Sequence record: NC_054921.1
Reading direction: 5' to 3' (one strand)
Length of the DNA stretch: 64,000 nucleotides
Source: Escherichia phage vB_EcoM_IME537
In this document: one piece after another, positions 1 to 64,000 of the stretch
Layout of the letters: each line of letters opens with the position of its first letter
Position numbering within the stretch: position 1 is the stretch's first letter
Made by a program: the position numbers and the translations under genes
The notes under the pieces: generated by a model
What the model was told of the DNA's origin: nothing
Database searches by the model: none
Seen by the model: only the letters and a program-made list of their open reading frames with translations

Positions 1-1003
1 GAATTTTATCAATTGCTTGAACTGATTCTACGTCAATGATGTTATAACTAATGTATCGTTGATGATTAGTCTCACGAAGTTTATTAATAGGACCATCGTA
101 CGGCAATTTACCTTTTTTGGTTTCGTGCTGAGCAACTGATTCCAAAGAGAACGATGGCAAATTAGTAAATGCGAACTTCTTGTACAAATCTAAATAATCA
201 AGAATAGATACGCCATCAATAGAATAAATTTCTTTGCTACCGTACATATTTTGAATTAGTTTAGATTTTACTCGACCGATTGGAGAGAAACGTTTCATAC
301 TGCGTTCACCGAGAACCATTTTAACACGATTCATGATATACGGAACGTCAAATCCCTCAATATTCCAACCAGTAAAAATAGCAGGTCGTTTCTGTTCCCA
401 GAGATTAATATATTCCATGAGCATATCACGCTCATTATCAAATGGCATATAAATTACTCGGTCAAGAATTTCTTGAGGAACTTCATCACCACCTTCACAG
501 TCAAGCTTAGCAGCTAACTTTGCATCCCATTTTGATACTGAGCCGTACATTGAATTCAACAAATCAAAGACGTAAAAACGGTCGTCAATTGAATCATAAT
601 GAGTGATAGCATCAATTTCATATTCTGCTTTCATTGGGTCAGGAAATTTATCGCCAGTAACCTCAATGTCACAGTTAGCTACACGAACAAATTTTCGGTC
701 ATAAACAATTTCTGAACCATATGTATCACTGATATAAGCGAGTTTAAAATCGTTCATACCGAGAGCTTCGAGACCGATGTCTTCCATTCGTTTCATCCAA
801 TCTCGTGCATCTTTCATTGATGGAAATTTTTGAGGAGCACAGTTTTTACCGTAAATGTCTTTGTATTTTGATTCTTCCTTACAGTGTCTAAACATAGTCG
901 GAAGATATTCTACTTCACGAGTACGTTCCTTTCCGTTTTCATCAATATAACGTTCAATAATGTTATTTCCGACTGTTTCAATAGAGATATAAAATTCTTT
1001 CAT
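1..1003 (-). CDS. 43: DNA polymerase gp43, N-terminal part (C-terminus lies beyond window start)
   Basis: ATG at 1003..1001; translation begins MKEFYISIETVGNN, as T4 gp43; runs off the window edge. Confidence 0.9.
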   Translation of the reverse strand, partial: MKEFYISIETVGNNIIERYIDENGKERTREVEYLPTMFRHCKEESKYKDIYGKNCAPQKFPSMKDARDWMKRMEDIGLEALGMNDFKLAYISDTYGSEIVYDRKFVRVANCDIEVTGDKFPDPMKAEYEIDAITHYDSIDDRFYVFDLLNSMYGSVSKWDAKLAAKLDCEGGDEVPQEILDRVIYMPFDNERDMLMEYINLWEQKRPAIFTGWNIEGFDVPYIMNRVKMVLGERSMKRFSPIGRVKSKLIQNMYGSKEIYSIDGVSILDYLDLYKKFAFTNLPSFSLESVAQHETKKGKLPYDGPINKLRETNHQRYISYNIIDVESVQAIDKI

Positions 1004-1061
1004 AGATATTCCTTAGTTTATAGCCCGAGTTATTAGGCTCTTGATATATTATACTCCAAAT

Positions 1062-1078
1062 AAGGGCCGAAGCCCCTT
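1062..1078 (-). other. intercistronic C(UUCG)G tetraloop hairpin on minus-strand transcript
   Basis: GGGCCGAAGCCCC on plus strand = GGGC-UUCG-GCCC on the transcript; lies between regA and 43. Confidence 0.4.
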
Positions 1079-1080
1079 GC

Positions 1081-1449
1081 TTAATTACCAATCGTATATT
1101 TGGGAACGAGTTTCCATTCATGTTTTTGCTTAAAAGAAATAACTCGGAAGTTATTAGTTAAATCTTTCATAAAAGTTCTTTGACCTGGAGCGATTTCAAT
1201 CAGTCCCCAATCTTCTAACAGCCATGCAATCGAATCACGACGAACTTCATCTTCTTCTGTCATTTCAACCTGGCGACCATCCATACGAAGCATTTCTTTA
1301 AAATGAACGATATAGTATAGTCCTTTTTTCTGGAGAATATGACAGGATTGATACAGAACTTTATCTTTATTATTAGCAATTCCCATACGAGTCAAAGTTT
1401 CTTTAACTTTCAGAAAATCTTCAGGTTTTTTAAGAGTAATTTCAATCAT
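1081..1449 (-). CDS. regA: translational repressor RegA
   Basis: 122-aa ORF, ATG start; matches remembered T4 RegA length and sequence. Confidence 0.93.
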   Translation of the reverse strand: MIEITLKKPEDFLKVKETLTRMGIANNKDKVLYQSCHILQKKGLYYIVHFKEMLRMDGRQVEMTEEDEVRRDSIAWLLEDWGLIEIAPGQRTFMKDLTNNFRVISFKQKHEWKLVPKYTIGN

Positions 1450-1450
1450 T

Positions 1451-2014
1451 TTACCATTCCAATGCTAGTTTTTTGAGTTGTTTCTGTTCTTTTACATTCT
1501 TAGTCACTTCTTTCAAAAAATCATCCGTGACTAAACCTTTTAGTTCTTTTAATACTAAAGAAAGTTTTCCATTTTTAGTAAGAATTGATTTATAGTTAAT
1601 TGCATCATTTGTATTAACTTGATACCGCTTAGCAAGTAACTTAATAATCAATACTTCGGTAGAATCTTCAACCAGTTTTGCCCATTTACCATATCTTTTA
1701 CCACGAGGAACAGCAGCCATTAGATAATTAAAATGGGCTTCATCGCTTAAACCTGATCCAATTAAATTCATAGCATATACAGCTGGCATGCACTCAGGAA
1801 ATTGTGATAATGCATTCTCAACCATGTATTTTGAATAATCTTTTTGAGCAATAGAGCATTTAGTTTTATTATTAATAGCTCCAATTATTTCAAAAAACTC
1901 ATTTTCAGCTTTTTCCTTAAAAGAATCAGCAGCAGATTGGACAGCTGTCCAATCTTTTGAATACCAAGCAACTTGATGCTCGTTTAATTGAATATCATCT
2001 TCAAATAAGCTCAT
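1451..2014 (-). CDS. 62: clamp loader small subunit gp62
   Basis: 187-aa ORF, ATG start; T4 synteny regA-62-44. Confidence 0.92.
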
Positions 2015-2015
2015 A

Positions 2016-2975
2016 TCACTTCCACTGCATTTCGCATGCCAATTGAATGAAAAGATATGCTAAATGTAATTCCGTATTAGCCGCAATTCCATGATACTGG
2101 TTATTTTCACCAACAATTTCATACATACGAATAATACTTTGCGGAGTTACGCGTGTATAAATTTCTTCGGCAAGTTTACCTACGAACCACGAATAATCAG
2201 CTGCATATTTTGGTGCTAAAGCTCTGAGCTGTTTAACATCTTTATTTTTGAGAGATTCAAGAACATCATCAATAGCACCACGATCGTTAGTAACCAGTGA
2301 TAAAATACCAGCATCCAAAACACCTTTAGATGAATAACTATCGAGCTCGCCAATAGTTTTACGAAAATCAGGAAAATTCTTTTTAACCAAAGCTGCTACA
2401 ACTTTCATATCAGCTATAGCAATTCCTTCACGCTTACAGATTTCAGTCAATCGCCGAATCATCTGCTTCATCATTTCAATTTTATCTTCATCGGTCGGTT
2501 GACCGAACGTAATAACTCGACAGCGTGACTGAAGTGGTTTAATAATACCATCAATATTGTTAGCAGTAATAATAATACTACAGTTTGAACTATAAGCTTC
2601 CATAAAGGAACGAAGATGTCGCTGAGACTCTGCTAATCCTGAACGGTCAAATTCATCAATGACGATTACTTTTTGACGGCCATCAAATGAAGCTGCACTA
2701 GCAAAATTGGTCAAAGGACCGCGAACGAAATCAATTTTACAATCTGACCCATTCACAAACATCATATCAGCATTTACGTCATGACACAATGCTTTTGCTA
2801 CGGTTGTTTTACCTGTTCCTGGAGAAGGAGAATGAAGAATAATATGTGGAATCTTACCTTTACTTGTAATAGATTTAAAGGTTTCTTTATCAAAGGCGGG
2901 AAGAATACATTCATCGATAGTAGATGGACGATATTTCTGTTCAAGAATGTGTTCTTTTTCATTTACAGTAATCAT
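2016..2975 (-). CDS. 44: clamp loader ATPase gp44
   Basis: Walker [11 protein letters not shown]; start set to ATG 2975 ([16 protein letters not shown]), giving 319 aa; the track start at 2990 is TTG. Confidence 0.93.
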
Positions 2976-3007
2976 AATTTCCTCATTCAAGTTTTAGTGT
3001 AAATTAT

Positions 3008-3025
3008 AAAGGGCCGAAGCCCTTT
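3008..3025 (-). other. intercistronic C(UUCG)G hairpin followed by U-rich tract (terminator or RNA stabiliser)
   Basis: AAAGGGCCGAAGCCCTTT between genes 45 and 44. Confidence 0.4.
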
Positions 3026-3026
3026 A

Positions 3027-3713
3027 TTAAAAGTCGTGGGTAGAATCAGCTTCAAGAGCTACTACATAATTCGCGTGTTCACCTTCAAATTTAGCAGCAC
3101 CTTGTTTACCTTTTGCCCAGAGCAGAAGTTTATAATTTCCTGGTTGCATTTTCATATTTGCCATATTGATAATGAAATTAAATGTATTTTCACCATCATA
3201 ATCACCAAGAGTCAAAGAATATTTAACACGAGTCAAAGCAGAATCTTCTACTTTATTAAAACCGTTAATTACGATTTTACCTTCTTTTACTGTGATAGCA
3301 ATTGTATCAATCTGCAGACCACGAGATACACGCAATAGCTGTTGAAGGTCTTCAGCTTTAATTTCAGTAACAACAGATGCTACCGGGAATGGAATTGGTT
3401 TATTAGGAGCAACTACTGTACTCGGATCGGCTGCTGGCCAAAAAATTGTTGAACGGGCATCAGCAATTTTAATATTACCATCTTCTGACTGGGAAATTTC
3501 TGCATCATCATTAACTAGAGACAGAATACCGAGAAAACCGTTCAAATCGTAAATTGCTACATCAAAATCAATAGTGTCAGAAATATTTGCTTCCGCATAA
3601 GTTGTACCATTAACCGCGCGAGTCATAATAAATTGACCGGATTTAAGCATAATACCAGAGTTAATAGTAGCGAAATTTTTAAGCAGAGCAGTAGTATCTT
3701 TAGACAGTTTCAT
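3027..3713 (-). CDS. 45: sliding clamp gp45
   Basis: 228-aa ORF, ATG start; sequence as remembered for T4 gp45. Confidence 0.93.
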   Translation of the reverse strand: MKLSKDTTALLKNFATINSGIMLKSGQFIMTRAVNGTTYAEANISDTIDFDVAIYDLNGFLGILSLVNDDAEISQSEDGNIKIADARSTIFWPAADPSTVVAPNKPIPFPVASVVTEIKAEDLQQLLRVSRGLQIDTIAITVKEGKIVINGFNKVEDSALTRVKYSLTLGDYDGENTFNFIINMANMKMQPGNYKLLLWAKGKQGAAKFEGEHANYVVALEADSTHDF

Positions 3714-3768
3714 GTAATTTCCTTCAATTCAAATGAGATTTAATTTTATAACTAATTTAATAAAGCAA

Positions 3769-4158
3769 TTAACGATTAAAATCAGCAGCAATTGTTTCCG
3801 CAACAATTTGAGCAGCAACAATTAGACGTTCATCTGCATTACCGCAATAATTATCTTCAAGGCGTTCACCGCATGAAGTCATAATAAATTTAGCACCAGC
3901 ATTTAGAGATTCTGCCGTATGTTTGCGCATCAGTTCAATCCATTTATCACTCACTTCACGATCGATAGCTTCATAATATGCATGACGAGCAGGTGCAGAT
4001 TTAATTTTGTTCTGAATAACTTCCATTGCGTTATCAGAAAGAGACAAAACCCATGCTCGACGAATTTTATTTTGGTTTTGTGGATTTGATTCAGAACGCA
4101 CGTGTTTTGGCTGAATATCTTTTACATCAACAGTATAATTCACAGTAATTTTAGTCAT
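3769..4158 (-). CDS. rpbA: RNA polymerase-binding protein RpbA
   Basis: 129-aa ORF in the T4 rpbA position. Confidence 0.8.
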
Positions 4159-4167
4159 AATACACCT

Positions 4168-4356
4168 TTAGTCATAATAATCAGTAACAGTCCAAGCATC
4201 ATTTCTGTTGGACATTATTTTCGTATATTCTGATTTAAATGCATTCTTAAGCATAGATTCAGTAACTATATGCTCTTCATTAGAAAAATTATTTCTCAGA
4301 ATATATCGTTTTATTTCAGGAATAGTTAATAGATGCTGTCCAGTTGAATATTCCAT
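4168..4356 (-). CDS. 45.2: hypothetical protein (T4 45.2 position)
   Basis: 62-aa ORF with ATG start; synteny. Confidence 0.55.
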   Translation of the reverse strand: MEYSTGQHLLTIPEIKRYILRNNFSNEEHIVTESMLKNAFKSEYTKIMSNRNDAWTVTDYYD

Positions 4357-4411
4357 GTTTTTCCTCCATAGAGATTATACTCTAATAAATTAAAGCATAA
4401 TCTCTTATAAA

Positions 4412-6094
4412 TTAAACCATTACAGTAAACCGACCAACTTTCTTCATTTGAAGATGCTGACCATATGCTTGTGGGTCATGGTCTCTATGTGAAATAACAA
4501 AAACATTAGTATTTTTTAAACTATCTAAAATAGTTGAAATAGCTTTTACACCTTCAACATCGGTTGCTGAATCAAAAACTTCATCGAGAATTAGTGTGTT
4601 TATTTTAACACCTGAAACTTTTTCAGCAATATCACGCCAAGTAAATAAAAGAGCAATATCAATTCGTGCTTTTTCACCTTGACTAAATGAAGCATAACTA
4701 AAATCTTCACGACCACGGGATTTAATTGTCTCATTAAATTCTTCATCTAATGTAAACACATAATCCGCTTCCATTATTTTAAGATAATGGTTAATCTGCT
4801 TATTAAATAATGGAATGTACTTTTTAATAATAGCACCTTTAATACCAGAATCTTTGAGCATGTCAGTCAAAATTCCTCTGTGGTATTTTTCCATTACTAA
4901 ATTAGTTTTTGTCTTAACAATTTTATCAAGTTCTTCTTGAAGCAGTGCTATTTCATCAGCATGGTCAATAAACTCAGATGATGCTTTTTCTATAGCCGCT
5001 TTAACTTTTTTAGCTTTATCTACCGTCGTGATTAAGGATTGCTTTTTATTGCGAATATCATTTGCCAACGTCTGCTGGGTTTTAATATTATCTCGGTATT
5101 CATCAACAAGAACTTTTAAATTATCACGATGTGTTGAAAGCTGTTCAAACGAATGCGTGCATTCAGAAACTTTATCTTTAATTTTAGAAACAACTTTATC
5201 ACCGGAACTTAATTGTGACAAACAGGTTGGACATAATCCACCTTCGTGATACATATTAATGACTTTATTATATGAGTCAATTTTTGATTTAATTAAAAAT
5301 GCTTCTTGACCGATTTTATTAAATGCATCAGTCGGGTCTTCATCTAAAACAATATTAACTAATCTTTCATTAGCTTCTTCTATTTCCGATTTTAGCGTTC
5401 TAGCTTCTTTTGCCAAATCATCGTACATATTCTGCAGACGAGTAAGGTTGTCACCAGACAATTTTTTCTGGCGTTCAACATTATCATTATATATTTTAAT
5501 TTGCTGGATAATACTATCTTTTTTAACATCAAGCACTTGGTTTTGTGAATTTAATTCACGTATTAGTGCTTTATTAAGCTTATCCATTTCAGCTAATGTT
5601 CCTACCTCGAGCAGGTCTTCGACGAGTTTTCTTCTTGCAGGAGTGGATAGGCCCATAAAAGGGGTATATCCAGCCGTGCCGAGTACGACGATCTGTTTGA
5701 AACTGGCGTATGACATTCCGATAAGCTGTTCAAATTCTGCTTGGAAATCTTTACTGCTGGCAGATTCATTAAGACGTGTACCGTTAACGGTGATTTCGAA
5801 AACATTTGGTTTTTGTCCTCTTTTGATATAGTACTTTTTCTCATCATATTCCATCCACAGCTCAACTAAAAGCTCTTTCTTATTTGTGCTGTTTATTAAT
5901 TGGCCTTTCTTTACATCACGAAATGGCTTGCCAAAAAGCCCAAATGTGATGGCTTCTAACATAGTAGACTTACCACCGCCATTTCGTCCAGTAATAAGAG
6001 TTTTTTGAACCTTATCTAATTGAATGTCAATAGGATTTCCACCTACTGACATTATATTTTGATACCTAACTCGGTTTAGTTTAAAATTCTTCAC
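4412..6094 (-). CDS. 46: recombination endonuclease subunit gp46 (SbcC/Rad50-like ATPase)
   Basis: 560 aa; Walker A GRNGGGKST; long coiled coil; apparent GTG start overlapping the upstream stop. Confidence 0.9.
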   Translation of the reverse strand: MKNFKLNRVRYQNIMSVGGNPIDIQLDKVQKTLITGRNGGGKSTMLEAITFGLFGKPFRDVKKGQLINSTNKKELLVELWMEYDEKKYYIKRGQKPNVFEITVNGTRLNESASSKDFQAEFEQLIGMSYASFKQIVVLGTAGYTPFMGLSTPARRKLVEDLLEVGTLAEMDKLNKALIRELNSQNQVLDVKKDSIIQQIKIYNDNVERQKKLSGDNLTRLQNMYDDLAKEARTLKSEIEEANERLVNIVLDEDPTDAFNKIGQEAFLIKSKIDSYNKVINMYHEGGLCPTCLSQLSSGDKVVSKIKDKVSECTHSFEQLSTHRDNLKVLVDEYRDNIKTQQTLANDIRNKKQSLITTVDKAKKVKAAIEKASSEFIDHADEIALLQEELDKIVKTKTNLVMEKYHRGILTDMLKDSGIKGAIIKKYIPLFNKQINHYLKIMEADYVFTLDEEFNETIKSRGREDFSYASFSQGEKARIDIALLFTWRDIAEKVSGVKINTLILDEVFDSATDVEGVKAISTILDSLKNTNVFVISHRDHDPQAYGQHLQMKKVGRFTVMV

Positions 6095-6306
6095 AAAAGA
6101 TTCCTTTTAATGTATCTTTTAGACCATTCTATCATATCATCATAATCTAAAAAGTATTCATCAAATTCAGCCATGCAAACAACACCTTGTGCTGCTTTTG
6201 ATGTGATATAAATTATTCCAACATATCTAGAATCTTCTTCGGTGTAATCAATATTTGCTATGAATTCATCGTTAATGTCAAATGTCGAAAACTTCACAGT
6301 ATGCAT
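6091..6306 (-). CDS. 46.1: hypothetical protein (T4 46.1 position); start uncertain
   Basis: ORF in frame to 6354; in-frame ATGs at 6354, 6306 and 6174, none with a strong SD. Confidence 0.4.
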   Translation of the reverse strand: MHTVKFSTFDINDEFIANIDYTEEDSRYVGIIYITSKAAQGVVCMAEFDEYFLDYDDMIEWSKRYIKRNLL

Positions 6307-6541
6307 CCTTAATACAAGATACAGCCATATCTTGTAATGATTTAGGTGTGTCATTATCTAAAATGTTGAAGTTAAAAGATACAGCCCAGTCAGTGCAGAC
6401 CGTAACCTTTTTAATACAATTATCTTCAACTTCTAGCGGTTCAAACCAATATTCAATAATTTCTTTATGCCCAATATCATCTTTTACTTCGCATTCAAAA
6501 TGCTGACTCATCATAACATTTTTAAATTCATCAAAAGTCAT
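6278..6541 (-). CDS. 46.2: hypothetical protein (T4 46.2 position)
   Basis: 87-aa ORF; ATG overlaps the gp47 stop (ATGA). Confidence 0.55.
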   Translation of the reverse strand: MTFDEFKNVMMSQHFECEVKDDIGHKEIIEYWFEPLEVEDNCIKKVTVCTDWAVSFNFNILDNDTPKSLQDMAVSCIKDAYCEVFDI

Positions 6542-7557
6542 TGTGTTGCCTCTACATATAACTGATTTGCATATTGAATAAGTGCTTCGCGATCAGAATC
6601 AGTGATGTCTGGAATTGCATTAATGTATTCTTCCATCAATGTCTGAAGAGATTGAACTTCAACTTCTTCATTATCATCTGACTCAACAGAGTTATCAATC
6701 TTTGACACAACTCGTAATGAATGCACAACTTTTTCTAGTTCAGATTCGAACTTCGTCAGATTTTTGTCTACCTCAGTTACTATAACACGTACTGACAGAT
6801 TTGTAAAATCTTTGTAGTCAATTTTTCCCTTAAATGGGTATTGAATTCGACGATGCCAAGTAGTGTTGTTTGGAATAAATTCCATTCGTTCTGTTTCTGT
6901 ATCAAACATCCAGAACCCGCGAGGGTCATTCTCGTCACCTGCAGTTAGTGTCCATGGTGTCCCAATATATCTGACGTTAGCAGCCTCAGAGATAGTATGG
7001 AAGTGACCAGACCACACTTCTTTATAAGTCTTAAGGAAATCAGGTTCAAGACCGTGAGATTTCATTCCTTTATAAAAATAAAATCCATTCAGTTCCCAGT
7101 GACCAACACAAAAAGAAGCAGATGAAGTTTTGATGTGTTCAAGAATTTCACCAGTATTTTCTTCACACATCCAAGGAATTAAATCAATCAAACATCCGTC
7201 AAAATCTACTGTAGTAGGCTTATCATATACTTTAACATTAGGATATTTAGCCAAAAGCTCAGTAGAAGCATTTGGAGTTAAAGTATTTTTAAAGTGCATA
7301 TCATGGTTTCCTACAACAGTATGTAGGGTAATACCAGCATCATCAAGCATTTGAACTATTTCACGGGCAAACTCCATAGTTTTATGTGTGATTGCTTTTC
7401 GCACATCAAAAATATCACCATATTGAATCCATGTAGTAATTCCATTTTTCTTAGAATATTCTATCGCCTGCTTAATTCCATCCAACTGGATTGATTGAAC
7501 CCACTCATCATCGGCTTTAACGCCTAAATGCCAATCACCTAAATTTAAAATTTTCAT
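6538..7557 (-). CDS. 47: recombination endonuclease subunit gp47 (SbcD/Mre11-like)
   Basis: 339 aa; phosphoesterase motifs GDWH, GDIFD, GNHD. Confidence 0.9.
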   Translation of the reverse strand: MKILNLGDWHLGVKADDEWVQSIQLDGIKQAIEYSKKNGITTWIQYGDIFDVRKAITHKTMEFAREIVQMLDDAGITLHTVVGNHDMHFKNTLTPNASTELLAKYPNVKVYDKPTTVDFDGCLIDLIPWMCEENTGEILEHIKTSSASFCVGHWELNGFYFYKGMKSHGLEPDFLKTYKEVWSGHFHTISEAANVRYIGTPWTLTAGDENDPRGFWMFDTETERMEFIPNNTTWHRRIQYPFKGKIDYKDFTNLSVRVIVTEVDKNLTKFESELEKVVHSLRVVSKIDNSVESDDNEEVEVQSLQTLMEEYINAIPDITDSDREALIQYANQLYVEATQ

Positions 7558-7694
7558 ATATCAAGAACCGTCATTGAAATGCAAAATAAAATTATTGAAA
7601 TAAATCCATCTGGAGTGCTAAAGAACCCAATCCAACATGCTCTAGCAAATAGATAAAATGCAAGAAAAAGTATCACATATCCAAGAAATATCAT
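7554..7694 (-). CDS. small hydrophobic peptide, translationally coupled to gene 47
   Basis: 46-aa ORF MIFLGYVILFLAFYLF...; stop overlaps the gp47 ATG; below the track's 60-aa cutoff. Confidence 0.3.
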   Translation of the reverse strand: MIFLGYVILFLAFYLFARACWIGFFSTPDGFISIILFCISMTVLDI

Positions 7695-7717
7695 TATATC
7701 AAACTCCGTATAAAGCT

Positions 7718-7735
7718 AAAGGGCCGAAGCCCTTT
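7718..7735 (-). other. C(UUCG)G hairpin overlapping the a-gt stop
   Basis: AAAGGGCCGAAGCCCTTT. Confidence 0.35.
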
Positions 7736-8936
7736 ATTTTGTAATAATGTCAAACTGTTCTTTAAAGCAGAAGCTTGAATCTTGGTGCTGATACAAAAAT
7801 TCATAAGCTTTTTCACGTTCACGGTCATAAAGAGCTCGGTCAGATGACAGTTCTTTAATACGTTCAAATGTTGATTCCATGTCATTTTCATCAAACCAAA
7901 CGATACCGCTATCGTGCGAAATTAATGGAGTATTATCAACACGGAATTTTAAATTTTCGCCAGTAGATTTCCAAAATACTGGAATTGTTCCACATGCACC
8001 AAGCTCGAGATGAGTATATTCTAAAGAACGCTGTAGATATTTTTTATCTAATTTACTCAGCTGATAACCAAATCCGGATTTACTCATGCGTTCAAGCATT
8101 TCGCTATTTACATAACGGTCGAGAATTTGCGTCGGCAAATTAGGAGCAATTTTAATTTGGTCTACTTGATGAAGACGATAATACTCGTATGGAATTCCTT
8201 TTTCTTTAATAGGAATGAACGCTGGAGAACGTTCCAGACCTTCCATAATAGTACTTAGTCCTGCAGGTTTAAGATGTTTTTCGTGAAAATCAAACATCTG
8301 ATAAAAGCCTTTCCATGTAGTAGTACGACCAATCCAACGATTGATATTCATGTTAATTTCAGAAACATCTTTCCAGTAGGTTGATCGAACCTTCGCAATA
8401 TCCATGGGAGGCTGAAAGTTATATACGGTCGGTGCTTCTTCAATATCATCAAATAGAGAAACAGTTTCCGGATACCATTCTTTCATCAGAACTTTATTAA
8501 AATCACCATTATCAGAATGGCTAAAAATAACATCAGCCCGACGAACAGTTTCTTCTAATCCCAAATTTCGACGCAAAGAAAGAGAAGAATGGTCATGCTG
8601 ATAAACTACAACACGAACCGAAGGTTTAATGTTATCAATAATTTTTTTATAGTTATTAATGGTGTCTTCTTCAACTGAAGTAGCAGGAACTGAATTGATA
8701 ACTAGAATATCACAATCATTTACCAGCTTAAGCGTTTTATCGTATTCTTTTGCCAATAAAACCGGAATTGAAAATGATTTATAATCATGCGCGCAATTAC
8801 GAGTAAATGATTTATCTTTAGCATAAACCAAAGTTACTTCATGACCATTTTTAATAAACCAATCACGCTGCTCAAGAGAAAATTTAGTTACACCGCAACC
8901 TTCAAGACCTCGAGCCATAAAAATGCATACTTTCAT
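7734..8936 (-). CDS. a-gt: DNA alpha-glucosyltransferase
   Basis: 400-aa ORF; close to remembered T4 a-gt sequence. Confidence 0.9.
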   Translation of the reverse strand: MKVCIFMARGLEGCGVTKFSLEQRDWFIKNGHEVTLVYAKDKSFTRNCAHDYKSFSIPVLLAKEYDKTLKLVNDCDILVINSVPATSVEEDTINNYKKIIDNIKPSVRVVVYQHDHSSLSLRRNLGLEETVRRADVIFSHSDNGDFNKVLMKEWYPETVSLFDDIEEAPTVYNFQPPMDIAKVRSTYWKDVSEINMNINRWIGRTTTWKGFYQMFDFHEKHLKPAGLSTIMEGLERSPAFIPIKEKGIPYEYYRLHQVDQIKIAPNLPTQILDRYVNSEMLERMSKSGFGYQLSKLDKKYLQRSLEYTHLELGACGTIPVFWKSTGENLKFRVDNTPLISHDSGIVWFDENDMESTFERIKELSSDRALYDREREKAYEFLYQHQDSSFCFKEQFDIITK

Positions 8937-9002
8937 TTAATATCCTCATTGTTTTGGTTTATTTTACCAAAAATTTATAAAGCAATATAGGAGCCGAGGC
9001 TC

Positions 9003-9176
9003 CTATCCGCATAATACGCCATACAGAGGCTCATTAGAGCTTCTAAATTTTATGCGCTTATATGTTATAGTTCCTTCTGCTTTAGCTTTATCGTGAGCCT
9101 CTTTAAAGCGTCTCATCATTTCTACTTTAGAGGAACGAATTTTATTATAATCTATTTCAGAAGTCTGGGTGTTCAT
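9003..9176 (-). CDS. small hypothetical protein
   Basis: 57-aa ORF MNTQTSEIDYNK...; stop lies within a palindromic hairpin. Confidence 0.3.
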   Translation of the reverse strand: MNTQTSEIDYNKIRSSKVEMMRRFKEAHDKAKAEGTITYKRIKFRSSNEPLYGVLCG

Positions 9177-9179
9177 CTT

Positions 9180-9383
9180 TCACAGTTGCCACCATTTTTT
9201 GACTTGATAAGAATCAACCCACACTTTCATATTAGGGTCTGCTCTTACAATAGGAGGATTAACTTCTTTAATTGAACTATCATGGTATTCTTTTTCAGAA
9301 ATTTTCACACAAAGATGACCGTTCAAAGATTCAGTAAATCCTGCATTAATTTTAAGACGCTTGAATTTTACGTGTGTAAGCAT
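9180..9383 (-). CDS. hypothetical protein
   Basis: 67-aa ORF from ATG 9383 (track start 9386 is TTG). Confidence 0.4.
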   Translation of the reverse strand: MLTHVKFKRLKINAGFTESLNGHLCVKISEKEYHDSSIKEVNPPIVRADPNMKVWVDSYQVKKWWQL

Positions 9384-9669
9384 CAATCATATCCTCAATC
9401 TGCGATCTAGTAGTCTTCCAAAGAATACTAATGAGTTCATCATTATATGGCTGTTTTAGAATATCCCGACTTTTCTTGATAGCATATTCGTATTGAGCAA
9501 AATTATTATTTTCAGCTGCAATTTGAGCGTGTTTATAAAGACGGTTCAGTTCGCGTTTATTTTTAGACAATAACTTATTTGCTTTTCTTTCTGCTTCAAG
9601 ACGGTTCTTTTCTTCAATAGAAGAAATAAGCTTTTCCACTTCATCATTAATTTCGGGTTTATCAGTCAT
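9352..9669 (-). CDS. hypothetical coiled-coil protein
   Basis: 105-aa ORF, ATG start. Confidence 0.5.
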   Translation of the reverse strand: MTDKPEINDEVEKLISSIEEKNRLEAERKANKLLSKNKRELNRLYKHAQIAAENNNFAQYEYAIKKSRDILKQPYNDELISILWKTTRSQIEDMIDAYTRKIQAS

Positions 9670-9670
9670 A

Positions 9671-9889
9671 TTATTTCTCTAATATAAAATAAAAATCATC
9701 ATCTGTTAAATGATACCGATAGTTTAATTCTACACCATTAGATTTAAAAGCGGTATCATACGGATTTTCTGGATCAATATCAATGTCAAGAGCTAAAACT
9801 TCCCTGAGATACATTTTAAGTAAATAGGGAATAGCTTCAACTTCAGGTATTTCTTCCAAGAATCCGGAGAGGTTAATCGTTAGCCTCAT
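9671..9889 (-). CDS. hypothetical protein
   Basis: 72-aa ORF, ATG start, immediately downstream of gene 55. Confidence 0.45.
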
Positions 9890-10430
9890 ATAAAAAATCC
9901 AAACTAGGAGAATCGTCTACAACACTTTTCTTTTCAGCCCCTGGTGTTCTATAGGTTGATTCTTCGTAATGCGTCATTTTATCGTAGATGTCTTGAATAA
10001 AAGTTTCATCTACTAACGCAACCATATCGTCGTCACGACTGTCATAGACATTGTGAACGAAGTAACTGTATTTCTTTGCAACTTCCTTACGTTCTTTTTT
10101 AATACGTTGGACGAATGCATTAAAACAAGCTTGAGTTATATATGCATGTGGGTTTTTATATTTCGTTTCATCAAAATTATGAAGTCCTTTAATAGAAGCT
10201 TCTATACCATCTGCAATCATTTCTTGTTTCCAAGACTGGGTGTATCCTGAAAAGTTGAAACGTTTAGATAAGCCTTCTGCAATAAGCATAATGGCTAATC
10301 CGATAGTATCATTCTGACGAACTACTTTATTTGGGTCTTTATTATTTGCTAATTCTGTTTTCCAATCAATAATAGCTTGTAAAAGCTCTTTATTGTTTAC
10401 GTAATTATATTTAGGCTTAGTTTCTGACAT
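9873..10430 (-). CDS. 55: late-transcription sigma factor gp55
   Basis: ATG 10430 with SD AAGAGGTGA; 185 aa starting [16 protein letters not shown] as in T4. Confidence 0.9.
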
Positions 10431-10508
10431 TTTCACCTCTTAGCTCAATTCATAGATCTATTATATCATAATATTTGAAGATCTATCTTAAAGCATAGAG
10501 GATATCAG

Positions 10509-10778
10509 TTATCTAAGTAAACAGTATGCTTGGAACACTTTCTCCATCATCTTTTTAAATTCATGAATATCTATGTAATGACTAGTTAAATCAGCATGAT
10601 ATAAAAAGTCTAAAAACTTTTCATGTGTGCTAACATATTCGCTTTCATTTAATTCAGAAACATGGCTTTCCCAATATCCAACACCAGTCTTATTTGGGAA
10701 AAATGAAATTTTCATATATTGGTCAACATAGAAAATTCCATAATTTTCAATAGTAATAGAAATATTAATAAATTTCAT
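10509..10778 (-). CDS. hypothetical protein
   Basis: 89-aa ORF, ATG start. Confidence 0.45.
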   Translation of the reverse strand: MKFINISITIENYGIFYVDQYMKISFFPNKTGVGYWESHVSELNESEYVSTHEKFLDFLYHADLTSHYIDIHEFKKMMEKVFQAYCLLR

Positions 10779-10990
10779 ACATTCATCAACTTAGCCGCTT
10801 CAAGAGCTGCATCTAGTGAATCAAATTGGTCAACATATTCAATCAGTTTACCGTAATTGGCATATAACCACCATTGGCTAAATTCATACTCAAGGATGAA
10901 TCCGTTTCCTTCAATTTGAGTTAAACCAATGCCGTTTGTATTTACTTCATATCCGGCAAGACGTAAATCGTTAATAAGAGCTTCGTTCAT
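10775..10990 (-). CDS. hypothetical protein
   Basis: 71-aa ORF; ATGA overlap with the downstream gene. Confidence 0.45.
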   Translation of the reverse strand: MNEALINDLRLAGYEVNTNGIGLTQIEGNGFILEYEFSQWWLYANYGKLIEYVDQFDSLDAALEAAKLMNV

Positions 10991-10992
10991 AA

Positions 10993-11319
10993 TTATGCCT
11001 TAGTAATTTTCAGGTCAGCAAATTTTTTCTTGCGTTGATTTTTCATACGACGAATAGTTTTATCAGAAATTTCATGCTTTTGATAAGCTTTAGATTCTAC
11101 ACCAAAAGCTTTAACATCAAATTCTGACAAGATATATTGAACCATCAATTCACGGACAGTATTTCGTCCAATCTTCTGATCATTCTGTTTCATCGTCTGA
11201 TGAAGCTCTTTTTCCCATTTATCCAAAATTTGAGGAGTTACAATATCGCCTTTTTCTAGCAGAGAAACTACTTTATCATATGCATAAGAATTGATAGCGT
11301 TTTTAATTTGAATAGTCAT
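10993..11319 (-). CDS. hypothetical protein
   Basis: 108-aa ORF, ATG start. Confidence 0.5.
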   Translation of the reverse strand: MTIQIKNAINSYAYDKVVSLLEKGDIVTPQILDKWEKELHQTMKQNDQKIGRNTVRELMVQYILSEFDVKAFGVESKAYQKHEISDKTIRRMKNQRKKKFADLKITKA

Positions 11320-11357
11320 ACATTATCCTCAATTGCATTAAAATTTTATTATCCAAA

Positions 11358-11373
11358 AAGGGCCGAAGCCCTT
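11358..11373 (-). other. C(UUCG)G hairpin followed by U-rich tract
   Basis: AAGGGCCGAAGCCCTT. Confidence 0.4.
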
Positions 11374-11572
11374 ATTTAAATTGTTTGGCACCCTTCCAGC
11401 CTTCGTACATCATTGCGGCTGATATTAATATTGCCCCTGAACAGCTTGAATATTTGTGATTCCAAAACCAGTTCAGAAAAACTTCGTCATCAATACCTTG
11501 GGCTATCATATTTTCAAAGAACTGACGACGAGCTTCGGCAATTCGTTGTGATAATTTAGATTCAGGATTCAT
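11372..11572 (-). CDS. hypothetical protein
   Basis: 66-aa ORF, ATG start. Confidence 0.45.
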   Translation of the reverse strand: MNPESKLSQRIAEARRQFFENMIAQGIDDEVFLNWFWNHKYSSCSGAILISAAMMYEGWKGAKQFK

Positions 11573-11704
11573 TTAAATTTTCCAGTTACCATTTTCATCA
11601 ATGAATTTAATCCAGTCATTTACTGACCACTTGGTCGTATCGCCTTTTGGAGCAACATTTAAAGTGTATAATCCTTGTTTAAAAAGCATTCGTTTGATAT
11701 TCAT
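11573..11704 (-). CDS. small hypothetical protein
   Basis: 43 aa from ATG 11704 with SD GAGGA; the longer track ORF starts at a TTG. Confidence 0.35.
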   Translation of the reverse strand: MNIKRMLFKQGLYTLNVAPKGDTTKWSVNDWIKFIDENGNWKI

Positions 11705-11711
11705 ATTTTCC

Positions 11712-12005
11712 TCAGCTATAACGATAACACTCGTTTGATTTGCGCTTAGCAACTCGTTGAGAAGTATTGTAATCAAAATCGTCATCAATGTAAACTGATT
11801 TTTTCAACTTTCTTACTTCACTGCGTAATTGACGATTTAGCTCATCTTTAACTTCTGAATCAATGCCTTTCATTCTACGCCATTTATCTGAGCGAAAAAT
11901 GTTTTCAACCATATCTTTATGACTTACACCATCAGGAGCTTTACGCTTTCCGAAATAGTCATAATCACGTACTTTTAAATCTTTACGACGATACGTTTTA
12001 CCCAT
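11712..12005 (-). CDS. hypothetical basic protein
   Basis: 97 aa from ATG 12005 (track start 12050 is GTG). Confidence 0.45.
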   Translation of the reverse strand: MGKTYRRKDLKVRDYDYFGKRKAPDGVSHKDMVENIFRSDKWRRMKGIDSEVKDELNRQLRSEVRKLKKSVYIDDDFDYNTSQRVAKRKSNECYRYS

Positions 12006-12180
12006 GGAGTTTAATTTCCTTAGCAACTGAACTAAATACAGCACGGTCACAAATCATCTGTTTATGTAACTTAAGTATAAGATAATAAACTTCAAAACCG
12101 TTTACGTAAGTAACACGAACAACATTACCATTAATAAAATAATATTGTCCCTTTTTAATTTCTTTATCAACCACAACCAT
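11998..12180 (-). CDS. hypothetical protein
   Basis: 60-aa ORF; early promoter immediately upstream. Confidence 0.4.
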   Translation of the reverse strand: MVVVDKEIKKGQYYFINGNVVRVTYVNGFEVYYLILKLHKQMICDRAVFSSVAKEIKLHG

Positions 12181-12210
12181 ATCAAATCCTCAAAGGCAAT
12201 TCATATGTTA

Positions 12211-12240
12211 ATAATACCATAGTTTGAACTTCTTGTAAAC
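12211..12240 (-). promoter_or_regulatory. sigma70-type early promoter (-35 GTTTACA, 17-nt spacer, -10 TATTAT)
   Basis: reverse complement reads GTTTACA-N17-TATTAT. Confidence 0.5.
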
Positions 12241-12318
12241 AACTTTGTGAAAACTATTTTAGGGAATGATAAGAAGGGAACGATAGCTTAGAATGGTAAT
12301 ATACAGAATGTGAGAAAG

Positions 12319-12336
12319 AAAGGCCCAGAGGGCCCG
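12319..12336 (-). terminator. hairpin plus U-tract downstream of the glutaredoxin gene
   Basis: GGCCCAGAGGGCC; transcript reads GGGCCCUCUGGGCC then UUUCUUUCUC. Confidence 0.4.
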
Positions 12337-12338
12337 TC

Positions 12339-12632
12339 TTAGTCTTCTATGATATCTCTATCATATCCAAGTGAAATGAGAGTTTCTTTGAAGTGTTTAA
12401 TGTTCTTTTGTCTAGAATCATTGATGAAAATGACTGGATAACGAATGTTAAGAGATGTGAATCCAGCGCGTTTAGCAAGAGATACAATCAGCGGACGATC
12501 ATACTCAATCTTACCATTATTTGTAAGAACTTTATAGAAAGTAAAAGGAGCATTGAGCTCCTTTAGAAGTTTTGTAACTGATTGACATCCAGGACAACGA
12601 CCTACTTCATCTGGAATTCCATAGACTTCAAT
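12339..12632 (-). CDS. nrdH: glutaredoxin/NrdH-like redoxin; start codon uncertain
   Basis: CPGC redox motif; no in-frame ATG after the upstream gene's stop; feature drawn from the ATT codon just after that stop. Confidence 0.5.
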   Translation of the reverse strand: MEVYGIPDEVGRCPGCQSVTKLLKELNAPFTFYKVLTNNGKIEYDRPLIVSLAKRAGFTSLNIRYPVIFINDSRQKNIKHFKETLISLGYDRDIIED

Positions 12633-12633
12633 C

Positions 12634-12945
12634 TTATTCTTTAAGTTCGAGTTTTGTTCCACGAGAAATAATTCCTTGATAAGCCCAGTATGGCGGGTTA
12701 ACAGAATCATCGCCAGAATTTTCTTCAGGAAAATAAACCTGGATAACAAATCCAGATGCATCAAAGGTAAAATAAACCGTAGGTAATTCACCTAACAATT
12801 CAGCACGGTTATTAATTTCTTCGAGTTCTCGTTCTCGTCCAGCCCAAAAACTAGGATTTAGATTACATTCATAGAAATAATAGTCATTACCGAACATATC
12901 AAAACCCTTCCAACTCTCTACCACATACCGCTCAAAACTAATCAT
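12634..12945 (-). CDS. hypothetical protein
   Basis: 103-aa ORF, ATG start. Confidence 0.5.
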   Translation of the reverse strand: MISFERYVVESWKGFDMFGNDYYFYECNLNPSFWAGRERELEEINNRAELLGELPTVYFTFDASGFVIQVYFPEENSGDDSVNPPYWAYQGIISRGTKLELKE

Positions 12946-12947
12946 AA

Positions 12948-13163
12948 TTAAGCCTTTTTATCAAGAACAGCATTCAGTTTGTTAGTAATTTTATCCAGAC
13001 GCTCATTGAACTCGCTAGAAGACAGTCCTTTTTCTGGAGAAATTAAGCTAATCACGAAAAATATAGCAATAAAAGGAATAAGAAAAATAGCACCAACTGC
13101 CATAAACAAAAAGAACGTCACAGTTGTAAGAAAATCAGCTAAACCTTTACGAAATTTATACAT
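12948..13163 (-). CDS. small membrane protein
   Basis: 71 aa from ATG 13163 with SD AAGGG; hydrophobic core. Confidence 0.45.
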   Translation of the reverse strand: MYKFRKGLADFLTTVTFFLFMAVGAIFLIPFIAIFFVISLISPEKGLSSSEFNERLDKITNKLNAVLDKKA

Positions 13164-13277
13164 ATTTACCCTTAATTTATTAACCAAGCATTGATAAGTA
13201 CTAAACTATACTGCGAATAAAATTCTGGACCAAAATGAAAAATCATATCATTTATAGTATCAATAATATAATTCAGT

Positions 13278-13748
13278 TTAATCATGTTTCCACACCCCAT
13301 CGGTATTTGACCAAAGCCGCTGATTATCTGAACCTCGCCACAGCTTTTTGGTCGGAAGATTTTTCTCATACTTCCCATCAATAATAACATCAACATATTT
13401 AAGCATTTCTAGTTGTTTAATATCTTCAAACTTATATCCTGTCCACAACCAAATGCTTTTATTCGGATAAAGATTTTTTACCGTTTGAACAATGCAATGA
13501 ACATCATCTCGGTTATCAGGATAAAGAGGGTCTCCTCCAGTTATAGTTAATCCTTCTATATAATCATTATTCAAACATTCAATTAATTGTTCTAGTGTTT
13601 CACCAGTGAATGGAACGCCATTTCTAGCATTCCATGTTGATTTATTATAACACCCTTCACATTTATGCAAACACCCCGTAACGAAAAGAACGACCCTGCA
13701 TCCAGGGCCATTTACAAAATCGCAGGGATAAAATCTATCGTAATTCAT
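13278..13748 (-). CDS. nrdG: anaerobic ribonucleotide reductase activating protein NrdG (radical SAM)
   Basis: 156 aa; CxxxCxxC-type cluster (CLHKCEGC). Confidence 0.9.
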   Translation of the reverse strand: MNYDRFYPCDFVNGPGCRVVLFVTGCLHKCEGCYNKSTWNARNGVPFTGETLEQLIECLNNDYIEGLTITGGDPLYPDNRDDVHCIVQTVKNLYPNKSIWLWTGYKFEDIKQLEMLKYVDVIIDGKYEKNLPTKKLWRGSDNQRLWSNTDGVWKHD

Positions 13749-15024
13749 TGGTGTTTAACCCTATGCATGATTTCTTTATTTTTGCCGAGATTAAATCCGC
13801 GTTCATTCGGATTTCCCAAATAACCACAAGTTCTTCTTATTGTGTTCATCTTTTTAGGATCAGTTTCTCCACAAACAGAACAAACAAATCCGTTTTCAGT
13901 AGGAGTCATTTCATGGGTACTTCCGCATGTAAAACATTTATCTACTGGCATATTAACACCAAAATAATCTAAATGTTGTGCAGCATAATCCCATACAGCC
14001 TCAAGACCTTTTAGGTTATTTTTCATATCAGGAAGTTCAACATAAGAAATGTGACCACCTGTCGCAATGAAATGATATGGGGCTTCGCGAGAAATCTTTT
14101 CAAACGGAGTAATATTTTCTTCTACTGAAACGTGGAAACTGTTAGTGTACCAGCCTTTATCAGTAACATCCTTTACACTTCCATATTTTTCGGTATCAAG
14201 TTTACAGAAGCGATAGCACAGGTTTTCAGCAGGTGTAGAATACAAACTAAAAGCAAAACCGGTTCTTTCAGTCCACTGCTTAAGATGAGCATTCATTTTA
14301 GTTAAAATTTCTTGTCCAATATCACGACCGACAAGAATATTCAATTCGTGAATACCAATGTATCCTAAGGACACTGAACTTCTACCGTTTTTAAATAACT
14401 CAATTATATCGTCATCAGGTTTAAGACGAACCCCGAATGCGCCTTCTTGGTAAAGAATAGGAGCAACAGTAGCTTTAACTCCTTTTAAGGAACTAATTCT
14501 ACACATCAATGCTTCAAAACATAAATCCATTCGCTCATTGAACAATTCGGCAAATTTCTGTTCATTGAACTGTGTTCCAATATAAGAATCTAACGCAATG
14601 CGAGGAAGATTCAGTGTTACAACACCAAGATTATTACGTCCATCAAGAATTTCATTACCAGTCGAATCTTTCCATACACTCAAGAAACTACGACAACCCA
14701 TTGGAGAAACAGGAATAGATGAACCGGTGATAGCTTTATTGTTCTTAGCCGAAATGATGTCAGGATACATTCTTTTGCTTGCACACTCTAGAGCAAGCTG
14801 CTTAATATCATAGTTCGGATCGTCTTTATAAAGATTAACACCTTCTTCAACGAACATAACAAGTTTAGGGAAAATAGGAGTTATCCCATCACGACCGAGA
14901 CCTTTAATACGATTTTTCAGAATTGCTTTCTGAATCATTCGTTCAGTCCAGTCAGTTCCCGTGCCAAATGTAATTGTTACAAAAGGCGTTTGTCCATTAG
15001 AGCTGAAAAGTGTATTTACTTCAT
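13745..15024 (-). CDS. nrdD: anaerobic ribonucleoside-triphosphate reductase NrdD, exon 2
   Basis: open frame continues upstream of the track start; predicted 3' splice site after G at 15025; C-terminal glycyl-radical region. Confidence 0.8.
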
Positions 15025-16069
15025 CATTATATTCAGCATGAGTCGCAAATTCATGCCCGTTTATATGAAACAACAAAATTTGGATAGTCCATAGATATGC
15101 AACGTTCTTTTATAGTGCTAGGATGAAAATTTAGCGCTTTAGCTGCTTCTATATAAGACGTATACTTAATACCGTCAACAACCACATATTCAGGAACTTT
15201 ATGAATAGTAGTCTTAATACTCAAAACAAGAGGATGAGTTTCGACTTCACTTTCAGTGCAATTTAAATATTCCGCTGCTTTTTTAAAACTTCTAAAAGTT
15301 TTATTTTTAAGCTTTATCGATACTTGTTTTTTACTTTTTCGACTATTGATATTATTTTGCACATGTTCCTTAGATCTTCCGTTTTTAGCATAATATTCAG
15401 CTACAGAAGATTTTATATTGTTTTTATGAGATTCGGATAACACTTTACCCTTATGAGCATCTCTTAATTTTTGAATATGTTCTTCAGTATCCGGATGCTT
15501 ATAAAACTTTTTACCGCCTATGGATTTATTTAAACATTTTTTGCTATAAAAATATTTACGTATGACCTCTTCTTCATGTTTTAATGCATCTTTATAACTA
15601 TCAAATGTTTTTAAAATTATCCATTTAGTAGGTGTATCAGTTTTTAAGCGTTCATTTATATACTTAGATGACGTTGTGTAAGTTTTCCAGTTTGTGGGCT
15701 TGTTTTTAATTGTTCTAAATTTTTTATAACCGATATAAATGTCGCCATTAGAAAACTTAACTAAGTATGTAAATGCGTCTTTATCTTTTATTTTAGTACA
15801 ACGTCTTTTTATCCATTTCATTGTTTCACCTCGTATTCATAAGATAATCTTATTTATACAAGATGACTGCTGCATGTCGCCATGCAGATTAGACTATATC
15901 TTCATCTTTCGATGCCGGCCGTTTCGAATAGCATTAGCTTCTATTCTACACCGCTACATTCATCACGGTTAGTCGTTAGGCATTTAGTTCAAAAGAACAT
16001 TTAGCACGGGATTGTCTACTAGAGAGGTTCCCCGTTTAGACCGGTTTTACATGAGCCTGAATTAAATTA
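15025..16069 (-). mobile_element. group I self-splicing intron in nrdD carrying a homing endonuclease ORF
   Basis: splits nrdD; exon 1 ends in U, intron ends in G; contains I-TevII-like ORF. Confidence 0.8.
15051..15821 (-). CDS. I-TevII: intron-encoded GIY-YIG homing endonuclease (I-TevII-like)
   Basis: 256-aa ORF with its own SD GAGGTGA; N-terminal GIY-YIG-type motifs (DIYIGYKK). Confidence 0.8.
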   Translation of the reverse strand: MKWIKRRCTKIKDKDAFTYLVKFSNGDIYIGYKKFRTIKNKPTNWKTYTTSSKYINERLKTDTPTKWIILKTFDSYKDALKHEEEVIRKYFYSKKCLNKSIGGKKFYKHPDTEEHIQKLRDAHKGKVLSESHKNNIKSSVAEYYAKNGRSKEHVQNNINSRKSKKQVSIKLKNKTFRSFKKAAEYLNCTESEVETHPLVLSIKTTIHKVPEYVVVDGIKYTSYIEAAKALNFHPSTIKERCISMDYPNFVVSYKRA

Positions 16070-16607
16070 ACTCATAAGCTTGGAATGCATCGTATACGTC
16101 TTTTTCTGTTTTAGATTGGGCATAATTCAATGCATCAGCGATTTGCCATTTTTCTGCATCCTCAATATGTTTTGCATAGGTGCGTTTAACATAAGGAGAA
16201 AGTACTTTATCTACATTCGCAAAAGTCGTTCCGCCATATTGATGAGAAGCAACCTGCGCAGTAATTTGTGCCATAATTGCAGTAGCAACGCCAATTGATT
16301 TAGGAGTTTCAATCTGCGCATTACCAAGCTTAAATCCGTTCTCAAGCATTCCTTTTAAATCTACTAAACAACAATTAGTAAATGGAAGAGCAGGGGAATA
16401 ATCAATATCGTGGAAATGGATAATTCCGCTTTCATGCGCTTTCATAATAAAAGACGGGACCATATTTTTGGCAATGTGTTTAGACACAATACCAGCCATA
16501 AGGTCCCGTTGAGTTGGAAAAACACGAGAATCTTTATTAGCATTCTCGTTTAAAAGGTCTTTATTAGTTTTATGAATCAATCCTTCAATTTCTTTTTCAA
16601 TTGTCAT
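16070..16607 (-). CDS. nrdD: anaerobic ribonucleoside-triphosphate reductase NrdD, exon 1
   Basis: ATG 16607; joined with exon 2 gives 605 aa across junction AYE|YEVNTL. Confidence 0.8.
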
Positions 16608-17077
16608 TTTAAACTCTTTCTAAGCTGCTTCTTAAATGAAGCTATTAATTGTGTTTTGGTGTCAGATTCATTATATTCAAATCCTCTTTGAAGCATCTCA
16701 GCTATCATTTCCTCTTTTCCTAAACGAGAAAATTCCTTTGATTTATCTCCAACAAAGTTAGGGTGAATATTATTTTGGGTGTAATCGGATTTTAAATAAG
16801 TAAGTAAATTTTCTAACCATTCAAGATAATCAACGCCTTGTCCCTTTAAGCCAGAACGATTAAATTTGTGCTTCATTTGACCTTCCGCAGCATTGCAGAG
16901 ATTACAGAGCAATCCACGTACCTTTCCTGCTTTTGGTCCATTTAATTCATGGTCATGGTCAAGGTGATTAGCTTGAACATCAGGATTTAGTTCTCGTTGG
17001 CAAATTAAGCATTTACCGTTTTGTGCATTATAAAATTTTTGTTTTTCTTCTTTGTATAATTTGCCAGTCAATAACAT
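16604..17077 (-). CDS. 49: endonuclease VII (Holliday junction resolvase) gp49
   Basis: 157 aa; sequence as remembered for T4 endo VII (zinc-binding CxxC motifs). Confidence 0.92.
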   Translation of the reverse strand: MLLTGKLYKEEKQKFYNAQNGKCLICQRELNPDVQANHLDHDHELNGPKAGKVRGLLCNLCNAAEGQMKHKFNRSGLKGQGVDYLEWLENLLTYLKSDYTQNNIHPNFVGDKSKEFSRLGKEEMIAEMLQRGFEYNESDTKTQLIASFKKQLRKSLK

Positions 17078-17119
17078 AATAAAACCCTTACCTTGAATAG
17101 ATAAGGGTATTTATTATTT
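17078..17119 (-). terminator. hairpin plus U-tract downstream of the small ORF
   Basis: transcript reads CCCUUAUCUAUUCAAGGUAAGGG then UUUUAU. Confidence 0.35.
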
Positions 17120-17296
17120 TCAAGTATTGTAAAACATTCGATGCAATCGCTTATATTGTCGAATCATCTTTTTAGTAGGACGAGAATAAGTTCCTACACA
17201 AGTGGTCATATTAGGGTCAGTAGGACTTCCTTTAATAAAAAGTTTCCAGACTTTACCACCATTTAGCTTTTCAGTATAAATCAATTCAGTTTTCAT
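17120..17296 (-). CDS. small hypothetical protein, translationally coupled to the upstream gene
   Basis: 58-aa ORF MKTELIYTEKLNGGKVWKLF...; TAATG overlap; below the track cutoff. Confidence 0.35.
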   Translation of the reverse strand: MKTELIYTEKLNGGKVWKLFIKGSPTDPNMTTCVGTYSRPTKKMIRQYKRLHRMFYNT

Positions 17297-17742
17297 TAGA
17301 ATGGCCTATCAGAAAAAGAAATTTGAGTTTCAAGCCATTCAATATATTCTGCCGCAGCTTGCATCAAATTTCCTTCATAACCATCGTTGTTTTCTTGCGC
17401 AGCTAATTTAGCTAATGCATATGAAATGCGTTCACCCTGAAAAGCGGCTTTAGGTTTATGAATAGCTTGATCAACTCGTTCTACAACTTCTTCAATTTCG
17501 CCATTTTCTACTGATTCAGTATTCCACAAGCACCAATACGTAATTGGCTTATCATAGATGTTAATAACCTTTCCGTCAGAAAGTTCAATTTCAATAATTC
17601 CAGTATCAGGTTCTATGTCATCTTCACATTCTTTTACAAGTTCACGAACTTTAAAGACAGTACCTGCACTAAGTTCCGGCCAGTAATTACACAGCCCCTT
17701 ATCAGCACGATTAATTCTAAACCACTTATCTACTGTAATCAT
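17296..17742 (-). CDS. pin: hypothetical protein; possible Pin (host Lon protease inhibitor) by synteny only
   Basis: 148 aa from ATG 17742 with SD GGAGA; sits next to gene 49 as pin does in T4. Confidence 0.4.
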   Translation of the reverse strand: MITVDKWFRINRADKGLCNYWPELSAGTVFKVRELVKECEDDIEPDTGIIEIELSDGKVINIYDKPITYWCLWNTESVENGEIEEVVERVDQAIHKPKAAFQGERISYALAKLAAQENNDGYEGNLMQAAAEYIEWLETQISFSDRPF

Positions 17743-17864
17743 GTCCCATCTCCATATCAATTATGTCATTTATTGTAGGTTCATTATATACTGTTTCTTC
17801 ATCAGTGTAAACCGGTTCTTCCGGCTCTGGCTCTACAGTTTCCCATCTAACCGCCCACCAAGGT

Positions 17865-18035
17865 TTAACCCCGAAGCTTATTAAGTTCTTCATAATCAAT
17901 CCAGGATTCTAGTCCTGATGGCAAATCATATTCAATTTCCCAAAGAAGTTCTTCAATTTTCTGAAGACGATCTAATTCTTCAGCTGGAATAGTAACCATT
18001 GACGGAGTTCTTGATACATTAATATCGTAAATCAT
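17865..18035 (-). CDS. small hypothetical protein
   Basis: 56 aa from ATG 18035 with SD GGGGTAA. Confidence 0.35.
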   Translation of the reverse strand: MIYDINVSRTPSMVTIPAEELDRLQKIEELLWEIEYDLPSGLESWIDYEELNKLRG

Positions 18036-18037
18036 AT

Positions 18038-18253
18038 TTACCCCAGTTTGACCATACAATCGCCGTATTTCCATTTAGAAATAGACTTTTCACCGTTAGA
18101 ATAATAAACTTCGAGTTTAGCACGGTTATTTTTAATTTGAATAATCTTTGCTGTCATCAAAGTTCCATATCCATAATAAACTGCAACTTCATCACCTACA
18201 TATACCGCGCTTCCGCGGTAGTCATGGATATAATCAGTTCCTTCGAGCATCAT
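18038..18253 (-). CDS. hypothetical protein
   Basis: 71-aa ORF, ATG start. Confidence 0.45.
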   Translation of the reverse strand: MMLEGTDYIHDYRGSAVYVGDEVAVYYGYGTLMTAKIIQIKNNRAKLEVYYSNGEKSISKWKYGDCMVKLG

Positions 18254-18513
18254 TTGAAGTATTCCCGCAATTGGTCAAATCCACCAATATGACTTCCATC
18301 AGGAGCAAATACCTGAGGCATCGTCAATCCGATTTGAGTATCACGACCTAGTTTAGTCAGAAGCTCAGCAATTTTCTCATCATCAAAAACACCTTTTTCC
18401 GGCATAATGTTGATAAATTCAAACGGCTGTTTCTTCACGGTCAAAAGACGTTTTGCATTATCACAATACACGCATTTATGAATGTTGCTATCATAACCAT
18501 ATACTTTAAACAT
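18250..18513 (-). CDS. nrdC: thioredoxin/glutaredoxin NrdC
   Basis: 87 aa; CVYC redox motif; matches remembered T4 NrdC. Confidence 0.92.
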   Translation of the reverse strand: MFKVYGYDSNIHKCVYCDNAKRLLTVKKQPFEFINIMPEKGVFDDEKIAELLTKLGRDTQIGLTMPQVFAPDGSHIGGFDQLREYFK

Positions 18514-18581
18514 ATTATTCCTTAATTCCTAATACTTGTTTAAAAGTCTCGTCGTAATCAAGACTTTGGCCCGTTTGTTCT

Positions 18582-18755
18582 TTATGTTTGTATAATATCA
18601 CTTACTTCTGATAGCATATTTTTATATGAACGAGTTAAAGCTGATTTAAGCACGCTGTATCTATCAGGAAATTTACCATGTTCATTATAATAAGCTATTG
18701 CTAATTCACGGACTGCCTTTTCAGCAGTCTCCATATATTCTTTACGCTTTGTCAT
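18582..18755 (-). CDS. small hypothetical protein
   Basis: 57 aa from ATG 18755. Confidence 0.35.
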
Positions 18756-19059
18756 TTTCTTCTCGGTCAAATCGATGTTTACAATGACGACATTTATATT
18801 CAAGCTCTGGTTTACGCCAGTTAATCAATTGGACCTGTTCAGTACCACATTTTGGGCAGTTCGGAACATTCTTAGAAGCCCTTTCGCGGCGTTCAACCAT
18901 AACCATAATGGCATCCCAAGCAGGAGGTTTAAAGTCTAGATCGTCACAGCCATGAATCTTTCCACGCATTTCTAAATCGTCTTCTTCACCAGCCATAATA
19001 ATTTTAATTAGACTGGAATTACTTGAAGCTGCAATATCTTCTAATAAGCGCTTTTTCAT
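18742..19059 (-). CDS. hypothetical zinc-ribbon protein
   Basis: 105 aa; CPKCG...CRHC. Confidence 0.5.
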
Positions 19060-19985
19060 TTCAATACCTCAATAGCATTACGTAAACCATTTGCTTTGGC
19101 AGTTAAAGCCTTAAGAACTTTAGTATGCTCTTCAATCTGTTTTTCAACTTCAATTAAGCGTGTATTAAGATATTCGCGTTCTTCACTCAGGTTATCAATC
19201 TTTTCTACTTTAGGTTCTTTTACAACTGGCTTATATGTATTAGGGTTCTTCAGTTTAATTAGAATGCGTGAACTGTATAACATTGAACCATTATCTTCGG
19301 TTTCGTCATACATTTCCACTACGTCCATCATCTCCACCATCGTGCAGAGTTTATAAGACAACGAACGAATAGTTTTGTTATGCTTATTAATTTCTCTAGC
19401 TGTCATGGTGCCGAGATTACGTGAGTAATAATAAGGAACCTGGATATTAATTAATACTGATGAACCACCTGGCTTGTGTGTTACTTCATCAGCAATAACC
19501 CAGTCCTTAACATGAACTGTATTTGTACGGTCATCGCCCGCGGTAAATAGTTTACGAGCATGCTTAAAAAGCATATTCACTTGGTCATTGAATTGACAAG
19601 CGAATTTATCAGCAAATTTAGTTTCAGGAATGGTAGATAACCAATCAGCCAAATGGGTCTTTTTAACATCGTTAACAATAGTAAATTCAACCAAATCGGT
19701 TATAGATGTCGCAGATTTAATGAAGCTCGGCTTCATAAAGTTTTTAATGTTATCACTAGCTACAGTAGAAGATAACAGACGAGAACGTTTAAACCATTGA
19801 AGCAAATTGCCTAACGAATGAGAATAAGCGTTTTGAGTATCTTTACAGATATGATTTTCCTGGCCAACATATTGAAAGAAATCACGAAGAATATTATTGA
19901 TTACTGCTCTGTGCCCAATCTGATAATTACGGTGTTTAGTAATAAGACTATCAAAATAATCAATATAATGTTTACGAGTTTTCAT
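19056..19985 (-). CDS. paralog-family protein 1 with C-terminal coiled coil (function unknown)
   Basis: 309 aa; C-terminal heptad-rich tail; related to the next three genes. Confidence 0.6.
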   Translation of the reverse strand: MKTRKHYIDYFDSLITKHRNYQIGHRAVINNILRDFFQYVGQENHICKDTQNAYSHSLGNLLQWFKRSRLLSSTVASDNIKNFMKPSFIKSATSITDLVEFTIVNDVKKTHLADWLSTIPETKFADKFACQFNDQVNMLFKHARKLFTAGDDRTNTVHVKDWVIADEVTHKPGGSSVLINIQVPYYYSRNLGTMTAREINKHNKTIRSLSYKLCTMVEMMDVVEMYDETEDNGSMLYSSRILIKLKNPNTYKPVVKEPKVEKIDNLSEEREYLNTRLIEVEKQIEEHTKVLKALTAKANGLRNAIEVLK

Positions 19986-20037
19986 GTTCTTCTCACTTGG
20001 TTAATGATTTATACTCCGAGCCATCCTTGGCTTTAAA

Positions 20038-21039
20038 TTACTTAATTAACTGTAAAGCTTGTTCAAGACGATCCAGGCGATTAACAGATTCTTCCCAAAT
20101 CCTTTTAGCCTGCTCATATTCTTTCTGTGCTTTATTAGAAATTTCTAGAACTTCTTTATAAGCTTTTTCTAGTGCAATAACTTCTGGACGAATTTCTACC
20201 GGTTCAAGTGAATCATCAAGACATTCCATTAGTTCCTCAAGGGTAGTTTCTTCTTTAGGAGTATTCACAATTTCATCACATTTTTGTTGGTAAATTTCTT
20301 TATCAGTCGGTGAGTACGCGCACTTTACTTCACGGAGACTAACTACAATTTTATATCCTTCCCAACCGCACATATTCTTAAAAGGATAAGTATGAATATT
20401 TTCTACCGTTTCCATACAAAATAATGCAGTCTCTAATTGACGAGTTATATCACTAGCAATTGAGAAAAATTTATTAATGTTCTTTTGATTAGCTTCTGGT
20501 GTAAAAAATCCATAATTCACAAAAATAGCTGCTTTATTTTTATCAAGTTCATATTCTTTTATGATAATCATGTCAGAAGCCCAAGGATGAATTTGACGAT
20601 AATCACCATAGCATAATTTAGAAGCTGATTTTAGAATTTGCTTTTTGAAAAGTCTGAAATTACTAATCCAACGACGAGTAAAAATATTCTCAGGGTCTTC
20701 TTTATTATTAAGATGATAAGAATTAACATCACCGAACCAATTATATCCTACTACATCTTTGGTTCGTTTAATTTCTTTCCCAAAATTACCAAGAATATCC
20801 TGATTAACTAAATATGAAAGAAGACGAGAACCTTTAAAGGTTTCCTTAATATCACCTTTATCTTCGCGACTAGAAATTTTATGAACTTCATGAATAAATT
20901 TGCTGGAAGAAACAATGCTTACATCAATATTATTGAGCCATTGATTGATAATGGAAATAACGTTATTCTGACTAGACATAGGTTTAACTTTATCATCAAT
21001 AACGCTATTAAATGATTTGATATATTCGTTACGAGTCAT
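20038..21039 (-). CDS. paralog-family protein 2 with C-terminal coiled coil
   Basis: 333 aa from ATG 21039 with SD GAGGAG; shares FRLFKKQILKSASKL-type core. Confidence 0.6.
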   Translation of the reverse strand: MTRNEYIKSFNSVIDDKVKPMSSQNNVISIINQWLNNIDVSIVSSSKFIHEVHKISSREDKGDIKETFKGSRLLSYLVNQDILGNFGKEIKRTKDVVGYNWFGDVNSYHLNNKEDPENIFTRRWISNFRLFKKQILKSASKLCYGDYRQIHPWASDMIIIKEYELDKNKAAIFVNYGFFTPEANQKNINKFFSIASDITRQLETALFCMETVENIHTYPFKNMCGWEGYKIVVSLREVKCAYSPTDKEIYQQKCDEIVNTPKEETTLEELMECLDDSLEPVEIRPEVIALEKAYKEVLEISNKAQKEYEQAKRIWEESVNRLDRLEQALQLIK

Positions 21040-21096
21040 ATTAATCTCCTCAGTAGAAAGTAAGAACATTATACCACATCCTTGTGGTAAAGTAAA

Positions 21097-22119
21097 CTAG
21101 TTCAGTGCATTTAGTGCATTGTTCAGTTTAGAACGTTGCTTCGTGAGATTTTTGACTTTTTCTTGAGCTTTTTCTAGCATCTTTTCAGCTTCTAGCACTT
21201 CATTAGTTGCTTTAACGAGTTCATCATCTACTGCCTTGATAGACTTCTCAATCGCATCTGCATGCCATTTTTCAACAGGTTTAAGACTCGGATTTTCAAT
21301 AGGAAGAAAATTCACTTTATTGAATTTCCATGCATCTTTATTACCTGAACTATACATCCAAAATTTAGGATCGTTTGATGAGTAATTGGATAAATTTAAG
21401 TTATCTTGCACTTCCTGCTTTTTCTCTTGTGTGACTTCGTCCTTTCTCAAAAAATCGTATTTAAATGAAACGATCATATCAAGTTCATATGTTGTTGTAT
21501 GTTCCCAATTTCGCTCAAAATGAGGTAAAATCTTAGACTGAACAGCGGCAACAACATCCATATACTTAAATGCTTCTGTTAACTGCGATTTAAGGCATTC
21601 ACAAATTGAAAGAGAATTTTTTGTATTAGGTTTAAAGCTAATTCGTGCAGTTCTATTATTTTCTTTTAATGGTCTTACTTCCATCTGAAGAGTATAACCA
21701 TCAAATTTCAGATTCTTTAAGTTAATATCAGAACCTTTTAATCGACTCGCAGTTGATAAAATTTGTTTTAATTGTTTACGGAATAGAGCAATAAATCTCC
21801 ATTCAATACGATAATGATTTGGATTGAAAAATCCAGATGATAAATCGACCTTACTTTGACCGACGCCTTGAACAAATAGAGGATTTTTATAATCAATAGT
21901 TTTACAGAAATCGGTGAGCTGCTCACGAGCCGTCATTTGCGTAATATACCCTGCTTCGCTAAAATTACGCACCCATTCACCGCTATTCGTATACTTAAAG
22001 TGATGAATAACACGATTAACTTTATCAGGGTCTAAATTATTTTCACACAAAAATGTCATAACATCACGGGTATAGCTGGCATTACGAACCATATCTTCAA
22101 TTTGAGAACGAGTTTTCAT
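21097..22119 (-). CDS. paralog-family protein 3 with C-terminal coiled coil
   Basis: 340 aa; SD AAGGAA; core FRKQLKQILSTASRL. Confidence 0.6.
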   Translation of the reverse strand: MKTRSQIEDMVRNASYTRDVMTFLCENNLDPDKVNRVIHHFKYTNSGEWVRNFSEAGYITQMTAREQLTDFCKTIDYKNPLFVQGVGQSKVDLSSGFFNPNHYRIEWRFIALFRKQLKQILSTASRLKGSDINLKNLKFDGYTLQMEVRPLKENNRTARISFKPNTKNSLSICECLKSQLTEAFKYMDVVAAVQSKILPHFERNWEHTTTYELDMIVSFKYDFLRKDEVTQEKKQEVQDNLNLSNYSSNDPKFWMYSSGNKDAWKFNKVNFLPIENPSLKPVEKWHADAIEKSIKAVDDELVKATNEVLEAEKMLEKAQEKVKNLTKQRSKLNNALNALN

Positions 22120-22127
22120 GGTGTTCC

Positions 22128-23015
22128 TTAAGATTTAAGTAAATCAACAATTTTAATTAACTTTTCACGCTCAGATTTAGCTTTACTACTCAATCCAGAT
22201 AGTCTGAAAATTTCATCATCATATTGCTGAATAGAAATATTTAGCTCTTCAATTTGCTTATTAAAATAATCAATTTGTTCAGAATGTTTTTCGTTACTAC
22301 GAACTGGTACAGGTTTTGTAGGCAATTTAGTTGAACTGGATTCATCCGGGCGATAAATTAAAATACAACTTGAACCAATCGGACATTTAGCACCAGACAC
22401 ATATTCTAATGTTCCGGCTTCTTTTAAAACTTCAAAAGCTAAACAGAGATGATGACCCATATTGGCATAATCTGTAGAGTGAGCTCTGATGTAATAATCA
22501 TCTCCACGAGTACTAAATTTAAAGCATTTAAGGTCTTCTGTATTATTGGTCTTAAAAATCATTTGTTTATCTAGACCTTTAGCTAATCGAGCGCCTAATG
22601 CTAATAATCGTCGTTGATTTTTCCACAAATCCGCAATCATTTGATCGAATGATAATTTTGGCATTAGTCGACCATAAAGGTCATATCCTTTATTATAATT
22701 ACGAAGGATTTCACTCGCATTAATGCGAGACAACGCTCCAATTTTATTAAGGGCTTTCATAATGCGTTTAGATAAAAGCATTCCAGACCCGTTTGGTCGC
22801 TGTAAATGTTTTTCTAATCCAAATCCAATATCAACTTTAAACTTATCTAAAATTTCGGCATGAACATCTTTATCAATAACATTCAAATCCAAAGTTGGGT
22901 TAAATCTATGAAAAAATTTATCTGGCTCTCCACGACGAAGTACAGTCCATTCATTTGATTTTTTATTAACTAAAGATTTAATTACTGCATTGACATTATT
23001 AATTGCTACTGACAT
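22128..23015 (-). CDS. paralog-family protein 4 with C-terminal coiled coil
   Basis: 295 aa from ATG 23015 with SD GAGGAA; core NQRRLLALGARLAKG. Confidence 0.55.
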   Translation of the reverse strand: MSVAINNVNAVIKSLVNKKSNEWTVLRRGEPDKFFHRFNPTLDLNVIDKDVHAEILDKFKVDIGFGLEKHLQRPNGSGMLLSKRIMKALNKIGALSRINASEILRNYNKGYDLYGRLMPKLSFDQMIADLWKNQRRLLALGARLAKGLDKQMIFKTNNTEDLKCFKFSTRGDDYYIRAHSTDYANMGHHLCLAFEVLKEAGTLEYVSGAKCPIGSSCILIYRPDESSSTKLPTKPVPVRSNEKHSEQIDYFNKQIEELNISIQQYDDEIFRLSGLSSKAKSEREKLIKIVDLLKS

Positions 23016-23022
23016 ATTTTCC

Positions 23023-23430
23023 TCACTCAATTTCAATTTTACTAAATACACAGAATATGATTGAACAGACTACATAAGCACCGCACACAGATTGAACTAA
23101 TACCATCCCAAAGAACCAAACAATATTATCAAACAGTGTCTGTTTTACGTCGAAAGGACGTAAACTTACAGTAATATTATCACCTTTTTCTATTGAAGAA
23201 TACATCTCTGGGGAAATATATTCACTAAATCTATAACCGTCTTTGAGTTCATATACAGCAATAAACGATAAACTAGACCCTTTTCCTTGTGTTCCTGTAA
23301 TGGTATTAACTACAGTAACATCATAATCTTTATAATGCATATAATCATTAATTGCGTAATAACCGTATGCAATTGCTATACATAAACAACATATCAATAA
23401 ATTCAATCTTTTAATTATCAACTGTTTCAT
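23023..23430 (-). CDS. membrane protein
   Basis: 135 aa; hydrophobic N-terminal and C-terminal segments. Confidence 0.5.
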   Translation of the reverse strand: MKQLIIKRLNLLICCLCIAIAYGYYAINDYMHYKDYDVTVVNTITGTQGKGSSLSFIAVYELKDGYRFSEYISPEMYSSIEKGDNITVSLRPFDVKQTLFDNIVWFFGMVLVQSVCGAYVVCSIIFCVFSKIEIE

Positions 23431-23485
23431 AATAATCTCAATTAAAAGGGCTTAGAACCATTATACCATCCTTGGTATAAAGCAG

Positions 23486-24013
23486 TTATGCGAGTACCGT
23501 CTTTAACCGTTCTTCAAACTTCCGAAGAGTATTTTGGCGTTCAGCTCTTTGCTTTTTGTAAGTTTCAATACGCTCTGAAATGAGAGTGTATCGTTCATTT
23601 ACTGATTCTTTCATAAAATCAGGAATTTCACGAGAAGCTTTAATCTCGTCAAATTTATCAATAACAGCTTGCTCTTCAGCAATTAAGTTATCATACATTA
23701 AAATATCTTTCTTGATGAACTCAATATCTTCTTGAGTTACACGAGATAATTTAGATGCTTTATCCTTTTTGTACTGTTCGTTAGTATCACGAGACCAGTG
23801 TAATGTACGATTTTTATTCGTATTTTTGTAAATTTCTACAATACCGATCTCATCAATAATAACGATCCAATTCCAACGGGATTTGTAAATTTGTCCTCCA
23901 TCAACAATGATTTCACCTCCGATTGAGATGTCGTTAAAGAACTTGCTTTGTGCTTCAGATTTAAATTTACCATCGTTGTAATTTACCAGGTTGAAAATAT
24001 CTTTAGCGTTCAT
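23486..24013 (-). CDS. hypothetical protein
   Basis: 175 aa; early promoter directly upstream. Confidence 0.5.
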   Translation of the reverse strand: MNAKDIFNLVNYNDGKFKSEAQSKFFNDISIGGEIIVDGGQIYKSRWNWIVIIDEIGIVEIYKNTNKNRTLHWSRDTNEQYKKDKASKLSRVTQEDIEFIKKDILMYDNLIAEEQAVIDKFDEIKASREIPDFMKESVNERYTLISERIETYKKQRAERQNTLRKFEERLKTVLA

Positions 24014-24041
24014 TTTCTGTTCCTCCGTAGTTGATAGTTGT

Positions 24042-24071
24042 ATAGTACCACAGAGGAACAGTCTTGTAAAC
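24042..24071 (-). promoter_or_regulatory. sigma70-type early promoter (-35 GTTTACA, -10 TACTAT with TG extension)
   Basis: transcript strand GTTTACAAGACTGTTCCTCTGTGGTACTAT. Confidence 0.55.
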
Positions 24072-24073
24072 CA

Positions 24074-24388
24074 CTAAAAGAAACTTCTTTCACAATTTTT
24101 TCCACTGAACCATGCGCTCACTGCTTTCTTAGTCTCAGGAGCAGTGTTATCCATAAACCATTCAAAGGCAGCCTTTTTATGATTCTGGAGGGCTTCTCGG
24201 GCTTTAATCTGCTCACGGTCTATTAACACTAACATATGAGCCTTTCTTGTCACCATGGGCTTCTTATGATTTTTTGAATACTCCCAGTCATTTGTCCATC
24301 GCATTGTCGTTGCGAACTGAAATACTGCTTCTTTAATTTTAGTTTCGTAAATTTCACGAGCCTTTGAGTATAACATCACTACCTCCAT
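24074..24388 (-). CDS. hypothetical protein
   Basis: 104-aa ORF, ATG start. Confidence 0.45.
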   Translation of the reverse strand: MEVVMLYSKAREIYETKIKEAVFQFATTMRWTNDWEYSKNHKKPMVTRKAHMLVLIDREQIKAREALQNHKKAAFEWFMDNTAPETKKAVSAWFSGKNCERSFF

Positions 24389-24458
24389 TCACCAGTTTAA
24401 TTCTAGTCATCTTTTTAATGGCAGTCCATATAATCTATTTCTGAACTGCCTTTTTGTC

Positions 24459-25178
24459 TTAGGATTCTTCTAAATGTCTTTTCTGAAAAGTTGATACCAT
24501 ACTACGATACGGTTCATTTGGATATCCGTGTTTTATAGCTTCCTTTGTAAATTTTCTCCATCCATATTTAGTTTCTTTCCAAAGCTCGAATAATTCATCT
24601 TCATACTGCCATATAGTTAAATGAGAACGCTTTGCAGCTTTAATTCCATTAATATGCTTTTCTTTTACTGCAGGATTGCTTAGTTTCTTTTTAATAATAT
24701 TACTAACTTTTCTAACAAAAACTGGGTCCTTATATCGTTGCGAAGTTTTTATTGAAGTGTTTAATTTAGCTTCCGGCGTGGATGTAACCTCTTTCATCTT
24801 TTTCTTCATATGCTGTATATGATTAGGATTTTTCCATAAATTTATAGAATGCTTTTTGCATTTTATCCTAGTTTCATCTGCAACCTTTCCTCCTTCACCC
24901 CCGTATGACAGGTTAACACAGTTTTTTCCATATTTCAATTTACCTGCCATGATATATAATATTTCAGCTTGTACCATTTTATCATAATTATCAAAAACTT
25001 CTAAAACCGTTTTTGATAATATGTGGTCATTTGACACTTTTACACGTTCTATATAATTTCCACTACCAACATACGAATCATTGATGTTATTAGTTATATG
25101 TCGACCATAATAGTATTTCTTAATACCTGTCTTTAAATTTAATATTTCAGTTTTATAGATAGTAAAATATTTTTTCAT
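24459..25178 (-). CDS. free-standing Seg-family GIY-YIG homing endonuclease
   Basis: 239 aa; N-terminal GIY-YIG-like motifs and GGEGG, as in the segB product in this window. Confidence 0.65.
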   Translation of the reverse strand: MKKYFTIYKTEILNLKTGIKKYYYGRHITNNINDSYVGSGNYIERVKVSNDHILSKTVLEVFDNYDKMVQAEILYIMAGKLKYGKNCVNLSYGGEGGKVADETRIKCKKHSINLWKNPNHIQHMKKKMKEVTSTPEAKLNTSIKTSQRYKDPVFVRKVSNIIKKKLSNPAVKEKHINGIKAAKRSHLTIWQYEDELFELWKETKYGWRKFTKEAIKHGYPNEPYRSMVSTFQKRHLEES

Positions 25179-26143
25179 TTTAATAATACCGTTTCAGCAA
25201 TTTCTTCCCAACCGTTTTTATCGGTCATAATAAAGTCAGCAAGATAAAGAGCAGTACGCAGTGAAACATTGCGTAAACGATTAACATTGACTTTCATCCA
25301 TGATAATGCTTTATAAGTTTCTTCATCAGAAAGACCGCGCTTTTGCATCATGTCGGTTGAAAGAATAACATCTTCAACCCTGACCATAATTTCTTCATTA
25401 GTGTGAACACCCAAATCCAAATAAACTGAGCGGGATACTAATGCTTGTAAATGTGGAGCAAGTTTAGTACCACGGTCTAATTCGCGGTCAATGTCAACGT
25501 TTGTGATAAAAACAATCGTTCCTTTAAATTCAAACTCACGCTCAATGCCTTTTTCTTCTAAGTAAGAAGATGCAGTGCTCCAGCAGACTTTACGGGTCTC
25601 TCCAGTGTCCAGAGCGGCTTTTAGAAGATTAAGAATGTCCATATCAGAGAAAACATCCACATCATCAATCAAAAGGACAGAATTCTCTTCACGATTATTC
25701 CAAAGTTGTTCATAAAGACCGATACCGGAGATTTTACCGTTAATGCTTTTATATTCAATGTATCCATTATCATTTGCTTTATTCAAAGCTTTATCTAAAG
25801 AATACGTTTTACCAATACCTGCTGCACCAGAGATAATTAATGAACGAATGTTTCCGTTAATAATACCATTCGTCATCATTCCCATAACATTAAATCTTTT
25901 ATTAATGCGGGTTTTCATATCTTCATATGATTCTTTAACTTCTTCAACTTTTACACCATCATATGAAATGTCTGATTTGTAAACCCAAACACCGCGACGT
26001 TTACCGTCAATTTCAACAAAAACTTTACCATCTCCTTGTGCATCTACCGGAGCATTATCTGGGAACCATTCACCTAAGAGCTCAAAAGTTCCAGAGATTT
26101 CTTTACCGAAGTAGATACCCTTATTGATAGTTACAGTTTTCAT
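25175..26143 (-). CDS. P-loop NTPase (AAA-like)
   Basis: Walker A GAAGIGKT, Walker B VLLIDDVD; start set to ATG 26143 with SD GGAGA. Confidence 0.6.
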   Translation of the reverse strand: MKTVTINKGIYFGKEISGTFELLGEWFPDNAPVDAQGDGKVFVEIDGKRRGVWVYKSDISYDGVKVEEVKESYEDMKTRINKRFNVMGMMTNGIINGNIRSLIISGAAGIGKTYSLDKALNKANDNGYIEYKSINGKISGIGLYEQLWNNREENSVLLIDDVDVFSDMDILNLLKAALDTGETRKVCWSTASSYLEEKGIEREFEFKGTIVFITNVDIDRELDRGTKLAPHLQALVSRSVYLDLGVHTNEEIMVRVEDVILSTDMMQKRGLSDEETYKALSWMKVNVNRLRNVSLRTALYLADFIMTDKNGWEEIAETVLLK

Positions 26144-26179
26144 TTTATTCTCCAATTTTACATTTGTTTTGATAGGGTA

Positions 26180-26209
26180 ATAGTATCACACTACTACCCT
26201 GCTGTAAAC
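26180..26209 (-). promoter_or_regulatory. sigma70-type early promoter within an inverted repeat
   Basis: GTTTACA-N17-TACTAT; flanked by GATAGGGTA / TACCCTGC. Confidence 0.5.
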
Positions 26210-26212
26210 AAT

Positions 26213-26476
26213 TTATTTTAATGTTCGCCAAATTTTTACTGCTTCGCGACGAGATACTTCTACAGCTCCAAGTTCTACAGCTTTTTGGCGTCGCCGAGCG
26301 TGTAAGTCATAATGTTTAATGCGTTTATCTTGAAACCAAGAACGTTTCATTCCTATTGCTTCTGCCATTTCGTGAAGCTCTTCAATATCTCCATCAGTGA
26401 ACATATGACAATTTTTAGTTGGATGACCGCGAAGTTTCCATCCATGATTCATTAAAACATCTACGTAAACTGTCAT
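26213..26476 (-). CDS. small conserved protein, DUF4031-like (recalled motif only)
   Basis: 87 aa; GWKLRGH...EELHxxAxxIG...WFQ...HYDL pattern. Confidence 0.45.
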   Translation of the reverse strand: MTVYVDVLMNHGWKLRGHPTKNCHMFTDGDIEELHEMAEAIGMKRSWFQDKRIKHYDLHARRRQKAVELGAVEVSRREAVKIWRTLK

Positions 26477-26622
26477 TGATTCTTCTCCAAATAAGTTTCG
26501 ATAATTTTCTGAGCGAGATAAACTGCATTATCTTCAGTTGCATCTTCTAAGAAACTTTCAAAACACTCTGAAATTTCTTCTGTGTCAATCAACTTTTTTA
26601 CTTCAATTGGTGTAATTTTCAT
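26473..26622 (-). CDS. small acidic hypothetical protein
   Basis: 49 aa from ATG 26622; the track's N-terminal extension spans a hairpin. Confidence 0.3.
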   Translation of the reverse strand: MKITPIEVKKLIDTEEISECFESFLEDATEDNAVYLAQKIIETYLEKNQ

Positions 26623-26687
26623 TTTGTTTTTCCGTTTAAGTGTTTGTTTTGATAGTTGTATAGTACCATAAGCCCGAAGGCTCCCTA

Positions 26688-27701
26688 TCATTTATAATAA
26701 CTTCGGTGGTTTTCAAGATAGACCTTCTCAAGGAAGTCATCCCAGAAACTCATGTCTACTGTTTTAGGCATACCGTTCTTAGAAGCTTCAGTAGATGCTG
26801 CTTCTACTTGATCGACCACATCTTCCAAAAACTCTTGAACCGTTTTAAATGGATGTTTACCCAACTTCACGTCAAGAATAAATGGAGCGTCTTGAAGTGG
26901 ATAAACCAAGTCACCAGTTTTGTAAATTTCCAATAGTTGAAGTCCACCACGACAAGCATGGCTCAGAGCTTTCCAGTCAATACCTTCGTTGGCTTCGGCC
27001 TTACGGGCACGTTCACCATATTCAGCATCTAATTTGTTCAGTGACTGCTTAAGCTCAATAAGAGAAAGCGTTGTCTGATATTTACGACCCAACACAGTGT
27101 AGAACATTTGCGGGCCTGTTTTCTCATAATTATGGAACACCCATTCACAGAACTCGTTTTCTGGAAGACGATGCTTAATATCTTCAACTTTAGTGCGACG
27201 AAGTCTATCAGGGATTCCTTCTTGATAGTCGACCCACTGGTCAGGGATTTGATTAACTACTTTCAATACATCACGTAATGCGGCCAAACGAGAACCCTTG
27301 ACACCGTATTTAGAAGCTTGCTTACGGACATATCCTAAATAGGATTTCATGTTAGTCGTATAAAAACGAGAACGGTTGTCTTGAATAAACTTCCACACAT
27401 CAGGCAAATCAGATTTAACCACTAGCTCAGGTGGAGTGTGAAGCATATCTAATGCTACAGTTTCACCATCTGCTGCTAATTTAAAGAAATACTTAAGACT
27501 GTATAGTTCATGGTCAATATCATCTTTAGTGTTTTTAGATGATGTGTTGTTAGTGTTTTTACTCATGTGCTCTTTAACGTTTCCAATAAGAATATCACGA
27601 GCAGGAGGAACAAAGATTTCTTTAAAATCTACATCAGATTCTGGTGTAGAAGTTCCATAAAGATGACTACCAAAATAACTTTTCATTACTGTTTTCATCA
27701 T
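26688..27701 (-). CDS. Pol-beta-superfamily nucleotidyltransferase, specificity unknown
   Basis: 337 aa; N-terminal GS-x10-DVD motif (GSHLYGTSTPESDVDF) and a downstream acidic residue (ALDMLH). Confidence 0.55.
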   Translation of the reverse strand: MMKTVMKSYFGSHLYGTSTPESDVDFKEIFVPPARDILIGNVKEHMSKNTNNTSSKNTKDDIDHELYSLKYFFKLAADGETVALDMLHTPPELVVKSDLPDVWKFIQDNRSRFYTTNMKSYLGYVRKQASKYGVKGSRLAALRDVLKVVNQIPDQWVDYQEGIPDRLRRTKVEDIKHRLPENEFCEWVFHNYEKTGPQMFYTVLGRKYQTTLSLIELKQSLNKLDAEYGERARKAEANEGIDWKALSHACRGGLQLLEIYKTGDLVYPLQDAPFILDVKLGKHPFKTVQEFLEDVVDQVEAASTEASKNGMPKTVDMSFWDDFLEKVYLENHRSYYK

Positions 27702-28159
27702 TCAGCCTTATATTCAATAACAGGACACACTTTAGCTTTACGAGCTTTTAAAAATTCAACGATAATCGATTTCTTGGGTTGAATAGGAGGTAAACCTTTA
27801 TACGCCCTATCAATGTTTTCTACGTGTAAAGCATAATCCTTTTTCCATTTATAATCTTTATATTTTTCACGCAAATGTGCAGGAATAACAAATGAACCGA
27901 TAATAAGTAAAACAACAAAAAGCGCAAGTATAAATGCCGATGGAAGAAGAATCCATAAACTACCGAAAATAAGCCAACGTTGTAGGCTTTCTGCACAAAT
28001 AATTGTTAGCCCTACGAGTATAGCACATCCAAAAATAGAAACGAAAAATGTAGGAATGGCAATAGACCAAAAATATGCGCATAGTGTCTTAGGTCGTTGC
28101 CATTCATCGTTAAACAATTTGAATAATTTATAGTGCCAAGAGTTTTCATTAATAATCAT
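27698..28159 (-). CDS. membrane protein
   Basis: 153 aa; 3-4 predicted transmembrane helices. Confidence 0.5.
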   Translation of the reverse strand: MIINENSWHYKLFKLFNDEWQRPKTLCAYFWSIAIPTFFVSIFGCAILVGLTIICAESLQRWLIFGSLWILLPSAFILALFVVLLIIGSFVIPAHLREKYKDYKWKKDYALHVENIDRAYKGLPPIQPKKSIIVEFLKARKAKVCPVIEYKAE

Positions 28160-28161
28160 AA

Positions 28162-28683
28162 TTATCCTTTCATTGAAGGTGTAACAGTTGTTAAATACTT
28201 AATCATAGCCTCAGCTTCTGATTTTGATAATGAAATTTCTCCATTGTTTTGACGAATAGAAATAAAATCCGGATGACGGTCACCACCAGCTTTTAAAACA
28301 CACATATAAGTATCAGTTTCATCTTCAATATTTGAAATGATTGAAGCAGTTCCACATGAATGCGGTTTTTGATAAATCAATACAGCTTTTCTTCCGCCAT
28401 TTGACTGTTCATAAACTTTTAATACATCAAACAAATCACTTCTTTTATCAATAGCTAAAATGTTATTTTCATCTTCAATGTTAAATCCTTCGGATACTTC
28501 ATAAAGTGTCACCCATAAATCGCCAATATCAATAACAGCGTTCACTTTTCCATGACTTTCAAGAGCATGACAAATTTTCTTGATTTCGTCATAACTCATT
28601 TTAATAATATCATCTCCTTGACTAAGAAAGATGTCATTTTTAAATTCAACACGAATTAAACCGCTTCCACTTGAAATAAACAT
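28162..28683 (-). CDS. hypothetical protein, intact member of a two-gene paralog pair
   Basis: 173 aa; GFNIE motif; C-terminal domain homologous to the out-of-frame region upstream. Confidence 0.5.
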   Translation of the reverse strand: MFISSGSGLIRVEFKNDIFLSQGDDIIKMSYDEIKKICHALESHGKVNAVIDIGDLWVTLYEVSEGFNIEDENNILAIDKRSDLFDVLKVYEQSNGGRKAVLIYQKPHSCGTASIISNIEDETDTYMCVLKAGGDRHPDFISIRQNNGEISLSKSEAEAMIKYLTTVTPSMKG

Positions 28684-29231
28684 ATTTCCTCACTTTGAAA
28701 TCATAGTTGGAATAACAGAATCAAGATAAGTCTTTAGCGCAATAGCTTCGTCTTTGGTAAATGTGACAATATGTGCTCGAGAATCATCAATTTGACGAAT
28801 AGTTAAGACATCTCCTTCTTCATAGCATTTTGATACATTTAAAACAGTTTCATCATTCTGATCGCACTGATCGCAAGCGTTAGTAATAATAGCATTGCAA
28901 TTTTAAGCCATTTTAAACTATGTTTTCTTTCATTAGAATAATAAAAATATTTAATGTAAGTTATAAAATTATCCCAATTATTAATTGATAAGCATATTGA
29001 CTCGCTTTCAATGTTAAATCCTGGGCATAAAGAATAGAAATGAATTTTATGCTCATCATTAATGCTTACAATTTTATCAGTATAAGGATATTCAATTTGG
29101 GTTAAATGAATGATTTCACTAGGCGTAAAATATAGCATATCGTCTTCTTGCGTCAAACGATACATGTTATTTACTTTTTCTATAGCCAATTCACCAAAAA
29201 GCGGACTAACTTCTAGTACTAATCGTTTCAT
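28684..29231 (-). pseudogene. frameshifted paralog of 28162..28683
   Basis: ORF 28839..29231 carries the GFNIE N-domain; the homologous C-domain is encoded in a different frame at 28684..28838 with no start codon. Confidence 0.45.
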
Positions 29232-29232
29232 A

Positions 29233-29499
29233 TTAATCCTTTTTATTGGCACGAATTTGTTCTAAAATTTTAGAATATTCCTTTGTATCAGATTTACGTA
29301 CAATTGATACACTATAAGGCATACTATCGGTGTCTTTTATAAAGCGTTCCAAATGACACTCTAACAAAATTTCTGGATTATAAATCGTGTACATCAAATT
29401 ACCTGTTGCTCCACGATATTGGCAGATTTCTACTGATTGAACACCATTCCATAATTTTGTTAAAACTAAATCACCTACTTCTAATTTAGGAAAGCCCAT
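29233..29499 (-). CDS. hypothetical protein
   Basis: 88 aa from ATG 29499. Confidence 0.4.
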   Translation of the reverse strand: MGFPKLEVGDLVLTKLWNGVQSVEICQYRGATGNLMYTIYNPEILLECHLERFIKDTDSMPYSVSIVRKSDTKEYSKILEQIRANKKD

Positions 29500-29500
29500 G

Positions 29501-29686
29501 TTATTCACCAATTAAAGTTTCAATATAAGAATCAAGATTTACTTTAGCTTCTTCCATAAGAGTTTTGTATTTAATCTTGTTAGCATGTCCGGAGAAAGCT
29601 GATTCATCAATAATTGTTGATGTATGAACAGCTTTACTATACGTCTCAATTAATTCTCTTAATTTAAAAGCCTGCTCACTTGTCAT
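29501..29686 (-). CDS. small hypothetical protein
   Basis: 61-aa ORF, ATG start. Confidence 0.4.
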   Translation of the reverse strand: MTSEQAFKLRELIETYSKAVHTSTIIDESAFSGHANKIKYKTLMEEAKVNLDSYIETLIGE

Positions 29687-29818
29687 TACATACTCCTTTG
29701 AATAATATCAATAATGTTATTCACCAGATTATAAGTAAACATTGGGTAATTATATTGAATCATCACATACACAACAAACAAAACTTTCATTCTCTTCTCC
29801 TTGGCAGTTGACAAGATT

Positions 29819-29848
29819 ACTATACCATAACCTTGCCAACTTGTAAAC
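29819..29848 (-). promoter_or_regulatory. sigma70-type early promoter (-35 GTTTACA, -10 TATAGT)
   Basis: GTTTACAAGTTGGCAAGGTTATGGTATAGT on the transcript strand. Confidence 0.45.
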
Positions 29849-29850
29849 CA

Positions 29851-30024
29851 TTAAATGACGTTTTCAATAAAATTCTGAAGCTTTGTATGAGCATCAACCA
29901 TGATTTTCATTTCTTCTTTGGCGAAAGCTGTACCTCTTTCCCGAGCAGAACACTCATAGTCAGAAACTGCATTAGCATATTCTTCAATTAGTTTCATTAA
30001 AAACATCTGCTTTTCAGTTTTCAT
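29851..30024 (-). CDS. small hypothetical protein
   Basis: 57-aa ORF MKTEKQMFLMKLIEEY...; below the track cutoff. Confidence 0.3.
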   Translation of the reverse strand: MKTEKQMFLMKLIEEYANAVSDYECSARERGTAFAKEEMKIMVDAHTKLQNFIENVI

Positions 30025-30208
30025 TATTCCACCTAATCATTTCAAGATATTGAACTAACTTAGCTTTGGATTTATCCAAATCCTTTTTAGCTGCTTCTAT
30101 ACCGTCGTATGAATATCCTTCACAATGCTCAACTGCCAATTGATATGAATCTATTTCAATATCACGTGCTAATTTAATGATTTTTTCAAACTGTTCGCGT
30201 GTTAGCAT
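30014..30208 (-). CDS. small hypothetical protein
   Basis: 64-aa ORF. Confidence 0.4.
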   Translation of the reverse strand: MLTREQFEKIIKLARDIEIDSYQLAVEHCEGYSYDGIEAAKKDLDKSKAKLVQYLEMIRWNNEN

Positions 30209-30210
30209 AA

Positions 30211-30393
30211 TTAAACTCTCGTATTATGATCGATAATTTCATCAAGAAACATATCTAACGCTTCTACAGCATTATCAACTTTAGCTTCAAGTTCTTCAAT
30301 ACCTGATAAGGCAAAGTTAATGCGTTCCTCATCTGCTTTACGAATTGAAGCCACTAATTCCTTGATTTTATCCGCTTGTTCGATACTAATCAT
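30211..30393 (-). CDS. small acidic hypothetical protein
   Basis: 60 aa from ATG 30393 (track start is GTG). Confidence 0.4.
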   Translation of the reverse strand: MISIEQADKIKELVASIRKADEERINFALSGIEELEAKVDNAVEALDMFLDEIIDHNTRV

Positions 30394-30581
30394 TATTCCA
30401 CCACATATGAAAGAGAGAATATTGCACACGCCATGTGAGTTGCAACTTCATCACACATATTATAACGTTTCTTAAGAAGTTCTACAAGTTCTTCACTAGT
30501 AACTTCATCCATGTCGACGAAAAAATCACCATTAATGATGACGTAGATATTTCCTTCTTGATTGAGTGCTTCAATTTTCAT
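30393..30581 (-). CDS. small acidic hypothetical protein
   Basis: 62 aa from ATG 30581 with SD AGAGGAGAA; promoter upstream. Confidence 0.45.
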
Positions 30582-30609
30582 GATGTTCTCCTCTTTATCC
30601 GATGGTTGT

Positions 30610-30639
30610 ATAGTATCACAGCTCAAATGGAAAGTAAAC
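30610..30639 (-). promoter_or_regulatory. sigma70-type early promoter (-35 GTTTACT, -10 TACTAT)
   Basis: GTTTACTTTCCATTTGAGCTGTGATACTAT. Confidence 0.5.
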
Positions 30640-30676
30640 CGGTAAAATGAAAAAAGTCTCCCGAAGGAGACTAATG

Positions 30677-31063
30677 TTATTCGAGGGAAAGAAGATACTT
30701 ACTCTGGTAAAACATTCCAGTAATATCATCTATCGTGCTTTGAATGGCTGGAGGCATTTCTTTATAAATGCTGTTAGATTGGTCTAGTATACGATCAATC
30801 ATTTTAATTGTGTCGGTAGGAAGTTTACTGGCATCCGGAATTGACGGCGTGTATTTTCTACCAGAATACCCCAAATATTGCTCACCAAATTTATCAATCA
30901 AATCTGGCAACTCGGAGAAAATAAAATCGTATGCTTTGTGTCTAGCATAATTTTTAGTTTCAAAATGCGCAGAATGAAAATAAGCTTGTGCAGCCATTAA
31001 TAAACCTAAGTATTCATCTGCCTTTGAAGGTTTTCCACTTTGTGAAAAGTCGCTGAATTTCAT
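30677..31063 (-). CDS. rI.-1: hypothetical protein (T4 rI.-1 position)
   Basis: 128-aa ORF; synteny only. Confidence 0.45.
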
Positions 31064-31353
31064 TCAGTCTCCAATTTAATGTTCATAATTCTAGCGTATG
31101 ATTGTGCCATCTCCGCGCCTCGCTCTATACATTCAAAATCGGAAGAGCACGGGTCATTTTTATAAGTCGTTCGCATAAAACTATAGAACTGTTCAGATGA
31201 TTCTACGCTTTTGTTTTCAAAAAGCATATAAACGTGTCTAATACCAGATTCCATAAATTTATCAAAATGAGGATCGGCATTCGCTTCAATCGGTGGAGAT
31301 AAAGCAAACGCTAATCCTAGCATGGCAAATAGTGCCGTTGCTTTTAAGGCCAT
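31060..31353 (-). CDS. rI: lysis inhibition regulator rI (periplasmic antiholin)
   Basis: 97 aa; N-terminal signal anchor; matches remembered T4 rI. Confidence 0.85.
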   Translation of the reverse strand: MALKATALFAMLGLAFALSPPIEANADPHFDKFMESGIRHVYMLFENKSVESSEQFYSFMRTTYKNDPCSSDFECIERGAEMAQSYARIMNIKLETE

Positions 31354-31365
31354 AAAGGCCTCCTA

Positions 31366-31578
31366 TCATTTTTGTCCTGTATTTACTTTATGCCGATGCA
31401 CGGCCTTAACTTTATCAAGGTATTTTTCAAAATTTCGCAATCTAGTATAGTCTGCCGGAGATTGGTTGAGTGATACTTCTCGACGCAAAGCTGAAATGAT
31501 ATTTCCAACTTCCCTACGAATTTCATCTAATTGAAGAACAGTAAGATTGCGAAGTTGCTTTTCAGTTAATTGTAGCAT
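31366..31578 (-). CDS. rI.1: hypothetical protein (T4 rI.1 position)
   Basis: 70-aa ORF; synteny only. Confidence 0.45.
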
Positions 31579-31620
31579 ATATACCCCTTTAGTTAGATAA
31601 ACCTATTTATAACTTTTGCA

Positions 31621-32202
31621 CTAACCGAGCTTTTTAGTTAATTCATTCCAATGTTTTCTACACAAAGAAACATAAATTTCATCACCAATACAGATTTGAT
31701 TACCTTCTTTAACGGGTGTTCCATCTTCCATTAATCGAGCTGTCATAATAGCTTTTTTACCACAATGACAAACTGCCTTTAGTTCAATAAGTTTATCTGC
31801 AATCGCCAAAAGTTCTTTAGAACCTTCAAATAATTTTCCGGCGAAATCAGTCCTTAGACCATAGGCCATAACAGGAACATTATATGTATCAACAATTCGG
31901 CTCAATTGATGCACCTGTTCAGTTTTTAAAAACTGGGCTTCATCTACAAATACGCAATGAATATCTTTTTGTGCTTCAGCCCATTTATAGAACTCGAAAA
32001 TATCCATATCATCTGTAATAATATTTGCTTCCTGCTTAATTCCAATGCGAGAAACGACTTCACAGACAGAATCGCGAGTATCAATAGCAGGCTTAAGAAC
32101 TAATACACTCATTCCGCGCTCTTTATAATTATGCGCAGCAGTCAAAAGAGAAGCAGATTTTCCAGCATTCATTGCTGCATAAGTAAAAATTAAACTCGCC
32201 AT
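31621..32202 (-). CDS. tk: thymidine kinase
   Basis: 193 aa; P-loop AAMNAGKS; C-terminal zinc-ribbon cysteines. Confidence 0.9.
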   Translation of the reverse strand: MASLIFTYAAMNAGKSASLLTAAHNYKERGMSVLVLKPAIDTRDSVCEVVSRIGIKQEANIITDDMDIFEFYKWAEAQKDIHCVFVDEAQFLKTEQVHQLSRIVDTYNVPVMAYGLRTDFAGKLFEGSKELLAIADKLIELKAVCHCGKKAIMTARLMEDGTPVKEGNQICIGDEIYVSLCRKHWNELTKKLG

Positions 32203-32211
32203 ATCACCTTC

Positions 32212-32397
32212 TTAAAGCGTATTCACATAAGCTATTAATTCGTTTTCTTTCTTATCAAACCGATCAGCAAATTCTTCTTGCTGTTCGGGAGATAGCGGGC
32301 CGTATTCATCATAAAAGGTGTTTGCTTCTGTATGCTCATCTAGAAGTTCATGGATAAGCTCAAACAATTTATCTTTTTGTTCTTTACTCAGACTCAT
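32212..32397 (-). CDS. small highly acidic protein
   Basis: 61 aa, strongly D/E-rich. Confidence 0.45.
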   Translation of the reverse strand: MSLSKEQKDKLFELIHELLDEHTEANTFYDEYGPLSPEQQEEFADRFDKKENELIAYVNTL

Positions 32398-32563
32398 ATA
32401 TTAATTTCCAGGAGTTTTAAAATAATTCGCTTTTGCTTAAATATTTCCATAGTTAAATGACCAGTATCTTTTTGACCGATTCCAATGGCAAAACCTTTAT
32501 TGACAGCGAGTTCAATTAAATTATCAAGCTCACGTAACACTTCATACTGTAACTCAGAACTAT

Positions 32564-32776
32564 TCATTTCGGTTTACCTTCTTTAACGAAATCTGGATAA
32601 GGATAAAATCCCGAATAAAATCCTTCACCTTTATGATTGATGCATCCTTTATTAGAACAATAGCACCAATAATCGAAATCACAAGCCATTTCATCGTTGC
32701 ATAAAGCAAAAACAACTGGCCATTTACACTTTTCACAATGGGCATTTTTAAGAATACTAGTTTGGCTCATAACCAT
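32564..32776 (-). CDS. small cysteine-rich (zinc-binding?) protein
   Basis: 70 aa; CEKC...CNDEMAC...CYC...C. Confidence 0.4.
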   Translation of the reverse strand: MVMSQTSILKNAHCEKCKWPVVFALCNDEMACDFDYWCYCSNKGCINHKGEGFYSGFYPYPDFVKEGKPK

Positions 32777-32994
32777 GTAACCTTTAAGCAGTATTCTTCT
32801 ACATGCTGTTTACGACCTTTCTTATCAATAAAGGTATATTCAACGAATGTTCCAATGTAGTCTTTATCTACGTCATGTGGACTATTAATTGGGCATTTAG
32901 TACGGCAAATGCGTTCCCATTGACGAATAATTACTGCCTTATTCTTTGGGTCATATGGATGTGGATAATGTATATTCATAATAATGGTTCCCAA
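32767..32994 (-). CDS. hypothetical protein
   Basis: 75-aa ORF. Confidence 0.4.
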   Translation of the reverse strand: MGTIIMNIHYPHPYDPKNKAVIIRQWERICRTKCPINSPHDVDKDYIGTFVEYTFIDKKGRKQHVEEYCLKVTWL

Positions 32995-33443
32995 TCAACA
33001 ATCACAATTTCTAATTTAGAGGAATATGTATCTAAAATCCCCTCAATAATATCCCAGTTCCCTTTACCTATGCCTGCACCAATCCTAGGCATATAGATTG
33101 TAGGTTTAATCAGTTTATTTTCACCAAACTCATTTAATTCTAACATACAATTCATTAAAGCGGAATACTCAAAATTTGGCCCTGGTTGAAATTGAGTATA
33201 AAGGTTGAAGCAATACGCTTTATGAGTCCTAAAGTATTTTTCATAGACTGAGTAAGAACCAAGTTTAGTTACATCACCCCATTCAGTCTGTAATTTATCA
33301 GCTTCCAAAATTTTAGGGAAAGCTTTGGTTAATTGACCCGCTACGCCTGAACCCATAGTATGAAAACAATTGCATCCATGCGCAATATTTTTACCTTCAG
33401 CGAAAAGGGCGACAATATCGCCCTTGATATATTTTACAATCAT
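32976..33443 (-). CDS. macro-domain-like protein (ADP-ribose binding or processing)
   Basis: 155 aa; HGCNCFHTMGSGVAGQL resembles the macro-domain N-x(6)-GGGV loop. Confidence 0.5.
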   Translation of the reverse strand: MIVKYIKGDIVALFAEGKNIAHGCNCFHTMGSGVAGQLTKAFPKILEADKLQTEWGDVTKLGSYSVYEKYFRTHKAYCFNLYTQFQPGPNFEYSALMNCMLELNEFGENKLIKPTIYMPRIGAGIGKGNWDIIEGILDTYSSKLEIVIVDWEPLL

Positions 33444-33787
33444 CTAGTACTCAATCCTCGATTATAAGAATCTACCAAACGGTCAACCATTGAATGACAA
33501 GCGGCTTTATCTTTCTCCTCCGCAACTGAACATTCTAAGGTATTCCACTTTTTAGCATATCGTTTTAATAATGTATCGTTTTTGTATCTGCTTGATTTAT
33601 CTCTTTCTCCGTCTTTATATGCATATATTAATTTCTGCGCAAATTCAGCTTGGCATGCTTTATTTTTCCCACAATAATCTGCCGCAGTGCGATTTACATA
33701 CTCTCTAATTTCAGTATATGATGTATTTGCTAACGCAGAAGCAGAAAATGAAATTAATCCTATACATAAAACCAAAATTTTAGTCAT
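33440..33787 (-). CDS. vs: valyl-tRNA synthetase modifier Vs
   Basis: 115 aa with signal peptide; T4 synteny. Confidence 0.75.
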   Translation of the reverse strand: MTKILVLCIGLISFSASALANTSYTEIREYVNRTAADYCGKNKACQAEFAQKLIYAYKDGERDKSSRYKNDTLLKRYAKKWNTLECSVAEEKDKAACHSMVDRLVDSYNRGLSTR

Positions 33788-34325
33788 TTACTATTTCCAA
33801 AAGTTTATTATTTTTAAGGTAATTAGCCTTTTCTAGGACTTCAGAAGCATATTTAGAACCTGCTTTAACATTCCATCCCGAATTATAAGAGGATATTGCC
33901 TTTCTTATATCGCCCTTATGTATATTTAACCAATAAGAAAGTTCAATGTACGCCCAGGAAGCTGAATTGGACCGTTTATTCAACATTCTTTTTATTTCAG
34001 CATCGGTCATATTATAACCAAGTTCCTTAACTCTCGCTCGCATAGTAGGCAAATAATTTTGGAACATTCCATAAGCGTGATGCTTTGGTTTAGATTTTAA
34101 ATTAACTCCGGCAGAGCTTTCTTGCCATAAAATAGCAGCCATTATATGACCTAATCCACCCTTGTGGATATTTTTATGTGTTTTATATTTTCCATCCTTA
34201 GAAAATTGTTCCCCGAATTGATACGCGTAACGCATGTTATCGAGTTGGACATTACTGAAAGTATGCTCGGAGCTATGTGCCATCATTGAAATGGCCAATA
34301 GACCAGCGAGTAGTGCTTTTCTCAT
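33780..34325 (-). CDS. vs.1: secreted lytic-transglycosylase-like protein
   Basis: 181 aa; signal peptide; SLT-like motif region. Confidence 0.6.
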   Translation of the reverse strand: MRKALLAGLLAISMMAHSSEHTFSNVQLDNMRYAYQFGEQFSKDGKYKTHKNIHKGGLGHIMAAILWQESSAGVNLKSKPKHHAYGMFQNYLPTMRARVKELGYNMTDAEIKRMLNKRSNSASWAYIELSYWLNIHKGDIRKAISSYNSGWNVKAGSKYASEVLEKANYLKNNKLLEIVND

Positions 34326-34332
34326 GCTTACC

Positions 34333-34794
34333 TCATTGAGTTTTAATTACTGCTTTAGAAGCCTTTCCTGGTAAACGACGACTGTTGATAATTGCCATCC
34401 TACATTGAAGTGACGGGTCTTTGAACTTCGCGTTAGGTTTACAAACTGTAAATCCAAGCCAAAGATTTCCATCTGTGATTTCTAAACGTCCAGGACGATA
34501 TTCAACCCCATCAATAAAATCCTCGTCAATGTCAGGACGCGGAGGCATACTCAGGAATTCATTAACTTCTAAAACATGGTCTTTTATTTTGTGGAATAAT
34601 TCAAAAACATATGTCTCATCAATCTCCCGTTGAATTGCACGGTCAAGAAGATGCTGAGAATATTTTAGATGAAACGATGAGACCCCTGCTGCTTTTGATG
34701 CCTCACGAATCTCATTGTTAATTTGACGAAACTCCGACTCAAAGTGACGACGAAGCTTATTTCGACGGATAAAAACTTCTGTATTGATAGTCAT
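34333..34794 (-). CDS. regB: site-specific RNA endonuclease RegB
   Basis: 153 aa; matches remembered T4 RegB. Confidence 0.9.
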   Translation of the reverse strand: MTINTEVFIRRNKLRRHFESEFRQINNEIREASKAAGVSSFHLKYSQHLLDRAIQREIDETYVFELFHKIKDHVLEVNEFLSMPPRPDIDEDFIDGVEYRPGRLEITDGNLWLGFTVCKPNAKFKDPSLQCRMAIINSRRLPGKASKAVIKTQ

Positions 34795-34853
34795 ATTATT
34801 CTCCTCTTAACTGATAGAAAAATTATACCACAGTCAAGAGGAAAAGTAAACAG

Positions 34854-35132
34854 TTATTCTTTAAATCTAATCAATTTATTCATAGACTTTGAAACTTCTG
34901 CACGAACCTCATGTAGATTTTTGAGCTGTTCAAGACGCTGCTCATAGTAAGCAATTTCATCTTCTTCGAGACAGTCCTGTGAATCTTCTTTAAGATAACG
35001 TGCATAGTCCTGGAAAGCGTTACGAACTACTTCCTGGAAGTCATCAAGACTTTGAATTTTCTTAGGAGCAACAGATACACGACGAGGGGCAGTATAATAC
35101 TCATAACCAAACCCTGCGCTTAATTGGGCCAT
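34854..35132 (-). CDS. vs.3: hypothetical protein (T4 vs.3 position)
   Basis: 92 aa from ATG 35132 with SD GAGGAA. Confidence 0.45.
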
Positions 35133-35398
35133 TAATATTTTTCCTCTGGTTGGAACACAGCACGGCAAGCCCACATACTGGCTTCTTTGAGCTTCGTTTT
35201 AGCAATAGTTAACTGATCGATGCTTTCAGCATAATTCTTCGCGAATTCATAGTCTTCGCAATTATTTAGCACTTCCCAGAATTCGTCATATAAAGCATCA
35301 AAGATAAGTCCTAAACGAACTTCAGCGTCTTTAATAGCATTTACTTTACCGATTTTCTCTTCAGTGTGCGGCTTATAACCTTTAATATCTTCAATCAT
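35132..35398 (-). CDS. vs.4: hypothetical protein at the T4 vs.4 position; candidate Acb2-type cyclic-oligonucleotide sponge
   Basis: 88 aa from ATG 35398 with SD GAGGA; assignment by gene order from regB only. Confidence 0.45.
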
Positions 35399-35612
35399 AT
35401 TTGACTTCCTCACCAGTACATAAATCGTATTCAACTAAACGAATAGGTTCATGAATTCCATATCCTTGAACAGAAATTTCTGTCGTAGGATAAATTCCAT
35501 CAATATCGCCCATATTCCACGCTTCATTAAATTGCTGTTCGCCTGAATTACTAAACCACTCGGCGAAAGCATTTAGCACATCTTCAGAACCTTCAATAAT
35601 TATCTTTGCCAT
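35391..35612 (-). CDS. vs.5: hypothetical protein (T4 vs.5 position)
   Basis: 73-aa ORF. Confidence 0.4.
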   Translation of the reverse strand: MAKIIIEGSEDVLNAFAEWFSNSGEQQFNEAWNMGDIDGIYPTTEISVQGYGIHEPIRLVEYDLCTGEEVKYD

Positions 35613-35974
35613 TACAAACTCTCAGTAAAGGTACGAGCAATAACGTCGCGTTGCTGTTCCGGAGTCAGAGAGTTAAAGCGAACTGCGTATCCGGATACAC
35701 GGATGGTCAGCTGCGGATATTTTTCCGGATGCTTAACTGCATCTTCCAGAGTTTCACGACGCAGAACGTTTACGTTCAGGTGTTGACCACCCTCAATTTT
35801 AACTGTAGGCTGTGTTTCAATTTCAATTTCACGGGCATGCAAACCATAGAAAATTTCTGGGTCTACAAAAGAGTCCTCTTTAAAGGTTTTAGAGACAATA
35901 ATTCGTGCTTGAATACCATCTTCAAAATAAATAGTACCTTTATGTGTGCCTTCAAGAATTTGATATGCTTTCAT
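35612..35974 (-). CDS. vs.6: autonomous glycyl-radical cofactor (GrcA/YfiD-like)
   Basis: 120 aa; C-terminal glycyl-radical motif RVSGYAVRF. Confidence 0.75.
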
Positions 35975-35981
35975 ATAAACC

Positions 35982-36311
35982 TCAATTAGAAAATAAATTT
36001 ATCCAAGATTGTTCTTTAATTAAAAATGGCTCAGAATCATATGCCATTAAACTCTGTGTGATTAGTCCTTTAAAAGGCCCATCAATAAATTCCATGGTAA
36101 AGTATGGAATTTTATTCATTAATCTCGCATTAGGAGCAGTACATAAAACTCTGCATCCTTTGAATACGCCTTTTTGCAATTTGTATTGCTTAGGATAAAA
36201 TTCGCTTAAAATGTTATTTTTTGCCAAAATTTCAAAATGATTCACCAATTTATTTTTAATAGTTTTTGGTGAAAAATAAAGATATTCGAAAAGCTGAGTG
36301 TCTGTCATCAT
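35982..36311 (-). CDS. vs.7: hypothetical protein (T4 vs.7 position)
   Basis: 109 aa from ATG 36311, overlapping the upstream stop. Confidence 0.4.
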
Positions 36312-36850
36312 TGCATTCCGATTACGAAAAACTGTGGACGAGTAATACCACCAATGCAGCATTTACTATTGCAGCAGTGTTGCACAGTTTCAATATGAAT
36401 ATCGTAAATTTTATCCATATCAGGAGATTTAACAGGCTCATCGATTATATACAAAATTCGAGAAAGCGATAAACCTCTGAACTTGCTACCTCTATTACCA
36501 ACAAAACTACGGACAGAATCAGTAAATAAACGGAATCGAATATCATCGCTAGAATAACGAGAAAATTCTTTTTTAATGCGGCCCGCAGAAATTTTAGCGT
36601 AAGCTGAAGTATTAGAAAGAACAATAACTGTTCCACCATCATACAACCAATTAGCGGCAAAATTAGTTACTGCAGTTGATTTACCAGATTGTCTGCCACC
36701 ATCTAAACGAAGTGTACAATATTCTTTAAATAAATGCGACGAATCAGGTACATAAAATCCACTATTACAAATTTCTTCTACTCTAGCATCAGAATGGTGT
36801 GTAAAAGCATTCATCAGGGATAGATAAGGACCAGTTAAAAATGTTCTCAT
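36308..36850 (-). CDS. vs.8: small P-loop NTPase
   Basis: Walker A GGRQSGKST, Walker B ILYIIDEP; start set to ATG 36850. Confidence 0.45.
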   Translation of the reverse strand: MRTFLTGPYLSLMNAFTHHSDARVEEICNSGFYVPDSSHLFKEYCTLRLDGGRQSGKSTAVTNFAANWLYDGGTVIVLSNTSAYAKISAGRIKKEFSRYSSDDIRFRLFTDSVRSFVGNRGSKFRGLSLSRILYIIDEPVKSPDMDKIYDIHIETVQHCCNSKCCIGGITRPQFFVIGMQ

Positions 36851-36991
36851 TTTATTCTCTCTAAATTTGGGCCATTCCATGGCGCATGAATTGTCCATTT
36901 CTGTATTTACCCATTACCGCACTTGGGCTCGACCTTATTACAGGTTGGCGGGAATCCCTCACAGAATCATGAGGTCCAGGTTGTTCCCATG

Positions 36992-37465
36992 TTATTTGAA
37001 CGATTTAACGTACTGAATAGAACCTTTACTATTCACGAAAGCGATTTTACCATTTTTATTATACATGGTAGCAGTACGCTGATAACCATAAGTTTGTTTA
37101 CCAGATTGATAACCAACTAATGCGAAATTATCTTCACCCATTTTATTCTGTTTAGCGCGAATACGTTCATGTCCATGCGCCATAAGAACCTTAGCATCAC
37201 CAGTTGCAATGGATCGACGAGTTTTTTCATCTTCAACTGTATTAACAAAATCATCAAATGAATCAAATTTAGCATGAGATTTATTATACAGTTTTCCATC
37301 TACTGCATAATTATATCCCTGTACATCCATCTCAACTTCTGTACCATCATCTAATACAGCAGTAATTTTCTGTCCTTTTTTAAATTTCAAAAGATCAGTA
37401 AAAGATTCAGCAATAATTTGAGAATTAATAGCTGCTTCAGTAATAAATTCTTGATATGTTTTCAT
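36992..37465 (-). CDS. internal-protein-like gene with N-terminal capsid targeting sequence (ipII/ipIII locus)
   Basis: 157 aa; N-terminus MKTYQEFITEA matches the T4 internal-protein targeting sequence. Confidence 0.65.
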   Translation of the reverse strand: MKTYQEFITEAAINSQIIAESFTDLLKFKKGQKITAVLDDGTEVEMDVQGYNYAVDGKLYNKSHAKFDSFDDFVNTVEDEKTRRSIATGDAKVLMAHGHERIRAKQNKMGEDNFALVGYQSGKQTYGYQRTATMYNKNGKIAFVNSKGSIQYVKSFK

Positions 37466-37508
37466 ATGTTTCCTTTAAATGTAAATATTTTAATTAGTAA
37501 CTGTGAAT

Positions 37509-37538
37509 ATACTATCACAGTTCTAGGAGAAAGTAAAC
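37509..37538 (-). promoter_or_regulatory. sigma70-type early promoter within an inverted repeat, upstream of the internal-protein-like gene
   Basis: GTTTACT-N17-TAGTAT; flanking ACTGTGA / TCACAGT. Confidence 0.5.
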
Positions 37539-37542
37539 AACT

Positions 37543-38073
<531 letters not shown>

Positions 38074-38529
38074 TTAAAAGAGGTTGTTCATTATTCGGTA
38101 AAGTGAAGGACCCATCACATATTGCCACTGAGTACGAGGAATAAGAGCAAAAGCGTCCATCTCTGGAATCATAACGCCATCTTTATTTTCAAAATAAGAC
38201 TCGCAATGGCAATTTCTAAACATCTCATGCTCTACTGGAATCGTATAATAAAATAACTGTAAGTCTTTATTACTAGAATATTTAAATACACCTAGGTCTT
38301 CTAGAAGGTCTGGATTATAATTGCTAAAACCAGTCTCTTCTAAACATTCTCTTCGTGCTGCATCTAGTACGCTTAAATCAGAATTTTCTACGCGGCCCTT
38401 TGGGATATCCCAGCGATGTGCCATCATTCCAGGCTTACGAGAACCAGTAACCCGTCCCATGAATAAATCTTTATCTTCGGTCATAAAGATAATACCAGCT
38501 GATAGTGTTTTCATTTTAATTTCCTGCAT
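38074..38529 (-). CDS. nudE: Nudix hydrolase NudE
   Basis: 151 aa; Nudix box GRVENSDLSVLDAARRECLEETG; an alternative ATG at 38514 has a better SD. Confidence 0.8.
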   Translation of the reverse strand: MQEIKMKTLSAGIIFMTEDKDLFMGRVTGSRKPGMMAHRWDIPKGRVENSDLSVLDAARRECLEETGFSNYNPDLLEDLGVFKYSSNKDLQLFYYTIPVEHEMFRNCHCESYFENKDGVMIPEMDAFALIPRTQWQYVMGPSLYRIMNNLF

Positions 38530-38999
38530 TCAGTGATAAAGTTATTTAAATTTTGAGTATATTTCTTTTCATCAAAAATCTTTTGTTGTCTGCGTAGCCG
38601 CCATGGCATTTCAATGAACGTGTACCATATCCCAGATAATATTGCTGCTGTAAAAATATTAACAAGTATGGTTAAAAGAATCCAATCTCCTATTCTGTCC
38701 ATTGGATTTTTTATAAAAAAGTAAAATACGAATGATGTCACAGGAAGACTAATAATATACCACAGAATCATAATCTTATCTGTGAACCAATCAGCGTTCG
38801 TTAATTTAGCGCGACCATTATGAATACACACGAATTTATCATCTGTTGCAGTAGATGGCTTAACTGGTTGATATCCCATTCTAAACTCCCTAATCAGCAA
38901 ATTTTTCATATCTTCGGAACAGCCATTCCAGTCAACTCTATCAACTGGAATGCCATCATCCCCATCATCTAAATCATACCAGCGAGTTTTTAAAATCAT
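38511..38999 (-). CDS. membrane protein, tandem paralog 1 of 3
   Basis: 162 aa; transmembrane segments; C-terminal FITECRK. Confidence 0.5.
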   Translation of the reverse strand: MILKTRWYDLDDGDDGIPVDRVDWNGCSEDMKNLLIREFRMGYQPVKPSTATDDKFVCIHNGRAKLTNADWFTDKIMILWYIISLPVTSFVFYFFIKNPMDRIGDWILLTILVNIFTAAILSGIWYTFIEMPWRLRRQQKIFDEKKYTQNLNNFITECRKLK

Positions 39000-39358
39000 C
39001 TGATTTTCCTACAATCACTTACAAACTCTTTCATTGATTCATTTTCAATATAAGACATGTAGTTATTATATTCTTTTAATTGTATTTTGTAATCCTTTTT
39101 TCTTTGCCAATTTATTTTAAAATTATCATAATGAAAATATAACATGGTACCAAAGAATGAAAATAATGAAATCGCTATAGTAAAACGAAGTTCACTCCAA
39201 ACCTCTGTTATAATTGCTGAACCATCGATGTTTAAAATAATACAGTCAATCATTAATCCAATAAGACTACCCGCAAGAGCTGTAAATACTGATACAGCAA
39301 GAATTAATAGTGCCTCAGGAAACGAATATTTGACTTTATTTAGTTTTGGCTTTTGCAT
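38996..39358 (-). CDS. membrane protein, tandem paralog 2 of 3
   Basis: 120 aa; C-terminal FVSDCRK. Confidence 0.5.
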   Translation of the reverse strand: MQKPKLNKVKYSFPEALLILAVSVFTALAGSLIGLMIDCIILNIDGSAIITEVWSELRFTIAISLFSFFGTMLYFHYDNFKINWQRKKDYKIQLKEYNNYMSYIENESMKEFVSDCRKIR

Positions 39359-39732
39359 CGTGATTCCTTAACAAATTTCATAATTTCATCAAATTCATAC
39401 GCAGCAAGTTTAAGCTGATGTTCTTTTTTAATCTTTTTGCACTGGGCTTTCCACTCACGTACGCGTTTACGATAATGTCTTCCTTGATACCAGTATCCTA
39501 CCCAATTTACAGGTACTAATAAAAGCGGAATTATTAATGGAAGAATTAGTGTTGCTCCAAATATTGCACCAGATTCAATATCAGTCATAACGTCTATAAC
39601 CATTCCAGCAATCAGCAGAATCACAAATGATACAGCTACCACAGGACCTATTAATACATCAGTAGGAATTAGCTGACGCTTTAGTTCATACTTCACAGGT
39701 TTACTTGGAAGGTATAGTGATGGCTTTGACAT
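39340..39732 (-). CDS. membrane protein, tandem paralog 3 of 3
   Basis: 130 aa from ATG 39732; C-terminal FVKESRCK. Confidence 0.45.
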   Translation of the reverse strand: MSKPSLYLPSKPVKYELKRQLIPTDVLIGPVVAVSFVILLIAGMVIDVMTDIESGAIFGATLILPLIIPLLLVPVNWVGYWYQGRHYRKRVREWKAQCKKIKKEHQLKLAAYEFDEIMKFVKESRCKSQN

Positions 39733-40315
39733 ATTCTCTACATTCCTTAACAAATTTTTCTAGTAATAAATCGCTTTCAAAATTAGGATTTTCCACGAAT
39801 TTATCAAAAAGATCATCAACAATAGTCAAGATATTCTTTTTACTAAGAATACGCTTATTTTCATATTTTGTTTCAGAATCAACTATAAGAGTAAAGAAAT
39901 ATTTCTTTCCCTGAAATTTTACCGTAGTATCAATATAGAACAAATTTGACTTTTGTAAATTACGTTTAAACCATGCATCACTTAAACTATAAACGCCAAG
40001 ATAATCATAATCGTCGTTTAAATAACAAACCGTCCATTCAGGAGAAATGAAATCAGTAAATTCAACATCAAAATCACACGTCAATGAATGAATTGATTCA
40101 ATACTGTTAATGAGTATTCCAGGACGTATTAAAGACTTTTTACCTCTAGAAAATCTTCCAGAAAGACTTTCATCAGTTTCATATGAAGACCCCCAATAGT
40201 AATTACGTCCTTCTGCCATACGTTTAAGAGCATTTAGTAATTGGTCTGGAACATCAACCTGTCTTTGGAACTCTTCAAACATTGAATTGAAATCACTTTG
40301 CATTTTCATTTTCAT
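39701..40315 (-). CDS. hypothetical protein
   Basis: 204-aa ORF, ATG start. Confidence 0.5.
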   Translation of the reverse strand: MKMKMQSDFNSMFEEFQRQVDVPDQLLNALKRMAEGRNYYWGSSYETDESLSGRFSRGKKSLIRPGILINSIESIHSLTCDFDVEFTDFISPEWTVCYLNDDYDYLGVYSLSDAWFKRNLQKSNLFYIDTTVKFQGKKYFFTLIVDSETKYENKRILSKKNILTIVDDLFDKFVENPNFESDLLLEKFVKECREYVKAITIPSK

Positions 40316-40334
40316 TCCTATTTACTCCAAGTAT

Positions 40335-40352
40335 AAGGGGCCGAAGCCCCTT
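40335..40352 (-). other. intercistronic C(UUCG)G hairpin
   Basis: AAGGGGCCGAAGCCCCTT. Confidence 0.35.
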
Positions 40353-40356
40353 ATCA

Positions 40357-40950
40357 TTATTTCAGAGAATTAATGTATTCCTGAACATCGGCAGAGGTAG
40401 TTTCAACCCCGGAAATATTACCGTTAAAGGTTTCAACTCGAGCAAGAGTATCTTCAATATCAACCTTAGTCAGTGCTGCGATTTCAACTACATCATCAGC
40501 AGTACTAATTCCAAGGGCATTTGCCGCACGAGTTTCACGGATATATTCCAATTTAACTGCAAGTTCTTGGCGAGCATCATCTAACTCAACTACTTTCTTG
40601 GCGATTTCAATTCGCATTTCAGCATAACCATCAGCTTTAGTAGTCAACTGCTCAGCTGTTCGACGATATAGTAAACCGAGCTTAGCATGCATTGTTACAT
40701 CTTGACCTTCGGAAAGAAGTTTGCGAATTTCACGCTCTTTTGATTCGGCTTGTCGATTCTTTTCGATAACAAGTTCACGAATACGTTTTTCTTCATTAAT
40801 AGATTTAACAGAAGCAGTTTTTAGGTCTTTAATTTTATCAAGAAGTTTTGCTGCTGCAGCAGTATACTGTTCTTCGACAGATAGATTTTTAGCCATAGCA
40901 GAACCAAGTTTAGTGCGAATAAACTCAACAATTTTCTTCAGTGTGTTCAT
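40357..40950 (-). CDS. coiled-coil protein with PspA/IM30-like character
   Basis: 197 aa; almost entirely heptad-rich helix. Confidence 0.45.
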
Positions 40951-40993
40951 AGTATTTCCTTAGGTTAATTGAGATTTAAAATCTGCGGAAGAA

Positions 40994-41524
40994 TTATATC
41001 CCATTATTTGAGAGATGTAAACTATTTTTAATTTTACAAATTCGTTCAGCTTCATCGATAGCAGCATTAATAATGCTTTTAGCTATAGGAGTACTAATAC
41101 TAGTAGCTTTTACACTTAACACGATTTCTTTATCTTTACCAGGCCAACCCCACGATTTTTCACCGTGAGTGCCTTTAATTACAGCAGACACCTCAAGTGA
41201 GCATCCATTATCACATGTTTTTACATTAACAACCCAAGGGTCACTTTTCTCAATCGGTTTCTCAATCGGTTTATCCCAGTAAATATTAAGAATACGTGGA
41301 ACATCAAATTTGGCAGGACAAATCTTAACCGTAAGACCTTCGCTTTCTAGCCAATTAATAAGAGGGCGTTCATACAGGCGACGATGTGGGCTTGGGATTC
41401 GACAAGCCTTATGTCCGTTGCTTGCGGCTTCACTAAGCTGTTCTAATACCTGCTTTTGCATTATTGATAAAATACCATCAAAAGATCTTTCGGAAGTTTC
41501 ATTCAGTTCGGTATAAAGAGACAT
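40994..41524 (-). CDS. hypothetical protein
   Basis: 176-aa ORF, ATG start. Confidence 0.5.
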   Translation of the reverse strand: MSLYTELNETSERSFDGILSIMQKQVLEQLSEAASNGHKACRIPSPHRRLYERPLINWLESEGLTVKICPAKFDVPRILNIYWDKPIEKPIEKSDPWVVNVKTCDNGCSLEVSAVIKGTHGEKSWGWPGKDKEIVLSVKATSISTPIAKSIINAAIDEAERICKIKNSLHLSNNGI

Positions 41525-41579
41525 AACAGTTTCCTCAAATTATAGGCTCATAATATCTCAATCATGAGCCTATGTAAAC

Positions 41580-41843
41580 TTATTTCATATTATTGAAATA
41601 TTCTTCTGCGATTTCGTCGTTATCATGGTAAACTTTAGAAGACAGTTTAACATAACCTTCAGCAGTGAACATGTTAATCACAACCTTTACAGTATACCAC
41701 TGACCGTCTTCATTACCCATTACTGCATAAGTTTCAAACATCGGATGGTCAGGACCGATAACTTTAATATCATTCACTGTACGACCGAAATCTTCTGAAA
41801 CACATTTCATAAAGAAGTTGAACAGTTCGCCGTAATTATCCAT
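41580..41843 (-). CDS. hypothetical protein
   Basis: 87 aa from ATG 41843 with SD GGAGA; the track's longer ORF would begin upstream of the promoter. Confidence 0.4.
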   Translation of the reverse strand: MDNYGELFNFFMKCVSEDFGRTVNDIKVIGPDHPMFETYAVMGNEDGQWYTVKVVINMFTAEGYVKLSSKVYHDNDEIAEEYFNNMK

Positions 41844-41886
41844 TTCATTCTCCAAGTTGTTTTCTGTATCAGTAGTTGATAGTTGT

Positions 41887-41916
41887 ATAGTACCATGGAA
41901 GAACAGAGATGTAAAC
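41887..41916 (-). promoter_or_regulatory. sigma70-type early promoter (-35 GTTTACA, -10 TACTAT)
   Basis: GTTTACATCTCTGTTCTTCCATGGTACTAT. Confidence 0.5.
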
Positions 41917-42053
41917 AGTTTTGTGAAAAAAAAAAATTTTAAAAAGTTTTGGGGAATTCTAGGGCAGGGAGGGGCAATTAAAAGATAGGATAATATATTA
42001 TAAAGGGTATAAACTAAATGATGCCTAGAGAGGTCCAAAAAGGCCTAGATACC

Positions 42054-42081
42054 AAAAAGCCCCAACCTTTCGGCTGGGGCT
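42054..42081 (-). terminator. rho-independent terminator, copy A of a direct repeat
   Basis: transcript AGCCCCAGCCGAAAGGUUGGGGCU then UUUUU; 8 nt downstream of the 42089 stop. Confidence 0.6.
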
Positions 42082-42088
42082 AAGAATG

Positions 42089-42562
42089 TTATTTAATTTG
42101 TTTAGCAGACCAAATGCGGTCTTTGATAATTTTTTGGATGTCTTCAACATACTCAAGAGAGTGAGCATGCGGGTTATCTTTGAAACTATAAGCACGAGCT
42201 AACTTTTGGCCTTCAGTTTTGATTACTAAAAGCTCTTTAAGGATAGCTTCATATTTAGAAATAATTCCTTTAACAATATTTTTTTCTTGTGCAGCTTTAG
42301 GATCTGCTTTAGGAGCAGGTTTACCCGAAGCCTTTGCAAAAGCAGCGCCAGTAGCAACTAAACTTTTCCAGGCCATACTAACTGCATTTCCCGTAAATCC
42401 TTCTGCTTTCATGTCGCGAGCAAACTGGAATCGTGATTCGTCAGAAGCATCTTTATAGGAATATTTACCCGCTGCAATGGCTGCTTTTGCGACAGCTTGA
42501 ATTTCGGTGCTAGATGCTTCATTTAACACCGCTTCATTTAAAAATTGAGCATATGATTTCAT
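42089..42562 (-). CDS. internal-protein-like gene with capsid targeting sequence, lying between two terminator repeats
   Basis: 157 aa; N-terminus MKSYAQFLNEA; late promoter upstream. Confidence 0.6.
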   Translation of the reverse strand: MKSYAQFLNEAVLNEASSTEIQAVAKAAIAAGKYSYKDASDESRFQFARDMKAEGFTGNAVSMAWKSLVATGAAFAKASGKPAPKADPKAAQEKNIVKGIISKYEAILKELLVIKTEGQKLARAYSFKDNPHAHSLEYVEDIQKIIKDRIWSAKQIK

Positions 42563-42599
42563 CTTATTTCCTGTTCTAATTCGTGGATTTAATATATTA

Positions 42600-42607
42600 T
42601 ATTTATA
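42600..42607 (-). promoter_or_regulatory. late promoter TATAAATA
   Basis: TATAAATA on the minus strand about 38 nt upstream of the 42562 start. Confidence 0.5.
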
Positions 42608-42609
42608 CT

Positions 42610-42637
42610 AAAAAGCCCCAACCTTTCGGTCGGGGCT
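42610..42637 (-). terminator. rho-independent terminator, copy B of the direct repeat (end of tRNA/stable-RNA transcript)
   Basis: transcript AGCCCCGACCGAAAGGUUGGGGCU then UUUUU. Confidence 0.6.
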
Positions 42638-42640
42638 AAG

Positions 42641-42944
42641 CCTTGCGGCAACCTTGTAGGGGTTCCACCTGCTAAGGCAAGTGTTTGTACGAAACGCCGG
42701 GATTCGAACCCGGTTATTAAGTAGTTGACGCTACTCAATATTTTTAAAAGGCCATATCTCGACCATATCCGAACGTTCCGTCAAAAACGCTACTCGGCTT
42801 ACGGCAAAGATATTTCCTCGAATCGATAATTCGGTGCGCCGTTTCTGCTGTGATAGTAAAGAGCCAGAACACAGTAAAACTGTGGGAGGAAACTATACTC
42901 CAGGGAACATCAGTCCGACGACTTACCGGTAGCGACCCGGTTTC
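42641..42944 (-). ncRNA. putative stable small RNA region (T4 RNA C / RNA D equivalents)
   Basis: no convincing ORF; tRNA-like T-arm GGGTTCGAATCCC; T4 synteny downstream of tRNA-Arg; boundaries not resolved. Confidence 0.35.
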
Positions 42945-43295
42945 TTAATATTCTTTTAAAGAATCAATATATTCACGGCGTTTACGCCACAAATCAATTG
43001 CTTCATACGCGGATTCAGCATTTCGAATTAGCCGGCATTTATGTAAAGACTTATGATTTTGATATTGTGTAGATAACGGAATTGTATCTAAAAGGTCTTT
43101 ACGATCAAAATATTCGTAACCATCTAAACCAAATGAACGATTTTTGAGAAATTGCCAATGACCATATTCGTTTTCGACATAAACATAATCTGCATGCTGA
43201 TAAAGCAAATTAATTACACGTTCAGAAATAACAGTATCATTATGATTAAAATAGAATGTTAAATCATGAACTACTAAATAAACATTACCTTTCAT
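42945..43295 (-). CDS. hypothetical protein
   Basis: 116-aa ORF, ATG start. Confidence 0.45.
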   Translation of the reverse strand: MKGNVYLVVHDLTFYFNHNDTVISERVINLLYQHADYVYVENEYGHWQFLKNRSFGLDGYEYFDRKDLLDTIPLSTQYQNHKSLHKCRLIRNAESAYEAIDLWRKRREYIDSLKEY

Positions 43296-43313
43296 ATTTT
43301 CCTCACTTATAAT

Positions 43314-43389
43314 TGGTCGAGGCAGTAGGGATCGAACCTACGACCTAGGACTTAGAAGGTCCTTGCTCTTCCTTCTGAGCTATGCCCCG
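43314..43389 (-). tRNA. tRNA-Arg: tRNA-Arg (anticodon UCU), CCA encoded
   Basis: hand-folded cloverleaf; T-arm GGTTCGATCC; anticodon loop CTTCTAA. Confidence 0.8.
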
Positions 43390-43392
43390 TAA

Positions 43393-44058
43393 TTAAAATT
43401 TCATTTTTCGACCTTTAAACCATCCTTCTGGAATTGGGTCAGTTTTCTTAATACGTTTAGAAACTTTTTCATCTAATGAATGAATCCACATCATACCAAA
43501 TTGGGAATTCTTTTCTCCTTTCTGGTGATTATTTTTAGCGTGAATTTCTTTCATTTTATTAATAGTTTCAGGAGTATGATGCTTATTTAAAAATCTGCTA
43601 TTATTTAAAAATTTTTCCTTGTATTCAGGAGTTGACCACAAACGTTTAAATACATTTGAACCAATTTTACGATATTTTTCTTGAAGTAAAATATCATTTT
43701 CAAAACGTGATTTAAACGATTTAGCTCCTTTTAAGCTAGCATCTTTCTTCTGGTTTAGCATCCCAGGAATATTTATATGGTCCCATCCACCTTCACCGCC
43801 AAGTTTTAAATTATACACATCTGGTCTATTTAAAAACTCTTCTGTGACAATATTTTTCTCGGCTTCAAGCATAGATTCTTTATCATCAAAATACTCTAAT
43901 ATTTCTTTAGAGAAATTTTCTATACCATACTTGTCTTGGGCTCTTTTTAATAATTTACCAGAACCCATATATCCATCATCTAAATTTTCGGTAGAATGCA
44001 CACCAATATAAATTTTATTATTAATTTTATTTGTTATTTTATAAGTGTAATGGAACAT
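43393..44058 (-). CDS. segB: GIY-YIG homing endonuclease SegB
   Basis: 221 aa; YTYKITNKINNKIYIG...GGEGG; embedded in the tRNA cluster as in T4. Confidence 0.85.
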   Translation of the reverse strand: MFHYTYKITNKINNKIYIGVHSTENLDDGYMGSGKLLKRAQDKYGIENFSKEILEYFDDKESMLEAEKNIVTEEFLNRPDVYNLKLGGEGGWDHINIPGMLNQKKDASLKGAKSFKSRFENDILLQEKYRKIGSNVFKRLWSTPEYKEKFLNNSRFLNKHHTPETINKMKEIHAKNNHQKGEKNSQFGMMWIHSLDEKVSKRIKKTDPIPEGWFKGRKMKF

Positions 44059-44099
44059 AAATATCTCCTATTTCTAAGAGTATTTATGTTCCCAAAATA

Positions 44100-44171
44100 T
44101 GGCCCTGGGTGGAATTGAACCACCATCTGGCGATTATGAGTCGCTTGCTTGAACCTTCCAGCTACAGGGCC
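44100..44171 (-). tRNA. tRNA-Ile: tRNA-Ile (anticodon CAU; lysidine-type assumed by T4 gene order)
   Basis: cloverleaf; T-arm GGTTCAATTCC; anticodon loop CTCATAA. Confidence 0.7.
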
Positions 44172-44177
44172 TTGATA

Positions 44178-44250
44178 TGCTGATTGACGGAATCGAACCG
44201 CCGACATCCTCATTACAAGTGAGGTGCTCTACCTACTGAGCTAAATCAGC
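44178..44250 (-). tRNA. tRNA-Thr: tRNA-Thr (anticodon UGU)
   Basis: cloverleaf; T-arm GGTTCGATTCC; anticodon loop CTTGTAA. Confidence 0.8.
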
Positions 44251-44257
44251 GAAATTA

Positions 44258-44344
44258 CGGAGGCGATAGGATTTGAACCTATGAGTCGCCGGAGCGACTG
44301 CCGGTTTTCAAGACCGGTGCATTAAACCACTCTGCCACGCCTCC
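44258..44344 (-). tRNA. tRNA-Ser: tRNA-Ser (anticodon UGA), long variable arm
   Basis: 87 nt; anticodon loop CTTGAAA; T-arm GGTTCAAATCC. Confidence 0.8.
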
Positions 44345-44346
44345 AG

Positions 44347-44420
44347 TCTCCGCGGCAGGATTTGAACCTGCGACATTCTGCTCCCAAAGCAGACGCTCTA
44401 CCAAACTGAGCTACACGGAG
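44347..44420 (-). tRNA. tRNA-Pro: tRNA-Pro (anticodon UGG)
   Basis: anticodon loop TTTGGGA; T-arm GGTTCAAATCC. Confidence 0.8.
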
Positions 44421-44432
44421 TAAATTAAATTT

Positions 44433-44504
<72 letters not shown>

Positions 44505-44509
44505 AAATT

Positions 44510-44596
44510 TGGTGCGAGAAGTGGGACTCGAACCCACAAGGAAATCATTCCGCAGCATTTTAAGTGCTGTGCCTTTACCAATTTGGCCATTCTCGC
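44510..44596 (-). tRNA. tRNA-Leu: tRNA-Leu (anticodon UAA), CCA encoded
   Basis: 87 nt with long variable arm; anticodon loop CTTAAAA; T-arm GGTTCGAGTCC. Confidence 0.8.
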
Positions 44597-44597
44597 G

Positions 44598-44670
44598 CTG
44601 GGAATAAAGGACTCGAACCTTTGCATCCTGGAATCAAAATCCAGTGCCTTACCAACTTGGCTAATTCCCA
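44598..44670 (-). tRNA. tRNA-Gln: tRNA-Gln (anticodon UUG)
   Basis: anticodon loop TTTTGAT; T-arm GGTTCGAGTCC. Confidence 0.8.
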
Positions 44671-44767
44671 ATTATTAACAAAGGCTCTTAAGCAAGAACC
44701 CTTGATGATAGAGGGTATTAATCAGTGCGATATGAGTTAATAATAACAAATAATTCTTAAAGCATAT

Positions 44768-45055
44768 TTACCATTTATAATAATACATATTTACGATGCA
44801 TTCAAGACCCAAAGGATTCTTGAAAATATCATATTCAAGAGGACCTTTTTCTGTTTCAATAAAGAAATCAAAATTTACTGTATTAAATTTACGTTCTTCC
44901 TTCACTAATTTAACTTGAGAAGATGAACGGTCAATGTAAACCTTTTCAACTTCAAAACATGTTAAAATGCCATAATCATCAATCAAAGCTTTAGCCGCGT
45001 CTTGATCATATTTATATCCATTTTCAATGGATGATACTTTCGCATAAAGAATCAT
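44768..45055 (-). CDS. hypothetical protein
   Basis: 95-aa ORF. Confidence 0.45.
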   Translation of the reverse strand: MILYAKVSSIENGYKYDQDAAKALIDDYGILTCFEVEKVYIDRSSSQVKLVKEERKFNTVNFDFFIETEKGPLEYDIFKNPLGLECIVNMYYYKW

Positions 45056-45057
45056 TA

Positions 45058-45441
45058 TCAGCCTTCATCAACAATAGTGTGAGTATGGGCATTTACGATT
45101 TGCCACCAGTCAAAACTATCGCCAAATCGTTTTGATTTATTGTCTTCAATAATTTGGCGTAATTCATCTTCTGTTTCAGCATACGCAATCAAATCATCAT
45201 ATCCACCACGAGGATAATAATTATCACCTGCAAAAAGTAAAAAGTTTGGTTTAATGTTATTGAACTCTTCAAGAGTAATAACTTTTCCTGACGGTTGAAC
45301 AATCTCTACATATTTATATCCCAATTTTTGAGCAGCATCTACTGCTTCAAGCAGGGTATCATGAGCCCATCCAATTTGGCAATCTGGCTTTTCAGATGGA
45401 TTAGCCTGATAATCCGCGTACACTTTATACATTCTATTCAC
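45058..45441 (-). CDS. hypothetical protein
   Basis: 127-aa ORF. Confidence 0.5.
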   Translation of the reverse strand: MNRMYKVYADYQANPSEKPDCQIGWAHDTLLEAVDAAQKLGYKYVEIVQPSGKVITLEEFNNIKPNFLLFAGDNYYPRGGYDDLIAYAETEDELRQIIEDNKSKRFGDSFDWWQIVNAHTHTIVDEG

Positions 45442-45619
45442 CTTTAGAAATTTTATCCATAACGATAGCGATTAAACCAATTAAAAATGCTACTACAAGT
45501 GAAAAAACATTTTCTGCTGTAGTCAATAATCCGCATATAAATCCAACAAACATTGAAAAACTAAAAGCGGAAACAGAAATTGCAATAGCAACATTTCGAA
45601 TTAATTCACAACGTTTCAT
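45434..45619 (-). CDS. small membrane protein
   Basis: 61 aa; two hydrophobic helices. Confidence 0.4.
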   Translation of the reverse strand: MKRCELIRNVAIAISVSAFSFSMFVGFICGLLTTAENVFSLVVAFLIGLIAIVMDKISKGE

Positions 45620-45647
45620 TTTATTCTCCTCAGTAGTTGATAGGGTA

Positions 45648-45677
45648 ATAGTATCACTACCCTATCTAAAAGTAAAC
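45648..45677 (-). promoter_or_regulatory. sigma70-type early promoter within an inverted repeat
   Basis: GTTTACT-N17-TACTAT; flanking GATAGGGTA / TACCCTATC. Confidence 0.5.
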
Positions 45678-45911
45678 TTATTTTTTACGAAAAATTGATT
45701 TATTTTCTGCTGCCCATTTTTCAATAACTGCAGCAGGACCAGTAACAACAATTTTATCACCGTAATCTTCTGCGGCGAGTTGACCGAAATTATCTAATGC
45801 ATCACGAAGAACTCCATGAGGCATTTCACCCATTTTATCTTTCTTACCAGTGTAAATAAACTCAACTTTTACATCAGCCGCTTCATTGATAAATTCTTTG
45901 AAAGTTTTCAT
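45678..45911 (-). CDS. internal-protein-like gene (ipI locus) with capsid targeting sequence
   Basis: 77 aa from ATG 45911; N-terminus MKTFKEFINEA. Confidence 0.5.
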   Translation of the reverse strand: MKTFKEFINEAADVKVEFIYTGKKDKMGEMPHGVLRDALDNFGQLAAEDYGDKIVVTGPAAVIEKWAAENKSIFRKK

Positions 45912-45945
45912 TTTGATTTCCATTTGGTTTTGTTTTGATAGGGTA

Positions 45946-45975
45946 ATAGTATCACAACTAAAACTCCATGTAAAC
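45946..45975 (-). promoter_or_regulatory. sigma70-type early promoter within an inverted repeat
   Basis: GTTTACA-N17-TACTAT; core GATAGGGTAATAGTATCAC also found at 26171 and 45640. Confidence 0.5.
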
Positions 45976-45987
45976 AACTTTATGAAA

Positions 45988-46245
45988 TTATTTCAAATCT
46001 TCTAATCGTTTCTTCATCTTAGAACCATTTTTAGCAATTTCTCCTGCATCGGAGCATAATGCTAAAAGTGCTTTAACTTTAGTTTGGTCTCCTTTAAAAG
46101 ATGAAGGATCGACTGCAGCAGCAAGTTCTTTAATACGAGAGAAAAGACGCTCAGCTTCAGCTAAAGCCATTCCAAGCTTTACTTCCATACCGTGAGAAGA
46201 TTCAGTGATAGTAGTTTTTGTAGCAAACTCTTTGAAAGTTTTCAT
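45988..46245 (-). CDS. internal-protein-like gene (ipI locus) with a degenerate targeting sequence
   Basis: 85 aa; N-terminus MKTFKEFATKT lacks the xEA cleavage context. Confidence 0.5.
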   Translation of the reverse strand: MKTFKEFATKTTITESSHGMEVKLGMALAEAERLFSRIKELAAAVDPSSFKGDQTKVKALLALCSDAGEIAKNGSKMKKRLEDLK

Positions 46246-46275
46246 TTTATTTTCCTAATTAATTTTGATGAGGTA

Positions 46276-46305
46276 ATAATATCACTACCTCATCAGTATG
46301 TAAAC
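46276..46305 (-). promoter_or_regulatory. sigma70-type early promoter within an inverted repeat
   Basis: GTTTACA-N17-TATTAT; flanking TGATGAGGTA / TACCTCATCA. Confidence 0.5.
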
Positions 46306-46317
46306 AACTTTGTGAAA

Positions 46318-47014
<697 letters not shown>

Positions 47015-47015
<1 letters not shown>

Positions 47016-47740
47016 TATAGTACCTTTAGTGTATTTTTAATTTTAGAAAAAAGTTCTTCAAGAGAACCATCGTTTGTAATTACTAAATCACCATCACGAA
47101 TTGGCAATCCAGCTTCTGTAATATGTGTATCATTGGATTTTTGACCAGGACGAACTACATGAATTACTGTAGCACCCATCGCCCTAGCCGCATCCATTTC
47201 ATGATCTTGACGAGTATCAGGAACGATATAATAATCATAACCTGAGTTAAATTTATCAAGATAATCTAAAGCAAATAATTTTACCCAATACATGCGGTCG
47301 AAGTTATTAACAATCAAATCCGTACCTAGGGCTTGCATCAGACGACGGACTGACCATTGATCTTCAATATTATTTATAACGTCAATAATCTTGTTACATG
47401 CTACGGAATCAACTGATTCTTGTCCTTCGTCCTCAAAAACACACACCCCCTTAATTGGGCTTTTACCGTTAAGATAGCAAAATGCTTGTTCCATAATCGT
47501 GATTACTTCTGATTTAGTCAGATTTAAATTAGTCTCACGATCATAGTCAATTCCTTCAAACTCTTTACGAGTTAAGCAAGGATAGTCAGTGTTTTCTGCA
47601 AATACACCCCATGCATAAGCCAATGCATCTTTAATAGGACCAGCAAGTTGATATTTAACTGCAGAATAATTATTCATGATAAAATCTGCAGTAGTATCTT
47701 TTCCACTACGCTTTACACCACTTAAAAAGATTAGTTTCAT
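47015..47740 (-). CDS. 1: deoxynucleoside monophosphate kinase gp1
   Basis: 241 aa; P-loop GVKRSGKDT. Confidence 0.9.
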
Positions 47741-47789
47741 ATGTTTCTCCTCAAATTTAGTTAAGATTATAACACATGAAACTGAAGCA

Positions 47790-48320
47790 TTAAACTTCTG
47801 CTATAATTTTGCCATCTTTTTCTACTTGAAAATACGTATAAGGAATCGTTGCTGTACATACTAAAGCTGGGTCTGAATCTTCAGTGTAGCTAAATTCTAC
47901 TTCAGACAGGTCAGAAACCCAAGGCTTATAAAAATTTATTGACATCACGATTTCAGTTTTACTATTATCTAAAATGTAAAGCGTAATGTATTCAGGACCT
48001 GTTTTTTGGGCAGTATTTTCACCTGTAAGATAGTTGCTAGTTCCTAGCATCCATTCATACATTCCTATCCACGACTTAAGCTCTTCATCAACTATAAATC
48101 TCACAATGAGTGGGTCGTACTCAAATGTAACACCTGGACGTTGTGCTCGGCCCAGTCCAAACGGCCCAGTCACGGTATCAGTAACAGGTATTCTAATTCC
48201 TGGAATAGGAACTGATTGAGCATTTAAAGTAAAAGCAGATGTAGTATTACTATGTGGTATTGATACTACAAAGTTAGTTGTATTTGCTTGGTTAAAAATT
48301 TGTTGTAGTGCTTGCGACAT
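47790..48320 (-). CDS. 3: tail completion and sheath stabiliser gp3
   Basis: 176 aa from the ATG at 48320 (MSQALQQIF), chosen to match remembered T4 gp3 length; Shine-Dalgarno not checked; track ORF is longer. Confidence 0.75.
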   Translation of the reverse strand: MSQALQQIFNQANTTNFVVSIPHSNTTSAFTLNAQSVPIPGIRIPVTDTVTGPFGLGRAQRPGVTFEYDPLIVRFIVDEELKSWIGMYEWMLGTSNYLTGENTAQKTGPEYITLYILDNSKTEIVMSINFYKPWVSDLSEVEFSYTEDSDPALVCTATIPYTYFQVEKDGKIIAEV

Positions 48321-48426
48321 ATATTCCTCATAATGCTTTATAAATGTTGGTGGTATAATGGGTCTAAGTCCCTTCCATTCAATTCCAATTAGAACAAACA
48401 ATAGAAAAGAATGGAAGATAATAGAA

Positions 48427-49251
48427 TTAGATATTTGACCAGACTTTGTTTGCAGAGAAACGTTTTCCTTTTGAAACGAACTGCTGAAGTGGCATCAACA
48501 CAACGTTCGCCCAGTCTTTCGGGGCGATTTCAACAAGGCTACCCATGATATTACCAGGTATATATGCCTTAATCATTTGGTCTGCACCCCTAAATCCTTT
48601 CACTTGACTCCAATCAATTTTTAATTTCGTTTTATTAGTAATAGTAGGTGTATTTGAATATTGCTTTAAAAGCTCTTCTAGAAACTGTTGACGAGCTTTA
48701 GGTGGAATATAGTGCAAGTTCAATCCATACATTAAATTATGTTTACCTAAACCGAGGTAAATTATCAAAGGAAATTTATCCCAATAAGGAAGAGTTTCTT
48801 TGTGTTTAGCATCGTAAGCAAAAGCATATATTCGTCCCGGCTGCGGGCGAACAACTTTATGTCCTTTTACCTGCTTAATAGTTTCAGCAAACCACTTTCT
48901 GGTTTTATTATTAATTGCTGCGCCTTCATTACGAATTTTATCACGCAATGTTTGTCTGAATGAATTTATCATAAGCAGTTGTCTTTCTTGCTTATTGAGT
49001 TTATTCATTGGTTTTGATTCAAGCTTTTGAATCTTTTCGGCTGTTTTAATTCCTGAAGCATATTTTGACATTGCCGAAGTAAACGTAGAGTATTTGATTC
49101 CTCTTTCTTCAGCAAATTGCTTTCCTGTCATTCCTTTTGCTTTGGCCTTTTTGTATTCAAGACCTATCTGAATCCATTTCTTTTCGTTTAATGATTGCTT
49201 AACCTTTGGAACTTGGGGAGTGCTTTCATTAATTATTTGAAAAATAGCCAT
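48427..49251 (-). CDS. 2: DNA end protector gp2
   Basis: 274-aa ORF; synteny. Confidence 0.85.
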
Positions 49252-49703
49252 TATGCCCCCTTAAAGCCAAGAGCTCGTAATCCATCTTCTGTTAGAATTC
49301 TAAATTTTATTCCACGCTTTTCAGCTAACGATTGTGCTGCTTTCCATTTGTCAGTATTAACTGAATATGTATAAATTTCATTCATAAATCTTTTCTTCGC
49401 TGCGGTTGTTAGATGTGCTGGTTTAACTGGTGGTTGTGTTTCTTTTTTAGGCTTTATTTCAATAAAAAATTCTTGTCCAGAAGAATCTTTCATCCAAATA
49501 TCCATGAAGTATCTACGTTTTTTCCCTTCTGCATTACAAAAATAAGGAATTACTGCTGTTTCACTGCCCCATGCAATAATTTCTGGATTTTTATCTAACC
49601 ATTCAAAAAAGAATTTTTCCCAATTTGATCTATACGTAATTTTTTTAGGGTCACCTCTATATTTTGATATATTTTTAGGAACCCATTTTCCAGAATATGC
49701 CAT
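49251..49703 (-). CDS. 4: head completion protein gp4
   Basis: 150 aa; SD AAGGAGA; late promoter upstream. Confidence 0.85.
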
Positions 49704-49714
49704 TGGATTCTCCT

Positions 49715-49722
49715 TATAAATA
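49715..49722 (+). promoter_or_regulatory. late promoter TATAAATA for gene 53
   Basis: TATAAATA about 29 nt upstream of the 49751 ATG; SD AGGAGGG. Confidence 0.6.
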
Positions 49723-49729
49723 GATAATA

Positions 49730-49737
49730 TATTTATA
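49730..49737 (-). promoter_or_regulatory. late promoter TATAAATA for gene 4 (divergent)
   Basis: TATAAATA on the minus strand upstream of the gp4 start. Confidence 0.55.
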
Positions 49738-49750
49738 AACAGGAGGGCCC

Positions 49751-50341
49751 ATGCTCTTTACATTTTTTGATCCGATTGAATATGCGGCCAAAACGGTGAA
49801 TAAAAACGCGCCGACTATTCCTATGACAGATATTTTTAGAAACTATAAAGACTATTTCAAACGCGCTCTTGCGGGATACCGCTTACGTACTTATTATATT
49901 AAAGGTTCACCACGCCCGGAAGAATTAGCAAATGCTATATATGGAAATCCACAGTTGTATTGGGTTTTATTGATGTGTAATGATAATTATGATCCGTATT
50001 ATGGATGGATTACTTCACAGGAAGCTGCTTATCAAGCATCTATACAAAAATACAAAAATGTAGGTGGAGACCAAATAGTATATCATGTGAATGAGAATGG
50101 TGAAAAATTTTATAATTTAATATCATACGATGATAATCCATATGTTTGGTATGATAAAGGCGATAAAGCTAGAAAATATCCTCAATATGAAGGAGCACTT
50201 GCTGCGGTCGATACGTATGAAGCTGCTGTTCTTGAAAATGAAAAACTTCGTCAAATAAAAATAATAGCAAAATCAGACATCAATTCATTTATGAACGACC
50301 TTATACGTATAATGGAGAAATCTTATGGAAATGATAAGTAA
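49751..50341 (+). CDS. 53: baseplate wedge subunit gp53
   Basis: 196-aa ORF; synteny. Confidence 0.88.
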   Translation: MLFTFFDPIEYAAKTVNKNAPTIPMTDIFRNYKDYFKRALAGYRLRTYYIKGSPRPEELANAIYGNPQLYWVLLMCNDNYDPYYGWITSQEAAYQASIQKYKNVGGDQIVYHVNENGEKFYNLISYDDNPYVWYDKGDKARKYPQYEGALAAVDTYEAAVLENEKLRQIKIIAKSDINSFMNDLIRIMEKSYGNDK

Positions 50342-52052
50342 TAACCTCAACTGGTTTGTTGGTGTTGTTGAAGATAGAATGGACCCATTAAAATTAGGTC
50401 GTGTTCGTGTTCGTGTGGTTGGTCTGCATCCACCCCAAAGAGCGCAAGGCGATGTAATGGGTATTCCAACCGATAAATTGCCATGGATGTCAGTTATTCA
50501 ACCTATAACTTCTGCAGCAATGTCTGGAATTGGAGGTTCTGTTACAGGACCAGTAGAAGGAACTAGAGTTTATGGTCATTTTTTAGACAAATGGAAAACT
50601 AACGGAATTGTCCTTGGCACGTATGGTGGGATAGTTCGCGAAAAACCTAATAGACTTGAAGGATTTTCTGACCCAACTGGGCAGTATCCTAGACGTCTAG
50701 GAAATGATACTAACGTATTAAACCAAGGCGGAGAAGTAGGATATGATTCGTCTTCTAATATTATCCAAGATAGCAATCTAGACACTGCGATAAATCCTGA
50801 TGATAGACCATTATCAGAGATTCCAACTGATGATAATCCAAATATGTCAATGGCTGAAATGCTTCGCCGTGATGAAGGATTAAGACTAAAAGTTTATTGG
50901 GATACCGAAGGATATCCGACAATTGGTATTGGTCATCTTATCATGAAGCAGCCAGTTCGTGATATGACCCAAATTAATAAAGTTTTATCAAAACAAGTTG
51001 GTCGTGAAATTACCGGAAATCCAGGTTCTATTACAATGGAAGAAGCGGTAACTTTATTTGAACGCGATTTGGCTGATATGCAACGTGACATTAAATCACA
51101 TTCTAAAGTTGGCCCAGTTTGGAAAGCAGTTAATCGTTCTCGTCAAATGGCGTTAGAAAATATGGCATTCCAAATGGGCGTTGGTGGCGTAGCTAAATTT
51201 AACACAATGTTAACTGCTATGTTAGCCGGAGATTGGGAAAAAGCATATAAAGCCGGTCGTGATTCATTGTGGTATCAACAAACAAAAGGCCGTGCATCCC
51301 GTGTTACCATGATTATTCTTACAGGGAATTTGGAATCATACGGTATTGAAGTGAAAACGCCAGCTAGGTCTTTGTCTGCAATGGCTGCTACTGTAGCAAA
51401 GTCTTCTGACCCGGCTGACCCTCCTATTCCGAATGATTCGAGAATTTTATTCAAAGAACCTGTTTCTTCATATAAAGGTGAATATCCGTATGTTCACACA
51501 ATGGAAACTGAAAGCGGTCATATTCAGGAATTTGATGATACCCCTGGGCAAGAACGATACAGATTAGTTCATCCGACTGGAACGTATGAGGAAGTATCAC
51601 CATCAGGAAGAAGAACAAGAAAAACCGTTGATAATTTGTATGATATAACAAATGCTGATGGTAATTTTTTAGTAGCCGGCGATAAAAAGACTAACGTTGG
51701 TGGATCAGAAATTTATTACAACATGGATAATCGTCTTCACCAAATAGATGGAAGCAACACAATATTTGTGCGTGGCGATGAAACTAAGACAGTTGAAGGT
51801 AATGGAACTATCCTAGTTAAAGGTAATGTTACTATTGTAGTTGAAGGTAATGCTGACATTACAGTTAAAGGGGATGCTACTACTTTAGTTGAAGGAAATC
51901 AAACTAATACAGTAAATGGAAATCTTTCTTGGAAAGTTGCTGGGACAGTTGATTGGGACGTTGGTGGTGATTGGACAGAAAAAATGGCATCTATGAGTTC
52001 TATTTCATCTGGTCAATACACAATTGATGGATCGAGGATTGACATTGGCTAA
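50325..52052 (+). CDS. 5: baseplate hub subunit and tail lysozyme gp5
   Basis: 575 aa; internal lysozyme domain (MAEMLRRDEGLRLKVYWDTEGYPTIGIGHL); C-terminal beta-helix repeats. Confidence 0.93.
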   Translation: MEMISNNLNWFVGVVEDRMDPLKLGRVRVRVVGLHPPQRAQGDVMGIPTDKLPWMSVIQPITSAAMSGIGGSVTGPVEGTRVYGHFLDKWKTNGIVLGTYGGIVREKPNRLEGFSDPTGQYPRRLGNDTNVLNQGGEVGYDSSSNIIQDSNLDTAINPDDRPLSEIPTDDNPNMSMAEMLRRDEGLRLKVYWDTEGYPTIGIGHLIMKQPVRDMTQINKVLSKQVGREITGNPGSITMEEAVTLFERDLADMQRDIKSHSKVGPVWKAVNRSRQMALENMAFQMGVGGVAKFNTMLTAMLAGDWEKAYKAGRDSLWYQQTKGRASRVTMIILTGNLESYGIEVKTPARSLSAMAATVAKSSDPADPPIPNDSRILFKEPVSSYKGEYPYVHTMETESGHIQEFDDTPGQERYRLVHPTGTYEEVSPSGRRTRKTVDNLYDITNADGNFLVAGDKKTNVGGSEIYYNMDNRLHQIDGSNTIFVRGDETKTVEGNGTILVKGNVTIVVEGNADITVKGDATTLVEGNQTNTVNGNLSWKVAGTVDWDVGGDWTEKMASMSSISSGQYTIDGSRIDIG

Positions 52053-52086
52053 TATACTTCCAATGAGCGCTGATTTAGGAGAATCC

Positions 52087-52581
52087 ATGGAAGGTTCTTC
52101 TATCGACGTCACCTTTACCGCTCAATTAGAAACAGGTGAAACGTTAGTATCTATAAATATAACTAGTTACGAAGAAACTCCTGGGGTTTTAGTAGAAGAA
52201 AATCGTTTATATGGAACGTATGAATCTGTGTTTGGATTTGGAAATGACGCATTGAAATATCGTTTAGATGATGAATTTAAAACTGCTGCTTCATGGGAAG
52301 ACCTTCCAACTGATTCTAATACTCAGTTATATCTATGGAAAGCTCCTCAAAACCTCCAGAAGACATTCACTTATGAAGTAACATTAATATATGACTACCA
52401 AGAACAAAGTGAATCTGGAGGTTCTGGCAGTAATTCTAGGTCATCTTCTGATACTACTGAACCAACGGATCCTCCTGCTCCAATAAGAAAAACTCTTGTT
52501 AAAAATTACACAAAAACTATAGTTGGAAATTGGAGCCGTTGGGCTAATAAATTGAGAAGCTACGTATATGAGAGGCAATAA
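52087..52581 (+). CDS. 5.1: gp5.1
   Basis: 164 aa from ATG 52087 with SD AGGAGAA; track start 52024 is TTG inside gene 5. Confidence 0.6.
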
Positions 52582-52874
52582 TGTCAGGATTAAGTTATGA
52601 TAAGTGTGTTACTGCTGGCCATGAAGCATGGCCTCCAACAGTTGTGAATGCTACACAAAGTAAAGTATTCACTGGAGGAATTGCTGTTCTCGTAGCAGGT
52701 GATCCAATTACAGAACATACAGAAATTAAAAAGCCATATGAAACACATGGCGGAGTGACACAACCTAGAACTTCTAAGGTATATGTCACTGGAAAGAAAG
52801 CTGTTCAAATGGCTGATCCAATATCATGCGGTGATACTGTGGCTCAGGCATCATCTAAAGTATTCATTAAATAG
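52581..52874 (+). CDS. 5.4: PAAR-repeat spike tip protein gp5.4
   Basis: 97-aa ORF; synteny. Confidence 0.8.
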
Positions 52875-52882
52875 GATTTAAA

Positions 52883-54865
52883 ATGGCAAATACCCCTGTA
52901 AATTATCAATTAACAAGAACAACAAATGCTATTCCCGAGATATTCGTCGGGGGTACATTTGCTGAAATAAAACAAAACCTCATTGAATGGCTTAATGGCC
53001 AAAATGAATTTTTGGATTATGATTTTGAAGGCTCAAGATTAAACGTTCTGTGTGACCTTTTAGCTTATAATACATTATACATTCAGCAGTTTGGTAATGC
53101 TGCCGTATATGAAAGCTTTATGCGTACTGCTAACTTACGTAGTTCAGTAGTTCAAGCGGCGCAAGATAATGGATATTTACCTACTTCAAAATCAGCTGCT
53201 CAAACTGAAATTATGCTAACTTGTACAGACGCATTGAATAGAAATTACATTACTATTCCTCGTGGTACTCGCTTTTTAGCATATGCAAAAGATACTTCTG
53301 TTAATCCTTATAACTTTGTCTCTACCGAAGATGTTATTGCTATTCGTGATAAAAATAACCAGTATTTTCCACGTTTAAAATTAGCCCAGGGACGTATAGT
53401 AAGAACTGAAATCATTTATGATAAATTAACACCTATTATCATTTATGACAAAAATATAGATAGAAACCAAGTTAAACTATACGTTGATGGAGCAGAATGG
53501 ATTAACTGGACAAGAAAGTCAATGGTTCATGCTGGTTCTACATCAACAATTTACTACATGCGTGAAACTATTGATGGAAATACTGAATTTTATTTTGGTG
53601 AAGGTGAGATTTCTGTTAACGCGGCAGAAGGAGCATTGACCGCTAATTATATTGGAGGTCTTAAACCTACCCAGAACTCTACGATTGTTATTGAGTACAT
53701 CAGTACTAACGGTGCAGATGCGAATGGTGCAGTCGGATTTTCATACGCAGATACATTAACAAATATAACTGTCATCAATATTAACGAAAATCCAAATGAT
53801 GACCCAGATTTTGTTGGGGCAGATGGCGGCGGCGATCCAGAAGATATTGAGCGTATTCGCGAATTGGGTACTATTAAACGCGAAACCCAGCAACGCTGCG
53901 TAACTGCAACCGACTATGATACATTCGTCTCAGAAAGATTCGGTTCTATTATTCAAGCGGTTCAGACTTTCACTGATTCTACTAAACCTGGTTATGCATT
54001 TATTGCTGCTAAACCTAAATCAGGACTATATTTAACTACTGTACAACGTGAAGATATTAAAAATTATCTAAAAGATTATAATTTAGCTCCTATTACACCA
54101 TCAATTATTTCTCCTAATTATCTTTTTGTTAAGACTAATTTAAAAGTCACATATGCTTTAAATAAGCTGCAAGAATCAGAACAGTGGCTAGAAGGTCAAA
54201 TAATTGATAAAATTGATCGTTATTATACCGAAGACGTAGAAATTTTTAATTCATCTTTCGCTAAATCTAAGATGTTGACATATGTAGATGATGCAGATCA
54301 TTCTATCATTGGCTCATCCGCGACAATTCAAATGGTACGTGAAGTACAAAACTTCTATAAAACGCCTGAAGCGGGTATTAAATACAATAATCAAATAAAA
54401 GATCGTTCTATGAAATCTAATACGTTTTCATTTAATTCTGGACGAAAAGTTGTAAATCCTGATACTGGTTTAGAAGAAAATGTATTATATGACGTTCGTA
54501 TAGTATCAACAGACCGAGATTCTAAAGGAATTGGTAAAGTTATTATTGGTCCATTTGCTTCGGGTGATGTTACAGAAAATGAAAACATTCAGCCATATAC
54601 AGGCAATGATTTTAATAAATTAGCAAGTTCCGATGGACGTGACAAATACTATGTTATCGGTGAAATAAATTATCCAGCTGACATGATTTATTGGAATATC
54701 GCTAAAATTAATTTAACATCCGATAAATTTGAGGTTCAGACTATTGAGCTATATTCTGATCCAATAGACGATGTTATTTTCACGCGCGATGGTTCACTGA
54801 TTGTATTTGAAAATGATTTACGTCCACAATACTTAACTATCGATTTGGAGCCTATATCACAATGA
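52883..54865 (+). CDS. 6: baseplate wedge subunit gp6
   Basis: 660-aa ORF. Confidence 0.9.
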   Translation: MANTPVNYQLTRTTNAIPEIFVGGTFAEIKQNLIEWLNGQNEFLDYDFEGSRLNVLCDLLAYNTLYIQQFGNAAVYESFMRTANLRSSVVQAAQDNGYLPTSKSAAQTEIMLTCTDALNRNYITIPRGTRFLAYAKDTSVNPYNFVSTEDVIAIRDKNNQYFPRLKLAQGRIVRTEIIYDKLTPIIIYDKNIDRNQVKLYVDGAEWINWTRKSMVHAGSTSTIYYMRETIDGNTEFYFGEGEISVNAAEGALTANYIGGLKPTQNSTIVIEYISTNGADANGAVGFSYADTLTNITVININENPNDDPDFVGADGGGDPEDIERIRELGTIKRETQQRCVTATDYDTFVSERFGSIIQAVQTFTDSTKPGYAFIAAKPKSGLYLTTVQREDIKNYLKDYNLAPITPSIISPNYLFVKTNLKVTYALNKLQESEQWLEGQIIDKIDRYYTEDVEIFNSSFAKSKMLTYVDDADHSIIGSSATIQMVREVQNFYKTPEAGIKYNNQIKDRSMKSNTFSFNSGRKVVNPDTGLEENVLYDVRIVSTDRDSKGIGKVIIGPFASGDVTENENIQPYTGNDFNKLASSDGRDKYYVIGEINYPADMIYWNIAKINLTSDKFEVQTIELYSDPIDDVIFTRDGSLIVFENDLRPQYLTIDLEPISQ

Positions 54866-57800
54866 CAGTAAAAGCACCTTCAGTCACTAGTCTCAGAATT
54901 TCCAAGTTATCCGCAAATCAGGTGCAAGTACGCTGGGATGACGTTGGTGCTAATTTCTACTATTTTGTAGAAATCGCTGAGACAAAAACAGACTCGGGGG
55001 AAAATCTCCCGAGTAATCAATACAGATGGATTAACTTAGGATATACTGCAAATAACAGCTTCTTTTTTGATGATGCCGACCCATTGACATCATACATTAT
55101 TAGAGTAGCCACAGCTGCGCAAGATTTTGAGCAGTCTGATTGGATTTATACCGAAGAGTTTGAAACTTTTGCTACAAATGCTTATACATTTCAAAACATG
55201 ATTGAAATGCAATTAGCCAATAAATTCATTCAGGAAAAATTTACTCTTAATAATTCTGATTATGTTAATTTTAACAATGACACTATAATGGCTGCGTTGA
55301 TGAATGAATCATTTCAGTTCAGCCCATCATATGTTGACGTTTCATCAATAAGCAATTTTATTATTGGTGAAAATGAGTATCATGAAATACAAGGTTCTAT
55401 TCAGCAAGTATGTAAGGATATTAACCGAGTTTATTTGATGGAATCAGAAGGGATTTTATACCTTTTTGAGCGTTATCAACCTGTAGTTAAAGTATCCAAT
55501 GATAAAGGACAAACTTGGAAAGCTGTAAAGCTCTTCAATGACCGTGTAGGATATCCTTTATCTAAGACAGTATATTACCAATCTGCGAACACAACATACG
55601 TTCTAGGATACGACAAGATTTTCTACGGCCGCAAATCTACTGATGTTAGATGGTCAGCTGATGATGTCAGATTTAGTTCGCAGGATATAACATTCGCTAA
55701 ACTTGGCGACCAATTACATCTAGGATTTGATGTAGAAATTTTTGCCACTTACGCGACTTTGCCAGCTAATGTATACCGCATTGCAGAAGCTATTACTTGC
55801 ACTGATGATTACATTTACGTTGTCGCCAGAGACAAAGTTAGATACATAAAAACGAGTAATGCACCTATAGATTCTGACCCATTATCTCCAACATATTCGG
55901 AAAGACTTTTTGAACCTGATACTATGACTATAACTGGAAATCCTAAAGCAGTATGTTATAAAATGGATTCTATTGGTGATAAAGTTTTTGCTCTTATTAT
56001 TGGAGAAGTTGAAACATTAAATGCTAATCCTAGAACATCAAAAATAATTGATTCTGCTGATAAAGGAATATATGTTTTAAATCATGACACGAAAACATGG
56101 AAAAGAGTTTTTGGCAACACTGAAGAAGAAAGAAGACGTATTCAACCGGGATATGCGAATATGTCAACTGATGGTAAATTAGTTTCTCTATCTTCGAGTA
56201 ATTTTAAATTTTTAAGTGATAATATTGTTAATGACCCTGAAACTGTGGTGAAGTATCAGTTAATCGGTGCTGTTAAATATGAATTTCCTCGTGAATGGCT
56301 AGCTGATAAGCATTATCATATGATGGCATTTATAGCAGATGAAAAATCTGATTGGGAAACTTTTACACCTCAGCCGATGAAATACTATGCAGAACCATTC
56401 TTTAACTGGTCTAAAAAATCTAACACACGCTGTTGGATAAACAACTCTGATAGAGCTGTAGTAGTTTATGCTGATTTAAAATACACCAAAGTTATAGAAA
56501 ATATTCCGGAAACATCGCCAGATAGATTAGTTCATGAATACTGGGATGATGGTGATTGTACGATAGTAATGCCAAATGTTAAATTCACGGGATTTAAAAA
56601 ATACGCGTCTGGGATGCTTTTTTATAAGTCTTCTGGTGAAATAATTTCTTACTATGATTTTAACTATCGTGTTAGAGACACGGTTGAAATAATTTGGAAG
56701 CCAACTGAAATATTTTTAAAAGCATTTTTACAAAACCAAGAGCATGAAACTCCTTGGTCGCCTGAAGAAGAGCATGGATTAGCTGACCCTGATTTAAGAC
56801 CATTGATTGGCACAATGATGCCTGATTCTTATTTGCTACAGGATTCGAATTTTGAGGCATTTTGCGAAGCATATATTCAGTATCTTTCTGATGGATATGG
56901 AACTCAGTATAACAATTTACGAAATTTAATTCGTAACAAATATCCACGAGAAGAGCATGCATGGGAATATTTGTGGTCAGAGATATATAAAAGAAACATT
57001 TATTTAAATGCTGACAAACGCGATGCTGTTGCAAGATTTTTCGAATCACGTAGCTATGATTTTTATTCTACTAAAGGAATTGAAGCATCATACAAATTTC
57101 TTTTTAAAGTTCTTTATAATGAAGAGGTTGAAATTGAAATTGAGTCTGGGGCTGGTACTGAATATGATATAATCGTTCAATCTGATTCTTTGACTGAAGA
57201 TTTAGTAGGACAAACGATTTATACTGCTACAGGAAGATGTAATGTTACTTATATAGAAAGAAGCTATTCCAATGGCAAATTGCAATGGACCGTAACTATT
57301 CATAATCTTTTGGGAAGATTAATTGCCGGTCAAGAAGTTAAAGCAGAAAGACTCCCTAGTTTCGAAGGCGAAATTATTCGCGGGGTTAAAGGAAAGGATT
57401 TGCTTCAAAATAATATAGACTATATTAATAGAAGTAGATCATATTATGTAATGAAAATTAAATCAAATTTACCTTCTTCCCGCTGGAAATCTGACGTTAT
57501 TCGTTTTGTTCATCCAGTAGGATTTGGATTTATAGCAATTACTCTTTTAACAATGTTTATTAATGTCGGTTTAACTCTTAAACATACAGAGACTATAATT
57601 AATAAATACAAAAACTATAAATGGGATTCTGGATTGCCTACTGAATATGCTGATAGAGTAGCTAAATTAACTCCAACCGGTGAAATTGAGCATGACTCAG
57701 TAACAGGCGAAGCAATTTATGAACCTGGCCCAATGGCTGGTGTAGAATATCCTCTTCCTGATGACTATAATGCTGAAAATAATAATTCAATATTTCAAGG

Positions 57801-57960
57801 TCAATTGCCATCTGAACGACGTAAATTAATGAGTCCTCTATTTGATGCATCTGGAACAACATTTGCGCAATTTAGGGATTTAGTTAATAAACGTCTAAAA
57901 GATAATATAGGAAATCCAAGAGACCCTGAAAATCCAACACAGGTTAAAATAGATGAATGA
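54862..57960 (+). CDS. 7: baseplate wedge initiator gp7
   Basis: 1032-aa ORF. Confidence 0.9.
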   Translation: MTVKAPSVTSLRISKLSANQVQVRWDDVGANFYYFVEIAETKTDSGENLPSNQYRWINLGYTANNSFFFDDADPLTSYIIRVATAAQDFEQSDWIYTEEFETFATNAYTFQNMIEMQLANKFIQEKFTLNNSDYVNFNNDTIMAALMNESFQFSPSYVDVSSISNFIIGENEYHEIQGSIQQVCKDINRVYLMESEGILYLFERYQPVVKVSNDKGQTWKAVKLFNDRVGYPLSKTVYYQSANTTYVLGYDKIFYGRKSTDVRWSADDVRFSSQDITFAKLGDQLHLGFDVEIFATYATLPANVYRIAEAITCTDDYIYVVARDKVRYIKTSNAPIDSDPLSPTYSERLFEPDTMTITGNPKAVCYKMDSIGDKVFALIIGEVETLNANPRTSKIIDSADKGIYVLNHDTKTWKRVFGNTEEERRRIQPGYANMSTDGKLVSLSSSNFKFLSDNIVNDPETVVKYQLIGAVKYEFPREWLADKHYHMMAFIADEKSDWETFTPQPMKYYAEPFFNWSKKSNTRCWINNSDRAVVVYADLKYTKVIENIPETSPDRLVHEYWDDGDCTIVMPNVKFTGFKKYASGMLFYKSSGEIISYYDFNYRVRDTVEIIWKPTEIFLKAFLQNQEHETPWSPEEEHGLADPDLRPLIGTMMPDSYLLQDSNFEAFCEAYIQYLSDGYGTQYNNLRNLIRNKYPREEHAWEYLWSEIYKRNIYLNADKRDAVARFFESRSYDFYSTKGIEASYKFLFKVLYNEEVEIEIESGAGTEYDIIVQSDSLTEDLVGQTIYTATGRCNVTYIERSYSNGKLQWTVTIHNLLGRLIAGQEVKAERLPSFEGEIIRGVKGKDLLQNNIDYINRSRSYYVMKIKSNLPSSRWKSDVIRFVHPVGFGFIAITLLTMFINVGLTLKHTETIINKYKNYKWDSGLPTEYADRVAKLTPTGEIEHDSVTGEAIYEPGPMAGVEYPLPDDYNAENNNSIFQGQLPSERRKLMSPLFDASGTTFAQFRDLVNKRLKDNIGNPRDPENPTQVKIDE

Positions 57961-58957
57961 TTCAAGTGTTATCTATCGTGCGATAGTTACTTCAAAATTT
58001 AGAACAGAAAAAATGTTGAATTTTTATAATTCAATTGGAAGTGGTCCGGATAAAAACACTATCTTTATTACATTTGGAAGATCAGAACCGTGGTCATCAA
58101 ATGAAAATGAGGTGGGCTTTGCTCCACCTTATCCCACCGATTCTGTATTAGGTGTAACTGACATGTGGACTCATATGATGGGAACAGTAAAGGTTCTTCC
58201 ATCTATGCTTGATGCAGTTATTCCTCGTCGTGATTGGGGAGATACTAGATATCCGGATCCATACACATTTAGAATTAACGATATTGTAGTGTGTAACTCA
58301 GCTCCTTACAACGCTACCGAATCAGGCGCAGGCTGGTTAGTATATCGTTGTTTAGATGTTCCTGATACTGGAATGTGCTCAATTGAGTCTTTAACTAATA
58401 AGGATGAATGCCTTAAGCTAGGTGGAAAATGGACTCCTTCTGTTAGGTCAATGACTCCTCCTGAAGGTCGAGGAGACGCGGAAGGAACAATCGAACCTGG
58501 AGACGGGTATGTATGGGAATATCTTTTTGAGATTCCGCCTGATGTATCTATAAACAGATGCACGAATGAATATATCGTGGTTCCTTGGCCCGAGGAATTA
58601 AAAGAAGACCCGACTAGATGGGGGTATGAAGATAACCTCACTTGGCAGCAAGATGATTTTGGATTAATTTACCGGGTTAAGGCAAATACTATTCGTTTTA
58701 AAGCATACTTAGATTCAGTTTATTTTCCTGAAGCTGCATTGCCAGGAAATAAAGGATTTAGACAAATATCGATAATCACGAATCCTCTTGAAGCTAAAGT
58801 TCATCCAAATGACCCAAACGTTAAAGCTGAAAAGGATTACTATGATCCGGAAGATTTAATGAGGCATTCGGGCGAAATGATTTATATGGAAAATAGGCCA
58901 CCTATTATTATGGCAATGGATCAAACGGAAGAAATCAATATTCTGTTTACATTTTAA
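57953..58957 (+). CDS. 8: baseplate wedge subunit gp8
   Basis: 334-aa ORF. Confidence 0.9.
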   Translation: MNDSSVIYRAIVTSKFRTEKMLNFYNSIGSGPDKNTIFITFGRSEPWSSNENEVGFAPPYPTDSVLGVTDMWTHMMGTVKVLPSMLDAVIPRRDWGDTRYPDPYTFRINDIVVCNSAPYNATESGAGWLVYRCLDVPDTGMCSIESLTNKDECLKLGGKWTPSVRSMTPPEGRGDAEGTIEPGDGYVWEYLFEIPPDVSINRCTNEYIVVPWPEELKEDPTRWGYEDNLTWQQDDFGLIYRVKANTIRFKAYLDSVYFPEAALPGNKGFRQISIITNPLEAKVHPNDPNVKAEKDYYDPEDLMRHSGEMIYMENRPPIIMAMDQTEEINILFTF

Positions 58958-58962
58958 ATTAA

Positions 58963-58988
58963 GGGAGCCCATGGGCTCCCTTTTTCTT
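58963..58988 (+). terminator. rho-independent terminator after gene 8
   Basis: GGGAGCCCATGGGCTCCC then TTTTT. Confidence 0.65.
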
Positions 58989-58996
58989 TATAAATA
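58989..58996 (+). promoter_or_regulatory. late promoter TATAAATA for gene 9
   Basis: TATAAATA about 25 nt upstream of the 59021 ATG. Confidence 0.6.
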
Positions 58997-59020
58997 CTAT
59001 AAACTCATAAGGAAACCGCT

Positions 59021-59887
59021 ATGTTCATTCAAGAACCAAAGAAATTGATTGATACCGGCGAAATTGGTAACGCTTCTACTGGTGATATCTTATTCGACGG
59101 TGGTAATAAAATTAATAGTGATTTTAATGCAATTTATAACGCGTTTGGCGATCAGCGTAAAATGGCAGTAGCAAATGGAACTGGAGCAGATGGCCAAATT
59201 ATCCATGCTACTGGATATTATCAAAAACACTCTATTGCAGAGTACGCAACTCCAGTAAAAGTTGGCACTAGGCATGATATTGATACCTCTACTGTAGGTG
59301 TTAAAGTTATCATTGAAAGAGGCGAACTCGGCGATTGTGTTGAATTCATTAACTCTAATGGATCAATATCAGTTACTAATCCTTTGACAATTCAAGCTAT
59401 TGATTCAATTAAAGGTGTTTCAGGTAATTTGGTAGTAACTAGCCCATATAGTAAAGTTACTTTACGTTGTATTTCATCTGATAATTCTACGTCAGTTTGG
59501 AATTATTCTATTGAAAGTATGTTTGGCCAAAAGGAATCACCGGCCGAAGGTACATGGAATATTTCTACATCTGGGTCAGTTGACATTCCATTATTTCATC
59601 GTACTGAATATAACATGGCTAAATTGTTAGTTACATGCCAATCAGTAGATGGAAGAAAAATTAAAACGGCAGAAATAAATATTCTTGTAGATACTGTTAA
59701 TTCAGCGGTCATTTCTTCTGAATATGCTGTCATGCGAGTTGGGAATGAAACCGAAGAAGACGAAATCGCTAATATTGCATTTAGTATTAAAGAAAATTAT
59801 GTAACGGCGACTATAAGTTCTTCAACTGTCGGTATGAGAGCAGCAGTTAAAGTTATCGCTACGCAGAAAATCGGGGTGGCTCAATAA
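59021..59887 (+). CDS. 9: baseplate wedge / long-tail-fibre connector gp9
   Basis: 288-aa ORF. Confidence 0.9.
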   Translation: MFIQEPKKLIDTGEIGNASTGDILFDGGNKINSDFNAIYNAFGDQRKMAVANGTGADGQIIHATGYYQKHSIAEYATPVKVGTRHDIDTSTVGVKVIIERGELGDCVEFINSNGSISVTNPLTIQAIDSIKGVSGNLVVTSPYSKVTLRCISSDNSTSVWNYSIESMFGQKESPAEGTWNISTSGSVDIPLFHRTEYNMAKLLVTCQSVDGRKIKTAEINILVDTVNSAVISSEYAVMRVGNETEEDEIANIAFSIKENYVTATISSSTVGMRAAVKVIATQKIGVAQ

Positions 59888-61692
59888 TGAAACAAAATAT
59901 TAATATCGGTAATGTTGTTGATGATGGTACCGGTGACTACCTGCGTAAAGGTGGTATAAAAATAAATGAAAACTTTGATGAACTTTATTATGAACTTGGT
60001 GATGGAGATGTTCCATATTCAGCCGGTGCCTGGAAAACTTATGATGCTTCATCTGGACAAACACTAACGGCAGAATGGGGAAAATCATATGCCATTAATA
60101 CTTCGTCTGGAAGAGTAACTCTACAACTTCCTAAAGGAACTGTTAATGATTACAACAAGGTAATTAGAGCTAGAGACGTATTCGCTACATGGAACATCAA
60201 TCCAGTTACTTTAGTAGCTGCTTCCGGAGATACAATTAAAGGGTCGTCATCGTCAGTTGAAATTAATATTCAATTTAGTGATTTAGAGCTCGTTTATTGC
60301 GCTCCAGGACGTTGGGAATATGTCAAAAACAAACAAATTGACAAAATTGTTAGTTCAGATATTAGTAATGTAGCTCGCAAAGAATTTTTAGTTGAAGTTC
60401 AAGGACAAACTGACTTTTTAGATGTTTTCAATGGAACTAGTTATAATGTCAATAACATCAGAGTAAAACATCGTGGTAACGAATTGTATTACGGTGATGT
60501 ATTTAGCGAAAATAGTGACTTTGGCTCTCCGGGCGAAAATGAAGGCGAATTAGTTCCTCTTGATGGATTTAATATTCGATTAAGACAGCCTTGTAATATT
60601 GGTGACACCGTTCAAATTGAAACATTTATGGATGGTGTATCACAATGGAGAAGTTCATATACAAGACGCCAAATAAAAGTACTAGATTCAAAACTAACAT
60701 CAAAGACTTCTTTAGAAGGAAGCATTTATGTTACTGATTTATCGGCGATGAAATCAATTCCATTTTCTGCATTTGGATTAATTCCTGGTGAACCCATTAA
60801 TCCTAATTCTCTTGAGGTTCGTTTTAATGGAATTTTACAGCAGCAGGCTGGAACCGCTGGATATCCTCTGTTTTTGTGTGAAGGCGCTAGTTCAGATACG
60901 CGAGAAGGTTGTATATCTCTTGGTGGTGAATGGAAAGAATCAAACACAGATTATTCTATAGAATATGAAGATGGAAAACCTACCAGTCTTTTATTTGATA
61001 GAAAATTTGAATCAGGTGATATAATCGTTATAACGTGGTTCAATAATGATTTAGGAACTCTTTTAGAAAAAGATGACATTATTGAATTAACGGATGACCG
61101 TTATGTTAGCAAAGGATCATCTACCGAAGTTACTGGTGATGTAGCCTTAACAGATTTTGATAAAATCGGTTGGCCAAATGTTGAAAAAGTTGATTCTTAT
61201 ACTAGAATGTATAATTCAATATCATCTATTTTCGACAGCATTTATCCTGTTGGTTCAATTTATGAAAATGCTATAAATCCAAATAATCCGGTGACTTATA
61301 TGGGATTTGGTTCATGGAAATTATTTGGTAAAGGACAAGTTTTAGTAGGATGGAATGATGATGTTACGGATCCAAACTTTGCTTTAAACAATAATGATTT
61401 AGATTCTAGCGGAAATCCTTCACATACTGCCGGTGGAACAGTTGGAACAACATCGGTGACACTTGAGAACGCAAATCTTCCTGCGACTAAAACTGATGAA
61501 AAAGTTTTAATTGAAGATGAAAACGGATCAGTTATTATTGGAGGTTGTCAATATGACCCAGACGAAACTGGTCCTATATATACAAAATATCGTGAAGACT
61601 ACGCAACAACAAACTCTTCACATACTCCTCCTACTAATATTAGTAATATTCAACCGTCTATTACTGTATACCGTTGGATAAGGATTGCATAA
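59887..61692 (+). CDS. 10: baseplate wedge subunit and tail pin gp10
   Basis: 601-aa ORF. Confidence 0.9.
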
Positions 61693-62351
61693 TGAGTTTA
61701 CTTAATAATAAAGCGGGAGTTATTTCCCGCTTAGCAGATTTTCTTGGTTTTAGAACTAAGAAAAATGATATTTCGGTTATGAATAATCAGCCAGTAGGCG
61801 CTGTAACAATTTCACAAATAGCAAAGGGTTTTTATGACCCAAATGTAGAATCTGCTATCAATGATGTTAGAAATATGGCAGAGCAACAAGTTGGAGCTGT
61901 ATTAGTTAATATAAGCGGCGTATCTCCTACTGGCGTGCAGCAAACAGACTATTGGTCATTTGAAGGAACTGTTACTGATACTTCAGCTAAACCCGGAGAC
62001 CCAGTTATTGTTAACATGTTTGGCATTCCTGTTAAAGCTACCAACGGAATGACTTCAATCGAATTTACCAGTGCCGTTAGAACAGCTCTACAGGAAATGG
62101 TTGCAAAATTTATTGCAATTGATTCATTTGAAGACCATCCTACCATAGGAAATAAAATACAAGTTAAGTATTTAGATAACCAAGAACATATCTTAGAACA
62201 ATACTCTGATAAAGGAATTACTTTCAAACAGGAAATAATTTCTCCTTCTAAACCTGGATACGGAACTTGGCAATTATTAGGTGCGCAAACTGTCACGCTA
62301 GATAGTCACACACAACCTACGGTATTTTATTATTTTGAGAGAATAGCATGA
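61692..62351 (+). CDS. 11: baseplate wedge subunit and tail pin gp11
   Basis: 219 aa from ATG 61692 (MSLLNNK), overlapping the gp10 stop. Confidence 0.85.
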
Positions 62352-63898
62352 GTAACAATACATATCAGCACGTATCAAATGAATCAAAATATGTTAAATT
62401 CGATCCTACTGGATCGAATTTTCCTGACACTGTCACGACAGTGCAGTCTGCATTATCAAAAATAAGTAATATCGGTGTAAATGGTATTCCTGATGCAACT
62501 ATGGAAGTTAAAGGAATAGCAATGATTGCGTCAGAGCAAGAGGTTTTAGATGGAACTAATAATTCTAAAATCGTTACACCAGCTACATTAGCAACAAGAT
62601 TATTGTATCCAAATGCTACTGAAACTAAGTATGGTTTAACGCGCTATTCAACAAATGAAGAAACATTAGAAGGCTCAGATAATAATTCATCAATAACGCC
62701 GCAAAAACTGAAATACCATACTGACGATGTGTTCCAAAATAGATATTCGTCTGAGTCATCAAACGGGGTTATTAAAATATCATCTACACCTGCAGCTTTA
62801 GCTGGAGTTGATGATACTACAGCAATGACTCCATTAAAAACGCAAAAACTTGCAATAAAATTAATTTCACAAATAGCTCCTTCCGAAGATACTGCATCAG
62901 AATCTGTGAGAGGTGTAGTTCAATTATCTACTGTTGCGCAAACTCGTCAAGGAACTCTCCGCGAAGGATATGCAATTTCTCCGTATACCTTTATGAATTC
63001 TGTTGCAACACAAGAATATAAGGGTGTTATACGTTTAGGAACACAATCAGAAATTAACAGTAATTTGGGAGATGTTGCAGTAACAGGTGAAACACTAAAT
63101 GGTCGAGGAGCTACTGGTTCTATGCGTGGAGTAGTTAAATTAACGACGCAAGCCGGTATTGCCCCTGAAGGTGATAGCTCTGGTGCATTAGCATGGAACG
63201 CAGATGTAATTAATACTCGTGGTGGACAAACTATTAATGGTTCTTTAAATTTAGACCATCTTACAGCAAACGGAATTTGGTCGCGTGGCGGAATGTGGAA
63301 AAATGGCGATCAACCTGTTGCCACTGAAAGATATGCGTCCGAAAGAGTTCCAGTTGGAACTATTATGATGTTTGCGGGAGATTCAGCACCTCCGGGTTGG
63401 ATTATGTGCCACGGTGGAACAGTGTCAGGAGATCAATATCCTGATTATAGAAACACAGTTGGAACAAGATTTGGTGGGGATTGGAATAATCCAGGGATTC
63501 CTGACATGCGAGGTCTTTTTGTTAGAGGAGCTGGCACGGGCGGTCATATTTTAAATCAACGTGGACAAGATGGTTATGGGAAGGATAGACTTGGTGTAGG
63601 ATGCGACGGAATGCATGTTGGTGGCGTTCAGGCACAACAAATGTCATACCATAAACACGCTGGTGGTTGGGGGGAATATAACAGAAGTGAAGGCCCATTT
63701 GGCGCGTCTGTTTATCAAGGATATCTTGGAACTAGAAAATATTCCGACTGGGACAATGCTTCATACTTCACCAATGATGGATTTGAATTAGGTGGACCGA
63801 GAGATGCCCTTGGTACACTTAATCGTGAAGGATTAATTGGTTATGAAACTAGACCATGGAATATATCATTAAACTATATTATTAAAATTCATTACTAA
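62348..63898 (+). CDS. 12: short tail fibre gp12
   Basis: 516-aa ORF; repeat-rich. Confidence 0.88.
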
Positions 63899-63907
63899 GG
63901 ATTACAA

Positions 63908-64000
63908 ATGATTGAATTAAAAGAGTTACCTTTTGTTGATAGCGTTCCTGGCGAAGGCCAGGAACGTATTTCATGGATTAAAAACGGTGAAGAAATACTA
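63908..64000 (+). CDS. wac: fibritin (whisker) Wac, N-terminal fragment cut by the window end
   Basis: SD AAGGA; begins MIELKELPFVDSVPGEGQERISWIKNGEEIL. Confidence 0.7.
   Translation, partial: MIELKELPFVDSVPGEGQERISWIKNGEEIL

Follow-up and report, generated by a model that had tools for sequence, protein, structure and literature searches.

By its sequence, the gene under study is phage T4 tk.4 (adfM), and our alignments reveal what is new here: its active site is not DarG-like, since a glutamine, Gln84, replaces the catalytic lysine. The macrodomain it encodes, Tk.4, probably hydrolyses thymidine-linked ADP-ribose on single-stranded phage DNA, in a reaction that would depend on Gln84 and be independent of lysine. 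The role of tk.4 against DarTG2 is already known. What remains of interest is the lysine-free active site and the possibly convergent origin of the two proteins that share the name AdfM.

The window (the whole stretch of 64,000 nucleotides that was analysed) is T4-type phage genome, running from DNA polymerase gene 43 through baseplate and tail genes, and its bases 32400-34400 are 100% identical to those of Escherichia phage vB_vPM_PD112 (Tequatrovirus). The protein is identical at 155/155 residues to T4 Tk.4 (NP_049723), whose database annotation reads "phosphatase; contains A1pp phosphatase motif" and whose gene appeared in the 1986 T4 sequence as ORF 60.5. The preliminary description, which had been made from the letters of the window, was right in recognizing a macrodomain open reading frame here and missed that it is a named T4 gene. 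The gene and its surroundings are as follows:

31621..32202: thymidine kinase gene, on one side of tk.4
32767-32979, minus strand: equivalent of T4 tk.3, the gene directly after tk.4 (annotations of NC_054928 and T4)
32976..32979, minus strand: ATGA in which the stop codon of tk.4 overlaps the start of the T4 tk.3 equivalent (sequence, with the annotations of NC_054928 and T4)
32976..33443, minus strand: tk.4 (adfM) coding sequence, a stand-alone macrodomain of 155 aa with an ATG start (ORF list, which confirms exactly the frame given in the preliminary description)
33440..33443, minus strand: ATGA overlap of the vs stop codon and the tk.4 start codon (sequence; the annotated CDS ends agree)
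33440..33787: vs gene, on the other side of tk.4

In T4 itself, tk.4 also lies between tk.3 and vs, with the same ATGA overlaps. Because these overlaps are found at both ends of the gene, tk.4 is placed within a tightly packed string of co-directional genes, and they suggest translational coupling across these small early genes. Two genes downstream of tk.4, at 32564-32776 (minus strand), there is a cysteine-rich ORF of 70 aa (CEKCKW...CNDEMACDFDYWCYCSNKGCINH), annotated as hypothetical, which looks like a small zinc-binding protein.

The function of tk.4 has been approached by genetics. In the HIDEN-SEQ preprint of November 2025, a T4 transposon library was grown on a host expressing DarTG2 and tk.4 was the single significant T4 gene; deleting tk.4 cleanly made T4 sensitive to DarTG2, and the gene received the new name adfM (anti-DarT factor macrodomain; bioRxiv 10.1101/2025.11.20.689424). 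On E. coli K-12 without DarTG2, tk.4 is dispensable (bioRxiv 10.1101/2025.11.20.689424). The result filled an earlier gap, as T4 lacking both adfA and adfN remains DarTG2-resistant. The gene gives T4 resistance to DarTG2 and is one layer of a published stack of anti-DarT factors, alongside adfA and 30.3/adfN. The preliminary description had proposed that a phage macrodomain could reverse host ADP-ribosylation defences, and had suggested plating on hosts with DarTG. The proposal matches the published genetics, which concern the identical T4 protein, and the plating has been published for T4, where loss of tk.4 sensitizes the phage to DarTG2. Since the experiment on the DarTG2 host is already in print, the finding is not a new one. 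The preprint, which is not peer reviewed, offers genetics without enzymology and states that hydrolysis "seems likely," on account of a structural similarity to DarG of Mycobacterium tuberculosis (bioRxiv 10.1101/2025.11.20.689424).

Tk.4 has the three-layer alpha/beta macro fold with two glycine-rich loops that bind ADP-ribose. The Pfam Macro profile (PF01661) matches it at 27.7 bits against a gathering cut-off of 22 (E 2.9e-6, covering positions 2-113 of the 118 in the profile), and the AlphaFold2 model, made from an alignment of 84 homologues, has a mean pLDDT of 96.5. Foldseek returns the same set of proteins as does a search of PDB sequences with the family profile. In both sequence and structure, Tk.4 is nearer to TARG1, DarG, ALC1, BT1257, and Poa1p than to macrodomains of the MacroD, viral, or PARG types, and it belongs to the TARG1/ALC1-like class. 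The macro-domain-like fold announced in the preliminary description is therefore borne out by profile and fold searches alike; macro is the only fold they assign, and the different fold that had been named as the contrary outcome did not appear.

The elements of the active site lie at the following places in the gene:

33330..33380, minus strand: loop 1, residues 22-38 (HGCNCFHTMGSGVAGQL), with Asn25 (33369-33371) and G31-x-G33
33192..33200, minus strand: Y82-T83-Q84, with Gln84 where TARG1 (K84) and DarG (K80) have their catalytic lysine (profile and MAFFT alignments)
33054..33089, minus strand: loop 2, residues 119-130 (PRIGAGIGKGNW), the second glycine-rich loop for the ADP-ribose phosphates (alignments)

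At the catalytic position, the aligned proteins read:

Tk.4: N-L-Y-T-Q84, Gln84
TARG1: L-I-T-K84, Lys84
DarG: F-P-T-K80, Lys80
PhiKZ gp104: F-P-T-K78, Lys78
BT1257: M-I-G-Q, Gln
SCO6735: M-I-G-Q85, Gln85

Three kinds of alignment agree on this strand: the family profile against PDB sequences and two MAFFT sets, one containing DarG, TARG1, BT1257, and PhiKZ gp104 and the other SCO6735 and four distant phage homologues. The numbering of SCO6735 was verified on the tagged PDB chain, and Gln85 was located through the alignment of BT1257 with SCO6735. A pairwise phmmer alignment with BT1257 ran ungapped through the catalytic strand and misplaced the glutamine; its placement is resolved by the profile and MAFFT alignments. 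With Gln84 at the aligned catalytic position, Tk.4 does not have the lysine that is catalytic in DarG and TARG1. Gly126 stands at the position of TARG1 Asp125, and the Lys84/Asp125 dyad of human TARG1/OARD1 is thus replaced by Gln84/Gly126. Yeast Poa1p differs again, with a serine at position 84, and H22 and T29 of Tk.4 align with H23 and S30 in its loop 1.

The glutamine is strictly conserved. Gln84, Tyr82, and Asp49 are unchanged in 84/84 aligned homologues and in 82/82 fetched loci, 80 of which came from the genome scan. These three residues are outside the peptide patterns used in the search, so their invariance is no search artefact. In the alignment of 84 sequences, G33 is invariant, and H22 and N25 are nearly so (at least 90%); the three are unchanged in all of the 82 loci, N25 being part of the peptide pattern with which the loci were found. 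P119, G122, and G124 are likewise invariant among the 84 homologues; loop 2 itself served as a search pattern for the loci. Tk.4 N25 aligns with DarG N22 and with N23 of PhiKZ gp104, in which the N23A mutation reduces activity (PMC13309987).

Gln84 and the domain composition set Tk.4 apart from DarG. The DarG proteins of Thermus aquaticus and M. tuberculosis (PDB 5m31, 5m3e, and 5m3i) have Lys80 in the motif FPTKKHW and a C-terminal domain that binds DarT, whereas Tk.4 has Gln84 in LYTQ and no second domain. Membership in the DarG family was rejected: Tk.4 scores 30.3 bits against a cut-off of 250 bits with NCBIfam NF048014, matching model positions 2-146 of 338, which are its macrodomain half. 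With the PADLOC model of DarG, Tk.4 obtains 36 bits and PhiKZ gp104 133 bits. The latter, like Tk.4, is a phage-encoded stand-alone macrodomain acting against DarTG2 that was independently named AdfM; it counters DarTG2 and de-ribosylates DarT2-modified DNA in vitro (Cell Rep 2026, PMC13309987). Its match with DarG of M. tuberculosis is at 9e-25, and it retains the lysine, K78. We considered and discarded the orthology of Tk.4 and gp104: BLASTP aligns only 23 residues of the two (E 0.005), and hence they are not orthologues. Judging from these comparisons, they are different lineages of the same macrodomain class, of which gp104 is DarG-like and lysine-bearing. The name AdfM is consequently in use for two kinds of protein, the Gln-type T4 Tk.4 and the Lys-type, DarG-like PhiKZ gp104 (PMC13309987; bioRxiv 10.1101/2025.11.20.689424).

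The active site can be compared with that of SCO6735 of Streptomyces coelicolor. This protein has neither of the two catalytic residues of TARG1, yet it outpaces both DarG and TARG1 in stripping the thymidine ADP-ribose made by DarT from DNA. It also rescues cells exposed to DarT, and either Q85A or Q85E eliminates its activity. The mechanism proposed for it is water-mediated, and later work with synthetic substrates confirmed the activity again. Tk.4 Gln84 is the counterpart of SCO6735 Gln85 and of the glutamine of Bacteroides BT1257 (PDB 5e3b for the former, 2afc/2fg1 for the latter), with both of which Tk.4 shares about 28% identity, and by this residue Tk.4 goes with their Gln-type subclass. 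There are differences. SCO6735 and BT1257 are cellular proteins with the motif IGQ, whereas Tk.4 is a phage protein with YTQ. The loop after the glutamine (FQPGPNFEY) is six residues shorter in Tk.4 and free of lysine, whereas that of SCO6735 has Lys89 and Lys93; the place of SCO6735 Lys34 is taken by Ser32. The extended, mobile, lysine-bearing loop and Lys34 are reported to be important for the activity of SCO6735 on DNA, and their absence from Tk.4 speaks against the hydrolase reading. Apart from the shorter lysine-free loop and Ser32, the residues of Tk.4 fit the Gln-type subclass. The mechanistic interest of Tk.4 lies here: it is a protecting macrodomain without the lysine that defines DarG and TARG1, and with the invariant glutamine that it has in common with SCO6735.

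These observations are consistent with the following scheme. During infection, DarT2 modifies thymidines of single-stranded phage DNA with ADP-ribose taken from NAD+ and blocks replication. Tk.4 most likely binds this ADP-ribose between loop 1 (Asn25 and G31-x-G33) and loop 2 (G122-x-G124), which together make up a cleft, and would then cut the bond between thymidine and ribose, giving free ADP-ribose and restored DNA. The invariance of Gln84 suggests that this may follow a lysine-independent, water-mediated route such as the one proposed for SCO6735. The sequence identity, the macro fold, and the matching of residues are established here, and the requirement for tk.4 on a DarTG2 host is established by published genetics; the hydrolase activity of Tk.4, thymidine-linked ADP-ribose on DNA as its substrate, and the part played by Gln84 are inferred.

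Protection could also come about without catalysis, if Tk.4 directly binds and inhibits DarT2, or if ADP-ribosylated DNA or NAD-derived ligands are shielded or sequestered by it. SCO6735 that has lost catalysis can still bind DarT and inhibit it, which means that protection is no proof of hydrolysis; the inactive Q85A form inhibits DarT in vitro more than DarG K80A or TARG1 K84A does. Tk.4 itself has neither the catalytic lysine nor the aspartate, and the same glutamine is found at the position of Gln84 in the macrodomain of ALC1, which is known as a non-catalytic binder of ADP-ribose. However, N25, Q84, D49, and both glycine loops are invariant across phages and very diverse bacteria, which fits an active site better than a surface for one toxin. 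Furthermore, the C-terminal domain with which DarG binds DarT is missing from Tk.4, and a single-query tblastn places a DarT2 gene within 4 kb at 0 of 80 bacterial homologue loci. We therefore regard non-catalytic protection as an unlikely explanation.

Another explanation would be that Tk.4 removes ADP-ribose from proteins or RNA, acting on marks set by T4 Alt, ModA, or ModB or by other host toxins that target RNA or proteins. SCO6735 and TARG1 de-modify proteins too, and some of the bacterial homologues are clustered with ADP-ribosylglycohydrolases, microbial PARG, and NrtR, as described below. As a main function this appears very improbable, since T4 can do without tk.4 on E. coli K-12 that has no DarTG2, and no phenotype of this kind has been reported. 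Alt and Mod, moreover, modify arginine, and we do not know of any macrodomain of the TARG1/ALC1-like class that cleaves arginine-linked ADP-ribose. Such removal could be a side activity of Tk.4, though one that finds no support. The idea that small ADP-ribose derivatives (ADP-ribose-1''-phosphate, as for Poa1p, O-acetyl-ADP-ribose, or immune signals) are the main substrates and the DarTG2 phenotype is secondary rests, like the "phosphatase" annotation, on the H-x-C-N-C loop common to Poa1p and Tk.4, and is highly unlikely, given that Poa1p has a serine in place of the invariant glutamine, that the sole phenotype on record is specific to DarTG2, and that to our knowledge T4 tRNA repair by Pnkp and Rnl1 leaves no 2'-phosphate and so makes no ADP-ribose-1''-phosphate. 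Our analysis gave no support to the suggestions in the preliminary description that the protein destroys ADP-ribose-derived signals, as in Thoeris, or hydrolyses O-acetyl-ADP-ribose.

Relatives of Tk.4 are frequent among phages: tblastn found them in 2,749 of 50,697 phage records, including T-even phages, KVP40-like phages, Felix O1, Pakpunavirus, Kuttervirus, and a Rhodococcus phage. The homologue of Felix O1 (L087:1495-2280) has a C-terminal extension of about 100 aa past the macrodomain, and that of the Pakpunavirus Pseudomonas phage EM (L088:1-1980) adjoins a gene for nicotinate phosphoribosyltransferase, an enzyme of NAD salvage. The nearest "bacterial" homologues, in contigs of MAG Bacilli, MAG Culicoidibacterales, and Flagellimonas marina (L002/L004, L003/L007, and L026), had to be set aside. 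Their macro genes are surrounded by genes for Rnl1, Pnkp, a Dda-like helicase, dCMP deaminase, spanin, and tk; these contigs are T4-like phage DNA binned or assembled with bacteria, and thus give no cellular context. Genuine chromosomal homologues, with 33-43% identity, are found in Rhodobacteraceae, Desulfobacterales, Bacteroidota, and other groups. We rejected the view that these bacterial genes are orphaned DarTG antitoxins: a single-query tblastn, which has limited sensitivity, found no DarT2-like sequence within 4 kb of the 80 bacterial loci, nor any in the window.

A minority of the bacterial homologues are found among other enzymes of ADP-ribose metabolism. Two Ruegeria genomes and one from Bacteroidales have a NADAR gene (Pfam E 3e-36) whose end is just a few bases upstream of the macro gene (NADAR at L019:3463-3993 and macro gene at 4001-4459; further cases are L055 and L066), with no DarT gene close by. 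T4 has the same pair of ADP-ribose-removing activities, in the separate genes 30.3/adfN and tk.4/adfM. A locus of Pleionea sp. (L082:1696-6268) encodes in succession an ARH, NrtR (Nudix and winged helix), a small unassigned ORF, the macro protein, a microbial PARG, and another ARH, and NrtR is also present at the macro loci L040, L033, L066, and L046.

There is also a broader view, which we advance tentatively and which falls a little short of being our expectation. Tk.4-type proteins may be a class of Gln-dependent, lysine-independent erasers of thymidine-DNA ADP-ribosylation, with the motif N-x-Y-T-Q, that phages recruited independently of DarG. Tk.4 and gp104 would then be convergent, and the bacterial homologues, of which some directly follow a NADAR gene, could be toxin-independent "detox" modules against DNA ADP-ribosylation. 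Should Tk.4 prove to be an active hydrolase, a poorly understood lysine-free mechanism is at work in the most common type of phage macrodomain, and to call it a "DarG-like orphan antitoxin" is wrong in evolutionary terms.

Possible signals for the transcription of tk.4 were sought as consensus matches. The candidate element closest to the gene is the following:

34822..34850, minus strand: nearest same-strand upstream sigma-70-like promoter match, in front of regB (consensus only: TTTACT, 17 nt, TATAAT with TG)

This match is a possible source of a regB-vs.1-vs-tk.4 transcript, at a level of sigma-70-like matches in the region that equals the shuffled expectation. A dedicated tk.4 promoter was discarded as a candidate: there is no MotA box directly upstream on the coding strand, and the sigma-70-like matches are at chance. 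More broadly, the minus strand has no MotA-box middle promoter between the regB match and tk.4. The whole window has 23 sites resembling MotA-box middle promoters (TGCTTNA, 11-13 nt, TANNNT) against 4.3 expected, nearly all of them on the minus strand (e.g., 3743-3767, 4374-4397, 23460-23484, and 47766-47789). On the opposite strand, inside the 5' end of tk.4, a terminator-like hairpin with a T-run is found at 33405-33425 (plus strand), a consensus match of a kind that occurs at chance frequency in the region.

Two further genes of the window touch on ADP-ribose or on host defence. A Nudix gene at 38074-38514 (minus strand) is at the place of T4 nudE (e.1). NudE hydrolyses ADP-ribose, and could use up the product released by a macrodomain hydrolase. 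A gene annotated as "RNA ligase," at 46207-46662 (minus strand), corresponds in position to T4 57B (acb1), which encodes the anti-CBASS nuclease.

Follow-up and report, generated by a model that had tools for sequence, protein, structure and literature searches.

A T4-type vs.4/acb2 gene of Escherichia phage vB_EcoM_IME537 is predicted to encode a cyclic-dinucleotide sponge

The window, by which we mean the whole stretch of 64,000 nucleotides from Escherichia phage vB_EcoM_IME537 (NC_054921.1) that was analysed, is DNA of a Tequatrovirus (T4-like phage), and its nearest public genome over 24 kb is that of Escherichia phage vB_vPM_PD112 with 98.7% identity at 94% coverage. Using tblastn with the proteins of T4T as queries we found tk, tk.3, tk.4, vs, vs.1, regB and vs.3 to vs.7 in the T4 order, with regB itself at 34333-34794 and the genes regB, vs.3, vs.4, vs.5, vs.6 and vs.7 being contiguous at 34336-36311. 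The order regB, vs.3, vs.4, vs.5, vs.6, vs.7 and vs.8 is the same as in T4T. The listed proteins from tk to vs.7 are 98.3–100% identical to those of T4 with the exception of Vs.4 (95.5%), and the immediate neighbours from regB to vs.7 show 98.9–100% protein identity. A preliminary description of this DNA had placed an 88-amino-acid ORF into the vs.4 slot by counting genes from regB, and this count is correct, as regB is followed by vs.3 and then by vs.4 just as in T4T. The gene sits between vs.3 and vs.5 on the same strand, with vs.6 further upstream and regB further downstream, and is therefore the positional orthologue of T4 vs.4.

The interval between tk and tk.3 (32212-32776, minus strand) is unlike that of T4T, as it lacks tk.1 and has a tk.2 of only 54% identity. 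It also contains two small ORFs on the minus strand, one of 57 aa at 32394-32567 and a cysteine-rich one of 70 aa at 32564-32776, which have no aligned T4T counterpart and are both 100% identical to PD112. The product of tk.4 (32976-33443, minus strand) does not differ from T4 Tk.4 (100% identity) and gives a Pfam match to the Macro domain with 27.7 bits (cut-off 22); tk.4 shares the early-gene block with anti-defence genes, and its role is to our knowledge uncharacterised. At the other end of the block, vs.8 (36308-36962, minus strand) is frameshifted compared to T4: the segment 36962-36855 codes for residues 1-36 of T4 Vs.8 in a frame that ends in a stop, and residues 34-216 come from a different frame at 36865-36311. 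In PD112 and in Escherichia phage ime09 the shorter product of about 180 aa alone is annotated, and vs.8 could be an N-terminally truncated gene or carry a lineage-specific frameshift. The interval from vs.8 to e (36850-37543) is much shorter than in T4, with denV, ipII and ipIII being absent and replaced by the gene for a DUF7412 protein of 157 aa (36992-37465), which goes by the name of Ip4 in ime09 and is annotated as 'internal virion protein' in PD112. The tblastn search with the T4T proteins gave no credible homologue of denV within the 64-kb window, and a weak match of T4 DenV at 16619-16765 (E 2e-4) was discarded as spurious as it lies in an ORF that we take to be T4 gene 49 (endonuclease VII). 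A T4-type tRNA cluster at 43314-44670 (minus strand) comprises eight genes, namely Arg-tct, Met-cat, Thr-tgt, Ser-tga, Pro-tgg, Gly-tcc, Leu-taa and Gln-ttg.

The ORF described for the vs.4 slot is indeed present at 35132-35398 on the minus strand and consists of 88 codons, starting with the ATG at 35398-35396 and followed by the TAA stop at 35134-35132. A Shine-Dalgarno-like GAGGAAG can be read from the sequence at 35405-35411 (minus strand), 6 nt 5' of this ATG and within the 3' end of vs.5, and a ribosome-binding site is annotated at the equivalent place in phage 132. The start of vs.4 and the end of vs.5, with its TGA stop at 35393-35391, overlap by 8 nt (35391-35398, minus strand), a layout that suggests translational coupling of the two genes. 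At the opposite end the junction TAATG (35130-35134, minus strand) joins the TAA of vs.4 to the ATG of vs.3 (35132-35130), which have one base in common. In T4T vs.4 is found at 3833-4099 (267 nt) and vs.5 at 4092-4313, and both overlaps, vs.5/vs.4 and vs.4/vs.3, are identical to those of the window. The program-made list of ORFs also offered a TTG start at 35434 resulting in 100 aa, which we rejected as it would overlap vs.5 by 44 nt and has no counterpart in the homologues. We prefer ATG 35398 because of the GAGGAAG 6 nt upstream, because the T4 annotation of 267 nt has the same length as the gene counted from this codon, because the crystallised chain in PDB entry 7UQ2 starts at the same ATG and because all 38 non-redundant homologues begin with MIEDIKGY or M[SAP]IEDIKGY. 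A scan for sigma-70 promoters and terminators over 33500-38200 returned 19 sites, which is no excess over the 17.6 ± 3.6 obtained with shuffled sequence; early and middle promoters of T4 are outside the model of this tool.

The preliminary description had proposed an Acb2-type protein from the gene position, and the sequence bears this out. The alignment with T4 Vs.4/Acb2, which had been named there as one way to check the proposal, gave 84 of 88 identical residues (95.5%, residues 1-88, E 2.8e-54) against 7UQ2 ('Vs.4 from T4 phage in complex with cGAMP'), and the binding and hexamer residues discussed below are kept. The protein matches Pfam family PF24729 (Acb2/Tad1 hairpin domain) with 70.9 bits at a gathering cut-off of 27 bits, residues 7-83 covering profile positions 1-58 of 58. 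No NCBIfam model matches it, and PHROGs assigns it solely to families of 'unknown function' (phrog_717). Searching with a profile of 19 Tevenvirinae homologues, we also obtained the structures 8H2J and 8IXZ ('p26') of Acb2 from Pseudomonas phage PaMx33 (E 3e-6), and in a pairwise alignment Y8 and K23 of the window protein align with Y11 and K26 of PaMx33 Acb2. An AF2 model calculated from the single sequence shows two long antiparallel helices (13-46 and 50-81, mean pLDDT 78) forming a hairpin with short segments at both termini as in Acb2. Using this monomer model as query for a Foldseek search of the PDB, 7UQ2 was the best hit (E 7e-10, TM 0.61), followed by the Acb2 structures 8H2X and 8H2J. 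The TM score of just 0.61 may reflect termini that are perhaps ordered solely in the hexamer, and the two-helix fold is assigned also because of the 95% identity to a solved structure. We thus assign the gene, by its sequence, as the orthologue of T4 vs.4/acb2, that is an already known gene in a natural allele which is already in public databases.

T4 Vs.4 forms a hexamer with three bound cGAMP molecules (Jenson et al. 2023, PMC10097602), for which Kd values of about 30 nM (PMC10097602) and about 84 nM (PMC10312549; 3',3'-cGAMP) have been reported. Y8 and F82 stack on the cGAMP bases and Y8, H11, K23 and R79 provide hydrogen bonds or salt bridges, S74N as well as T12I (T12 being a helix cap) abolish the function, and the hexamer is lost on mutation of L29, A66, A73 or A77 and weakened by F33A (PMC10097602). 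All seven residues of the cGAMP pocket (Y8, H11, T12, K23, S74, R79, F82) and all five residues of the hexamer interface (L29, F33, A66, A73, A77) are present in the window protein. In order to place them in the family we compiled vs.4 from 46 Tevenvirinae loci of IMG/VR, resulting in an alignment of 38 non-redundant sequences. Y8, H11, K23, A66, S74, A77, R79 and F82 are invariant in these homologues, T12, L29 and A73 show a conservation of at least 95% and position 33 is occupied by F or L. There is hardly any variation in the N-terminal third and in the last 23 residues, and the middle segment from about 37 to 68 varies in sequence and length.

The four substitutions compared to T4 (A43V, D45N, C50Y and L60I) are all located within this variable middle segment. 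In the model, residues 43 and 45 close helix 1, residue 50 opens helix 2 and residue 60 is reached after about three turns of this second helix. A comparison of 17 Tequatrovirus alleles shows three clusters of variable sites (13-19, 43-52 and 60-68), with position 50 being C, Y, F or D, and I60 is the commonest residue at position 60 among the 38 homologues. That the substitutions touch functional sites was rejected by comparison with the published residue lists, the exception being L60 with the conservative change L60I. In T4 Acb2, L60 forms part of the lining of the collapsed trinucleotide pocket (PMC10312549), and L60F was obtained from a T4 loss-of-function screen, yet this variant still inhibited CapV in vitro (PMC10097602).

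With a probability of roughly 0.93 the window protein is a hexameric cyclic-dinucleotide sponge of the T4 Acb2 type that blunts CBASS; its hexamer, ligand binding, CBASS inhibition and triggering of Panoptes are predicted on the basis of publications on the T4 protein, to which it is 95% identical. The 88-aa product would fold into a two-helix hairpin, six copies of which would interlock as a hexamer with three dimer interfaces, each clamping one cyclic dinucleotide between the N-terminal residues Y8, H11 and K23 and the C-terminal residues S74, R79 and F82, with Y8 and F82 expected to stack on the purine bases of the ligand. The CD-NTase products of the host, 3',3'-cGAMP and related cyclic dinucleotides, would thereby be held at nanomolar affinity, and the free signal would stay below the level that activates CBASS effectors such as the phospholipase CapV, so that abortive infection would be delayed and the phage could replicate. 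Knocking out vs.4 in T4 led to about 50-fold poorer plating on a Cap2-dead CBASS (PMC10097602).

The term cyclic-oligonucleotide sponge used in the preliminary description is right as to the Acb2 identity, but it is too broad for the T4 type, which takes dinucleotides and not cA3 or cAAG. T4 Acb2 does not bind these two trinucleotides, as its helix lacks a kink and there would be clashes with Y37, A57, L60, D61 and T64, and even D61R does not rescue cA3 binding, the geometry of the helix being the cause (PMC10312549). The window protein has Y37, A57, D61 and T64 as in T4 and I instead of L60; T68 is present and the equivalent of R67 is D61, so that the second pocket of the broad-spectrum Acb2 of the PaMx33/JBD67 type, a sponge for both cyclic tri- and dinucleotides, as defined by the equivalents of R67 and T74, is incomplete at the residue level. 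Because these four residues are unchanged and L60I is conservative, the window protein probably does not bind cyclic trinucleotides, as described for T4 Acb2. T4 Acb2 also binds 2',3'-c-di-AMP with a Kd of about 62 nM, and it is this binding that triggers Panoptes (OptSE), a defence system sensing the depletion of its decoy 2',3'-c-di-AMP; T4 mutants escaping Panoptes show loss of acb2 or the change F82C, and the Y8A variant has no activity (PMC12657218). As Y8 and F82 are intact, the phage is probably sensitive to Panoptes, with its Vs.4 acting as the trigger.

Compared to T4, vs.4 carries 15 nucleotide differences, of which 11 are synonymous and four non-synonymous (dN/dS 0.07), and compared to ime09 it carries 11 synonymous and no non-synonymous differences. 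Purifying selection on vs.4 is strong. Because the gene is found by tblastn in 1231 phage records and because of the low dN/dS against T4, the ORF is no product of chance. A protein identical to that of the window (100%) is encoded by Escherichia phage ime09 (AEK12376.1) and by Shigella phage TB004, where it is annotated as hypothetical protein or carries no annotation, so that the same protein allele is present in at least three independent isolates including the window. Single-base frameshifts are seen in the vs.4 homologue of three of the 46 T4-like loci from IMG/VR, namely L044 (around 2740), L047 (around 2570) and L048 (around 2710), and could be sequencing errors or natural losses of acb2 like those of the T4 Panoptes escape mutants. 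A further record (OL505078.1, Escherichia phage BI-EHEC; locus L059), which is classified as Phapecoctavirus, contains a vs.4 homologue of 76% identity with a CDS annotated on its 3' half alone. This record may be chimeric or misclassified, or its vs.4 homologue may be disrupted.

A closer look at the DNA level was taken with PD112, for which 6501 bases of the window could be aligned from tk to e (31600-38100). As many as 29 of the 34 mismatches in this block lie in a patch of 310 bp at 35118-35427, which comprises vs.4 and about 15–30 bp on each side and in which about 1.6 mismatches would be expected if they were evenly spread. Every gene of the block shows no or one mismatch, except for vs.3, vs.4 and vs.5. 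Between the two vs.4 genes there are 21 differences, 13 synonymous and eight non-synonymous, and the best match of the patch in public DNA has an identity of only 96.7%. Since 13 of the 21 differences are synonymous, the patch points to recombination and not to a burst of adaptive point mutations, and it looks like a short recombination tract, that is a gene-sized swap of the acb2 allele. T-even phages commonly show such mosaic exchange. The swap also fits a locus involved in an arms race, without proving one. One might go further and read the swap together with the variation of the middle segment (37-68), which overlaps the second-pocket region of other Acb2 proteins, as ongoing selection either on binding at a non-canonical surface or on escape from sensing of the sponge by the host, be it direct or by way of Panoptes-type decoys. 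We regard this as improbable; if it were true, the V43/N45/Y50/I60 allele and the T4 allele would be expected to have different ligand spectra or to differ in the triggering of Panoptes.

A related possibility is that the protein is a member of the Acb2 family in which these four residues, introduced by the local recombination tract, alter the tip of the hairpin and the region of the second pocket and so shift the ligand spectrum. Such an allele might have gained cA3, cAAG or 3'cADPR, or it might bind the decoy 2',3'-c-di-AMP less well and thereby evade Panoptes. It is true that four of four substitutions fall into the hypervariable segment, that L60 lines the would-be trinucleotide pocket (PMC10312549), that cA3 or 3'cADPR is a ligand of some Acb2 homologues, in place of or besides cyclic dinucleotides, and that a 310-bp divergent patch in an otherwise near-identical block of 6.5 kb fits the exchange of alleles in an arms race. 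However, the other residues that block the trinucleotide pocket are retained, even the exchange D61R was not sufficient for cA3 binding in T4 Acb2 (PMC10312549), Y8 and F82 of the cyclic-dinucleotide pocket, which also bind 2',3'-c-di-AMP (PMC12657218), are intact, and the large share of synonymous differences in the patch speaks for recombination instead of adaptive point mutations. As no pocket residue is changed, we consider a shifted spectrum very unlikely.

It could also be argued that vs.4 is intact but inactive as a sponge, being a conserved leftover that is not expressed or whose product is destabilised by the substitutions. The scan of 33500-38200 yielded no promoter for it, the frameshifted copies in three of 46 related loci suggest that the gene can be lost, and T4 remains viable with loss-of-function mutations in acb2, which were selected on Panoptes hosts (PMC12657218). 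Against this stand the full-length frame with its ribosome-binding site and T4-like coupled overlaps, the dN/dS of 0.07 and the absence of any non-synonymous change among the differences to ime09, the fact that every residue known to be required is unchanged and the occurrence of the same allele in at least three independent isolates. An inactive gene is therefore extremely unlikely, and a functional sponge of the T4 Acb2 type is the reading that we prefer.

The window also contains the gene for Acb1 (gp57B), a protein of 151 aa encoded at 46318-46773 on the minus strand, upstream of 57A and gene 1, which matches 7T26 with an E value of 4e-62. The ORF carries the motifs HST and HIT, which we read as 2H-phosphoesterase-like. 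In the RefSeq record of PD112 its orthologue is annotated as 'RNA ligase'. As judged from these matches the phage encodes the anti-CBASS pair of T4, Acb1 and Acb2, and T4 likewise has acb1 as a companion anti-CBASS gene (PMC10312549).

The orthologue of the window protein is annotated as 'anti-CBASS protein 2' in at least one public record, and nearly all others listed name it a hypothetical protein. The main value of this analysis is thus the correct annotation of a 'hypothetical protein' as an anti-CBASS sponge of a structurally and biochemically characterised type. Acb2 and Acb1 together predict that the phage is resistant to CBASS systems signalling with cyclic dinucleotides and sensitive to Panoptes, and such a predicted profile might be useful for choosing or engineering therapy phages. 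The apparent allele swap illustrates on a small scale how an anti-defence locus may undergo mosaic exchange, and it leaves the known workings of the family unaltered.

Among the known systems, T4 Vs.4/Acb2 (7UQ2) shares the length of 88 aa, the slot between vs.3 and vs.5, the overlaps and all cGAMP-contact and hexamer residues with the window protein and differs in A43V, D45N and C50Y at the tip of the hairpin and in L60I in helix 2. Vs.4 of ime09 and TB004 is the identical protein, and the ime09 gene is set apart by its 11 synonymous changes only at the DNA level. Acb2 of PaMx33 (p26; 8H2J, 8H2X, 8IXZ) belongs to the same family and has the same fold, being also a hexameric cyclic-dinucleotide sponge, even if the identity is as low as about 23%. 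In contrast to the T4 type, PaMx33 Acb2 possesses a second pocket with R67, T74 and a kinked helix and binds cA3 and cAAG with nanomolar affinity (PMC10312549). Acb1 (T4 gp57B; 7T26) is an anti-CBASS protein too, but its fold and mechanism are unrelated to those of Acb2, as Acb1 degrades the cyclic nucleotide signals whereas Acb2 sequesters them intact (PMC12657218, PMC10312549).

Follow-up and report, generated by a model that had tools for sequence, protein, structure and literature searches.

The stretch of DNA analyzed here, 64,000 nt from the genome of Escherichia phage vB_EcoM_IME537 (NC_054921.1; hereafter, the window), carries a single full gene between the lysozyme gene e and a gene resembling T4 vs.8, a 157-aa ORF beginning MKTYQEFITEA. 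Both the ORF list and tblastn searches agreed on this point with the earlier note, in which the ORF had been described as the only gene between e and the vs.8 position. Read along the minus strand, the order is nudE (38074..38529), e, a 77-nt spacer, the 157-aa ORF (ip4), a 141-nt spacer, the vs.8-like gene, and vs.7. The two genes adjoining these spacers form conserved flanks; the vs.8-like protein is 82% identical to residues 26-219 of T4 vs.8, and vs.8 is annotated with 180 aa in phages PD112, SA20RB, and MLF4. The phage is a Tequatrovirus, and its DNA is 97-99% identical to that of its closest relative, PD112, yet mosaic relative to it. The features of the locus, together with two genes at the ipI locus that are considered at the end, are listed in table 1.

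Table 1. Features of the ip4 locus and of the ipI locus, in window coordinates
Feature	Position	Strand	Remarks
Lysozyme gene e, conserved left flank	37543..38037	minus	97% identical to T4 e; Pfam Phage_lysozyme
T4-early-type promoter	37509..37538	minus	-35 GTTTAC, 37538..37533; 17-nt spacer; -10 TAGTAT, 37514..37509
Inverted repeat AACTGTGA / TCACAGTT	37499..37522	minus	8-bp arms, 37522..37515 and 37506..37499; 8-nt loop
Ribosome-binding site AAAGGAAA	37469..37476	minus	3 nt upstream of the ip4 ATG
ip4 CDS, internal head protein Ip4	36992..37465	minus	157 aa, incl. stop codon; ORF list and DUF7412
Capsid-targeting sequence MKTYQEFITE, codons 1-10	37436..37465	minus	ends in prohead-protease motif I-x-E, then A
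Candidate second protease site I-A-E, then S21, codons 18-20	37406..37414	minus	at the end of a predicted disordered linker; motif scan
Conserved RNA-like motif, core CCTGTAAnAAGGnCnAGCCnAAGnGCGGTAA	36898..36968	minus	directly downstream of ip4, in spacer 36851..36991
vs.8-like gene, conserved right flank	36308..36850 (longest ORF from 36898)	minus	180 aa from MRTFLTG
Internal-protein gene, ipI locus	45988..46245	minus	MKTFKEFATK; PHROG 3499, E 1e-49
Internal-protein gene, ipI locus	45678..45911	minus	MKTFKEFINEA; PHROG 8111, E 2e-51

The 157-aa ORF corresponds to Ip4, an accessory gene already known from the T-even phages and named in 1994. The Pfam family DUF7412 (PF24183) covers residues 1-157 of the 157 residues of the product (E 5.7e-96; 319 bits against a cut-off of 27), as does PHROG 3155, "internal virion protein" (E 6e-102, 339 bits). 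The protein is 99% identical over its full length to UniProt Q38388, "Ip4 [Enterobacteria phage K3]," and 100% identical to the protein encoded in phages T2, RB3, RB18, RB33, and HY03. Compared with the Ip4 of K3 and the T-even phages, to which it is 99-100% identical, it has the same targeting sequence and the same position beside e, and shows no substantive difference; from the cluster representative P0001 it differs by one residue (N138 vs. S138). The gene names Ip4, ipIV, and "internal head protein 4" are used in the records of ime09, Kha5h, and SA20RB, and the records annotated Ip4 or ipIV encode proteins 97-99% identical to that of the window. In a tblastn search of 50,697 phage records, Ip4 was encoded in 469, of which 289 showed at least 99% identity, whereas IPIII was found in 261; Ip4 is thus more widespread than T4 IPIII. 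The carriers, roughly 470 sequenced phages in all, infect Escherichia, Shigella, Klebsiella, Salmonella, and Yersinia, with homologues about 70% identical in Klebsiella and Salmonella T4-like phages. The Pfam family, the UniProt entry, the identity with the T2 protein, and the 469 records together refute the proposal that the gene is novel. A literature search on DUF7412 and ipIV returned nothing beyond the figure legend of a T2 preprint, in which the name ipIV is used, and searches pairing Ip4 with GmrSD or with T4-like found no papers.

We addressed the arrangement of the locus by comparing the interval between e and vs.8 among related phages. The order e-ip4-vs.8 without denV was observed in the window, PD112, SA20RB, and T2; the order in T4 is e-ipIII-ipII-denV-vs.8, and that in MLF4, teqskov, and fPS-90 is e-denV-ip4-vs.8. 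The locus of JS10 holds ipIII, one ORF without a name, denV, and a further internal protein, and Ip4 and IpIII are found together in Klebsiella phage Roth16. The block GGGAACAACCTGG... marks the right end of the variable region, following the denV stop codon in T4 and the ip4 stop codon in the window. The e-vs.8 interval of the window is the T2-type configuration of the known polymorphic ipII/ipIII locus, one of two polymorphic IP loci, the same as in T2 and differing from T4 by ipIII-ipII-denV, and the T4 order, against which the earlier note had implied an unusual arrangement, is one among several configurations. The description of the locus as hypervariable holds; the variability is not newly marked by this phage, since later papers credit the polymorphism of the IP locus to Repoila et al. 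1994 (PMC12373910; PMC4122927). Indeed, ip4, its family, the locus polymorphism, the promoter/stem-loop cassettes described below, and the absence of denV in T2-type phages were all previously documented.

These comparisons bear on the reading that denV-ipII-ipIII gave way in this phage to a novel internal-protein-like effector specific to its lineage. T4 does have three genes where the window has one, and the body of Ip4 is unrelated to IPII and IPIII; against this, hundreds of genomes, that of T2 among them, encode an identical protein, which already has its own Pfam family and a UniProt entry under the name Ip4, ip4 occurs in more records than ipIII, and the T4 order is one of several. Because Ip4 coexists with denV in MLF4 and with IpIII in Roth16, it is not a replacement for these genes, and we regard this reading as extremely improbable.

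The claim that the window contains no denV-like ORF was upheld. With T4 DenV as the query, tblastn found no denV in the window apart from one match inside gp49 and no match in the complete PD112 genome. The match inside gene 49 (16604..17077), which encodes endonuclease VII, lies at 16619..16765 on the minus strand, spans 49 residues at 43% identity (DenV residues 56-101; E 2e-4 in a small database), and was absent in the PD112 search; it is probably a chance match rather than a denV homologue. Across phages, denV was observed in 1119 records, and in Tequatrovirus it occurs in two allelic forms, one of about 90-100% identity and one of about 78%, the latter being the form that adjoins ip4. Given this distribution and the two allelic forms, the absence of denV in the window represents a common presence/absence polymorphism. 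The greater UV sensitivity of T2 relative to T4 is a long-standing observation, attributed to the missing v (denV) function.

The sequence relationship of Ip4 to the T4 internal proteins is concentrated at the N-terminus. The targeting sequence, MKTYQEFITE, differs from the MKTYQEFIAE of T4 IPII and IPIII at 1 of 10 residues, and in both cases is followed by A; the recognition of the ORF as an internal-protein gene with a capsid-targeting sequence was accordingly confirmed. Together with the protease site, this element, MKTYQEFI(A/T)E, and a small basic product are among the features that Ip4 has in common with T4 IPI, IPII, and IPIII. With the targeting sequence included, IPII aligned with Ip4 at 31-33% identity over 77-79 residues (tblastn and blastp), with E-values from 1.7e-4 to 7.5e-6 that come from tiny databases, and the alignment with IPIII was limited to residues 1-13. 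When the first 11 residues were removed, the best match to Ip4 had an E-value of 0.22 for IPII and 9.1 for IPIII; the apparent similarity disappears and was thus carried by the targeting sequence. In the window and in the complete PD112 genome, tblastn with DenV, IPII, and IPIII revealed nothing beyond this shared sequence and the chance match in gp49, and in PD112 neither ipII nor ipIII gave a match past the targeting sequence.

On the strength of the identities over 77-79 residues of IPII and 13 residues of IPIII, Ip4 might be taken for a diverged orthologue of one or the other. This is very improbable given the E-values of 0.22 and 9.1 obtained without the targeting sequence, the confinement of the PHROG matches to other internal-protein families to the N-terminus, and the different Pfam family. 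Ip4 appears, from these comparisons of sequence, to be neither an IPII nor an IPIII orthologue, showing no similarity in the mature protein; nor did the ORF prove to be a simple ipIII orthologue with denV, ipII, or ipIII located elsewhere, an outcome that would have overturned the earlier interpretation. The "divergent body" ascribed to the protein is therefore apt in one sense, as the part past the targeting sequence is unrelated to IPII and IPIII, and misleading in another, as the protein is a full-length member of DUF7412 identical to that of T2.

The targeting sequence ends in I-T-E followed by A, in agreement with the prohead-protease site (L/I-x-E, then A/S), and in the T4 record X04567 residues -10 to -1 of IpIII are annotated as a removed signal peptide. 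In an alignment of the Ip4 family (14 homologues, 61-99% identity), both E10 and E20 are invariant; the position at -2 from E20 is hydrophobic (I, L, or M) in all 14 members, and E20 is followed by S or A. An AlphaFold model of Ip4 (pLDDT 77.5, pTM 0.72) predicted residues 10-19 to be disordered (pLDDT < 50) and a compact alpha/beta domain to begin at about residue 21. As E20 is invariant and lies at the end of a disordered linker that precedes the folded domain, a second trimming of Ip4 at this residue is plausible on the model. The mature protein was computed to be basic (pI ~9.1), with a mass of ~15-16 kDa. The structure prediction that had been suggested as a check thus produced a model of an alpha/beta domain, and its only match was Ip4 itself: a Foldseek search against viral models returned one real match, the Ip4 of K3 (Q38388; TM 0.87), a Foldseek search against the PDB gave no match below E 0.37, and a profile search against solved structures gave none below E 0.5. 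The predicted fold of Ip4 is, on this model, one with no known match outside Ip4 itself.

The spacer between e and ip4 is nearly identical to the region before T4 ipIII, with a deletion of 10 nt in the window. It contains a promoter that fits the T4/PST consensus TTTACW-N17-TAYWAT of the PeSL (promoter-early stem-loop) cassettes (PMC4122927) but for one -10 position, and the record of phage SA20RB lists an early promoter at this site. The promoter had been placed inside an inverted repeat spanning 37509..37538; a promoter does lie there, but the arms of the repeat are those given in table 1, and of the promoter elements the hairpin loop contains the -10 hexamer only. As RNA, the hairpin had a predicted free energy of -12.2 kcal/mol (z = -3.86), and 0 of 200 shuffled sequences was as stable. 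Between T4 and the window, the stem changes from AATTGTGA/TCACAATT to AACTGTGA/TCACAGTT, a compensatory T-A to C-G replacement for which MLF4 provides a G-U intermediate. A module of GTTTAC promoter and hairpin also precedes T4 ipIII, T4 ipII, T4 denV, and MLF4 denV, and to judge from the sequences the ip4 copy and the copy before T4 ipIII are orthologues. The block AAAATATTTACATTTAAAGGAAACATATGAAAACATATCAAGAATTTATT is present before T4 ipII as well, and a near-identical block stands before MLF4 ip4; T4 ipIII has only the 3' part of this ribosome-binding-site block, from TTTAAAGGAAACATATG. The promoter and hairpin followed by the AAAATATTTACATTTAAAGGAAACATATGAAAACATATCAAGAATTTATT block is the arrangement found before the internal-protein genes of the locus.

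Consensus hexamers, 17-nt spacing, a stable stem-loop, and repeats at cassette boundaries are all present at ip4, and the promoter/hairpin is a known PeSL cassette of the type described by Arbiol 2010 (PMC2839356) and Comeau 2014 (PMC4122927). Similar observations at the IP locus are attributed to Repoila et al. 1994 by the latter paper (PMC4122927). Like the PeSL cassettes, the ip4 module combines an early sigma-70-like promoter (TTTACT-N17-TAGTAT) with a stem-loop between accessory genes of a hyperplastic region; it differs in that the -10 hexamer lies in the hairpin loop and that no T run follows the hairpin. In SA20RB the hairpin is annotated as a terminator overlapping the promoter. A generic terminator scan of 36200..38200 called no terminator, which is explained for the ip4 hairpin by the absence of a T run; the hairpin is a putative terminator or 3' stabilizer for the e transcript. 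A generic promoter scan was at chance level (10 sites vs. 9 expected) and missed the T4-type GTTTAC promoter. Among its sites is a sigma-70-like one with 10 of 12 matches (TTATCA, 16 nt, TATAAT; 37058..37085, minus strand), which falls within ip4 toward the 3' end and precedes the RNA-like motif by ~90 nt; given the chance-level yield of the scan, we place no weight on it. Two late-promoter motifs, TATAAATA, are found upstream of e (38071..38064 and 38058..38051). Thus, ip4 would be transcribed early from its own promoter, and, as the hairpin has no T run, the two late promoters would probably add late transcription by read-through.

Taken as a whole, the explanation that we favor, and hold to be very likely, is that the ORF is ip4 in a T2-type locus and that its product is packaged, trimmed by gp21, and injected, with an anti-defense role by analogy. 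If Ip4 behaves as is established for the T4 proteins, its first 10 residues would direct it into the scaffolding core of the prohead, where the prohead protease gp21 would cut after E10 and possibly again after the invariant E20; the mature basic protein would stay in the head and enter the host with the injected DNA. We infer the presence of Ip4 in the mature head, its processing, and its injection from the targeting sequence; virion proteomics for Ip4 was not found in the literature, and the paper on Yersinia phage fPS-90 contains no proteomics. By analogy with T4 Ip1, Ip2, and Ip3, the injected protein could neutralize a host defense that acts on incoming glucosyl-hydroxymethylcytosine DNA; Ip4 is most likely a packaged, protease-trimmed, and injected anti-defense factor. 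At the level of the locus, the repeated blocks of promoter/stem-loop and targeting sequence would recombine with one another and so exchange the cassettes ipIII, ipII, denV, and ip4, which would account for the different cassettes in different phages.

The suggestion that the protein is a likely injected effector of unknown target is in keeping with the literature, according to which internal proteins are packaged via the targeting sequence and injected with the DNA (PMC12373910). Of the T4 proteins, Ip1, Ip2, and Ip3 inhibit one GmrSD-family type IV restriction enzyme apiece, with no cross-protection, and neither T2 nor T6 has Ip2 or Ip3 (PMC12373910). IPIII is needed on ECOR17 and acts in the cytoplasm without the targeting sequence (PMC9391042). 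Like Ip4, the T4 internal proteins are encoded by non-core accessory genes at the same polymorphic locus with the same type of promoter and stem-loop; they differ in showing no similarity to Ip4 past the targeting sequence, in their Pfam and PHROG families, in the absence of a fold match, and in being injected GmrSD inhibitors, whereas ip4 was negative in the published tests of GmrSD variants. In those tests, ip4 to ip10 gave no reproducible inhibition against a GmrSD panel for which 15 groups were synthesized and 8 were active (PMC12373910). Moreover, T2, a carrier of Ip4, is restricted by the GmrSD of ECOR17 and of ECOR21 (PMC12373910). Because of these negative tests and the restriction of T2, the GmrSD analogy is unproven for Ip4.

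Ip4 could accordingly be packaged and injected and yet be directed at a defense other than GmrSD, or be a basic, DNA-associated core protein without a specific target. We consider this a serious possibility but a somewhat doubtful one: all three characterized T4 internal proteins are GmrSD inhibitors, the diversity of GmrSD is far above that of the tested panel, with its 15 synthesized and 8 active groups, and, as regards the absence of a specific target, the invariant columns of Ip4 across 61-99% identity suggest a specific interface. More specifically, Ip4 may counter a defense outside the tested GmrSD subtypes, possibly not of type IV, with a fold lacking known relatives; we judge this unlikely, although far from negligible. 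If it were true, the target of Ip4 would expose a widespread defense/counter-defense pair, given the ~470 carrier phages. Returning to the preferred explanation of an injected anti-defense factor, Ip4 is the orphan of the group, GmrSD targets having been identified for the injected proteins Ip1, Ip2, and Ip3. Since it is more widespread than IPIII and has no assigned target, Ip4 is a reasonable candidate for a directed anti-defense screen.

The 141-nt spacer downstream of ip4 is relatively GC-rich, is 97-100% identical among T4, T2, MLF4, SA20RB, and the window, and is more conserved than the flanking genes. It contains a conserved RNA-like motif that is separate from ip4 and constitutes the right boundary of the variable cassette region. 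By blastn, the spacer element was found in 1031 phage records, with 76-83% identity in Dhakavirus, Gelderlandvirus, and Klebsiella, Yersinia, and Citrobacter T4-like phages. Unrelated phages, namely Pseudomonas phage PsgM04F and the rV5-like phages Murica and HdK5, share a 43-nt core at about 92-95% identity. The motif adjoins or sits within a tRNA gene cluster in Murica, PsgM04F, and contig L032, and lies beside tRNA genes in IMG/VR contigs of unrelated phages; in contig L035 it is followed after ~100 nt by a hairpin and T run that reads as a rho-independent terminator. Every T4-like locus has a vs.8 homologue after the motif, including those in which the protein is no more than 36-44% identical. 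The core pattern was absent from 185,579 bacterial and archaeal species (one genome each). An Rfam scan of 35500..39000 at E <= 1 gave no match, and a scan of six motif loci with Rfam 15 gave tRNAs and chance matches only.

A three-helix structure of the motif fits 97% of cells, and slid controls were all at 48% paired or less. Two pairs of the closing helix covary with no exceptions (CG 16 / GC 4 and CG 11 / GC 5 / UA 4), and in the first hairpin a single pair goes from AU to GC. A covariance model found a single copy in the window (75.9 bits), at the position given in table 1. In an IMG/VR T4-like contig (L026; 5085..5266, minus strand), a canonical copy (79.8 bits) and a diverged one (25.8 bits) lie in tandem upstream of the vs.8 homologue; the third helix of the diverged copy differs in sequence and pairs by eye (CCG-CGA-CGG), in a region that the model alignment gaps. 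The leading idea is that the motif is a structured RNA, either a leader of vs.8 or a stand-alone small RNA. In the T2 record PV648364.1, designated "escape mutant," vs.8 is split into three small ORFs (2998..3650), and the motif carries a G-to-T change (AATAAGG to AATAATG) at an otherwise invariant paired position, which breaks the pair; these changes hint that the motif and vs.8 may be functionally linked. A covarying, phage-only motif absent from Rfam, located beside ip4, may be worth more than the ip4 finding.

In T4, the counterpart of the ip4-vs.8 spacer is annotated as the first ~40 codons of vs.8. The T4-annotated N-terminus, MRDSRQPVIRSSPSAVMGKYRNGQFMCHGMAQ, corresponds in the window to a separate 33-codon GTG ORF (36861..36962, minus strand); MLF4 and SA20RB, like the window, have a stop in this frame after 33 codons, and their vs.8 begins from MRTFLTG, and the main vs.8 ORF of the window (36308..36898) starts in a frame other than that of the T4 N-terminus. 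The T4 extension, which overlaps the RNA-like motif, may reflect a fusion peculiar to T4 or an error of annotation. The vs.8-like protein belongs to PHROG 1488 and shows weak similarity to the ATPase of the terminase large subunit (PHROG 2, E 1.9e-6), and a P-loop-like motif, GRQSGKS, can be read from its sequence. In a 2026 preprint, T4 vs.8 is reported to activate the defense sensor EcAvs2 and to be toxic when co-expressed with it (bioRxiv 10.64898/2026.04.30.721860).

Two further internal-protein genes of the window, each beginning with a variant targeting sequence, are located at the ipI locus (table 1), where one internal head protein gene is annotated in PD112. Thus, the ipI locus also differs between close relatives.

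Follow-up and report, generated by a model that had tools for sequence, protein, structure and literature searches.

What do three small membrane proteins encoded one after another in a T4-like phage have in common, and what might they do? The question is posed by positions 38,074 to 40,315 of the window, a 64,000-nucleotide stretch of Escherichia phage vB_EcoM_IME537 (NC_054921.1). The window is Tequatrovirus DNA, sharing 99.9% identity with Escherichia phage F2 by megablast. A 2.4-kb megablast query was covered to at least 80% by 496 records, and the genes are present in approximately 500 sequenced genomes. The three open reading frames are orthologs of T4 e.2, e.3, and e.4 (msp7/6/5), which are annotated in T4 as "conserved hypothetical, predicted membrane protein" (UniProt P32273, P32274, and P39222). 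The window proteins are 78–89% identical to their T4 counterparts at the amino-acid level, and match PHROG groups 2203, 2330, and 2604 over the full length with E-values of 3e-79, 9e-58, and 4e-70, respectively. All homologs carry the precomputed Pfam assignments PF26896 and PF26873, two models absent from our local Pfam copy. The gene order e.5–e.4–e.3–e.2–nudE–e matches that of T4 (NC_000866 and L13089). The three genes are long-catalogued, uncharacterised T4 early genes of an ordinary accessory kind. The labels "sulfurtransferase", "DNA primase", and "host specificity protein" found in some GenBank records are annotation noise and have no model support.

The five genes from e.5 to nudE are all on the minus strand. 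The run begins with e.5 (39701..40315), which encodes a soluble protein of 204 residues (PHROG 2607, E 3e-110) ending in ...LLLEKFVKECREYVKAITIPSK. It is followed by e.4 (39340..39732), encoding a hairpin membrane protein of 130 residues that carries PF26873 and is 82% identical to T4 e.4, and by e.3 (38996..39358), whose product is a 120-residue hairpin membrane protein. The fourth gene, e.2 (38511..38999), encodes 162 residues, in which an acidic 75-residue N-terminal domain precedes a hairpin and a basic tail; it carries PF26896, and its PHROG group is described as 'membrane protein'. The run ends with nudE (38074..38529), a Nudix hydrolase gene by T4 annotation and by its match to Pfam NUDIX (E 7e-14); it probably starts at the ATG at 38514, which has AGGAAA ahead of it. 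The sequence-only reading had placed the three membrane-protein genes downstream of nudE; in the direction of transcription they are upstream (5′) of it. The e.2 protein of the window is the full 162-residue form. The T4 reference e.2, on the other hand, has 102 residues, cut by a 1-nt deletion in a run of six A on the coding strand (38707-38712 in the window, minus strand) with a compensating insertion 78 nt further on, and lacks the second transmembrane helix and the tail.

Consecutive genes of the run overlap by 32 nt (e.5/e.4), 19 nt (e.4/e.3), 4 nt (e.3/e.2), and 4 nt (e.2/nudE), and each junction has AAGGAA or AGGAAA 5–10 nt before the ATG. The two 4-nt overlaps are ATGA sequences, linking e.2 to e.3 upstream and to nudE downstream. 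The five genes e.5, e.4, e.3, e.2, and nudE form one translationally coupled run. Within the array, neither a TATAAATA site nor a MotA box was found, i.e., there are no internal late or middle promoters. An early-type sigma-70 promoter-like site (TTTACA-17-TATAAT, 11 of 12 matches) is located upstream of e.6 at 40993..41021 on the minus strand, and -35/-10 signals are annotated upstream of msp3 (e.6) in T4 L13089; this site is likely the source of the transcript covering the array. Between e.6 and e.5, a stable UUCG-loop hairpin (GGGGCUUCGGCCCC; 40333..40354, minus strand) coincides with a stem-loop annotated at the same place in L13089. No Rfam family was matched within 37400-41200.

Kyte-Doolittle hydropathy gives two hydrophobic segments in each of the three proteins, with a basic stretch after them. 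In e.4, the transmembrane helices TM1 and TM2 span approximately residues 27-47 (39592..39654) and 56-79 (39496-39567) according to hydropathy and an AlphaFold2 model. By hydropathy, those of e.3 span approximately residues 16-43 (39230..39313) and 58-76 (39131-39187), and those of e.2 approximately residues 76-96 (38712..38774) and 106-130 (38610-38684). The sequence-only reading had been right about the hydrophobic helices, as it had been about the boundaries of the open reading frames and the tails that it quoted. The AlphaFold2 model of e.4, a monomer like all structure models used here, has a pLDDT of 76 and two helices (residues 24-49 and 54-129), which make a hairpin whose TM2 runs on as a cytoplasmic helix of approximately 50 residues. 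The model of e.2 has a pLDDT of 51 and was unusable. Since the N-terminus and the tail are basic and the 8-14-residue loop is acidic, both termini of e.2, e.3, and e.4 are predicted to be in the cytoplasm. Under this predicted topology, the cytoplasmic N-termini and tails are conserved and the membrane helices and periplasmic loops are variable. Entropy is lowest in the tails (0.14–0.20), higher in the membrane helices (0.39–0.63), and reaches 0.94 in the loops. The most variable segment of e.4 is its predicted periplasmic loop DVMTDIES (0.94, compared with 0.17 for its tail). The overall dN/dS is 0.3–0.55. A fold search of BFVD and PDB with the e.4 model returned its own family only, or matches with E >1. 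For e.2 to e.6, no match to the local Pfam copy, NCBIfam, or PADLOC rose above noise; PADLOC yielded no family and NCBIfam only sub-threshold matches. A PspA-like partner role for e.6 was also considered, and was dropped as it had no Pfam support.

The three proteins had been proposed to be tandem paralogs, and formal alignment bears this out for one pair only. Pairwise BLASTP detected no significant pair, the best E-values being 0.06 (e.3–e.4) and 0.012 (e.2–e.3, tail). Comparison of profiles by hhalign, in contrast, aligned e.3 with e.4 over 60–75 columns with a probability of 94–95%, an E-value of 6e-8 to 2e-7, and a score of 46–48. None of 70 segment-preserving shuffles reached this score (mean 17.6, maximum 29.5), and e.3 and e.4 are reciprocal best non-self HMM matches among all T4 ORFs. 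Between e.3 and e.2, only the last 16–18 residues align, with a score of 33.5 against a shuffle maximum of 20.3 and a probability of 93.6% with enlarged families. The e.4–e.2 comparison is unsupported (probability 1%). By these profile comparisons, e.3 and e.4 are diverged tandem paralogs. By the same comparisons, e.2 is a different protein, sharing the hairpin architecture and, detectably, only the C-terminal motif. All three have in common a predicted hairpin whose two ends are cytoplasmic, together with a basic tail and this motif. Wider searches provided no bridge from e.4 to e.3 or e.2: the e.4 profile, run against 1.84 billion representative proteins, gave seven matches, all being e.4 or rearranged e.4. 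A scan of IMG/VR with the e.3 alignment yielded 10 loci, all T4-like.

We then inspected the tails, which end in ...NNFITECRKLK (e.2), ...KEFVSDCRKIR (e.3), and ...MKFVKESRCKSQN (e.4). They share the motif L-x-x-[FW]-[IV]-x-[ED]-C-[RK]-[KE]. The soluble upstream protein e.5 closes with it as well (FVKECRE), hence the motif is not specific to membrane proteins. It is located at F188-R193 of e.5 (FVKECR; 39737..39754), F112-K118 of e.3 (FVSDCRK; 39005..39025), and F154-K160 of e.2 (FITECRK; 38520..38540), and in a variant form at F120-K127 of e.4 (FVKESRCK; 39352..39375). In addition, e.4 has an internal copy at W94-K100 (WKAQCKK; 39433..39453) that overlaps no gene junction, with W94 and C98 invariant across four genera; in profile comparison, the e.2 tail aligns at this copy with low probability. 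Among all frames of 50 or more codons, the 64-kb window has the pattern [FW][IVL]x[EDSGYK]C[RK] only three times, at the C-termini of e.5, e.3, and e.2. In the whole T4 genome it occurs four times, three of them at the same C-termini. The likeness of the tails, which the sequence-only reading had noticed, is far beyond chance in both scans. When the profiles of e.2 and e.3 are aligned with e.5, the match falls precisely at the motif (P 3e-4 and 7e-4, respectively). The e.5 orthologs of five genera retain it while their bodies barely align, and in all four families no other part is as well conserved. We also noticed that the e.3 tail profile aligns to 'QLKEFIEECRRV' of M. jannaschii SecE (SecE/Sec61-gamma; 1rh5_B), with matches at L, E, F, I/V, E/D, C, R, and K/R. 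A SecE-like identity was rejected because the match is not significant (E 0.54, per-domain E ~30) and the motif follows the membrane helices, whereas the SecE helix precedes its own. None of the tails matched a family of the Pfam library, which includes SecE, at E up to 10. Most likely, short amphipathic helices have converged on a similar sequence.

The codons of the motif also act as the ribosome-binding site for the gene that follows, so part of their conservation could be at the RNA level. In e.5, K190-E191 (AAG GAA) provides e.4 with its Shine-Dalgarno sequence, and AAG GAA in the e.4 tail does so for e.3; TGT AGG AAA in e.3 and TGC AGG AAA in e.2 serve e.2 and nudE, respectively. This raises the alternative that the tail is mainly a by-product of junction architecture, in which the need for a Shine-Dalgarno sequence and ATGA, together with copying of one junction by tandem duplication or unequal crossover, gave otherwise independent membrane ORFans a peptide with no function of its own. 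That K-E (AAG GAA) or C-R-K (TGY AGG AAA) is the next ribosome-binding site at nearly every junction, with AAATGA making the overlap, fits this explanation, and so does the tail of e.5, which is not a membrane protein. The e.3 start codon is located inside the e.4 tail codons (cgA TGC), so that Cys126 of e.4 is fixed by the overlapping e.3 ATG. There is also an exact 16-nt direct repeat (ATTCCTTAACAAATTT on the plus strand, AAATTTGTTAAGGAAT encoding K-F-V-K-E on the coding strand) at the e.5/e.4 junction (39742..39757) and the e.4/e.3 junction (39363..39378). Its two copies, 379 nt apart, bracket e.4, and chimeric proteins have breakpoints in or near these regions. The repeat is the top non-self blastn match, yet its E-value is only 0.05 in 64 kb. 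Among the four gene junctions it alone stands out at the DNA level, with the other pairs at chance level; a likeness between the e.3/e.2 and e.2/nudE junctions (61 nt, 66%) was discarded, being equalled by chance matches elsewhere in the window. A published T4 guide RNA against the e.3 ribosome-binding site has e.4 listed as an off-target. What speaks against a mere by-product is the behavior of the motif itself. It appears at none of the other overlapping junctions, whether in the 64-kb window or across the whole T4 genome, and a Shine-Dalgarno sequence requires no Phe, Ile/Val, or Cys. In e.2 of Dhakavirus and Gaprivervirus, the codon AGG has become CGT with Arg retained, and the Shine-Dalgarno sequence has shifted to GAGGAA. 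Across genera, synonymous codon changes occur at the motif Phe, Ile/Val, Glu, Cys, and Arg (AGG, AGA, CGT, and CGC), and this variation indicates constraint at the protein level. The motif is retained in a 102-residue gene of Klebsiella phage 311F whose stop codon is 28 nt before the next start, nothing else is conserved as a block among the highly diverged e.5 orthologs, and e.4 keeps the internal W-x3-C copy. We consider the by-product explanation unlikely.

Literature searches for the three genes returned only noise. In T4 omics data, the RNAs of e.2 to e.5 are classed as early and all four proteins were detected (PMC9697503 supplement), and CRISPRi-ART knockdown of each was scored 'Not Fit', i.e., without a fitness effect (PMC11879866 supplement). 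Natural phages also differ in the content and copy number of the array, with lineage-specific gain and loss between genera. One locus (P0145) has an in-frame e.4::e.2 fusion with e.3 missing, another (P0196) has an e.4 variant devoid of the hairpin, and in Mosigvirus an e.3 carries an e.4 tail (P0199). As e.2 is truncated in the T4 reference and e.3 is lost in natural phages, at least two of the tails are dispensable. In Mosigvirus and Gaprivervirus, e.4 and e.3 are kilobases away from e, and in several genera they are kilobases away from nudE. T4-type hyperplastic regions are reportedly shuffled in a modular manner via short conserved intergenic cassettes called PeSL elements. The array junctions resemble these cassettes in being short repeated boundaries around variable small ORFs in a plastic T-even region. 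They differ in that the boundary is a coding tail with a Shine-Dalgarno sequence and an overlapping start codon instead of a promoter and a stem-loop, and in that their DNA similarity is weak.

Early expression, membrane location, dispensability, and fast-evolving membrane and loop regions make superinfection exclusion or defence evasion conceivable roles. In the former, the proteins would act on the envelope in the manner of T4 Imm, inserting early into the inner membrane and altering it or a host protein so as to block DNA injection by competitors, with the paralogs covering different competitors. The early RNAs, the detected proteins, the predicted inner-membrane location, and the lack of a requirement in single infection all agree with this, as do tandem paralogs subject to lineage-specific gain and loss. 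The membrane helices and periplasmic loops evolve fastest, with dN/dS reaching 0.66–0.9 in close comparisons, and the loops have the highest entropy with insertions and deletions. T4 Imm likewise is a small, early, non-essential inner-membrane protein with two hydrophobic segments. However, Imm has 83 residues, lacks the basic cytoplasmic helix of 30–50 residues and the C-terminal motif, and has no detectable sequence relation to the array proteins: when the e.3, e.4, and e.2 HMMs were compared with all T4 ORFs, imm appeared with an E-value of 0.62 for the e.3 HMM and sp was unlisted. Moreover, the periplasmic loops are merely 8–14 residues long, the conserved and presumably functional parts are cytoplasmic, T4 already encodes Imm and Sp, and no experimental hint of such a role was found. 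Superinfection exclusion is improbable. If the cytoplasmic tails instead bound or titrated a membrane-associated immunity effector or protease of the host, the array would be a membrane-anchored counter-defence, in which NudE might remove a nucleotide signal. The genes are indeed early, non-essential, and restricted to Tevenvirinae (seven matches among the 1.84 billion representative proteins); their copy number varies between genera, the cytoplasmic parts are conserved, and the array is tightly coupled to a Nudix hydrolase annotated for ADP-ribose, NADH, and ApnA. The argument is purely contextual, though, with no homology to a known anti-defence protein in PADLOC, Pfam, or NCBIfam, and the distance of e.4 and e.3 from nudE in several genera counts against it. 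We regard this role as improbable.

Control of lysis timing together with the adjacent endolysin gene e is disfavoured. Class II holins, e.g., S21 of phage 21, are small proteins whose two membrane helices leave both termini on the cytoplasmic side and whose C-terminal tail is charged. The array proteins have the same two-helix topology by prediction, including cytoplasmic ends and a charged C-terminus, and in Tequatrovirus they are encoded within 1 kb of e. Unlike holins, they are made from early rather than late RNAs (PMC9697503 supplement) and have much longer tails. Gene e itself has two late promoters and the array has none; translational coupling is to nudE, not to e; and other genera have e.3 and e.4 at a long distance from e. 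The lysis genes of T4 are annotated elsewhere (holin t, antiholin rI, rIII, and spanins pseT.3/pseT.2), Pfam and PHROGs gave no match to a holin family, and knockdown in T4 had no effect on fitness (PMC11879866 supplement). A holin- or antiholin-like role is largely refuted and very improbable.

Our best reading, to which we lean tentatively, is that the hairpins anchor the proteins in the membrane and present a shared cytoplasmic helix, building an early tethered accessory complex. The fast-evolving hairpins would serve as membrane anchors, and the working part would be the long cytoplasmic helix that extends from TM2 to the amphipathic, Cys-bearing motif. Most likely, the helices would either form a bundle among themselves and with e.5 or all bind the same partner on the cytoplasmic side of the membrane. 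The outcome would be an early, membrane-tethered accessory complex with fixed proportions set by translational coupling. Since the complex is dispensable in laboratory hosts, it would probably have a host-range or host-interaction function. The repeated unit of tail, Shine-Dalgarno sequence, and start-codon junction suggests how the array arose and continues to be rearranged, namely via unequal recombination at the junctions. Several observations count against our reading. Part of the motif conservation could lie at the RNA level, Cys126 of e.4 is forced by the overlapping start codon, and at least two of the tails are dispensable. Moreover, the variability of the helices and loops could equally reflect a periplasmic arms race instead of a passive anchor, and the junctions are only weakly similar at the DNA level (E ~0.05 for the 16-mer). 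A bolder version takes the motif helix as an unrecognised assembly or docking motif that joins e.5 (and a 102-residue protein of Jiaodavirus), e.4, e.3, and e.2 in one early, inner-membrane-tethered complex made by coupled translation with NudE. The single conserved Cys of each protein might then feed a shared metal or redox centre, and the junction would be a recombination module with which members are added, deleted, and fused. We offer this version as a speculation with little chance of holding in full.

About half of the T4 genes are without an assigned function, and e.2 to e.5 are among them despite their early expression and their conservation in hundreds of T-even genomes. The finding alone does not reveal a new kind of system. 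Three results make anonymous "predicted membrane proteins" experimentally tractable: the e.3–e.4 paralogy, a single C-terminal motif in four consecutive products and essentially nowhere else in the genome, and the cytoplasmic location predicted for the conserved surfaces.

The three membrane-protein genes lie on the minus strand at 38511-38999, 38996-39358, and 39340-39732, and are one-to-one counterparts of T4 e.2, e.3, and e.4, named msp7, msp6, and msp5 in the original T4 record. On the same strand, nudE (38074-38529) and the lysozyme gene e (37543-38037) follow them, and e.5 (39701-40315) and e.6 (40357-950) lie beyond e.4. The sequence-only reading gave the coordinates and C-terminal tails of the three genes correctly; it placed them downstream of nudE, but in the direction of transcription the array is upstream of it. 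The surrounding 2.4 kb shares 99.9% identity with Escherichia phage F2, and the same query matched 512 phage records, nearly all Tequatrovirus, with 496 matching at ≥80% of its length. PHROGs holds three separate families, 2203 ("membrane protein", e.2), 2330 (e.3), and 2604 (e.4). The precomputed Pfam domains on all homologs are PF26896 (e.2) and PF26873 (e.4), whose models are absent from the Pfam copy used for our searches. The window genes are members of these known but uncharacterised T4 groups. The observation is real, yet concerns already catalogued genes, and its novelty is modest, residing in the e.3–e.4 paralogy, the motif common to e.5, and the dual coding of this motif with the downstream ribosome-binding site. 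The start of e.4 is the ATG at 39732, which has a ribosome-binding site and agrees with the T4 annotation; the TTG at 39753 is an extension of the ORF. The nudE ORF permits a start at 38529 (MQEIKMKT...), as annotated in RefSeq T4, but the ATG at 38514 is the likelier start: an AGGAAA Shine-Dalgarno sequence precedes it, it overlaps the stop codon of e.2 as ATGA, and it is the one annotated for msp8 in the original record. In GenBank, many records of e.3/e.4 homologs (including WP-type bacterial entries) are labeled "sulfurtransferase", some "DNA primase", and e.6 "host specificity protein"; none of these labels is supported by the profile libraries.

Hydropathy shows two hydrophobic segments in each of the three proteins, at about residues 76-96 and 106-130 of e.2, 16-43 and 58-76 of e.3, and 27-47 and 56-79 of e.4. 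The e.3 and e.4 proteins have a basic N-terminus, an acidic loop of 8-14 residues, and a tail of net charge +3 and +9, respectively. Specifically for e.2, an acidic 75-residue domain forms the N-terminus, the loop is neutral with 9 residues, and the tail has a net charge of +6. This pattern of charges fits a cytoplasmic location for both ends of each protein. The AlphaFold2 model of e.4 (pLDDT 76) contains a helix of residues 24-49, a four-residue turn, and a continuous helix of residues 54-129; because the latter is unbroken, TM2 is modelled to extend into a cytoplasmic helix of ~50 residues. Fold searches found no structural neighbours of this model. The e.2 model (pLDDT 51) is too poor for use.

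We then compared the three proteins with each other. Pairwise BLASTP gave no significant match, the best being e.3–e.4 over full length (E 0.06) and the e.2–e.3 tail (E 0.012). Profiles were built from family alignments for which annotated phage records supplied members from Mosigvirus, Gaprivervirus, Dhakavirus, and Jiaodavirus. With these, hhalign matched e.3 and e.4 over 60-75 columns spanning the loop, TM2, and tail (probability 94-95%, E 6e-8 to 2e-7, score 46-48). None of 70 column shuffles inside each topological segment reached this score (mean 17.6, sd 3.8, max 29.5), and reversed profiles scored 15-16. The e.3–e.2 match (score 33.5) is confined to the last 16 residues; shuffles had a mean of 14.3 and a maximum of 20.3, with 0/100 reaching the score. 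Enlarging the families with the domain-less e.2 of Citrobacter phage CkP1 and a 98-aa Jiaodavirus protein gave a probability of 93.6% over 18 columns. No profile similarity was found between e.4 and e.2 (hhalign probability 1%). The e.3 HMM ranks its own family first, followed by all six e.4 proteins, the e.2 proteins, and e.5; the e.4 HMM ranks e.3 proteins next after its own family. When the HMMs are searched against all 1262 six-frame ORFs of T4, e.3 and e.4 each find the other as the top non-self match. Their N-terminal starts are also similar (MQKPKL... and MSKPSL...). On these results, e.3 and e.4 are true, diverged tandem paralogs, and e.2 is tied to them through architecture and tail only. 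Of the three tandem paralogs originally claimed, two thus stand.

The aligned C-termini share L-x-x-[FW]-[IV]-x-[ED]-C-[RK]-[KE], and the soluble upstream protein e.5 also carries this motif (...LLLEKFVKECREYVK...). Across five genera, the e.5 bodies hardly align and the motif block is the conserved part; the hhalign matches of the e.2 and e.3 profiles with e.5 fall exactly on it. Further Tevenvirinae proteins at this locus have similar ends, namely a 98-aa protein (ending WIRSCRK) and a 102-aa soluble protein (FIAKCRAK) of Klebsiella phage 311F, and a 112-aa protein of CkP1 (FIIGCRRLK). A scan of every frame of 50 codons or more in the 64-kb window finds the strict pattern [FW][IVL]x[EDSGYK]C[RK] three times, always at a C-terminus (e.5, e.3, and e.2), and these same C-termini account for three of its four matches across the T4 genome. 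Since these very sequences were used to define the pattern, formal probabilities overstate the case. The motif clearly belongs to this gene run and not to T4 gene ends generally.

The codons of the motif overlap signals used to translate the following gene. AAG GAA (K-E) or TGY AGG AAA (C-R-K) forms the Shine-Dalgarno sequence, AAATGA supplies the stop/start overlap, and the cysteine in e.4 FVKESRCK is the e.3 start codon in another reading frame (cgA TGC). An exact 16-nt repeat, AAATTTGTTAAGGAAT, coding K-F-V-K-E, is present twice, once where e.5 meets e.4 and once where e.4 meets e.3, with 379 nt separating the copies; beyond it, DNA-level likeness among the junctions does not exceed chance. 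Independently, in a published table of T4 guide RNAs (PMC11879866 supplement), the guide against the ribosome-binding site of e.3 is listed with an off-target in e.4. That the motif is a by-product of this junction architecture is nevertheless unlikely. RNA constraint alone does not explain it, because Phe, Ile/Val, and Cys, which are irrelevant to ribosome binding, are kept despite synonymous changes (TTT/TTC, ATC/ATT/ATA, TGT/TGC); because the e.2 Arg of Dhakavirus and Gaprivervirus survives the change from AGG to CGT, with the Shine-Dalgarno sequence shifted to GAGGAA; because the 311F 102-aa gene retains the motif with the next start 28 nt distant; and because the internal W94-x3-C98 of e.4 (EWKAQCKK) is invariant, far from every junction. 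In our reading, the peptide motif of the tail is genuine, its codons conveniently double as the ribosome-binding site of the gene that follows, and the junction was also copied by duplication.

The families are restricted to Tevenvirinae, and an e.4 profile searched against 1.84 billion cluster representatives retrieved only 7 proteins. Conservation within Tequatrovirus is highest in the cytoplasmic N-termini and tails (entropy 0.14-0.26), and variability is greatest in the membrane helices and especially the periplasmic loops (0.39-0.94). The overall dN/dS is 0.3-0.55, and that of the hairpins of close relatives 0.66-0.9. The array is plastic. Mosigvirus and Gaprivervirus have other genes after e.4-e.3, with e.2 ~3 kb off and adjoining nudE; in Jiaodavirus, e.4 is accompanied by two further hairpin proteins, and Karamvirus has just one e.2-like protein, which lacks the N-terminal domain. 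Three rearranged forms occur naturally. P0145, present on 5 contigs, is an in-frame e.4(1-31)::e.2(87-162) fusion with e.3 deleted, and its joint, GPV|TSF, falls within TM1 of each parent. In P0196, e.4 has no hairpin at all, and in P0199 an e.4 tail is attached to a Mosigvirus e.3. The T4 reference e.2 has 102 residues, as A5 replaces an A6 run (window 38707-38712; T4 locus L001, 7465-7720) and this 1-nt deletion leads to a stop; a compensating 1-nt insertion 78 nt downstream restores the frame of the distal part. Other deposited phages also have the 102-aa form (P0195, 22 member sequences, 4 contigs). Directly after e.3, Mosigvirus and Gaprivervirus loci carry 3-5 tandem small soluble genes (L003 3231-4025; L004 2851-4110; L008 3191-4212), all with the C-terminus W-[VY]-x-S-S-x-x-C (GAWVSSSALC, GGWVASSHTC, QGWVSSSYSC, FWYNSSMSC, IWYPSSC); these make up another tandem family whose hallmark is a Cys motif at the C-terminus.

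Outside the array, two 157-aa proteins are encoded at 36992-37465 (-) and 42089-42562 (-), starting MKTYQEFITEA... and MKSYAQFLNEA..., the signature with which internal head proteins of T4 are targeted to the capsid. The former matches DUF7412 (E 6e-96), and T4 has ipIII/ipII and e.8/e.7 at the two positions. The latter gene is flanked by near-identical terminator-like hairpins at 42614-42637 and 42058-42081 (-) (AGCCCC[GA][AG]CCGAAAGGTTGGGGCT then a T-run) and has its own late-promoter consensus, TATAAATA, at 42600-42607; the arrangement resembles a gene cassette complete in itself. A 196-aa ORF (36308-36898, -), situated between the first of these Ip-like genes and the genes beyond it, has a Walker-A-like GGRQSGKST and weak Pfam AAA and terminase-N matches; the T4 annotation has no gene of that kind there.

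The e.5-e.4-e.3-e.2-nudE run is early and translationally coupled. A strong early-type promoter is predicted upstream of e.6, and the 41-nt e.6/e.5 gap contains a perfect UUCG tetraloop hairpin, GGGGCUUCGGCCCC (40333-40354), where T4 record L13089 also annotates a stem-loop; no Rfam family matched the array region. A time-resolved study of the T4 transcriptome and proteome places the e.2, e.3, e.4, and e.5 RNAs in the early class and detects all four proteins (PMC9697503 supplement). Genome-wide CRISPRi-ART scores e.2-e.6 and nudE all as "Not Fit", i.e., without knockdown fitness effect, and gives their prior essentiality as unknown (PMC11879866 supplement). The sequence scan found neither late (TATAAATA) nor MotA-box sites inside the array; e has its own tandem late-promoter pair (38051-38058 and 38064-38071, -), which sits within the 36-nt gap from the nudE stop to the e start. 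Lysis timing, one of the roles suggested by the sequence-only reading, is largely excluded by the early RNA, the lack of a late promoter in the array, the coupling to nudE, and the absence of a knockdown effect, and we consider it highly improbable. The proteins resemble class II holins, as well as Imm, in gross topology only, and agree with neither in sequence or timing. Two further readings of their function, superinfection exclusion on the envelope side and membrane-anchored counter-defence, appear equally doubtful, both far less so than lysis timing. The likeness between the tail and the amphipathic helix of archaeal SecE lacks significance (E 0.54), and Pfam does not detect it. Three of the proteins encoded by the run are small membrane hairpins whose cytoplasmic parts are conserved, and these three share a C-terminal amphipathic, Cys-bearing motif with soluble e.5. 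We tentatively propose, as the likeliest of several uncertain readings, that the hairpins would serve as membrane anchors while the cytoplasmic helices associate through the shared motif, with each other and e.5 or with a single partner that all of them bind at the inner face of the membrane, and that the resulting assembly may be a dispensable accessory complex.
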